This document shows positions 1 through 32,000 of a stretch of DNA of 32,000 nucleotides, piece by piece. A model generated the notes under the pieces. That model searched no databases. It saw nothing but the letters and a program-made list of their open reading frames with translations, and had not been told where the DNA came from. The translations under genes and the position numbers were made by a program. This DNA is from Nostoc punctiforme PCC 73102. GTDB lineage: Bacteria; Cyanobacteriota; Cyanobacteriia; Cyanobacteriales; Nostocaceae. Where the stretch lies: positions 3,630,001-3,662,000 of the forward strand of contig NC_010628.1 of NCBI RefSeq assembly GCF_000020025.1, read 5' to 3'. Position 1 is the first letter of the stretch. Every line of letters starts with the position of its first letter.

Positions 1-207
1 TCAGCAGATTTGCTTGCACTCAAAAAAGCCTTCCGAATTCTCTACCGTTCTGATTTGTCCTTTAAGGATGCTTTGGAAAAACTGGAACTTTTAGGCGATA
101 GCGAACAATTACAACATCTGCGTCGCTTCCTGCTACTTTCTCAGATGCCAGGTAGACGCGGCTTGATTCCCGGTAAAGGGAAAAAAGGCACGAGTGATGA
201 ATCGTGA
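1..207 (+). CDS. lpxA: Acyl-ACP--UDP-N-acetylglucosamine O-acyltransferase (LpxA), C-terminal fragment; 5' end lies outside the window
   Basis: Frame 1 is open from base 1. The tail LKKAFRILYRSDLSFKDALEKLELLGDSEQLQHLRRFL resembles the helical C-terminal domain of LpxA. It sits directly upstream of lpxB, as in the conserved lpxA-lpxB arrangement. Confidence 0.7.
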   Translation, partial: SADLLALKKAFRILYRSDLSFKDALEKLELLGDSEQLQHLRRFLLLSQMPGRRGLIPGKGKKGTSDES

Positions 208-212
208 ATTAT

Positions 213-293
213 GAGTTAGGAGTTATGGGTTAGGAGTTATGGTTGATGAATTGAATTTTTAACTCCTGACTCTTAACTCCTCACTTCTAACTA
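213..293. repeat. Inverted heptamer arrays, (GAGTTAK)x4 at 213-240 facing (TAACTCC-like)x5 at 260-293; STRR-like imperfect stem-loop in the lpxA-lpxB spacer
   Basis: Read directly: gagttag gagttat gggttag gagttat on the left, and taactcc tgactct taactcc tcacttc taacta on the right. The right array is the reverse complement of the left unit. Confidence 0.75.
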
Positions 294-329
294 TTTATTC
301 CTAAGTTTTTACTAATTACCAATTATCAA

Positions 330-1496
330 ATGCGGATTTTTATCAGCACTGGCGAAGTATCTGGCGATTTACAAGGATCGCTGCTCATTACAGCGCTGAA
401 GCGTCAAGCTATGGCGATTGGGTTGAAATTAGAGATTGTGGCGCTGGGTGGCGAAAAAATGGTGGAGGCTGGGGCAATTCTGCTGGGCAATACTAGTAGT
501 ATTGGCTCAATGGGTATTCTAGAAGGGTTGCCCTATATTCTACCTACTCTCCAGGTACAACGTCAGGCGATCGCTTCTCTAAAACAAAATCCACCAGATT
601 TAGTAGTGCTGATCGATTATATGACTCCCAATCTGGAAATTGGGACTTATATGAAACAGCAGCTACCAGATGTGCCTGTGGTATATTACATTGCTCCCCA
701 AGAATGGGCTTGGTCATTAAGTTTGCGTAGAACTAACCGGATTGTTGGTTTTACAGATAAGCTGTTGGCAATTTTCCCACAAGAAGCCCGTTTTTTTCGT
801 GAGCAAGGGGCAAAAGTTACTTGGGTAGGGCATCCTTTGATTGACCGAATGCAAGACGCTCCCAGTCGCCAAGCAGCGCGTGCAACACTGGGGATTGCGC
901 CAGAACAAATTGCGATCGCACTTCTCCCCGCCTCTCGCCGCCAAGAATTAAAATATCTTTTACCAGTAATTTTTCAAGCCGCCCAAACTATTCAAGCTAA
1001 ATTACCTGAAGTTCATTTCTGGATTCCCCTTTCTTTGGAAGTCTATAGACAGCCAATTGAGGAGGCTATTGAGCGTTACGGTTTACGGGCGACAGTTCTA
1101 TCAGGTCAACAAATGGAAGTTTTTGCTGCGGCTGATTTAGCCATTAGTAAATCTGGTACTGTCAATTTAGAACTTGCTTTGTTAAATGTGCCCCAAGTTG
1201 TAGTTTACCGCCTCAGTCGCCTGACTGCTTGGATAGCTCGTAAAATCCTCAAAGGTTCTATAGCCTTTGCATCGCCACCCAACTTAGTTGTGATGAAGCC
1301 GATTGTGCCAGAATTTTTACAAGAGCAAGCCACAGCAGAGAATATTATCCAAGCCGCGATGGAACTACTACTCAATCCCAGTCGCAGAGAGCAAACTTTG
1401 CTAGATTATGAAGAAATGCGGCAAAGTTTAGGAGAAGTGGGAGTGTGCGATCGCGTTGCTCAAGAAATTTTGCAAATGCGACCAAATAATTCGTAG
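330..1496 (+). CDS. lpxB: Lipid-A-disaccharide synthase
   Basis: 388-aa ORF starting MRIFISTGEVSGDLQGSLLI, the typical LpxB N-terminus. Length and the GT-B type C-terminal half (SGTVNLELALLNVPQVVVY) fit LpxB, and it follows lpxA. Confidence 0.9.
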   Translation: MRIFISTGEVSGDLQGSLLITALKRQAMAIGLKLEIVALGGEKMVEAGAILLGNTSSIGSMGILEGLPYILPTLQVQRQAIASLKQNPPDLVVLIDYMTPNLEIGTYMKQQLPDVPVVYYIAPQEWAWSLSLRRTNRIVGFTDKLLAIFPQEARFFREQGAKVTWVGHPLIDRMQDAPSRQAARATLGIAPEQIAIALLPASRRQELKYLLPVIFQAAQTIQAKLPEVHFWIPLSLEVYRQPIEEAIERYGLRATVLSGQQMEVFAAADLAISKSGTVNLELALLNVPQVVVYRLSRLTAWIARKILKGSIAFASPPNLVVMKPIVPEFLQEQATAENIIQAAMELLLNPSRREQTLLDYEEMRQSLGEVGVCDRVAQEILQMRPNNS

Positions 1497-1519
1497 TTCG
1501 TAATTCGTAATTCGTAATT
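1488..1519. repeat. Tandem heptamer AATTCGT/AGTTCGT x4 (STRR-like) overlapping the lpxB stop codon; inverted copies at 1608-1620 and 1682-1693
   Basis: aattcgt agttcgt aattcgt aattcgt aatta read directly. The reverse-complement copies aattacgaattac and aattacgaatta lie further downstream in the same spacer. Confidence 0.85.
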
Positions 1520-1705
1520 AAAAATAGAGAATCAATCAGTTTACTTAGGAGTAAAATTAAGTACGAACTACCTATTATTTGCCGAAACCCGCATTTATGC
1601 TTATGGTAATTACGAATTACCTTAGCGTAGCGGTAGCGATTCCGCGTTCGCTTTTAGCGTTTCGTAGAGAGCGTCATTAGAAATTACGAATTAGATTGGG
1701 GTGTC

Positions 1706-2971
1706 ATGGCTTATGAGATGAGAAAACAAAGAGCGATCGCAGTTGATTTGTTCGCTGGCGCGGGTGGTATGACTCTTGGCTTTGAACAAGCTGGTTTTGA
1801 CGTGCTAGCCTCTGTAGAAATTGACCCTATCCACTGTGCAACACATGAGTTTAATTTTCCTTATTGCTCAGTGTTATGTCAAAGTGTTGTGGATACAACT
1901 GGTGAAGAAATTAGGAGTCGGTCTAAAATTGGCGATCGCGAAATTGATGTGGTAATTTGTGGTTCACCATGTCAAGGATTTTCTCTAATTGGTAAACGGG
2001 TTGTTGATGATCCGCGAAATTCTTTAGTGTTTCACTTTCATCGGCTGGTTTTTGAGCTAAAACCGAAATTCTTTGTAATGGAAAATGTTCGGGGAATCAC
2101 AGTTGGCGAACATAAAAAAATCCTCCAATCTTTAATTAGTGAGTTTAAAATTTACGGCTATAAAGTAGAAGAAAATTACCAAATTCTCAATGCTGCAAAT
2201 TACGGAGTACCACAGTCACGTGAGAGATTATTTCTTATAGGTGCAAGGGAGGATGTAGAATTACCAAAATATCCTCAGCCGATTACTAAACCAGCATTAC
2301 CAAATAATTTAACTTCTAAAAAAATATCTAATATCCCATTGAGTCCTACAGTATGGGACGCAATTAAAGATTTACCCGAAATAGAAAACTATCCTGAGTT
2401 AGTAGCAAGAGATTGGGTTGTTGGAGAATACGAAAAGCCTAGTAACTATGCTCGTGTACTTCGCGGTCTTAAATGTCTAAAAAATGATTATTCTTATAAA
2501 CGTGAATATGATTTGCGAATCCTTTCTTCAAGTTTAAGAACAAAACATTCTGCAGAAACTATTCAACGCTTTCAGGAGACTGAACAAGGCGATAGAGAAA
2601 AAATTAGTCGTTTTTATAAGCTACATCCTGCTGGTGTCTGCAATACTCTAAGAGCTGGAACAGACAAATATAGGGGTTCTTTCACCTCTCCTAGACCGAT
2701 TCATCCATTTACGCCTCGTTGCATTACAGTCAGAGAAGCGGCGAGATTACATTCTTACCCCGATTGGTTTAGATTTCATGTAACTAAATGGCACGGATTT
2801 AGGCAAGTTGGTAACTCTGTACCACCGCTACTAGCAAAGGCTGTGGCTGGTGAAATTATTAGTAGTTTGAATATTTCGCCTTTTAAGCCGAGTTTGCGAT
2901 ACAAGTTGGGAGACGAGAAGCTACTACAGTTTAAGATGTCGCAAGCGGAACAATATTATCAGCGTGACTAG
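1706..2971 (+). CDS. DNA (cytosine-5)-methyltransferase, solitary (no adjacent restriction endonuclease)
   Basis: Canonical C5-MTase motifs appear in order: DLFAGAGGMTLGF (I, AdoMet binding), GSPCQGFS (IV, catalytic Cys), ENV (VI), QSRERLF (VIII), REAARLHSYPD (IX region), GNSVPP (X). A long variable target-recognition region lies between VIII and IX. Confidence 0.92.
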   Translation: MAYEMRKQRAIAVDLFAGAGGMTLGFEQAGFDVLASVEIDPIHCATHEFNFPYCSVLCQSVVDTTGEEIRSRSKIGDREIDVVICGSPCQGFSLIGKRVVDDPRNSLVFHFHRLVFELKPKFFVMENVRGITVGEHKKILQSLISEFKIYGYKVEENYQILNAANYGVPQSRERLFLIGAREDVELPKYPQPITKPALPNNLTSKKISNIPLSPTVWDAIKDLPEIENYPELVARDWVVGEYEKPSNYARVLRGLKCLKNDYSYKREYDLRILSSSLRTKHSAETIQRFQETEQGDREKISRFYKLHPAGVCNTLRAGTDKYRGSFTSPRPIHPFTPRCITVREAARLHSYPDWFRFHVTKWHGFRQVGNSVPPLLAKAVAGEIISSLNISPFKPSLRYKLGDEKLLQFKMSQAEQYYQRD

Positions 2972-3005
2972 TAATAATACACTTCGTAATATGTGCAAGG
3001 TTGCG

Positions 3006-3746
3006 CTAAGTCCAAGTACGGAAAAATGTACTATCTTCCCAGATATTAGCAGCCGCCAGTGCGATCGCTGTTAATTCTTCCTTTTTAAGAGGCACAAAAG
3101 CCCGCGCTATCTTGACATTATTCTCTAATTGTGAAACGGTTTCTGCCGCAATTACACAACAATGAACTCCAGGCTGAGACATTGTGTAACCTAAAGCTTG
3201 CTCCATACCTGTCAACCCACCTGGTTTAAACAGTCGACCATAAGCCGGAACTTTCATCGCAATCACACCGACATTTTTTTCTTGAGCAACTGGTAAAACT
3301 ACTGGGATAAATGGACGTGGGTGGTGTTTGTCGGCGGCATTCACAGGAATCAGCGTAGTGTGGAAAGGATAGCGACGTAACCCTTCGGCAATCACTTGAG
3401 GATCGTGATGTCCGGTAAGACCTGCGAAGCGCACCAGTTTTTGTTGTATGGCTTCTTCTAAAGCTTTAATTGCGCCAGATGGACTAAAGATGGTGTCGAG
3501 TTCTTGAGAAAAAGAAACGTGGTGCAACTGCCACAAATCGAGATAATCTGTATTGAGACGTTTTAGCGATCGCTCCAATTCTCGCCAAGCTCCATCCCGA
3601 TCTCTTTTATCGGTCTTGCTTGCTAGAAATATCTTTGAGCGATGGGGTGGTAGCACTTTGCCTAAATAATCTTCACTCGGCCCATAACTAGCCGCCGTAT
3701 CAAAGTAGCGAATGCCAAGTTCCAGCGCTCTTTGAATTATTGCCAC
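3006..3746 (-). CDS. Aldo/keto reductase family oxidoreductase; N-terminus apparently incomplete (see findings)
   Basis: AKR-like motifs LELGIRYFDTAASYG, YLDLWQLHH and GVIAMKV. The longest ORF starts at a GTG. AKR-like sequence continues upstream without any start codon until an in-frame TAA at 3828-3830. Confidence 0.75.
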   Translation of the reverse strand: MAIIQRALELGIRYFDTAASYGPSEDYLGKVLPPHRSKIFLASKTDKRDRDGAWRELERSLKRLNTDYLDLWQLHHVSFSQELDTIFSPSGAIKALEEAIQQKLVRFAGLTGHHDPQVIAEGLRRYPFHTTLIPVNAADKHHPRPFIPVVLPVAQEKNVGVIAMKVPAYGRLFKPGGLTGMEQALGYTMSQPGVHCCVIAAETVSQLENNVKIARAFVPLKKEELTAIALAAANIWEDSTFFRTWT

Positions 3747-3893
3747 AGCATCATCCTCTTTTCCTTCCCAGGATAGTGGCGTTTGTCCTGACCACCAGGT
3801 TTGACGATCGCCTGTTGCCTGAGTCCATTAAGCATGATAATTTATCCTCATTAGTGTCGAACATCCCATTTCATCAGGATAGGTGAAAATCAG

Positions 3894-3920
3894 AGCGATG
3901 CCTACGGCGGCAAGCTACGC
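3894..3920. repeat. Small dispersed repeat AGCGATGCCTACGGCGGCAAGCTACGC; identical 27-mer at 29139-29165
   Basis: Exact 27-nt identity between the two sites, read directly. Related copies share the frame GCGATG(C/T)CTA...CTACGC at 9579-9608, 17163-17189, 18335-18360 and, inverted, at 18286-18314. Confidence 0.8.
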
Positions 3921-3957
3921 ACTGCCTTTTCTAGCTTAATTTTGAGGTGCGATCGCA

Positions 3958-5121
3958 TTACTTGCCAGCGACGGCATTTTTCTGAGCGTAGTTGATATTT
4001 TTCTGATACTCTATGATTTTTTGTTGAGCGATTGCATAATTTGGGCTAGAAGATGGCACAGTTTTCATAAGTGCGATTGCAGTTTCCCACTGACTTGCAA
4101 CTGTCTTCCACTCATCGAGAGATTTTGCTGACTGAGTAAGGTTAGCGGCATTAATTGCTTTACTTACCGCTTCTCGAAATGTATCGCTTTGAAGTAACAC
4201 AGTCGGGGATTCTGGAATAACTGGTGAGGGTGTAACTAATATAGAACTTGATGGTATTTGTGTTGGATTTTTAGAGGTTATGGAAAGTAGTTCTCTGAAG
4301 TGTGAAGATAAATATATTCCTATAGAAATTGAAAATATCAAAAAAATAAGCAGCAAATTTCTATTTAGATGACGATATTTATGTTTAGCCTTGCTAATTA
4401 TATTTTCTTCATTATTCGAGAAAACATTTGATTTCATTTGGTGTACACCCATCTCCCCGCGCAATCTATTAAGTTCTTGATCTGTATTAAAATCAGTCTT
4501 GGATTTACTTGCATCCGTTTCTTTAGTGCCAGAGTAAGCAGATATTATTCGCTGTCTTACCAAATATTCAATTTGATAAGTTAGTGCCCCACTAGAAATA
4601 TAAAACAGCCCAAATATTACTATTATTTTATTTCCAATTTCTGTGTAGTATTCAACTGGTTTAGTGTAACTAATATTAAATAATGGCAAAAGTATTGTCG
4701 AGAAAAATACTGCTATCAGTGTAGAAGTTGCAATTACAAGCCAAGCATACAATCCTTCCCACCAACTCATTATTCCTGGAAATAATCCTTTTGTTCTACC
4801 TATTTCTGGTGCTTGGATTTCTGAGATAAAATGACTTATGAGTAAGTGTAAGAAGTGATGAGTGAAAGAAATTATAGGAATTGGAGATAGGATTAACAGT
4901 ATTGTCAAGATAACAAATAACTCGGGGCTTTTGACCAAATAGGTAATTTGGTAGCCTACTTTTCCAGGGTTATTGAGTATAAATATAATAAAGCTCAAAA
5001 ATAGATTCAAAATTAATGCTTTTAACCAAGAAGTAGGATAAGGAAACCATAAAGGCCAGTAAAACTTTTGTAACTTTTGCTTAGTAACTTCTTGAATATT
5101 GGGATTTTTCATAATTAACAA
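3958..5121 (-). CDS. Multi-pass membrane protein of unknown function with a soluble C-terminal tail
   Basis: 387-aa ORF with several long hydrophobic segments (LILNLFLSFIIFIL, LFVILTILLILSPIPIISF, LYAWLVIATSTLIAVFFSTILLPLF, LLLIFLIFSISIGIYL). The hydrophilic C-terminus is ...DEWKTVASQWETAIALMKTVPSSSPNYAIAQQKIIEYQKNINYAQ. The coding sequence is AT-rich. Confidence 0.6.
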   Translation of the reverse strand: MLIMKNPNIQEVTKQKLQKFYWPLWFPYPTSWLKALILNLFLSFIIFILNNPGKVGYQITYLVKSPELFVILTILLILSPIPIISFTHHFLHLLISHFISEIQAPEIGRTKGLFPGIMSWWEGLYAWLVIATSTLIAVFFSTILLPLFNISYTKPVEYYTEIGNKIIVIFGLFYISSGALTYQIEYLVRQRIISAYSGTKETDASKSKTDFNTDQELNRLRGEMGVHQMKSNVFSNNEENIISKAKHKYRHLNRNLLLIFLIFSISIGIYLSSHFRELLSITSKNPTQIPSSSILVTPSPVIPESPTVLLQSDTFREAVSKAINAANLTQSAKSLDEWKTVASQWETAIALMKTVPSSSPNYAIAQQKIIEYQKNINYAQKNAVAGK

Positions 5122-5296
5122 ATGCGAAAAGCTGATAAATTATCGTCTATATTAGGATTCCCCATATACAGATAAAAGCAACATTAACAAAATTTTTAGA
5201 GCTATATATTTAAAATTAACTTGATTTATTAGATTTTTGGCAGAAGCCCCTGATTTAGAATCTTTCTCTGCACCTATGCATGAGGCGGATTAGATA

Positions 5297-5824
5297 TTAA
5301 CGTTCCTTTGTAATTACAGAGCTACCATTACTAATACTTACTTTTTGAATAAAAATGTCAGTACAAGATGATAAAATATCAGAACTTATTTTATTAGCAA
5401 TAGATTCAAAATCTTGGTTTGTTAATCCCCGCACTGTATCGCCACTTAAATTAATAAAAATAGTTAAAAATTGAGATTCACTAGAAGACTCTTCATTATC
5501 TGCTGCTTCTAGTTCATCTTCTACTATGCCTAGATTAAACTCTTTAGTCCAAGCTGGAAACTTCTTACCCGTTTGTTGCCCATAAATTTTCACGCTTTCA
5601 ATAGATGCAGCCCCTAAACCAGTTAAACCTTTGCGAATAAATGCAACTAAAATTTGCTGATTTGGTACTTGGGCAGATTCTAGCTTTACCTCTAACCAAG
5701 CATCTTGAAAGGCAACTTTTGCAGCGATCCCTTTGGGGTGTAGGTGGCGGTTCATCAGAGATGCGATCGCATCTACATCTCCCTGTTTTGCAAGTTCCAG
5801 AATATTTGGCTCTGTCATAACCAT
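5297..5824 (-). CDS. Hypothetical protein (175 aa), same strand as and upstream of the membrane protein gene
   Basis: Long ORF with no competing ORF on the other frames. No recognisable catalytic motif. Confidence 0.5.
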   Translation of the reverse strand: MVMTEPNILELAKQGDVDAIASLMNRHLHPKGIAAKVAFQDAWLEVKLESAQVPNQQILVAFIRKGLTGLGAASIESVKIYGQQTGKKFPAWTKEFNLGIVEDELEAADNEESSSESQFLTIFINLSGDTVRGLTNQDFESIANKISSDILSSCTDIFIQKVSISNGSSVITKER

Positions 5825-6051
5825 TAAAAGAGAAAATCTAGGAAAATAAGCTTATATTCTTAGAATTCCCTCTTAACAGCCTTAAGTAACATTATGATGC
5901 AAAATATCAACTAAGTTAGGTTAAAATATTTAGTATAAAGATAGTCTTTCACAGACTTTTGTAAAAAATATATTTTCCTGGATCAACATCGGTTTTTGCC
6001 CTTGCCAAATTAACAGGATTAATATTAATCAGTTTAATTCCCATTTTCAAT

Positions 6052-6717
6052 ATGAAATTTTATCGAGATCATACTTGGCCTTCGACGCTGGAAGAAGCCA
6101 TAGTTATCCAAGAAAAGCTGCGAGATCAGGTAATTACTGAGGATCAACTAGAAGAACCGATCCAGTACGTTGCTGGAGTGGATATGGGTTTTGAAGCTGA
6201 TGGAACCATTAGCCGGGCAGCTGTCGCAGTACTGAGTTTTCCTGATTTACAAGTAATTGAGACGAGCCTAGCACACCGTCCTACTACCTTTCCTTATGTT
6301 CCTGGGTTCCTCTCATTTCGGGAAATTCCAGCTGTTCTCGATGCCTTGGAGAAAATTCAAACAACACCAAATATTATCCTGTGTGATGGTCAAGGAATTG
6401 CTCATCCCCGCAGATTAGGTATAGCTAGCCATTTAGGGTTACTTATAGATATGCCAACAATTGGTGTAGCTAAGTCCAGGTTGGTTGGTAAGTATGAGGA
6501 ATTGGCAGAAACCAAAGGCAGCAGCCAACCACTGATATATAACGGTGAAACCGTTGGGGTTGTTTTGCGATCGCGCACAGGAGTAAAACCTCTGTATATC
6601 TCCAGTGGACATCGAATTAGTTTACCCACAGCAATTGACTATGTATTACGCTGCACGCCAAAATATCGGCTGCCAGAAACTACACGCATCGCTGATAAAT
6701 TAGCGTCGGCGAAATAA
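6052..6717 (+). CDS. nfi: Endonuclease V (deoxyinosine 3' endonuclease)
   Basis: 221-aa ORF with VAGVDMGF (catalytic Asp region), PYVPGFLSFREIPAVL and DGQGIAHPRRLGIASHLGLLIDMPTIGVAKS, all characteristic of Nfi. Confidence 0.9.
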   Translation: MKFYRDHTWPSTLEEAIVIQEKLRDQVITEDQLEEPIQYVAGVDMGFEADGTISRAAVAVLSFPDLQVIETSLAHRPTTFPYVPGFLSFREIPAVLDALEKIQTTPNIILCDGQGIAHPRRLGIASHLGLLIDMPTIGVAKSRLVGKYEELAETKGSSQPLIYNGETVGVVLRSRTGVKPLYISSGHRISLPTAIDYVLRCTPKYRLPETTRIADKLASAK

Positions 6718-6824
6718 AGCTTGTTGAAGTTTTTTCTAAATACTTGCTTGCGCCTACTCAATCATGTTAGGAATCGCACAGAAAGAAGTTGAAGTAGCTA
6801 AATACGATTTACGAAGTTAGAACA

Positions 6825-7364
6825 ATGAACGCACTAACTTTACAGTGGCACGATGCAGGTCAAGATAAAACTCAGAACATTTACGAACAACAACCAAGTC
6901 AAAATCCTGGTACTGTCCGCATTGGTCGCGATCGACTCCGGTGCGATATTGTTTTGAGTCACCCTACTGTATCTGGTCTGCACGTTGAAATCTTTTTTCA
7001 TCAACAGCAACAGCGCTTTTATATCAGGAATTTGCGATCGCAAAATCCCCCCCTTGTCGATGGACGGCAATTAGTCCAAGGTGAAATGCCTTTAACAGAG
7101 GGTACTACTATCTCTTTGGGACAAATAAAACTCAACGTTACTCAAGTTTCCACAGGCAGCATTCCAGCAACAATTTTGATGCCACCGCATCCCGGACATC
7201 ATCACCATTCACCAACGCCTTCCGCACCACCGCTAGGAATTTATGGTCTAGAATGCCCCAAATGTCATAAAGTTTCCCCAGGAGAGAATCTACAAATTGG
7301 TTGTCATTGGTGTGGAACATCTTTGGCTGCGGCTGTGAGTGTTTTAGTAGCACCGGGTAGTTGA
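6825..7364 (+). CDS. FHA-domain protein with C-terminal zinc-ribbon-like CxxC...CxxC
   Basis: FHA signature RIGRD...VSGLHVEI...NPPLVDG. A His/Pro-rich linker (PPHPGHHHHSPTPSAPP) is followed by CPKCHKVSPGENLQIGCHWCG. Confidence 0.8.
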   Translation: MNALTLQWHDAGQDKTQNIYEQQPSQNPGTVRIGRDRLRCDIVLSHPTVSGLHVEIFFHQQQQRFYIRNLRSQNPPLVDGRQLVQGEMPLTEGTTISLGQIKLNVTQVSTGSIPATILMPPHPGHHHHSPTPSAPPLGIYGLECPKCHKVSPGENLQIGCHWCGTSLAAAVSVLVAPGS

Positions 7365-7404
7365 GGAGCGCAGAGGAGCAGGGGAGCAGGGGAGCAGGGG
7401 AGCA
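7363..7404. repeat. Tandem octamer tract GAGGAGCG-ca-GAGGAGCA-(GGGGAGCA)x3 overlapping the stop codon of the first FHA gene
   Basis: Read directly from 7363-7404. Confidence 0.85.
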
Positions 7405-7430
7405 AAAGAAGAATTCCTAACTCTTGACTT

Positions 7431-7479
7431 AATGACAAATGACCAATGACAAATGACAAATGACCAATGACTAATGACT
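7431..7479. repeat. STRR-type tandem heptamer (AATGACN)x7 containing the start codon of the second FHA gene
   Basis: aatgaca aatgacc aatgaca aatgaca aatgacc aatgact aatgact. The unit is the complement of the TTGGTCA-type cyanobacterial STRR heptamer. Confidence 0.9.
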
Positions 7480-9425
7480 TACAAATTCAATTGAGTTGGG
7501 AAGAACCAGCGACGGGTGAACGGCGAGAACCAAGGTTGAATATGCCGATCGCTTTTGGTCGAGAATTCCCTCGCTTACCTGCCGAACTTAGGGGAATGCG
7601 CGTTTCTCGGATGCTGCTTAACAGTAACGAAGTTTCTCGCTACCACGCCCTAATTGACTGGGAACAAGACCATCTAGTGGTGATTGACCAAGGCAGCGTT
7701 AACGGTGTATATGTCAACGGTAAACCACAAACGCGCAGTGTTTTGGCTAATGGCGATACATTGCAAATTGGCCCATATCTAATCACAGTGAAATTTGGTG
7801 CTAGCGTCTCTGAACCAGATACCAGCCCCCCTTCAACGATTCACTTCAATGCAAATACCAATCTTCCAGACCCCACATTGCCTGTAGCCCAACCGCTAAC
7901 GCCCTTGGCAAGTAATTTCCCGCCACTAGCGTTTCAGGCGGAAAATGTAGCTGTGCAAGCCCTTCATGCTACGGGTCTATCGGTAGATGAATCTGATTAT
8001 CTAGCGATCGGGGCGGGATTGGGTAGCTTTGTTTGGACTGATTTGCTGCGAATTAGCGGTGTGCGTCCTGACAAAATTGTAGCTTTGGGATTGGAGGCGG
8101 AACCTTATGCCCGCTACAAGCGCCTTTGTTTGAATTCGCAAATTCCCTTATATGAGAGACTGCGTTCTAATTCTGACTCTTGCCCTGATAATATTTGGGG
8201 CTGGCCTAGTTATGCCTTGCGCGAGGCTTGGCGTGATTGCAGCAAGGGACAGATAAACTCAGCATTCAAGTATTTGTGGCAAGTGTTTGCTGAACCAACA
8301 TTTGCCGAAACTTATACACCCCGTGCGGGTAATGTTTTTGATTCCATAGACAGGGAAGCGAAGCGGATTGGCTGGAATCAAATTTATCGCTATGGGCGAG
8401 TTAGGGCAATTCGCAAAACTGATGATGGTAGATATTGCGTAGCCTATTCTCGCGCCCCAGGAAATTATGCTTTTTTAGTTACTCGTTATTTACATTTAGC
8501 TACTGGATATCCAGCAATTCAGTTTCTTCCAGATTTGCAAGCTTATAGAGAAAAATATCAAGATTTTAAATCTGTCGTCAATGCTTATGAAGCACACGAT
8601 CATGTTTATGAACAACTAGAGCGACAAGGTGGTACGGTATTGATTCGTGGGCGGGGAATTGTGGCTTCGCGAGTTATTCAGCGCATTTATGAAGCCAGAA
8701 AGCGAAATCGGAATATTGCAGTTTTGCATTTAATGCGATCGCCAAAACCCCAAGGTAACAAATTTCAAAATACCCAGCGCCTAGTCAAAAATCATTACGA
8801 ATTTCAACCCTTTAACTGGCCGAAAGCTTGTTGGGGCGGCGAACTCCGGGCAATGTTAGAAAAAGCACCTCCCGATGAACGCAAGCGTTTACTAGCAGAC
8901 TGGGGTGGAACAACCACTGCCGACCGCCACGACTGGCAGCAAATTACCGCCCAAGGCATCAGCGAAGGCTGGTATCAAATTACCTTCGGTGAGGTTTTGG
9001 ATGTAGAACGAGATGCCCAAAACCGGACTATTACTCATATCCGAGAACAAAGCTTTGGGGAAATAAAATTGCTAGCTGACTTTATTGTTGATGCTACTGG
9101 ACTCGATGCGAAAGTGGATGCCAATCCTCTGATAGCAGATTTAGTAAAACATTACAATCTCCCAGTGAATCATCTGGGGCGATTGACTGTAGCGAACAAT
9201 TTTGAACTAGTAGAAATGCGTAGTGGCAAAGGTCAAATGTATGCTGCTGGCGCTATTACTTTAGGTGGCCCTTATGCCGCCGTTGATAGTTTTTTGGGCT
9301 TGCAATATGCTGCATTAGTCGCCGTTGATGGGCTCGCCGCCACCCGCGCGCCTGGAGTCCATCGTTTGAATACTATAAGTTCCTTTAGGCAGTGGTTGAA
9401 GTGGGTGTTAAATCAGTCACCTTAG
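7467..9425 (+). CDS. FHA domain fused to a two-dinucleotide-binding-domain flavoprotein-like (FAD/NAD(P)-dependent oxidoreductase or N-hydroxylase-like) module
   Basis: N-terminal FHA signature (FGRE...VSRYHALI...GSVNGVYVNG). A Rossmann GxGxxG follows (AIGAGLGSF, nt about 8007-8027), then a second glycine-rich motif (VLIRGRGIVASRVIQRI), and a C-terminal YAAGAITLGGP typical of the end of FAD-binding folds. Confidence 0.75.
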   Translation: MTNDLQIQLSWEEPATGERREPRLNMPIAFGREFPRLPAELRGMRVSRMLLNSNEVSRYHALIDWEQDHLVVIDQGSVNGVYVNGKPQTRSVLANGDTLQIGPYLITVKFGASVSEPDTSPPSTIHFNANTNLPDPTLPVAQPLTPLASNFPPLAFQAENVAVQALHATGLSVDESDYLAIGAGLGSFVWTDLLRISGVRPDKIVALGLEAEPYARYKRLCLNSQIPLYERLRSNSDSCPDNIWGWPSYALREAWRDCSKGQINSAFKYLWQVFAEPTFAETYTPRAGNVFDSIDREAKRIGWNQIYRYGRVRAIRKTDDGRYCVAYSRAPGNYAFLVTRYLHLATGYPAIQFLPDLQAYREKYQDFKSVVNAYEAHDHVYEQLERQGGTVLIRGRGIVASRVIQRIYEARKRNRNIAVLHLMRSPKPQGNKFQNTQRLVKNHYEFQPFNWPKACWGGELRAMLEKAPPDERKRLLADWGGTTTADRHDWQQITAQGISEGWYQITFGEVLDVERDAQNRTITHIREQSFGEIKLLADFIVDATGLDAKVDANPLIADLVKHYNLPVNHLGRLTVANNFELVEMRSGKGQMYAAGAITLGGPYAAVDSFLGLQYAALVAVDGLAATRAPGVHRLNTISSFRQWLKWVLNQSP

Positions 9426-9631
9426 TTTAATAATGCACGAGGCAGGAGAAATACAGTATTTACCTGTTGCAGGTTTTGCTGCTTGAAAATTTCTGAAGGG
9501 AGATAAGAAAAATCCGAAGAAGATTTTGAAACAGTTAGAAGCTAAACTTTATTCTTAGTTAATAAATTAGAATAATTAGGCGATGTCTACAATCCTCTAC
9601 GCCTAAGCATTTTGCCAAACATCAAAATTTT

Positions 9632-9660
9632 AAAACCCGCTTGTGCGGGTTTTGTTTTGT
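9632..9660 (+). terminator. Rho-independent terminator
   Basis: aaaacccgc-ttgt-gcgggtttt followed by gttttgt. Perfect 9-bp stem, 4-nt loop and a T-rich tail. Confidence 0.75.
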
Positions 9661-9936
9661 AGCTGTAATAATATAGATAAATAGCTATTTAACTATATAA
9701 AAATATTACGAAAACTTTACAAATAGGTGAGCTAGTACTTTTATATAAAGTCAACAATTACAAAGAAATATTTCGTTTTTTATATCGATTTGTGTCATAT
9801 AGGCGATAAAATGCCTACTGGGTAAGCGTTTTCTGATAAAAAACAGATATTGCTTAAAAGATCACAAGTTACCTGTGGCTGATGATGCCGCTAGGAACTT
9901 CCTTCAGAGAACACGCATCAAAGGAGCCGAAGAAGC

Positions 9937-12900
9937 ATGTTCACACACGTCAAGTCCACCATTAGACACATTGCGCCTGATAACTTACGCGGACGTAGTT
10001 TAATCAAGGTGGTCTATGTCGTGCTTGAGTCCCAGTACCAGAGCGCATTGTCGCAAGCAGTTCGCACGATTAACGCGAACAATCCCAACTTGGCGATTGA
10101 AATTAGCGGGTACTTGATTGAGGAACTCCGCGACCCCGAAAATTACGAGGAGTTCAAACGAGAAATTGAGAATGCGAATATCTTCATCGCTTCCCTCATT
10201 TTCATCGAAGACTTAGCACAGAAAGTTGTAGCAGCAGTAGAACCACACCGCGATCATCTCGATGTTTCTGTTGTCTTTCCCTCCATGCCAGAGGTAATGC
10301 GCCTGAGTAAAATGGGCAGCTTTTCCTTGGCACAGTTGGGTCAGTCAAAAAGTGCGATCGCGCAATTCATGCGGAAACGCAAAGAAAAATCCGGTGCGGG
10401 ATTCCAAGATGGGATGCTGAAGCTTTTGCGAACCCTACCGCAAGTTCTGAAGTTCCTTCCAATGGACAAGGCACAGGATGCCCGAAATTTCATGCTCAGT
10501 TTTCAGTATTGGCTAGGTGGTTCTCCAGAAAACCTGGAAAACTTCTTGCTGATGCTAGCTGATAAATATGTATTTAAAGGTTTAGAAAAACAGAATTTTG
10601 CACCTTCTACGTATGAACAGCCGGTGGTTTATCCCGATCTAGGGATTTGGCACCCTTTGGCTCCCAATATGTTTGAAGATGTCAGAGAGTACCTCAATTG
10701 GTACACAGCTCGTAAGGATATTTCTAGCGATCTAAAAGATCCTTTAGCTCCTTGTGTCGGGTTAGTGTTGCAACGCACTCACCTAGTTACAGGGGATGAT
10801 GCCCATTATGTAGCAATGGTGCAGGAGTTGGAAGCACTAGGGGCACGGGTATTACCTGTGTTTGCTGGTGGTTTGGATTTCTCCAAGCCTGTGGAAGCCT
10901 ACTTCTATGAACCAAATACCAACACACAGTTGGTAGATGCAGTGATATCGCTGACTGGTTTTGCTTTAGTGGGTGGCCCAGCCAGACAAGACCATCCCAA
11001 GGCAATTGAAGCACTCAAACGCTTAAATCGTCCTTACATGGTGGCGTTACCCTTAGTATTCCAAACCACAGAAGAGTGGATGGATAGCGATTTAGGGTTA
11101 CATCCAATTCAAGTAGCTTTGCAAATTGCGATTCCTGAATTGGATGGGGCAATTGAGCCGATTATATTATCGGGTAGAGATGGAGCTACAGGGAAAGCGA
11201 TCGCACTGCGCGATCGGGTTGAAGCTGTCGCCGAACGCGCTTTAAAATGGGCGAACCTCCGCCGCAAGCCGAAGCTGGATAAAAAAGTCGCCATCACCGT
11301 TTTCAGCTTCCCGCCAGATAAAGGCAACGTGGGAACCGCCGCTTACTTGGATGTATTCGGTTCCATCTACGAGGTGATGAAAGCTCTCAAAAATAACGGC
11401 TACGACTTACCAGAATTGCCAGAATCAGCCGAAGCGTTGATGCAAGAAGTCATCCATGACGCTCAAGCGCAGTACAACAGCCCAGAACTCAACATTGCTT
11501 ACAAAATGTCGGTTCCTGAGTATGAGGCACTTACCCCTTACTCTCAACGCCTAGAGGAAAACTGGGGCCCACCTCCGGGACATCTCAACAGTGACGGGCA
11601 AAACTTGCTGATTTATGGTAAGCAATTCGGTAATGTCTTCATCGGTGTCCAACCCACATTTGGTTACGAAGGCGACCCGATGCGGCTGTTATTCTCCCGT
11701 TCAGCTAGTCCTCACCACGGTTTTGCTGCTTACTACACTTACCTAGAGCAAGTTTGGAAAGCTGATGCTGTACTGCACTTTGGTACACACGGTTCCTTGG
11801 AATTCATGCCAGGTAAACAGATGGGGATGTCTGGTGATTGTTATCCAGATAACTTGATTGGCTCAATTCCTAACCTGTATTACTACGCAGCCAATAATCC
11901 GAGTGAAGCGACAATTGCCAAACGTCGGAGTTATGCCGAAACAATTTCTTACTTGACACCGCCGGCAGAAAATGCTGGTTTGTACAAAGGTTTGAAGGAA
12001 CTCAGCGAATTAATTGCTTCCTACCAAACCTTAAAAGATAGTGGACGAGGTGTTTCCATTGTCAACAGCATCATGGATAAATGCCGGATCGTGAATCTGG
12101 ATAAGGATATTCACCTACCAGAAACCGATGCCAGAGACATGAGTGCCGACGAACGGGATAATATTGTTGGCAACGTCTACCGCAAGTTGATGGAAATTGA
12201 GTCGCGGTTGTTGCCTTGTGGTTTACACGTCATTGGTAAACCGCCAAGTGCAGAAGAAGCGATCGCAACTCTCGTCAACATTGCTAGTCTAGATCGTCAA
12301 GAAGATGGAATTCAAGGCTTGCCGGGAATTATCGCTAACAGCCTTGGACGTAACATTGACGATATTTACCAAAATAACGACAGAGGCATTTTAGAAGATG
12401 TCCAGTTACTCCAAGACATCACCTTGGCAACCCGTGCAGCAGTTACCGCCCTTGTCCAAGAGCAAATCGATGCGGAAGGACGAGTCTCTTTAGTTTCCCG
12501 GTTGAATTTCTTCAACATGGGCAAAAAAGAACCTTGGGTAGAATCATTGCATAAAGCAGGTTATCCCAAAGTCGATAGCGCCGCCCTAAAACCCCTATTT
12601 GAGTATTTGGAATTCTGCCTAGAGCAAGTTTGTGCCGACAACGAACTCGGAGCATTACTCAGAGGCTTGGAAGGTGAATACATCCTACCTGGCCCTGGTG
12701 GCGATCCCATCCGCAACCCGGATGTCTTGCCCACGGGTAAGAATATCCATGCTTTAGATCCGCAATCCATACCCACAACAGCAGCAGTCCAATCAGCCAA
12801 AATCGTCGTAGACAGGCTTTTGGTACGTAACAAGGCAGAAAACGAAGGAAAATGGCCAGAAACCATCGCCTGCGTCCTTTGGGGAACCGATAACATCAAA

Positions 12901-13923
12901 ACTTACGGCGAATCCCTAGCGCAGATTATGTGGATGGTTGGCGTGCGTCCAGTTCCCGATGCCTTGGGACGGGTGAACAAGTTGGAATTGATATCTCTAG
13001 AAGAGTTGGGACGGCCCAGAATTGATGTGGTAATCAACTGTTCTGGTGTATTCCGCGACTTGTTCATCAACCAAATGAACCTGCTAGATCAAGGCGTGAA
13101 GATGGCAGCTGAGGCAGATGAACCCTTAGAAATGAACTTTGTTCGCAAACACGCTTTGCAGCAAGCTGAAGAAATGGGGATTAATCTGCGTCAAGCAGCG
13201 ACGCGCGTTTTCTCCAACGCTTCTGGTTCCTACTCGTCAAATATCAACTTGGCGGTAGAAAACAGCACTTGGGATAGCGAAGCCGAGTTGCAGGAAATGT
13301 ATCTCAATCGGAAATCCTTCTCCTTCAATTCCGATAACCCCGGAATCATGGACGAATCCCGGCAGATTTTTGAAAGTACATTGAAAACTGCTGATGCAAC
13401 TTTCCAAAATCTGGATTCTTCCGAGATTAGCTTAACGGACGTTTCCCACTACTTTGATTCAGATCCCACTAAGTTAGTGGCAAGTCTGCGGGGTGATGGT
13501 AAAAAACCAGCATCTTATATTGCAGATACAACCACAGCTAACGCCCAAGTGCGGACATTATCAGAAACCGTGCGTTTGGATGCGCGTACCAAATTATTAA
13601 ATCCCAAGTGGTACGAGGGGATGCTATCTCACGGTTACGAAGGTGTGCGCGAACTCTCCAAGCGGTTGGTGAATACAACAGGTTGGAGTGCGACAGCCGG
13701 CGCTGTGGATAACTGGATTTATGAGGATACTAACGAAACCTTCATCAAAGATGAAGAAATGCAGAAACGGTTGTTAAACCTTAATCCCCATTCTTTCCGC
13801 AAGATTGTATCAACTTTGTTGGAAGTGAATGGACGCGGTTATTGGGAGACTAGCGAGGATAATTTAGATCGTCTGCGCGAGTTGTACCAAGAGGTTGAAG
13901 ACCGGATTGAAGGGATAGAATAA
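9937..13923 (+). CDS. chlH: Magnesium-protoporphyrin IX chelatase, H subunit
   Basis: 1328-aa ORF starting [35 protein letters not shown]. CobN/Mg-chelatase architecture throughout, and the size is typical for ChlH. Confidence 0.95.
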
Positions 13924-13928
13924 CCACC

Positions 13929-13962
13929 AAAATAGAGGCGTTTTCTAGAACGTCTCTATTTT
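13929..13962 (+). terminator. Rho-independent (bidirectional-type) terminator after chlH
   Basis: aaaatagaggcgtt-ttctag-aacgtctctatttt. 14-bp stem with one G-T pair, an A-run before and a T-run after, starting 6 nt after the chlH stop. Confidence 0.75.
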
Positions 13963-14002
13963 GCCAACCATTTTTACAGATTACAAAGAATGCGCCTAAA
14001 TG

Positions 14003-14148
14003 AACGTTAGTTCGACAAATCTTTTTTGACCTCTCCCCCAGCCCCTCTCCGACGCGGAGAGGGGAGCAACAAGCCTAATTGTTTCATACTCCTCCCTTTC
14101 CGTTTCGGAGAGGGAGGCTGGGAGGGAGAGGTTCATCGAACTCACGTT
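14003..14148. repeat. MITE-like nested palindromic element
   Basis: Terminal inverted repeats aacgttagttcga (14003) and tcgaactcacgtt (14148). Each arm carries a G/C-rich hairpin: cccctctcc-gacgc-ggagagggg at 14042-14064, and ctccctttccg-ttt-cggagagggag at about 14092-14116. No coding capacity. Confidence 0.65.
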
Positions 14149-14181
14149 AAATGAAAATAATAAATATAATTAGGGGTATGT

Positions 14182-14601
14182 ATGTCTGCTAAAGATGTCT
14201 TTCATCAAGTTGTCAAAATAGCTTTAGAGAAAGACGGTTGGCAAATTACTAACGACCCACTCACAATTAGCGTGGGTGGAGTTAATCTTTCTATTGATTT
14301 AGGCGCAGAAAAGCTGATCGCAGCAGAACGTGAAGGAGAAAAAATTGCAGTCGAAGTCAAAAGTTTTTTAGAGAGGTCGTCTGCTATTTCAGAATTTCAT
14401 ACAGCATTGGGACAGTTTATTAATTATAGAGGTGCATTACGACGGCGACAACCGGAGCGTGTTTTGTATTTAGCAGTACCTTTAACAACTTACAAAACAT
14501 TTTTTCAACTTGATTTCCCTAAAGAGATGATAGCAGAAAATCAAGTAAAAATGCTTATTTATGATGTAGAGCAAGAGGTGATTTTCCAATGGATAAATTA
14601 A
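14182..14601 (+). CDS. xisH: XisH family protein (fdxN-element excision controlling factor-like; endonuclease-like fold family)
   Basis: 139 aa. MSAKDVFHQVVKIALEKDGWQITNDPL...AAEREGEKIAVEVKSF...VIFQWIN matches the XisH family end to end. Confidence 0.85.
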   Translation: MSAKDVFHQVVKIALEKDGWQITNDPLTISVGGVNLSIDLGAEKLIAAEREGEKIAVEVKSFLERSSAISEFHTALGQFINYRGALRRRQPERVLYLAVPLTTYKTFFQLDFPKEMIAENQVKMLIYDVEQEVIFQWIN

Positions 14602-14924
14602 CTCGATATCGCCAGCTTGTACAACAGATATTACATGATTATAGTGAGCAAAAACCAGCTAACGGAAGCATAGAAGTTGAAACAATTTTTGATACAGAAC
14701 GTGACCATTATCAAATAGTTCATGTAGGGTGGGAAGGTCAAGACTGGGTACATAGTTGTATTATTCATATTGATATTAAAGGTGGGAAAATTTGGCTTCA
14801 GTGGAATGGTACAGAAGATGATATTGCAGCTAATTTGGTAGCTGCGGGAGTTCCCAAGGAAGACATTGTGTTAGGTTTTCAGTCTCCTTTTATGAGACAG
14901 TTTACAGAATATGCAGTGAGTTAG
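14589..14924 (+). CDS. xisI: XisI family protein
   Basis: 111 aa. YRQLVQQIL...ETIFDTERDHYQIVHVGW...HIDIKGGKIWLQWNGTEDDIA..LVAAGVPKEDIVLGF is the XisI family pattern. The start overlaps the xisH 3' end by 13 nt. Confidence 0.85.
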   Translation: MDKLTRYRQLVQQILHDYSEQKPANGSIEVETIFDTERDHYQIVHVGWEGQDWVHSCIIHIDIKGGKIWLQWNGTEDDIAANLVAAGVPKEDIVLGFQSPFMRQFTEYAVS

Positions 14925-15052
14925 GAGATGTTTTGAAAATTTCCAAGTACTACTTAATGAATGTTAACCCCAACTCCTGTATTAATATGATATTGATGGG
15001 GTAAACAATGTTAAATGAGGTTAATCAAATTATTAAGTAAGAAGTATTAATT

Positions 15053-15364
15053 ATGGATAATTGGCAAGATATTACTGATGATAGATTAGTAAGACCAATA
15101 CATCCTGGCGAAGTAATTGCAGATATTTTAGATGATTTAGATATTAATACCGCAAATTTTGCAGAAATTTTAGGAGTATCTAATCAAACAATTCAGGAAG
15201 TTATTAATGGTCAAAGGTCAATTACAGTAGATATAGCAATACGTCTTGGTAAAGCTTTAGGAAATGGGCCAAGACTTTGGCTTAATCTTCAGCAAAAAGT
15301 TGATCTTTGGTATGCTTTGCAAAGCCATAAAGAAGAATATGAGCAAGTAATGACATTGGTTTAG
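15053..15364 (+). CDS. HigA/VapI-like XRE-family HTH protein (antitoxin-type), no HigB partner
   Basis: 103 aa. IHPGEVIADILDDLDINTANFAEILGVSNQTIQEVINGQRSITVDIAIRLGKALGNGPRLWLNLQ is the HigA-type addiction-module antidote pattern. Only 128 non-coding nt lie upstream. Confidence 0.8.
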   Translation: MDNWQDITDDRLVRPIHPGEVIADILDDLDINTANFAEILGVSNQTIQEVINGQRSITVDIAIRLGKALGNGPRLWLNLQQKVDLWYALQSHKEEYEQVMTLV

Positions 15365-15496
15365 AATAAATTGTGATTATTTTTTGAATAATTGAAATTT
15401 ACAGAAATTTTCAGTTAGTAGAATAAAATTCAGTAAATATAAGTTTTTTATGTTATGTACTTAGTGTGCATCTAGCAAAGAGAGTAAAGACACTAA

Positions 15497-16057
15497 ATGA
15501 AAATTTTTACCTACGTTGACAATTCTAACCTTTTTATAGAAGGCCGACGGCTATCTGCTGTAAACAAGAGAATTGATGGAGTTGGTAATATCTATGAAGC
15601 AATCAATCTGAAAATATTTGATAACGATTGGTATATGGACTACGGTCGCTTGCATGAATTTTTATGCGGCACAGAAAAGTCAGAGATTGGTGGGACTAGA
15701 CTTTGGGGATCGCCTCCGCCCAAAGATACATTCTGGGATTACGTTAAAAGCAAAGGTTTTAATGTTCAAACCTACGAACGTTCAAAAGGTAAAGAGAAAA
15801 AAGTCGATACTGCGATTGCTTACCAAATTGGAAAAGATTCAGGCAAAATAATCGATAAAGAAAATGACATAATTGTTATTGCAGCAGGTGACAAAGATTA
15901 TATGCCTTGCATTGATGATTTGACGAGTGATGGCTTCAAAGTTCATGTTGCTTTTTGGGGACACGCTGCAAGAGAAGTGCAAGAGGCGGCTACAAAATTT
16001 ATTAATCTCGATCCTCATCAAGATTATTTGAGTGCAATTTGGTGTCGGCCACAATAG
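15497..16057 (+). CDS. NYN-domain (LabA/PIN-like) putative ribonuclease
   Basis: 186 aa. N-terminal MKIFTYVDNSNLFIEG (first acidic motif), KEKKVDTAIAYQIG and IIVIAAGDKDYMPCIDDL..GFKVHV match the conserved acidic-residue layout of NYN domains. Confidence 0.7.
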   Translation: MKIFTYVDNSNLFIEGRRLSAVNKRIDGVGNIYEAINLKIFDNDWYMDYGRLHEFLCGTEKSEIGGTRLWGSPPPKDTFWDYVKSKGFNVQTYERSKGKEKKVDTAIAYQIGKDSGKIIDKENDIIVIAAGDKDYMPCIDDLTSDGFKVHVAFWGHAAREVQEAATKFINLDPHQDYLSAIWCRPQ

Positions 16058-16076
16058 AGACAGCAGCCAATAAGTA

Positions 16077-16298
16077 TCGCTTTATTTTTGAGGATTTCTG
16101 CAAGGCGATCGCACTCCCTCTTTCACAACTGCCCATCGCTTAGTTTTTGAGGTTTTCTGTAAAGCGATCGCTCACTCTTCTACAACAAACAATTGCCTTA
16201 TTTTTGAGGTTTTCTGCAAGGCGATCGCGCTTACTCTTTCACAATAAGCGATCGCATTATTTTTGAGGTTTTCTGTAAGGCGATCGCTCTTTACAATG
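16077..16298. repeat. Four tandem copies of a 57-59 bp HIP1-containing repeat
   Basis: The core TTTTTGAGG starts at 16085, 16144, 16201 and 16260. Unit layout is ..CGC(T/A)TTA-TTTTTGAGGTTTTCTG(C/T)AA(G/A)-GCGATCGC-..CTCTTTCACAA... A fifth solitary core sits at 17202-17210. Confidence 0.9.
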
Positions 16299-16361
16299 TC
16301 ACTCACCAACGGCTTACGTACACTAATCTGAAGTGTAAGGTAGCTGACAAATGCAATAAAT

Positions 16362-16790
16362 CTACTCTGAGGCTACCGATTTAGGGCTGATCTCAAACTG
16401 TAAATGGGAACGGTAGAAACAAACATCAAACTCCATAAAGAAGTTAACTTGCCCCAAAATCAGAGGTACGTTTGTAGCTTTTGTCCATGCAAATACAAGT
16501 TGTACAGGTTCAAATTGCCCAACTACTGCTTGAAGAACCGCGACACGCGCTTCGTATTGAGCTAAATTACCTGTCAAACTCAATGCAGTTGTCTGCTGTT
16601 CCCACACGTACCCAAGCTCAACTCCTACTGAATAAGAAAGCACATTCACGCTTGCTCCAGTATCCAACAGACCGGATGTCATCACAGAACTTTGCTGGTA
16701 GATCAAAGTAAGGGGTAGATAGGGGCGGAAACTGGCTTCGCCCAATGCAACATCAATCGGGATAAAGGAATACCGTTGTGCGTTACGCAT
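16362..16790 (-). CDS. Retropepsin-like (clan AA) aspartic protease family protein
   Basis: 142 aa with the active-site-type motif LLDTGASVNVL, followed by LILGQVNFFMEFDVCF, typical of bacterial single-domain retropepsin-like proteins. Confidence 0.75.
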   Translation of the reverse strand: MRNAQRYSFIPIDVALGEASFRPYLPLTLIYQQSSVMTSGLLDTGASVNVLSYSVGVELGYVWEQQTTALSLTGNLAQYEARVAVLQAVVGQFEPVQLVFAWTKATNVPLILGQVNFFMEFDVCFYRSHLQFEISPKSVASE

Positions 16791-16998
16791 GGTCTTGAGT
16801 TTTAGCAGCTTGTAGCACTTTTAACATAGTATCTGCTGCTTCAACTGCATCATAAGGCGACCACACATGATAGAACTGATCGGGTTTAATCAGATCGGTT
16901 TCCTGTTGGGCTAACTCTGAGATTAAAACCTGCATAATATAAAACTTATCTGCTCGACTAAGTTCTCGCAAAGTGGAGATTAATTCTGCTGAAACCAT
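16783..16998 (-). CDS. Small protein (71 aa) translationally coupled to the retropepsin-like gene
   Basis: ATG at 16998 (the track ORF uses a GTG at 17007). Its TAA (16783-16785) overlaps the downstream ATG (16788-16790) in the sequence ATGCGTAA. No known motif. Confidence 0.55.
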   Translation of the reverse strand: MVSAELISTLRELSRADKFYIMQVLISELAQQETDLIKPDQFYHVWSPYDAVEAADTMLKVLQAAKTQDHA

Positions 16999-17069
16999 GC
17001 AAAGCACTCTAGTAAATCAAGTCTGCTTCTCGATCATAGTTTATTCTTTGGGTATCACTGGGTTTACCA

Positions 17070-17198
17070 CAAGCTACAACTAGAGTAATCACGTCTGCGA
17101 CTTACAGGTGAGACAATTTAAGCAGCTAATAATGCGATCAATCGCACGCTCTTCCACAACAGGCGATGTCTAACGACAAGCCGCTACGCATCTACGCA
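17070..17198. repeat. Dispersed repeat copy A (paired with 18225-18368)
   Basis: Shared blocks with copy A': caagctacaactaga, gtgagacaatt, aagcag, taataatgcg, cttcca.aacaggcgat.tctaacgacaagccgctac, tctacgc. Confidence 0.8.
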
Positions 17199-17228
17199 TT
17201 GTTTTTGAGGTTTTCTACAAAGCAACTA

Positions 17229-17585
17229 CATTTGCTATTTCGGCGACTACATTTGCTATTTCGGCGGCAGCATTTGCTATTTTGGTGATCGCATTTGCTA
17301 TTTTGGTGATCGCATTTGCTATTTTGGTGATCGCATTTGCTATTTCGGCGACAGCATTTGCTATTTCGGCGATCGCATTTGCTATTTCGGCGACAGCATT
17401 TGCTATTTCGGCGACAGCATTTGCTATTTCGGCGACAGCATTTGCTATTTCGGCGACAGCATTTGCTATTTTGGCGACAGCATTTGCTATTTTGGCGACA
17501 GCATTTGCTATTTCGACGACAGCATTTGCTATTTCGGCGACAGCATTTGCTATTTCGGCGACAGAATTTGCTATTTTGGCGATCG
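17229..17585. repeat. Tandem array, 17 x 21 bp, consensus CATTTGCTATTTCGGCGACAG
   Basis: 357 bp is exactly 17 units in perfect register. ATTTGCTATTT is invariant in every unit, and variation is confined to the 3' half. One degenerate unit (ttttctacaaagcaacta) precedes it. Confidence 0.97.
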
Positions 17586-17761
17586 GTGTTATATAAATGA
17601 TTGAGTTCGTCCCGAAACAACAGGCAAATACAGCTAGATGGATTAGTAAAAATACAGAGTAACTCTCAATATTAACTCTTAATTAAATCCACAAAATTAC
17701 TCATCTCACGTAGAAAGGCATTCCGCTATGTTGAAATAGAACTATTCAAGAAATATTTCCC

Positions 17762-18187
17762 ATGTCTTTAAAAACTCGCGGTTCTGCTGCTGTAGATAAA
17801 GCTCAACGCCGTCTTGCACTGCTTAAATCCATTAATGAGAACCTGGATTTAGGGCACGGATTAACAATTGAAGCTTATACCCGCTTCCTTGATAATACCC
17901 GTGCCACCCTAGAAGCCCATAATACCCTTCTGTCTAATCTTGAGGAATCTCGTAAGACGATGAATCAGATGGACAGAGGACTCTCGGAACTATCTGAGAG
18001 GATGCTTAGTGCTGTTGCAACTGTCTACGGCAAAAACAGCATGGAGTATTCAAAAGCAGGTGGCTCTAGCCGAAAGCGGAGTACGAGTAAAAAATCTATT
18101 TCACAAGTTCCTATAGTTGTAACGGTTCCCGTCACTCAACCCACCCAAACTGTAACGAACGGTAAAGGCAGCTTGAGCAATTTCTAA
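17762..18187 (+). CDS. Hypothetical protein (141 aa), helical N-terminal part and Ser/Thr/Lys-rich tail
   Basis: ATG-initiated ORF with no competing frames. No recognisable domain. Lies between repeat copies A and A'. Confidence 0.5.
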   Translation: MSLKTRGSAAVDKAQRRLALLKSINENLDLGHGLTIEAYTRFLDNTRATLEAHNTLLSNLEESRKTMNQMDRGLSELSERMLSAVATVYGKNSMEYSKAGGSSRKRSTSKKSISQVPIVVTVPVTQPTQTVTNGKGSLSNF

Positions 18188-18224
18188 CCACAACCTGCTA
18201 CGCGTCTACGTCTTGTTTTTGCCC

Positions 18225-18368
18225 CAAGCTACAACTAGAATAGCCTCTGTGATTTATACGTGAGACAATTCAAGCAGTTAATAATGCGTAGGCATAGCCC
18301 GTCGTAGACATCGCGCTCACTCTTCCATAACAGGCGATTTCTAACGACAAGCCGCTACATGTCTACGC
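18225..18368. repeat. Dispersed repeat copy A' carrying a nested 29-bp small-repeat insertion (18286-18314)
   Basis: Aligns block by block with 17070-17198. It has an extra segment gcgtaggcatagcccgtcgtagacatcgc where copy A has gcgatcaatcgc. Confidence 0.8.
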
Positions 18369-18414
18369 TTACAATGCCATCATCAAATCAGCGATCGCAA
18401 CATACAAAAAAGAC

Positions 18415-18606
18415 TCAAACTATGAGTGTATCGAACACTAACACTGTTAATGCTGGTAAAGACGGCAACCGCGCATCATTTGTCAAGAAAAATGATGCAC
18501 CTGCACGAATAGCAGTAGCTTTTCTGTTTAGCATCTGGGGTTCTTAAATTATAATCTGCCCTTAATTGTGCCGCATTTTCAGCGATGTCGGGAAAAACTT
18601 CGATAG
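18415..18606 (-). pseudogene. vapC: PIN-domain toxin VapC, 3' fragment (separated from the 5' fragment by the IS; also frameshifted near 18520-18523)
   Basis: The minus strand reads AIEVFPDIAENAAQLRADYNLRTPDAKQK. After a 1-nt shift it reads ATAIRAGASFFLTNDARLPSLPALTVLVFDTLIV-stop (TGA at 18415-18417), a typical PIN C-terminus. Confidence 0.75.
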
Positions 18607-19788
18607 CAAAAGTGTTGAATGTTAAGAAAAATCCGATAAAAACAGCCCAAAATATGTTAAATTTTGGGCGGAAGATTAAAGTATATCTATTTAATAGTGA
18701 TTATAAATTCATTTCCCAAGATTGTCAAAGATATCTTGAGAGGACTGCCAAAAAACGATTATCCAGTATTGAACAGTCGTCTGTTCTTTGAGTGCTGGTT
18801 ATCTTATGCTATGGATAACAGCTTAACAAGTATGCGAGATTTATTTAACAGATTAAACAACACAGGATTTCCGGTAGATATTTCTACTTTCTCTAAAGCA
18901 AACTTACATCGAAGTCAAAAACCTTTTCAAGAAATTTACCAAAAATTAAATGAATTAGTACAGAAGAAAGTTCAAAAAAAGTTACATGATAAATATGCAA
19001 TTTGTCCAATAGATTCAACAATTATTACTCTCACAAGTAAATTGTTATGGGTACTAGGACACCATCAAGTAAAACTTTTCAGTTCTCTAAATTTAGCTAC
19101 TGGAAGTCCATCAGATAACTTCATAAACTTTGGACATGACCATGACTATAAATTTGGTTGTAAAATGATGTCTAGTCTACCAAATAATGCTGTTGGTGTA
19201 ATGGATAGAGGTTTTGCTGGATTAAAATTTATCCAAGAATTAGTCCAAGAAAACAAATACTTTGTTTTGCGGGTAAAAAACAATTGGAAGTTAGAATTTG
19301 AGGAGCAAACTGGATTAATTAAAGTTGGTGCATCTAATGATGCTCAAGCCTATAGAGTGATTAATTTTTGTGATTTAGAAACGAAAACTGAGTTTCGATT
19401 AGTAACCAATTTACCAACATTAGGAGAGGCTGCCGTTAGTGATTATGAAATCAGGGATATTTATCGATTGCGTTGGGGAGTTGAATTGTTGTGGAAGTTT
19501 TTGAAAATGCACTTAAAACTTGACAAGTTAATTACTAAAAATGTTAATGGTATCACCATACAAATTTACGTTACTTTAATAGCTTATCTAATTTTACAGA
19601 TATTATCTGTACCACAACAATGGGGACATACGCTATTAGATAAATTCCGCTATTTACAATCTTGTATGTGTCAGAAAATAAGTTATGTTCATTGGTTTGA
19701 AGAGATGATGTCATGTTGACTATTTTAGGCTTTTTAGAGTTAGTGTAACTAGATATGTAAACTTTTGTATCAGCATTCAACATTTCTG
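18607..19788 (+). mobile_element. IS4-family insertion sequence (about 1.18 kb) inserted in vapC
   Basis: Terminal inverted repeats CAAAAGTGTTGAATG (left) and CAGAAATGTTGAATG (right, reverse complement) match at 13 of 15 positions. Direct target duplication cttcgatag(c) at 18598-18606(7) and 19789-19797(8). Single DDE transposase ORF. Confidence 0.85.
18697..19719 (+). CDS. IS4-family DDE transposase
   Basis: DSTIITL and VMDRGFAG (D, D). YRLRWGVELLWKFLK fits the IS4 Y-(2)-R-(3)-E-(6)-K signature exactly. The track ORF starts at a TTG at 18664. An in-frame GTG at 18697 gives (M)IINSFPKIV, so the start is uncertain. Confidence 0.85.
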   Translation: MIINSFPKIVKDILRGLPKNDYPVLNSRLFFECWLSYAMDNSLTSMRDLFNRLNNTGFPVDISTFSKANLHRSQKPFQEIYQKLNELVQKKVQKKLHDKYAICPIDSTIITLTSKLLWVLGHHQVKLFSSLNLATGSPSDNFINFGHDHDYKFGCKMMSSLPNNAVGVMDRGFAGLKFIQELVQENKYFVLRVKNNWKLEFEEQTGLIKVGASNDAQAYRVINFCDLETKTEFRLVTNLPTLGEAAVSDYEIRDIYRLRWGVELLWKFLKMHLKLDKLITKNVNGITIQIYVTLIAYLILQILSVPQQWGHTLLDKFRYLQSCMCQKISYVHWFEEMMSC

Positions 19789-20050
19789 CTTCGATAGCTG
19801 TTAAACCTTGGGAATTAAATAGAATTTCACGATATTGTTGAGCTAACGCTGTGTTTCCTTGTCGCAAGGGATAGACTAAAACTTCCGTGATAGTCAAAAC
19901 TGATGTTATGACACCAAACTCACTACGAAACATCGCTTCAAAAAAAGCATCTGTAACATCTAAATAATTAGGATTTTCTTCAATAAAGTAAATCAGTGGA
20001 GCAGTATCCAAACCGATAATTTGCCCCTGTAGCTGGACTAGCCATTCCAT
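19789..20050 (-). pseudogene. vapC: PIN-domain toxin VapC, 5' fragment (87 codons) truncated by the IS
   Basis: MEWLVQLQGQIIGLDTAPLIYFIEENPNY... (first PIN acidic motif GLDT). Homology stops at ...GLTAIE, exactly at the target duplication. The rest of track ORF 19571..20050 is read-through into the IS end. Confidence 0.8.
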
Positions 20051-20154
20051 GAATCACGTTCCTGATTAACGTATTCTTGAGCATCAACGCCATTCCAGAT
20101 TTCTTTACCTAACCCACGTAATTCGAGGATGCTATGCTTTGGCTTAAGTGTCAT
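20038..20154 (-). CDS. vapB: Small VapB-type antitoxin candidate (38 aa), not in the ORF track
   Basis: My own translation: ATG at 20154, MTLKPKHSILELRGLGKEIWNGVDAQEYVNQERDSWNG, stop at 20040-20038. AGGTGA lies 3 nt upstream. Its 3' end overlaps the vapC start (ATGGAATGGCTAG), the classic antitoxin-toxin coupling. Confidence 0.6.
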   Translation of the reverse strand: MTLKPKHSILELRGLGKEIWNGVDAQEYVNQERDSWNG

Positions 20155-20390
20155 CGTCACCTGTTGACGAATTAAGCTTGATAAGTCTTCAATTAAGGTA
20201 CAAGAACCAAAAACCTGGTCTCGGCGACGAGTTTAAAAACTGGGCTTCGTTTTTCAAGACTGCCTCTTTTTTATGCGCTCCTTTGTGAGAGAGCGTTGTA
20301 CAAAGACTACAGCCCAGATTATGCCCATGTACAGCGCCCAGTCACAAAAGAGTTACAATCAGGTTAAGTACAGTCTGCAAGAACTAAATT

Positions 20391-20573
20391 CTAAGTAGCT
20401 GAGTCTGAGCGTTCTATTTGCTGCCGAATGGTATCAATAGAAGCATTAATGCCAGCCAGCTTGGACTCTAAATCATCTCGTATCCAAATCAAGAATTTTA
20501 ATTTCCGCTCTAAGCTAGCTTTGTGCGAAATAGGTTCGCTTCCATAGCAAGGATTACCCCAAAAAGGAAACAT
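20391..20573 (-). CDS. Hypothetical small protein (60 aa)
   Basis: ATG preceded by cagaggtaaact (GAGG Shine-Dalgarno-like, 7 nt spacing). No recognisable domain. Confidence 0.45.
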   Translation of the reverse strand: MFPFWGNPCYGSEPISHKASLERKLKFLIWIRDDLESKLAGINASIDTIRQQIERSDSAT

Positions 20574-20603
20574 AGTTTACCTCTGTATTTAGCTTTAGTA
20601 AGA

Positions 20604-20619
20604 GTGCAATATATTGCAC
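20604..20619. promoter_or_regulatory. Perfect 16-bp palindrome GTGCAATATATTGCAC about 30 bp upstream of the 60-aa ORF
   Basis: Read directly. Its position in the presumed promoter or 5' leader of 20391..20573 fits an operator or a leader hairpin. Confidence 0.3.
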
Positions 20620-20904
20620 CACTTCATTCTGACTAATAACAATCAGACTAATGTGGGTAATAACCGACCTAAATTGTACGTGCTTAACGAATACAGAGAT
20701 ACTAATGCTATTAAAATTTCAGATTGTGCATAAATTATAATAGATTTTCTTTATTTTCTCGTGGCTAGGTAGTGCTTGCTGTTCACAACTCTCAGAAACT
20801 CTCCACACCTACAAGAGGTAAAATCTAAACTTTCATAAAACTGAAAACAAGGGTTGCATCAACTATATTATGGATAAAAATGGTAATTATTGCTTAACTA
20901 CTTT

Positions 20905-21258
20905 ATGTCCATTCAAGTTTACGGAATTCCCAACTGCGGCACTTGCAAAAAAGCTCTGATGTGGCTCCAAAGCAATAGCATTGAATATGAATTCATAAAT
21001 ACTAAAGAAACTCCACCCAAGAGTGAGATGATCCAAAACTGGATGAAGTCTTTGGGTTCTGCTCCCATGCGAAATACCTCCGGTCAGTCTTATCGAGCTT
21101 TAGGAGATGAAAAGAAGACTTGGACCGATCAACAGTGGATTGACGCATTTACTAACGATGCAATGCTGCTAAAACGCCCAATTTTCGTTAAAGATGGAAC
21201 AGCGGTGTTAGTAGGCTTTAGAGATGAGGCAGTAATTAAAACAAAATTAAAGCTTTAA
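20905..21258 (+). CDS. ArsC/Spx/MgsR-family (thioredoxin-fold) protein
   Basis: MSIQVYGIPNCGTCKKALMWL...LLKRPIFV is the family pattern. The ATG at 20905 is preferred over the TTG at 20890. Confidence 0.8.
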   Translation: MSIQVYGIPNCGTCKKALMWLQSNSIEYEFINTKETPPKSEMIQNWMKSLGSAPMRNTSGQSYRALGDEKKTWTDQQWIDAFTNDAMLLKRPIFVKDGTAVLVGFRDEAVIKTKLKL

Positions 21259-21310
21259 TTCAGATGGCTAATGGCTTTAACTCTTGATTTACAGCACATT
21301 ACAAACCTCA

Positions 21311-21336
21311 TCTATGTTGAAACATAGAGTTTTTTA
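21311..21336 (+). terminator. Weak Rho-independent terminator candidate
   Basis: tctatg-ttgaaa-cataga followed by gtttttt. The stem is only 6 bp and AT-rich. Confidence 0.4.
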
Positions 21337-21350
21337 AAAGATATATTTAT

Positions 21351-21430
21351 GTAGGTTGGGTGGAGTGAAATGCAACCCAACATTACCACCTTATTTATGT
21401 TGGGTTACGCGATCGCTGCACCCAACCTAC
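21351..21430. repeat. Inverted-repeat element gtaggttgggtg ... cacccaacctac with an internal HIP1
   Basis: Terminal 12-nt arms are perfectly complementary. Inner aacccaaca/tgttgggtt arms also pair. Non-coding. Confidence 0.6.
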
Positions 21431-21577
21431 AAAACTACGGTTCTCAAGGTAGACGAGGTTTAGTTATCTCATTATATAGATTTTTATAAAGTGCGTTTAC
21501 TTCAATTAAACTTTCAATTCCAATAAATCCTAGCTAAGTAGTTAGCTAGAAAAATCTGCTTGCTGAGATAGCTAAAC

Positions 21578-22831
<1,254 letters not shown>

Positions 22832-22917
22832 TTACAAGATTTAGTCAGCAGCAGTTATACTTCTATCTTGTATCTTGCGCTATTCTCAATAACCGTCGGG
22901 GAGACAGTGAGGTTGTT

Positions 22918-23814
22918 ATGAGTCAGATTAAACGAGTTGCGATCGTTGGAGGAAACCACGGTAATGAGTTAACAGGAGTATATCTAGTCAAAAAGTTTCA
23001 GCAGTATCCAAATTTAATCAACAGGACAAGTTTTGAAACTCTGCCATTACTTGGCAATCTTAAAGCTATTGAAGAAGGTAAGCGATACATTGACAGGGAT
23101 TTAAACCGTTGCTTCACCAATCAAGGTTTACAAAATCCTCAACTCTCAAGTTATGAAGATACGCGGGCGAAAGCAATCCAACAAGTACTGCAACCGCAAA
23201 ATCAGCCATTTGTAGATGTAATTGTTGATTTGCACAGCACAACTGCCAACATGGGGTTAAGTCTGATTTTTTGCGATCTGAATCCTTTCTTACTTCGGTT
23301 AGCTGCTTATTTAAGTTCTATCAATCCGATGGTAAAGGTTTTTGTAAATCAGCAATCTAAAGAAGGTGGTTTTCTTCGTTCTTTGTGCGAATTGGGTTTT
23401 GTTATCGAAGTTGGTGCTGTGGCTCAGAATATTTTAAATGCCGAATTATTTCAACAAACAGAGCAGCTTATTTATGCAATTTTAGACTATTTTGAAGGAT
23501 GCAATCAAGGTAATATTCCGCATACAAGCAGCCAGCTTACATTCTATCAATATATTGAGACGATCGATTATCCGAGAAGCGATGCTTACGGCGGGCTGCA
23601 AAGTGGGGAGATTCAAGCCATGATTCATCCCCAGCTTCAGTTTAAAGATTATGAACCTCTGAATCCAGGCGATCCAATGTTTCTGACTTTTGCAGGAAAA
23701 GATATTTTCTATGAGGGAGAGTCTACTGTTTATCCTATTTTTATTAATGAAGCCGCTTACTATGAGAAAGGAATTGCGATGTATCTCAGTCAAAAGCTGC
23801 AAGAGATAGTTTAA
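22918..23814 (+). CDS. Aspartoacylase / succinylglutamate desuccinylase family zinc hydrolase
   Basis: [14 protein letters not shown] (His/Glu zinc ligands), [16 protein letters not shown] (third zinc ligand His). The ATG at 22918 is preceded by ggggagacagtgagg. Confidence 0.8.
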
Positions 23815-23859
23815 TTTCTTTGCCCTTTTAACCAAGATTGCAAATCAGCTAGTAAATAC

Positions 23860-26157
23860 TCAACCTGCTAGCCGATACATAATCACTTTTCCTTTCCAGT
23901 TTTCTTCTACAAATACCAGATACTCGCCATTTGAACGACGGAATGCGCGGATACCATAAGGTATATCAATCCAGCCACTTTCGCTGCCAACTTCTGGGCC
24001 TGGTTTTAACTGTTGTACTTGCGTTCCCGTCTTGGCATTATAGACATATACTTCTGCGGTTTTGACTGTCACGGCAAATACCCGATCGCCCGCCACACTC
24101 ATGGCTGCTGTAGACACTTCGCGTTTGCCTGTGGTGTCGTAAGGAATCACAACTCGCCATTTGGGGGTACGATTTCCTTTACTCCAATTGTCAAAACGGG
24201 CAATTTCAGATCCAGCAACTCCAGTATCGTCACCGAAGGCCGGATGATCTACTGTAAAGCCTGACAAATACATACTATCTGTTTCAGGGAAATATTCGAT
24301 CCGCCGCAAGTCGTTAAATATGCTGGGAGTAGTTTGCTTTTCCATCGAAGTATAGTTGTAGATGGGGTTGCCTTTAGCATCTATTCCCTGTAAAGGATAG
24401 TGGCGAATGCCATCTTCTGTTCGCAAAGCTTTCCAAACATCTCCTTTGCTGTCTACCCACCATCCACCGATATAAGGATAATCTTTGCTGGTATCATATT
24501 CGCTATTTTCAAATTTGCCATTACCGTTGCGATCGCGCCAGATCCATTCGCCTTTTTGTGGTTGATTCGGCGGCCAATTTCCGGCGAGAAATGGTTTGTC
24601 TGCGCCATTACTACCGACAAACATTCCGGCTGGGATGGCAACTTTACCATCTTTGTCTGGATTAAAACGATATATTTGCAGGAAGCTGTTGTACATATCT
24701 GTGAGGAACAAGAACGGCTTCCCTTGGATGCGGCGCACAAAGGTTCCATCGGGTGATGTATGTAGACGGGGATCTTGAGGATATTTGAAAGGATTTAAGG
24801 TGTAAGCTTTGTAAGTCCATTGCTTACCAGCAGGCTTACTGTAATCCATGAGATAGTGTTCTTGTTTGGTGAATAAATCTACCCCATCAGTTTTAGGATC
24901 GGCATCTGCATTATCGACGAATATCAATCCTAGCGATCGCCATATTAGTTTTCCCGATGGCGAAAATTTCCGTAAATCTGTTCCCGATTTGTTGAAACCA
25001 TTACTATTTATATAGATATTACCTGAAGCATCTGCACCTACTCCGGTAAGTCCATAAAGCTTTAAATCTCCAACTTCGCCAGCAATTCCTGTATAAATAC
25101 CACCCTTAGAGCCAAAACTACCCGTCTGCTTTGGCTGATCTTTGATGTCATAAATCAATATTTGCTGACGCGGGCCATTTTCTGCTACTAACAGCTTACC
25201 TTGACGATCAATTGCGATCGCAGTTGGTTCAACGATATCTGCAATTTGTTCGGGCAATTGCTTTCCACTCTGGGAATAATGTAAAATTTTGGCGGGTTTA
25301 CTACCATTTTTGCTTTGAATAATCCACAGATTTTTTTGTGGATCAACAGTTATTGCTCCTGGATTGGCAAAGGTAAAACTGCGTAATTGCTTTATCGTAT
25401 CAGTATCATAGACACGAATGCGGTTAGCAGCAAAATCACTCACATACAACTCGCTTCCTACTGTTGCTAATCCAGTAACTTCACTTTTAGTACTGGTAAT
25501 TAACATACTTTTATCCCAGCCACGTCCTTCAGGAAACGGTGCAGGTTTTCCCGACAAATCATAGCGTCTAACGCAATGCCAACTTGTACCTTCTGCTGGG
25601 TAATCTTCATCAGTTTTACCCTTCGATCCCTGAGTCATGGCAAGGTAAATATATTTACTATTTGCTGTTACAGCAATGCCACCTCCACGACTCCAGCCGT
25701 GAGTGTCGCCAATAGCACCAATAACTTTACCATCTTTATATATGGCTGCCTCCATTCCCGCCTCATCCCAATGGCTGTTGGTATAAACTGTGCCATCAGT
25801 AGAAACATACATTGCTTCAATATTGTTTTGTACCCGTAGATTTCCACTGCCAATAGTGTTACCTATCCACGATGTTTTGTAAGTAAGCGTGGGTGTTTCA
25901 GTACGATTTTGTACCAGTAGATTTGTACTGTCAATAGAATTACTTGTCCACGATGTTTTGTATGTAAGCGTGGGTGTTTCCGTTGTTGCCCAGTCTGTTG
26001 TAATTCCAAGGGTAGTAACAATGAGTCCAACAGTCAAACTGAGTAAAAAGTTGAAGGTTTTACTTCTTTGTAAATATCTAAGTTTAGATAATTTTTTGAT
26101 TTGCTGATTAAGCTTGTGACGGAGTTTTTCTAACTCCGCCATTAATTTATTTATCAT
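23860..26157 (-). CDS. Membrane-anchored protein with NHL-like beta-propeller ectodomain
   Basis: N-terminal charged helix (LMAELEKLRHKLNQQIKKLSKL), then one TM segment (FNFLLSLTVGLIVTTLGITT), then repeated blade-like motifs (SELYVSDFAANRIRVYD, GKLLVAENGPRQQILIYD, GNIYINSNGFN). Confidence 0.6.
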   Translation of the reverse strand: MINKLMAELEKLRHKLNQQIKKLSKLRYLQRSKTFNFLLSLTVGLIVTTLGITTDWATTETPTLTYKTSWTSNSIDSTNLLVQNRTETPTLTYKTSWIGNTIGSGNLRVQNNIEAMYVSTDGTVYTNSHWDEAGMEAAIYKDGKVIGAIGDTHGWSRGGGIAVTANSKYIYLAMTQGSKGKTDEDYPAEGTSWHCVRRYDLSGKPAPFPEGRGWDKSMLITSTKSEVTGLATVGSELYVSDFAANRIRVYDTDTIKQLRSFTFANPGAITVDPQKNLWIIQSKNGSKPAKILHYSQSGKQLPEQIADIVEPTAIAIDRQGKLLVAENGPRQQILIYDIKDQPKQTGSFGSKGGIYTGIAGEVGDLKLYGLTGVGADASGNIYINSNGFNKSGTDLRKFSPSGKLIWRSLGLIFVDNADADPKTDGVDLFTKQEHYLMDYSKPAGKQWTYKAYTLNPFKYPQDPRLHTSPDGTFVRRIQGKPFLFLTDMYNSFLQIYRFNPDKDGKVAIPAGMFVGSNGADKPFLAGNWPPNQPQKGEWIWRDRNGNGKFENSEYDTSKDYPYIGGWWVDSKGDVWKALRTEDGIRHYPLQGIDAKGNPIYNYTSMEKQTTPSIFNDLRRIEYFPETDSMYLSGFTVDHPAFGDDTGVAGSEIARFDNWSKGNRTPKWRVVIPYDTTGKREVSTAAMSVAGDRVFAVTVKTAEVYVYNAKTGTQVQQLKPGPEVGSESGWIDIPYGIRAFRRSNGEYLVFVEENWKGKVIMYRLAG
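25867..25980. repeat. Intragenic 81-bp tandem duplication (27-aa repeat TETPTLTYKTSW..N.I.S.NL.VQN)
   Basis: ccacgatgttttgta(a/t)gtaagcgtgggtgtttc occurs at 25867-25899 and 25948-25980. The protein repeat is visible in the translation just after the TM segment. Confidence 0.85.
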
Positions 26158-26634
26158 ATAGTTTTTCAGCTTTTAATTATTTATATACAATCATTTTTTG
26201 AGAAATCAGTAAAAAATATAATTATTATAAATGAGCGATAATTTTACGCTATCTTTACAAAAATCCTTTTATTATTTAATTTTTAAGGTAATATCTCTAA
26301 AACCTTCTTGAAGGTATTAATAGCTACTGATTTGTAAGCAAAAATGGTAAATATTAATACGTGATATTTCTACAGTTATTAATTTATAGCAATTTTTGGC
26401 TCTCTCTATCTATCATTCACCTTTGTCAATTGATAAGTATCATATATATCATAACCAGTGTTATGTAGTTAATAAAAACACAAGGTTTCATCCCTTGTTG
26501 ACGTTGACATATAAATAGTTTATAAATTGGTGTTCTATATAAAAGTCTTATTAGAAATGTGGATTTGAAACATCCAGTAGCGGCTTACAGTTGTACATCA
26601 CTACTATTTTCATATATTTATAGGAGACATATTA

Positions 26635-27804
26635 ATGAAAAATAAAGCAGAAAGTTTAGCTTCATCATCTGCATCTATTCTCACATTAGGATTAGGCTGG
26701 TTTCCCAAAAATCCCGGAGGATTAGAAAGGTATATGTATGAACTAACTCATAAATTAGCAGCCAATAAAGACCAGATTGAATTATGCGGAGTTGGTCTAC
26801 CAGAGGCTGAAAGAAATTCACCGATTAAGTTGACTAATTTAGCGAGTCCCGACAGTGCTATTTGGCAAAGATTATGGTCTATTCGCACCAATTTTCAGAA
26901 AACAAGGACAAACAAACCAGATGCTATTAATCTACACTTTGCATTATATAGCTTTCCGCTTTTAGATATTTTACCAAAGGGAGTACCAGTTACTTTTAAT
27001 TTTCATGGCCCTTGGGCTTCTGAGAGTCAGCAAGAGGTAGTTAATAAGAATCTCAGCCTTTTGATTAAGCATCATCTAATAGAAAAAAATACATATAATC
27101 ACTGCGATCGCTTCATTGTTTTAAGCAAAGCATTTGGTAAAATATTACATGATAAATATCAAGTACCGTGGAGTAAAATTAATATTATTCCTGGTGGAGT
27201 CGATATTAACTGGTTTCAACCAAATTTATCACGCCAAGATGCTTGTAAACAGCTAGGCTGGCCAAATAATCGCCGGATTATATTTACATCACGCCGTTTA
27301 GTACATCGAACGGGAGTTGATAAATTATTAAAAGCTTTGGCTATAATTAAGCCCAGAATACCAGATGTTTGGCTAGCGATCGCAGGTCGTGGTCACATCC
27401 AAGCCGCACTACAACAACAGGCTACAGAATTAGGATTAGACGACAACGTTAAATTTTTAGGTTTTCTCCCTGATGAGCAATTACCTATAGCTTATCAAGC
27501 TGCGGAATTAACTATAATGCCTAGTCAATCTTTTGAAGGGTTTGGATTAGTAATAGTTGAATCTCTAGCCTGTGGTACTCCTGTTTTATGTACCCCAGTT
27601 GGCGGAATGCCAGAAATTTTATCAGAATTCTCACCTGATTTAATTACTACTTCAACAGAAGCATCAGCTATTGCTGAAAAATTAGAACAAGTGCTTTTGG
27701 GAAATATCCCCATACCTTCACGAGAAGCCTGTCGCCATTATGCTGTTACACATTATGACTGGAATCAAATCGCCCAGCAAGTACGGAATGTTCTATTAAA
27801 TTAA
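26635..27804 (+). CDS. Glycosyltransferase family 4 (GT-B)
   Basis: C-terminal GT4 signature PSQSFEGFGLVIVESLACGTPVLCTPVGGMPE. Confidence 0.85.
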   Translation: MKNKAESLASSSASILTLGLGWFPKNPGGLERYMYELTHKLAANKDQIELCGVGLPEAERNSPIKLTNLASPDSAIWQRLWSIRTNFQKTRTNKPDAINLHFALYSFPLLDILPKGVPVTFNFHGPWASESQQEVVNKNLSLLIKHHLIEKNTYNHCDRFIVLSKAFGKILHDKYQVPWSKINIIPGGVDINWFQPNLSRQDACKQLGWPNNRRIIFTSRRLVHRTGVDKLLKALAIIKPRIPDVWLAIAGRGHIQAALQQQATELGLDDNVKFLGFLPDEQLPIAYQAAELTIMPSQSFEGFGLVIVESLACGTPVLCTPVGGMPEILSEFSPDLITTSTEASAIAEKLEQVLLGNIPIPSREACRHYAVTHYDWNQIAQQVRNVLLN

Positions 27805-27882
27805 TGAACTAGAGGCACGAAAATTGCTTTGTAGAGACGCGACTTATAGCATCTGAACCGTATTGTATTACAAGGAAGTTTT

Positions 27883-29022
27883 ATGAGAATTTTTTTCCTA
27901 GACCAAAGCGGTAAACCAGGCGGTGCAGAATTATGTTTAATAGATATTGCTAAACCATACTCTCATAGCGCTTTAGTAGGTTTATTTGCAGATGGGCCGT
28001 TTAAAGATTTACTAGAGCAAAATCATATCCCAGTAGAAATTCTCGCAACTCAAACAATCCAAGTTAGCAAAGAAAGCAGTTTGGCACAAGGATTAAAGAG
28101 TTTAGGACAACTTGCACCTTTGATTACTAAAGTAATAAAAAAAGCGCGTGAATACGATTTAATTTATGCCAACACCCAAAAAGCATTAGTTGTCGGAGCA
28201 TTAGCAAGTTTTTTTAGTCGTCGCCCTCTGGTTTATCATTTACATGATATTCTTTCCACAGAACATTTTAGCCAAACTAATCTTCGCATTGCGATTAACT
28301 TAGCTAATCGTTGTGCCTCATTAGTAATTGCCAATTCCCAAGCTAGTAAAACAGCCTTTATCCAAGCGGGAGGACGCTCAGATATTGTCGAAGTTGTCTA
28401 TAACGGCTTTGATCTAAAAATTTATCAAACTGATGAACCTGGCATTAATCAATTACAGCAAAAATTAGGATTGCAAGGGAAATTTGTAGTCGGACACTTT
28501 AGCCGCCTTGCACCTTGGAAAGGACAACATATTCTAATTGATGCTCTTGCCAAATGTCCGCCAGAGGTGACAGTAATTTTAGTGGGGGATGCACTGTTTG
28601 GCGAACAAGATTATGCCCAAAAGTTACACAAACAAGTTACCGATCTCGGACTAGAAAACCGCGTCAAATTTTTAGGATTTCGTTCAGATATTCCCCAGTT
28701 AATGGCAGCTTGTGACTTGGTGGCGCATACCTCTACTTCCCCAGAACCCTTTGGTAGAGTGATTGTTGAAGCAATGCTGTGTGGAAAACCTGTAGTTGCA
28801 GCAAAAGCTGGGGGTGTAATGGAATTAGTAGAACATGGACTTAATGGTTTTTTAGTGACACCAGGAGAACCCCAGGAACTTGCACAGGTGATAATCACCT
28901 GTCTTCAGGAGACGGAAATAACTGCAACTATAGCTAATAATGCCAGGACTACGGCTAGTCGGCGTTTTGATGTTGCAACTATTAATCAGCAAATTGCTCA
29001 ACTGTTGTCCCACAGATTCTAG
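27883..29022 (+). CDS. Glycosyltransferase family 4 (GT-B)
   Basis: GT4 signature TSTSPEPFGRVIVEAMLCGKPVVAAKAGGVMELV..GLNGFLV. Confidence 0.85.
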   Translation: MRIFFLDQSGKPGGAELCLIDIAKPYSHSALVGLFADGPFKDLLEQNHIPVEILATQTIQVSKESSLAQGLKSLGQLAPLITKVIKKAREYDLIYANTQKALVVGALASFFSRRPLVYHLHDILSTEHFSQTNLRIAINLANRCASLVIANSQASKTAFIQAGGRSDIVEVVYNGFDLKIYQTDEPGINQLQQKLGLQGKFVVGHFSRLAPWKGQHILIDALAKCPPEVTVILVGDALFGEQDYAQKLHKQVTDLGLENRVKFLGFRSDIPQLMAACDLVAHTSTSPEPFGRVIVEAMLCGKPVVAAKAGGVMELVEHGLNGFLVTPGEPQELAQVIITCLQETEITATIANNARTTASRRFDVATINQQIAQLLSHRF

Positions 29023-29039
29023 TACACGGTGGCTGAATT

Positions 29040-29063
29040 AGGGGATCTTGTCCAAGATCCCCT
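29040..29063 (+). terminator. Stem-loop terminator candidate after the second GT4 gene
   Basis: aggggatctt-gtcc-aagatcccct is a perfect 10-bp stem. The downstream T-run is weak (ataaataatttt). Confidence 0.5.
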
Positions 29064-29138
29064 ATAAATAATTTTGGATAATTTGTTTTTTGGAAGCCCC
29101 TTGTCTTGCGTTGTCTGGTTAAATAATATGAGTTGTTG

Positions 29139-29165
29139 AGCGATGCCTACGGCGGCAAGCTACGC
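29139..29165. repeat. Small dispersed repeat, identical to 3894-3920
   Basis: Exact 27-nt match AGCGATGCCTACGGCGGCAAGCTACGC. Confidence 0.8.
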
Positions 29166-29225
29166 TAATCTTGCTCTCAACTTAGCTACACTAAATTGAT
29201 TACGCAGATATTTCAAGCGATCGCA

Positions 29226-29495
29226 TTAGGCCGCTTCCCGCAGTTGTGGTTGTGACTGCACACTCACCTCTGGAAACGAAAGCGAGAGTTGTTCTGCTTG
29301 AGGGACTGCGGCTTGCTCCAAAACTTGAACTTCGATATTCACGCTCACCAAATAACTACCTGTATCGGCACCAACCGCTTCAGCAATTAGTTTAGCAATG
29401 TCTGGGCGTTTGGCAGTTAGCGGATCGCGTAAAATACACCGATCCCATTCATGCTTGGCAGTCGGATTGAGGTTGAGAATGTAATGCTTCATCAT
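29226..29495 (-). CDS. Hypothetical protein (about 89 aa; start ambiguous: 29495, 29516 or 29549)
   Basis: ORF with MMKHYILNLNPTAKHEWDRCILRDPLTAKRPDIAKLIAEAV... No recognisable motif. Confidence 0.45.
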   Translation of the reverse strand: MMKHYILNLNPTAKHEWDRCILRDPLTAKRPDIAKLIAEAVGADTGSYLVSVNIEVQVLEQAAVPQAEQLSLSFPEVSVQSQPQLREAA

Positions 29496-29848
29496 GGAAC
29501 TAACCCTTGAATCCATCTTCCAGAAGGTTTTTACACAGCCGTTAGGCATTTAATTAGGCTTTGTGGACGCTATATCTATTATAGTATATTTGTACTAAAA
29601 AGCGATATCTGAGTGAAAAAGTAGTACAACTGTGTGCTGCTACTAGATTCGCGTGCTACATCCTATTGTTTTAAGGGCAGATGCGAAGAATCAAAGTGCA
29701 ATGTCTAGGTTGGGCAAAGCTAATGCTAAATTAGGTTGGTGTAAATAATTGTCGTTGGGATAAGGCAATAGCGACAGGCAATAGGTATAAGGATTTTAGC
29801 CTAGTTGATTTTTTTTTACATAGTTTGATTTTATTGTGCCAACTTACT

Positions 29849-29989
29849 TACAGCAGTTTACAAGTGAGATAGAAAATACAAGGCTCACGTATCAAATATA
29901 AAGATGTTTCTATCTCTTGCCTCATATCTCAAAATTTGTAGCTTTGTACTTTATGCAAAGGAAAACTGCTGTATCTATTCCTTTTTTTT
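29849..29989 (+). promoter_or_regulatory. Candidate structured RNA element (nested hairpins plus T8 run) upstream of the antiporter gene
   Basis: Perfect 11-bp outer stem tacagcagttt (29849-29859) / aaactgctgta (29963-29973). Perfect 10-bp inner stem gagatagaaa (29866-29875) / tttctatctc (29907-29916). Alternative hairpin aaaggaa (29957-29963) / ttccttt (29978-29984) running into T8 (29982-29989). Confidence 0.3.
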
Positions 29990-30114
29990 CTAATTTGGTG
30001 GCGCGTCTGAATTTCTAATCCTTAATTGCAGAAAATCTGCCCATAGGTAATGCTAATAAAAAAGTATTGCAATTAAGCTTACAAAGTAACGCCTAATTTT
30101 ATACAAATTGCTAT

Positions 30115-31413
30115 ATGGTAGATATCTATATTATTGACCTATTTGTAATTGGTCTACTTCTGCTGATGGTAACATTAGGGTCAGGTTGGATTACTCGCCT
30201 ACCTCTTTCTTTTGCCATTATCTACCTAATAGTTGGTATTTCTCTAGGGCCTTATGCTTTTGGACTGATTCAATTACGTCGAGATGAAGTTTTTAATGCC
30301 GAACTACTGGAAAAAATAACAGAGCTTGTAGTAATTATTTCTGTGTTTAGTTGCGGCTTAAGAATTGTTCGTCCTCTAAGATTAGGGGTTTGGGATATTA
30401 CGGTGCGATTGATTCTATTTTTGATGCCCATTTCAATTTTTGCTCTGGCTGTTGTGGGTAAATTATTTTTAGGCATGAATTGGGGAGAAGCAATTTTATT
30501 AGGAGCAATTCTTGCACCGACAGATCCGGTATTAGCATCAGAAGTACAACTGACTGATATAAATGACCAAGATGAGTTGAGATTTGGTTTAACTTCTGAA
30601 GGTGGGTTAAATGATGCTTTAGCTTTTCCCTTCGTTTACTTTGGTCTTCATGCCTTAAAAGATGACAACTGGGGTAACTGGTTTAAACAGTGGGTTGCAG
30701 TTGATTTAATTTGGGCGATCACAGTTGGTATTATTATGGGAATTGTTGTTGCCAAATCTATAGTTTGGATTGAAAAGAAAATTCAAAAACGCCGTCCTGC
30801 CGATAAGTTAATGGAAGATTTTATTGCTATCAGCACAATCCTTATAACTTATTCCTTAACAGAAATGGTGAATGGCTATGGATTTTTGGCAGTATTTGTG
30901 GCTGGCTTAGTTGTCCAACGCAGTTACAGAAATCCTGAAAAACCGCTAGCACAATTGGAATTTATTGAGCAAGTTGAAAAGCTGCTGGAAGTTGGAACAA
31001 TTTTACTATTGGGTTCAATATTGTTGCTAAAGCCAATACTCAATTATGCTATGCAATCTTTGCTAGTAATAATTTTGTTATTCTTAATAATCAGACCTGT
31101 AGGAGTTTGGATTAGCACCATAGGTAAACGCCCTTTAGACTCACGCCGCCGAACCTTTCACGCAGAAACTCGTTGGTTATTTGGATGGTTTGGTATTCGT
31201 GGTGTCGGTTCTTTATATTATCTCGCCTATGCTTTTGGTAATGGTTTAAAAGGTGAACCTGCCGAACAAATTGCTTGGATAACTTACACCACTATTGTAG
31301 CTTCTGTGATTATTCATGGCATTAGTGCAACTCCATTAATGAAGTGGTATGAGCGCAATTTTGCTAATCGGAGAAAGACGACTCCCCCCGACACAATTGA
31401 TGAATTTGAATAA
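30115..31413 (+). CDS. Cation:proton antiporter, CPA1 (NhaP-type Na+/H+ exchanger)
   Basis: 432 aa, about 11-12 hydrophobic segments, and the CPA1 motif GAILAPTDPVLASEV. Confidence 0.85.
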   Translation: MVDIYIIDLFVIGLLLLMVTLGSGWITRLPLSFAIIYLIVGISLGPYAFGLIQLRRDEVFNAELLEKITELVVIISVFSCGLRIVRPLRLGVWDITVRLILFLMPISIFALAVVGKLFLGMNWGEAILLGAILAPTDPVLASEVQLTDINDQDELRFGLTSEGGLNDALAFPFVYFGLHALKDDNWGNWFKQWVAVDLIWAITVGIIMGIVVAKSIVWIEKKIQKRRPADKLMEDFIAISTILITYSLTEMVNGYGFLAVFVAGLVVQRSYRNPEKPLAQLEFIEQVEKLLEVGTILLLGSILLLKPILNYAMQSLLVIILLFLIIRPVGVWISTIGKRPLDSRRRTFHAETRWLFGWFGIRGVGSLYYLAYAFGNGLKGEPAEQIAWITYTTIVASVIIHGISATPLMKWYERNFANRRKTTPPDTIDEFE

Positions 31414-31416
31414 ATA

Positions 31417-31461
31417 AATTGTAGGGTGCGTTACGCTAAAGTGATAACATACCTTACAATT
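31417..31461 (+). terminator. Stem-loop after the antiporter gene
   Basis: aattgtagggt ... accttacaatt gives an 11-bp stem with one G-T pair and a 23-nt loop, followed by caattttat. Confidence 0.35.
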
Positions 31462-31557
31462 CAATTTTATAAACCTGTGGCTCCAAATCGTATATAGGCT
31501 TTTAATTTTACTTACCAAAGCTAATACGTAAAGGGTTAAGGGTTAGGTCTATACTCT

Positions 31558-31947
31558 TTATTTACCTGTCACCTTTTCAATAACTTCTTTCGCTTTCTCA
31601 CCAAAAGTTTCTGGGGGATTTTGTTCTTGTTCAGCCTTCAAATTTCTTTCGTAAGTCTTTTCTATAGTATTAAGATTCTTTGAATCTTTTATCGCTTGCT
31701 CATAAGCTTTTTGTCTTTCTTCTTCTTGAATACCAACACCTGGATCGTATTCGTTAGCGCGATTAATTTTTTCTTCAGAATTTGGTTTAAACTCTGGGGG
31801 TACTAGCTTCAATTCTTCAAGAGTAGTTGCATAACTAGCTTGCTGAACGAATATAAATGAACCTGATAAGCTAATGGAAACCATCAAGCAAACAACCAAA
31901 AAGCTTGAACTTAACGCTTTTTTTAAAGATAATAGAATTTTTTGCAT
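31558..31947 (-). CDS. Small secreted or membrane-anchored protein of unknown function
   Basis: 129 aa with an N-terminal signal-like hydrophobic segment (SSFLVVCLMVSISLSGSFIFV), then a charged Lys/Glu-rich region. Confidence 0.5.
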   Translation of the reverse strand: MQKILLSLKKALSSSFLVVCLMVSISLSGSFIFVQQASYATTLEELKLVPPEFKPNSEEKINRANEYDPGVGIQEEERQKAYEQAIKDSKNLNTIEKTYERNLKAEQEQNPPETFGEKAKEVIEKVTGK

Positions 31948-32000
31948 GGAATAATACTCCTAGTTTTCTCTGATGAGCCTTGGTCGTGTATAAATACATT

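What the first reader, a model, noticed from the sequence alone, without database searches (positions are those of the whole stretch)
17229..17585. Perfect-register 17 x 21 bp tandem array, half invariant and half variable, open in four reading frames
Seen in sequence:
- There are 17 head-to-tail copies of CATTTGCTATTTCGGCGACAG, 357 bp with no indel, preceded by one degenerate unit.
- The 11 nt ATTTGCTATTT are identical in all copies. Apart from the first base of unit 17 (A instead of C), all variation sits in the 3' half (TTTCGG/TTTTGG, GGCGA/GGTGA/GACGA, GACAG/GATCG/GGCAG/GACTA).
- Variants occur in runs: units 3-5 are identical, as are 8-11 and 12-13. This suggests local amplification or gene conversion.
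- A 21-bp period equals two helical turns, so every copy faces the same side of the helix. That geometry is seen in iterons, centromere-like sites and other cooperative protein-binding arrays.
- The unit lacks stops in 4 of 6 frames, which explains the three overlapping track ORFs. All three have TTG or GTG starts.
- A minus-strand frame with no start codon at all reads (V/I)A(E/K)IANA, an a/d heptad as in coiled coils. In that frame every substitution is synonymous or conservative (GCT/GCG Ala, V/I, E/K, A/T/V/S).
- In the track ORF frame (NSKCCRR) the same substitutions are radical (C to D, R to H or Q).

Inference: the array is one of three things. It could be a protein-binding scaffold for a neighbouring gene product. 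It could be a runaway amplification of the TTTTCTG.AA.GCGATCGC repeat module. It could be an unconventional or decayed coding repeat. I cannot tell which from the sequence alone.
Basis: partly seen in the sequence, partly recalled or inferred. Interest (0 to 1): 0.7.

Follow-up and report, generated by a model that had tools for sequence, protein, structure and literature searches.

The report
Repeat array tied to small gene
The 17 x 21-bp repeat is real and non-coding: it is the conserved upstream partner of a small uncharacterised cyanobacterial gene, and look-alike arrays without the gene are scattered through Nostoc genomes, which points to an undescribed repeat-plus-protein module whose function is unknown.

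Summary
The array (window 17229-17585, Nostoc punctiforme) is exactly as described: 17 head-to-tail 21-bp units, no indel, an 11-nt invariant core. It is not a unique locus.

Coding is not supported. In-frame start codons occur at chance frequency, ORF borders are not conserved, and a 5.8-billion-protein search with the heptad peptide returned 5 short hypothetical proteins.

The main result is a link to the neighbouring gene 17762-18187 (ORF141), a small helical protein with no Pfam match and no structural neighbour. Of 50 homologue loci fetched through the protein alone, 48 have a tandem array of period 21 (or 42/63/84) within 650 bp upstream. Outside those windows there was one such array in 125.6 kb. 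Orientation matched the gene in 45 of 45 scorable cases. A 43%-identical homologue in Kovacikia also has a 21-bp array, with an unrelated unit.

About 110 same-core arrays lack the gene. One such orphan site, tested in four other genomes, was lineage-restricted.

Best reading: a cis-acting, sequence-specific repeat platform of the ORF141 module, iteron- or centromere-like. The main rival is a type III toxin-antitoxin-like RNA repeat. Function is untested.

The parts
17229..17585 (+). 17 x 21-bp tandem array, consensus unit CATTTGCTATTTCGGCGACAG. The T-rich strand is the sense strand of ORF141.
   Evidence: Homologous arrays lie upstream of ORF141 homologues.
17586..17761 (+). 176-bp conserved non-coding spacer between the array and the ORF141 start. 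Conserved blocks are CCCGAAACAAC (17611-17621), GATTAGTAAAAATACAG (17641-17657), TAAATCCACAAAATTACTCATCTCA (17684-17708) and CTATGTTGAAATAG (17726-17739). The last contains a candidate -10 element, TATGTT (inferred).
   Evidence: The 15-genome alignment shows blocks conserved from Nostoc to Fischerella and Calothrix. RNAalifold predicts no conserved structure. The flank's reading frame relative to the array differs between genomes. The simple promoter scan found nothing here.
17762..18187 (+). ORF141, a 141-aa protein. Residues 1-107 are highly conserved (helix 9-24, long helix 36-89) and the C-terminal tail is basic, variable and disordered. It has no Pfam, NCBIfam, PADLOC or PHROG family and no structural neighbour.
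17063..17228 (+). Left copy of a dispersed Nostoc repeat module (..CTCTTCCACAACAGGCGA..GCCGCTACGCATCTACGCATTGTTTTTGAGGTTTTCT..) that abuts the array. It is not conserved at homologous loci, so the array forms the left edge of the conserved module.
18188..18378 (+). Right copy of the same dispersed module, directly after the ORF141 stop. It carries a ~24-nt insertion at about 18289-18312 relative to the left copy.

Best explanation
The array is non-coding DNA and is the cis-acting half of a conserved two-part module: a 21-bp tandem array, a ~120-300 bp conserved spacer, and an ORF141-family gene.

Shown:
- The array is present upstream of essentially every ORF141 homologue examined, on the same strand.
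- The period is always 21 bp or a multiple of it, in Nostocales and in one Leptolyngbyales plasmid.
- The neighbouring genes differ from genome to genome.
- Across genomes the unit keeps a motif, CAwTTGyTATTTcGGcG, but drifts. In Kovacikia it is replaced altogether.

Inferred:
- The repeats are a phased, multi-site recognition platform. One site every two helical turns puts all sites on one face of the DNA, as in plasmid iterons or partition centromeres.
- The platform is bound by a sequence-specific factor, most plausibly the ORF141 product itself. It would be bound cooperatively just upstream of the ORF141 promoter region and would control that promoter.
- Replication slippage and unequal exchange explain the runs of identical units and the differences in copy number.
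- The ~110 same-core arrays without the gene are secondary copies. At least seven still carry parts of the ORF141 spacer or gene. They spread recently within Nostoc and its relatives and would act as extra binding or titration sites, or as inert remnants.
For: Association with ORF141:
- 7 of 7 genomes fetched through the protein alone have the array.
- 40 of 44 metagenome loci have it within 600 bp upstream.
- Pooled, 48 of 50 loci have it within 650 bp upstream, against 1 such array in 125.6 kb of flanking DNA.
- Orientation is 45:0 in favour of the gene's strand.
- Distance to the ATG is mostly 141-198 bp.
- The Kovacikia homologue (43% identity) has a 10 x 21-bp array ending 149 bp upstream, with an unrelated unit.
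- Neighbouring genes differ between genomes.

Sequence constraint:
- Across 36 arrays, unit positions 1, 2, 11, 12 and 15 are 97-100% conserved.
- The left flank is not conserved, there is no terminator-like hairpin, and there is no conserved RNA structure between the array and the gene.

Not coding.

Orphan arrays:
- They lie in all four flanking-gene orientations.
- Only 8 of the 121 sources searched (L001-L120 plus the window) contain an ORF141-family ORF.
- The orphan site next to the Met_gamma_lyase-family gene is empty in 4 other genomes.
- Orphans with residual spacer or gene fragments: L117, L015, L027, L075, L112, L074, L105.
Against: - No binding data exist.
- The ORF141 model is a helical hairpin plus a disordered basic tail, with no recognisable DNA-binding fold. 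The best Foldseek E-value is 2.4-2.5.
- Closely related ORF141 proteins (88% and 78% identity) sit next to units that differ at many positions (CATTTGCTTGTTGAG.., CATTTGCGACTTTGG..). That argues against tight recognition of the whole unit.
- A period of 21 is also 7 codons, so helical phasing is not the only reason the period could be fixed.
- No promoter was mapped. The simple scan found none in the spacer.
- The 'invariant core' seen among the 120 scanned loci is partly ascertainment, because the search pattern required it.
Confidence: 0.4

Rival explanations
1. [quoted passage not shown] The array is transcribed with, or next to, ORF141. The repeat RNA (21-nt units) binds and neutralises, or is processed by, the ORF141 protein. 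Orphan arrays supply extra antitoxin-like RNA.
For: - The architecture is tandem direct repeats immediately upstream of, and strictly co-oriented with, a solo small gene.
- ORF141 has no conserved protein partner and sits among PIN, HicAB, ParE, PemK, Uma2, XisHI and other toxin-antitoxin or defence genes, in different places in different genomes.
- The unit drifts with the protein, to the point of replacement in Kovacikia, as expected for a cognate pair.
- The type III locus definition comes from PMC3401426.
Against: - No terminator-like hairpin and no conserved RNA structure lie between the array and the gene.
- No conserved promoter or flank lies upstream of the array.
- The spacer is 120-300 bp with conserved blocks, against 1-50 bp in most type III loci.
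- Units are 21 nt in 8-18 copies, against 31-62 nt in 1.9-5.6 copies.
- ORF141 is all-helical and matches no ToxN, CptN or TenpN family.
- Units within one array differ from each other.
Confidence: 0.2
2. Selfish or neutral minisatellite. The 21-bp array is a self-perpetuating repeat of heterocystous cyanobacteria, akin to STRR and LTRR repeats. It hitch-hikes with the mobile ORF141 cassette and seeds orphan copies. It has no function for the cell or for the gene.
For:
- Arrays lie in intergenic DNA in every orientation, slightly enriched between convergent genes (23 convergent against 15 divergent).
- Small insertions interrupt some arrays. In the heptad frame they read A*A*PAVGIA.
- Arrays abut other dispersed modules and HIP1.
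- The one orphan site tested is lineage-restricted.
Against: - The array is retained at one specific position and orientation next to ORF141 across Nostocales and in Kovacikia, while the neighbouring genes and the unit sequence change.
- A unit motif is conserved across lineages in which the protein has diverged to 60-70% identity.
- Units off the 21-bp register are almost absent: one 44-bp spacing among 129 core-defined arrays.
Neutral hitch-hiking does not predict these.
Confidence: 0.2
3. Protein-independent promoter architecture. The phased T-tracts (two ATTT blocks per 21 bp) make intrinsically bent or easily wrapped DNA upstream of the ORF141 promoter. This tunes transcription, and copy-number change acts as a rheostat.
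For: - The array lies upstream of the conserved promoter-proximal blocks.
- The period equals two helical turns.
- The T-rich strand bias is conserved: T is 30-48% of the sense strand in most arrays.
- Copy number varies from 8 to 18.
Against: - The Kovacikia array is G/A-rich and has no T-tracts, yet keeps the period and the position.
- Positions conserved across genomes include non-tract bases (C1, A2, G15).
- Curvature was not computed or measured.
- Orphan arrays at the 3' ends of genes are not explained.
Confidence: 0.1
4. Coding repeat. The minus-strand heptad frame (V/I)A(E/K)IANA, or the plus-strand frame AFAISAT, is translated into an alanine-rich coiled-coil or hydrophobic repeat protein from a non-canonical start.
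For: - The heptad frame is open in 109 of 123 same-core arrays and in 37 of 45 ORF141-linked arrays. AFAISAT is open in 114 of 123 and 40 of 45.
- In the heptad frame the variable position is mostly Y/F/I/V and the fixed one I/V, as at the a and d positions of a coiled coil.
- 21 bp equals 7 codons.
- One genome (Calothrix NIES-2098) has a 133-aa ATG ORF running through the array.
Against: - This locus has no ATG, GTG or TTG start.
- In-frame starts upstream of the array occur in 23 of 36 (minus frame) and 21 of 36 (plus frame) arrays, which is roughly what chance gives. Thirteen arrays have none, and start positions vary.
- Eight of 45 linked arrays have in-frame stops.
- The frame of the flank relative to the array changes between genomes.
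- Third codon positions in the core (ATA, GCA, AAT, GAA) are nearly invariant in both frames.
- The two frames that stay open are the ones with few codons one mutation away from a stop (own reasoning from the unit sequence).
- Only 5 short hypothetical proteins among 5.8 billion match the peptide.
- The Pfam hits to the peptide are coiled-coil composition noise.
Confidence: 0.07

Closest known systems
Plasmid iterons and partition centromeres next to the gene of their binding protein (for example R6K and RK2 iterons with Rep, parC with ParR, sopC with SopB); from own knowledge
   Same: Tandem direct repeats with a period close to two helical turns, about 8-18 copies, lying immediately beside a small gene. 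The repeat sequence drifts together with the gene, as in a cognate pair. Extra copies elsewhere could titrate the binding protein.
   Different: The locus is chromosomal, with no Rep, ParA, ParM or TubZ partner and no origin features. ORF141 has no winged-helix, ribbon-helix-helix or HTH fold that could be recognised. Binding is untested. Dozens of orphan arrays per genome is unusual.
Type III toxin-antitoxin loci (toxIN, cptIN, tenpIN; Blower et al. 2012, PMC3401426)
   Same: A solo small gene preceded by co-oriented tandem nucleotide repeats, found in mobile toxin-antitoxin and defence neighbourhoods.
   Different: Units are 21 nt in 8-18 copies, against 31-62 nt in 1.9-5.6 copies. There is no terminator hairpin. 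The spacer is a 120-300 bp conserved stretch. The protein is helical and is not a ToxN-, CptN- or TenpN-type endoribonuclease.
STRR (7-bp) and LTRR (37-bp) tandemly repeated repetitive sequences of heterocystous cyanobacteria (Mazel 1990, Masepohl 1996; from own knowledge)
   Same: Short units repeated in tandem, dispersed through intergenic DNA of Nostocales, with unknown function. The window also holds classic heptamer arrays, for example (AATGACA)n at 7431-7478.
   Different: The unit is 21 bp with a different sequence. One copy class is obligately linked to a specific conserved gene, which to my knowledge has not been reported for STRR or LTRR.
HIP1 and small dispersed repeats (SDR) of Nostoc (Elhai et al. 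2008, Genome Res 18:1484, not held in the library; HIP1: PMC4390886, PMC5861425)
   Same: Many homologous arrays have GCGATCGC at every unit junction. Some arrays are interrupted by ~21-nt insertions of the kind described as SDRs inserted into tandem repeats and into HIP1.
   Different: Those elements are single short modules, not 21-bp tandem arrays. They explain some of the variation inside arrays, not the arrays themselves.

Membership tests
Type III toxin-antitoxin (toxIN/cptIN/tenpIN) | Tandem array of nucleotide repeats upstream of, and co-oriented with, the toxin gene | tested here: met
   48 of 50 homologue loci have the array; orientation is 45:0.
Type III toxin-antitoxin (toxIN/cptIN/tenpIN) | Short palindromic terminator between the repeats and the toxin gene | tested here: not met
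   No terminator-like site at 17586-17761. RNAalifold on 15 homologous spacers predicts 0 conserved pairs.
Type III toxin-antitoxin (toxIN/cptIN/tenpIN) | Repeat length 31-62 nt and 1.9-5.6 copies (Table 2 of PMC3401426) | tested here: not met
   21 nt, mostly 8-18 copies.
Type III toxin-antitoxin (toxIN/cptIN/tenpIN) | Toxin is a ToxN-, CptN- or TenpN-type endoribonuclease | tested here: not met
   No Pfam, NCBIfam or PADLOC match. The AF2 model is a helical hairpin with no PDB neighbour.
Type III toxin-antitoxin (toxIN/cptIN/tenpIN) | Repeat RNA is made, is cut to unit length, and neutralises the toxin | not testable with these tools
   Needs RNA-seq or Northern blots and toxicity assays.
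Iteron or centromere-like binding array | Tandem direct repeats phased at an integral number of helical turns | tested here: met
   The period is 21 bp or 42/63/84 in every array. One off-register spacing (44 bp) was seen among 129 core-defined arrays.
Iteron or centromere-like binding array | Array lies next to the gene of the protein that binds it, and the two co-vary | tested here: inconclusive
   Adjacency is shown. The unit drifts with protein divergence, but proteins 78-88% identical have clearly different units. Binding is not testable here.
Iteron or centromere-like binding array | Binding protein has a recognised DNA-binding fold (winged helix, RHH, HTH) and a partner NTPase or replication origin | tested here: not met
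   No such domain or fold. No ParA, ParM or Rep gene in the neighbourhoods.
STRR/LTRR cyanobacterial tandem repeats | Short tandem units dispersed in intergenic regions of heterocystous cyanobacteria | tested here: met
   The scan hit its 120-stretch limit in 10+ genera; all arrays are intergenic.
STRR/LTRR cyanobacterial tandem repeats | Unit of 7 bp (STRR1-3 sequences) or 37 bp (LTRR) | tested here: not met
   The unit is 21 bp, CATTTGCTATTTCGGCGACAG. Its three heptamers are not copies of one another.
Heptad-repeat (coiled-coil) protein gene | ORF with a start codon and conserved borders, with variation at synonymous sites | tested here: not met
   No start here. Starts elsewhere occur at chance frequency. 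Third positions in the core are invariant. Eight of 45 arrays have in-frame stops.
Heptad-repeat (coiled-coil) protein gene | Homologous proteins exist in databases | tested here: not met
   5 short hypothetical proteins among 5.8 billion.

The most novel reading that the evidence does not exclude
The 21-bp array and the ORF141-family protein form a previously undescribed cognate repeat-protein module of cyanobacteria. The repeat, as DNA or as RNA, would be the specific ligand of a new kind of small helical protein. The module moves between toxin-antitoxin and defence islands. The dozens of gene-less arrays per genome would be secondary binding or sponge sites. This would be either a new class of RNA-repeat antitoxin system or a chromosomal iteron-like network.
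Probability: 0.4. Interest if true: 0.8.

Novelty: new variant of a known kind. Interest (0 to 1): 0.7.

Why it matters
Heterocystous cyanobacteria are full of tandem and dispersed repeats whose function has been an open question since the STRR repeats were described around 1990. Here one repeat family can be tied to a specific, highly conserved gene of unknown function. The association is close to 100%, and the 21-bp period survives complete turnover of the unit sequence.

This gives a directly testable hypothesis: does the ORF141 protein bind the array as DNA or as RNA, and is the pair a regulatory, addiction or defence module?

It also gives annotators a reason to stop calling the spurious 80-140-aa ORFs that gene finders place on these arrays. 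If the pair is a cognate repeat-protein system, the orphan arrays would be a rare bacterial example of a genome-wide set of tandem binding or sponge sites.

Tried and rejected
- Coding in the AEIANAV frame: rejected.
- Coding in the + ICYFGDS frame. In same-core arrays the variable positions 7, 10, 13 and 16 are synonymous in this frame. But position 4, also a third position, is invariant, and the frame is open in only 25 of 45 gene-linked arrays. Rejected.
- Coding in the + AFAISAT frame. It is open in 40 of 45 arrays, but starts occur at chance level and N. sphaeroides-type units have stops. Rejected.
- A lipoprotein-like leader, SVFLLIHLAVFACC, upstream of the heptad frame. This is DNA-level conservation of the ORF141 spacer, and its frame relative to the array differs between genomes. 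Rejected.
- Known RNA families: none at E<=1 in 15000-20000.
- A conserved RNA structure in the spacer: none.
- RNA folding of the array: inter-unit pairing has z = -4.6 for four identical units but only -1.8 for the real variable units. Uninformative.
- Plasmid records similar at the DNA level: none.
- Copy-number variation from the Logan contigs, which show 6 units. Rejected as evidence, because the pattern fits de Bruijn collapse of identical units.
- Literature: no paper in the library contains the unit or the peptide strings. Elhai 2008 could not be read.
- Similarity between spacer block 2 and the reverse complement of the unit: noted by eye, but there is no covariation, so it was set aside.

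Full report
**1. The observation**

The window comes from Nostoc punctiforme. ORF141 is 100% identical to a protein found on an 8,234,322-bp N. punctiforme contig. At 17229-17585 there are 17 head-to-tail 21-bp units with no indel. TRF reports period 21, 16.9 copies, 93% matches, 0% indels and score 554.

Unit positions 2-12 (ATTTGCTATTT) are invariant. Allowing up to 1 mismatch, that 11-mer occurs 19 times in the window against 2.7 expected. Variation sits at positions 13, 15, 16, 18-21 and at position 1 of unit 17. Units 3-5, 8-11 and 12-13 form identical runs.

Four frames are open across the array, and the minus-strand heptad frame (AEIANAV) has no canonical start.
- The 'degenerate unit' in front of the array shares only 6 of 21 positions with the consensus.
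- The CAG-to-TCG variants create HIP1 or near-HIP1 octamers (GCGATCGC, GTGATCGC) at unit junctions.

**2. The locus is not unique**

A scan of one genome per species with ATTTGCTATTTNGNNGNNNNNATTTGCTATTT reached its 120-stretch limit. All hits were in heterocystous cyanobacteria and close relatives: Nostoc, Komarekiella, Tolypothrix, Aulosira, Dendronalium, Amazonocrinis, Spirirestis, Desmonostoc, Pelatocladus and 'Plectonema radiosum'. Komarekiella atlantica alone gave 10 stretches.

Core matches grouped into 129 arrays, in 21-bp register apart from one 44-bp spacing. After extension, 123 arrays holding about 1,240 units were analysed. The arrays are intergenic and occur in all four flanking-gene configurations: 23 convergent, 19 and 17 co-directional, 15 divergent. 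They sit at many different orthologous sites shared between Nostoc species.

**3. The array is not coding**

- The heptad peptide found only 5 short hypothetical proteins among 5.8 billion. Its Pfam hits are coiled-coil composition noise.
- In same-core arrays, third codon positions inside the core are nearly invariant in both frames that stay open, the minus heptad frame and + AFAISAT.
- Positions 7, 10, 13 and 16 look synonymous in + ICYFGDS. But that frame is open in only 25 of 45 gene-linked arrays.
- The two frames that remain open, - AEIANAV (37 of 45) and + AFAISAT (40 of 45), are the ones with few codons one mutation away from a stop (with my reasoning from the unit sequence).
- In-frame start codons upstream of the arrays occur in 23 of 36 (minus frame) and 21 of 36 (plus frame) arrays. 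That is roughly what chance gives for ~15 open codons. Start positions differ, and 13 arrays have none.
- The apparent leader peptide SVFLLIHLAVFACC is DNA-level conservation. Its frame relative to the array changes between genomes, and only Calothrix NIES-2098 has an ATG ORF running through the array.

**4. What the array is linked to**

Eight of the array-selected sources, the window included, carry a homologue of ORF141 (17762-18187) 146-313 bp to the right of the array, on the same strand.

I then fetched homologues through the protein alone. In all seven genomes a 21-bp-period array ends about 120-185 bp upstream of the gene, although the neighbouring genes all differ. The genomes were N. 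sphaeroides, Nostoc DSM 114161, Fischerella PCC 9605, Calothrix NIES-2098, Fortiea contorta, Nostoc HK-01 and Tolypothrix PCC 7910.

In 45 metagenome loci found with the protein alignment, 40 of the 44 with usable upstream DNA had an array of period 21, 42, 63 or 84 within 600 bp. Two of the exceptions had only about 230 nt of upstream sequence, and two carry the array 625 bp upstream.

Pooled results:
- 48 of 50 loci have such an array within 650 bp upstream. There was 1 such array in 125.6 kb of the remaining DNA of the same loci.
- The orientation matches the gene in 45 cases and opposes it in none. Four cases were too diverged to score.
- A 43%-identical homologue on a Kovacikia minuta (Leptolyngbyales) plasmid has 10.2 x 21 bp ending 149 bp upstream. 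Its unit, CGGAAACGATTGCGGAGGGAT, is unrelated.

Across 36 linked arrays the unit keeps the motif CAwTTGyTATTTcGGcG, with positions 1, 2, 11, 12 and 15 at 97-100%. The rest drifts.

The spacer between the array and the ATG contains blocks conserved from Nostoc to Fischerella: GAGTAAAAAyACAG, TAAATCCACAAAAyTACTCaTCTCA and CTATnTTGAAA. It has no conserved RNA structure and no terminator-like hairpin. The DNA left of the array is not conserved. The array is therefore the left edge of the module.

**5. The gene**

- ORF141 belongs to a family of 213 close homologues.
- A profile search gives 697 clusters at 50% identity, nearly all of 100-180 aa, including Synechococcales and a Pyrinomonadaceae MAG.
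- Residues 1-107 are highly conserved, with 35 invariant columns in 40 sequences. The C-terminal tail is basic and variable.
- AlphaFold predicts helix 9-24 and a 54-residue helix 36-89 (pLDDT above 90), followed by disorder.
- There is no Pfam, NCBIfam, PADLOC or PHROG family, no PDB sequence match, and no Foldseek neighbour in PDB or BFVD.
- It has no conserved protein partner. It lies among PIN, HicAB, ParE, PemK, Uma2, XisHI, KAP, NACHT and CHAT genes.

**6. Orphan arrays**

A family HMM finds an ORF141-type ORF in only 8 of the 121 sources searched, L001-L120 plus the window. About 110 arrays are therefore gene-less. At least seven of these keep parts of the ORF141 spacer or gene: L117, L015, L027, L075, L112, L074 and L105.

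As a control, I took the array that lies 61-79 bp downstream of a Met_gamma_lyase-family gene in six Nostoc genomes. It is absent from the orthologous site in Nostoc UHCC 0302, Calothrix NIES-2100, Calothrix 336/3 and Anabaena PCC 7108, where the intergenic gaps are 56-144 bp and hold no 21-bp-period repeat. By this one test, orphan arrays are young and lineage-restricted, while the gene-linked array is old.

**7. Interpretation**

Shown: the array is the conserved, oriented, non-coding partner of ORF141, and its 21-bp period outlasts its sequence.

Inferred, in order of confidence:
- Best reading (confidence 0.4): a phased multi-site recognition platform on DNA, iteron- or centromere-like. 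It is probably bound by the ORF141 product and controls the adjacent promoter. Orphan arrays would be secondary sites or remnants.
- Type III toxin-antitoxin-like RNA repeat (0.2). The overall architecture and the genomic context fit. Four published criteria or typical values do not: the terminator, the unit length, the copy number and the toxin family.
- Functionless hitch-hiking minisatellite (0.2).
- Protein-independent bent-DNA promoter architecture (0.1). The G/A-rich Kovacikia array argues against it.
- Translation of the array (0.07).

**8. Novelty**

No paper in the searchable library contains the unit or the peptide strings. The known cyanobacterial repeat families (STRR, LTRR, HIP1, SDR) differ in unit and are not, to my knowledge, tied to a gene. 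I class the finding as a new variant of known kinds (iteron-like or type III-like repeat-plus-gene modules) and have not established membership in any of them.

Noticed in passing
window 16362-17007 (- strand): The 74-aa and 142-aa (Asp_protease_2-like) gene pair immediately left of the array matches the PADLOC candidate defence system PDC-M52, A and B (B: E=2.5e-53).
   Followed up: partly
window 18608-19788: An IS4-family element (DDE_Tnp_1 transposase ORF at 18664-19719) is inserted into the PIN-domain gene downstream of ORF141. Logan contig L121 is otherwise 99.1-99.8% identical over the aligned segments, lacks the insertion, and has an intact 127-aa PIN gene with a 38-aa partner.
   Followed up: partly
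window 17063-17228 and 18188-18378: Copies of one dispersed repeat module flank the array and ORF141 as direct repeats. The right copy has a ~24-nt insertion (TAGGCATAGCCCGTCGTAGACATC, about 18289-18312) after AATAATGCG, reminiscent of the SDR insertions described by Elhai et al. 2008.
   Followed up: no
window 16076-16287: A 59-bp tandem repeat (3.6 copies, 80% matches) built from the TTTTTGAGGTTTTCTGCAAGGCGATCGC / CTCTTTCACAAC modules. The same modules abut 21-bp arrays at many loci.
   Followed up: partly
L040, L005, L031, L110, L015 (arrays in other genomes): Some arrays are interrupted by an insertion of about one unit length, for example GATGCCTACGGCGGGCTTCGCCAACG in L015. In the heptad frame it reads A*A*PAVGIA or AKPAVGIA. 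It is inserted at the HIP1-like unit junction and keeps the 21-bp register.
   Followed up: no
window 7431-7478, 1487-1519, 209-242, 7370-7404: Classic short tandem arrays of 7-8 bp units: (AATGACA)n, (TAATTCG)n, (TTAGGAG)n and (GCAGGGGA)n. These are STRR-like repeats typical of heterocystous cyanobacteria.
   Followed up: no
window 25826-25980: An 81-bp tandem duplication (1.9 copies, 87% matches) inside the 765-aa minus-strand ORF at 23860-26157.
   Followed up: no
L125, L126, L127, L131, L133, L137 (upstream of ORF141 homologues): Public gene calls place 80-143-aa 'hypothetical proteins' on these arrays, on either strand and in different frames. These are probably annotation artefacts.
   Followed up: partly
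window 14182-14924; L137 3200-3939; L117, L006, L015: XisH/XisI-type gene pairs recur within a few hundred bp to ~2.3 kb of 21-bp arrays in several genomes. This may simply reflect shared toxin-antitoxin-island context.
   Followed up: no
L173/L174 (metagenome loci): In these 55%-identical ORF141 homologues the array lies 625 bp upstream instead of ~170 bp, which suggests an insertion between the array and the gene.
   Followed up: no
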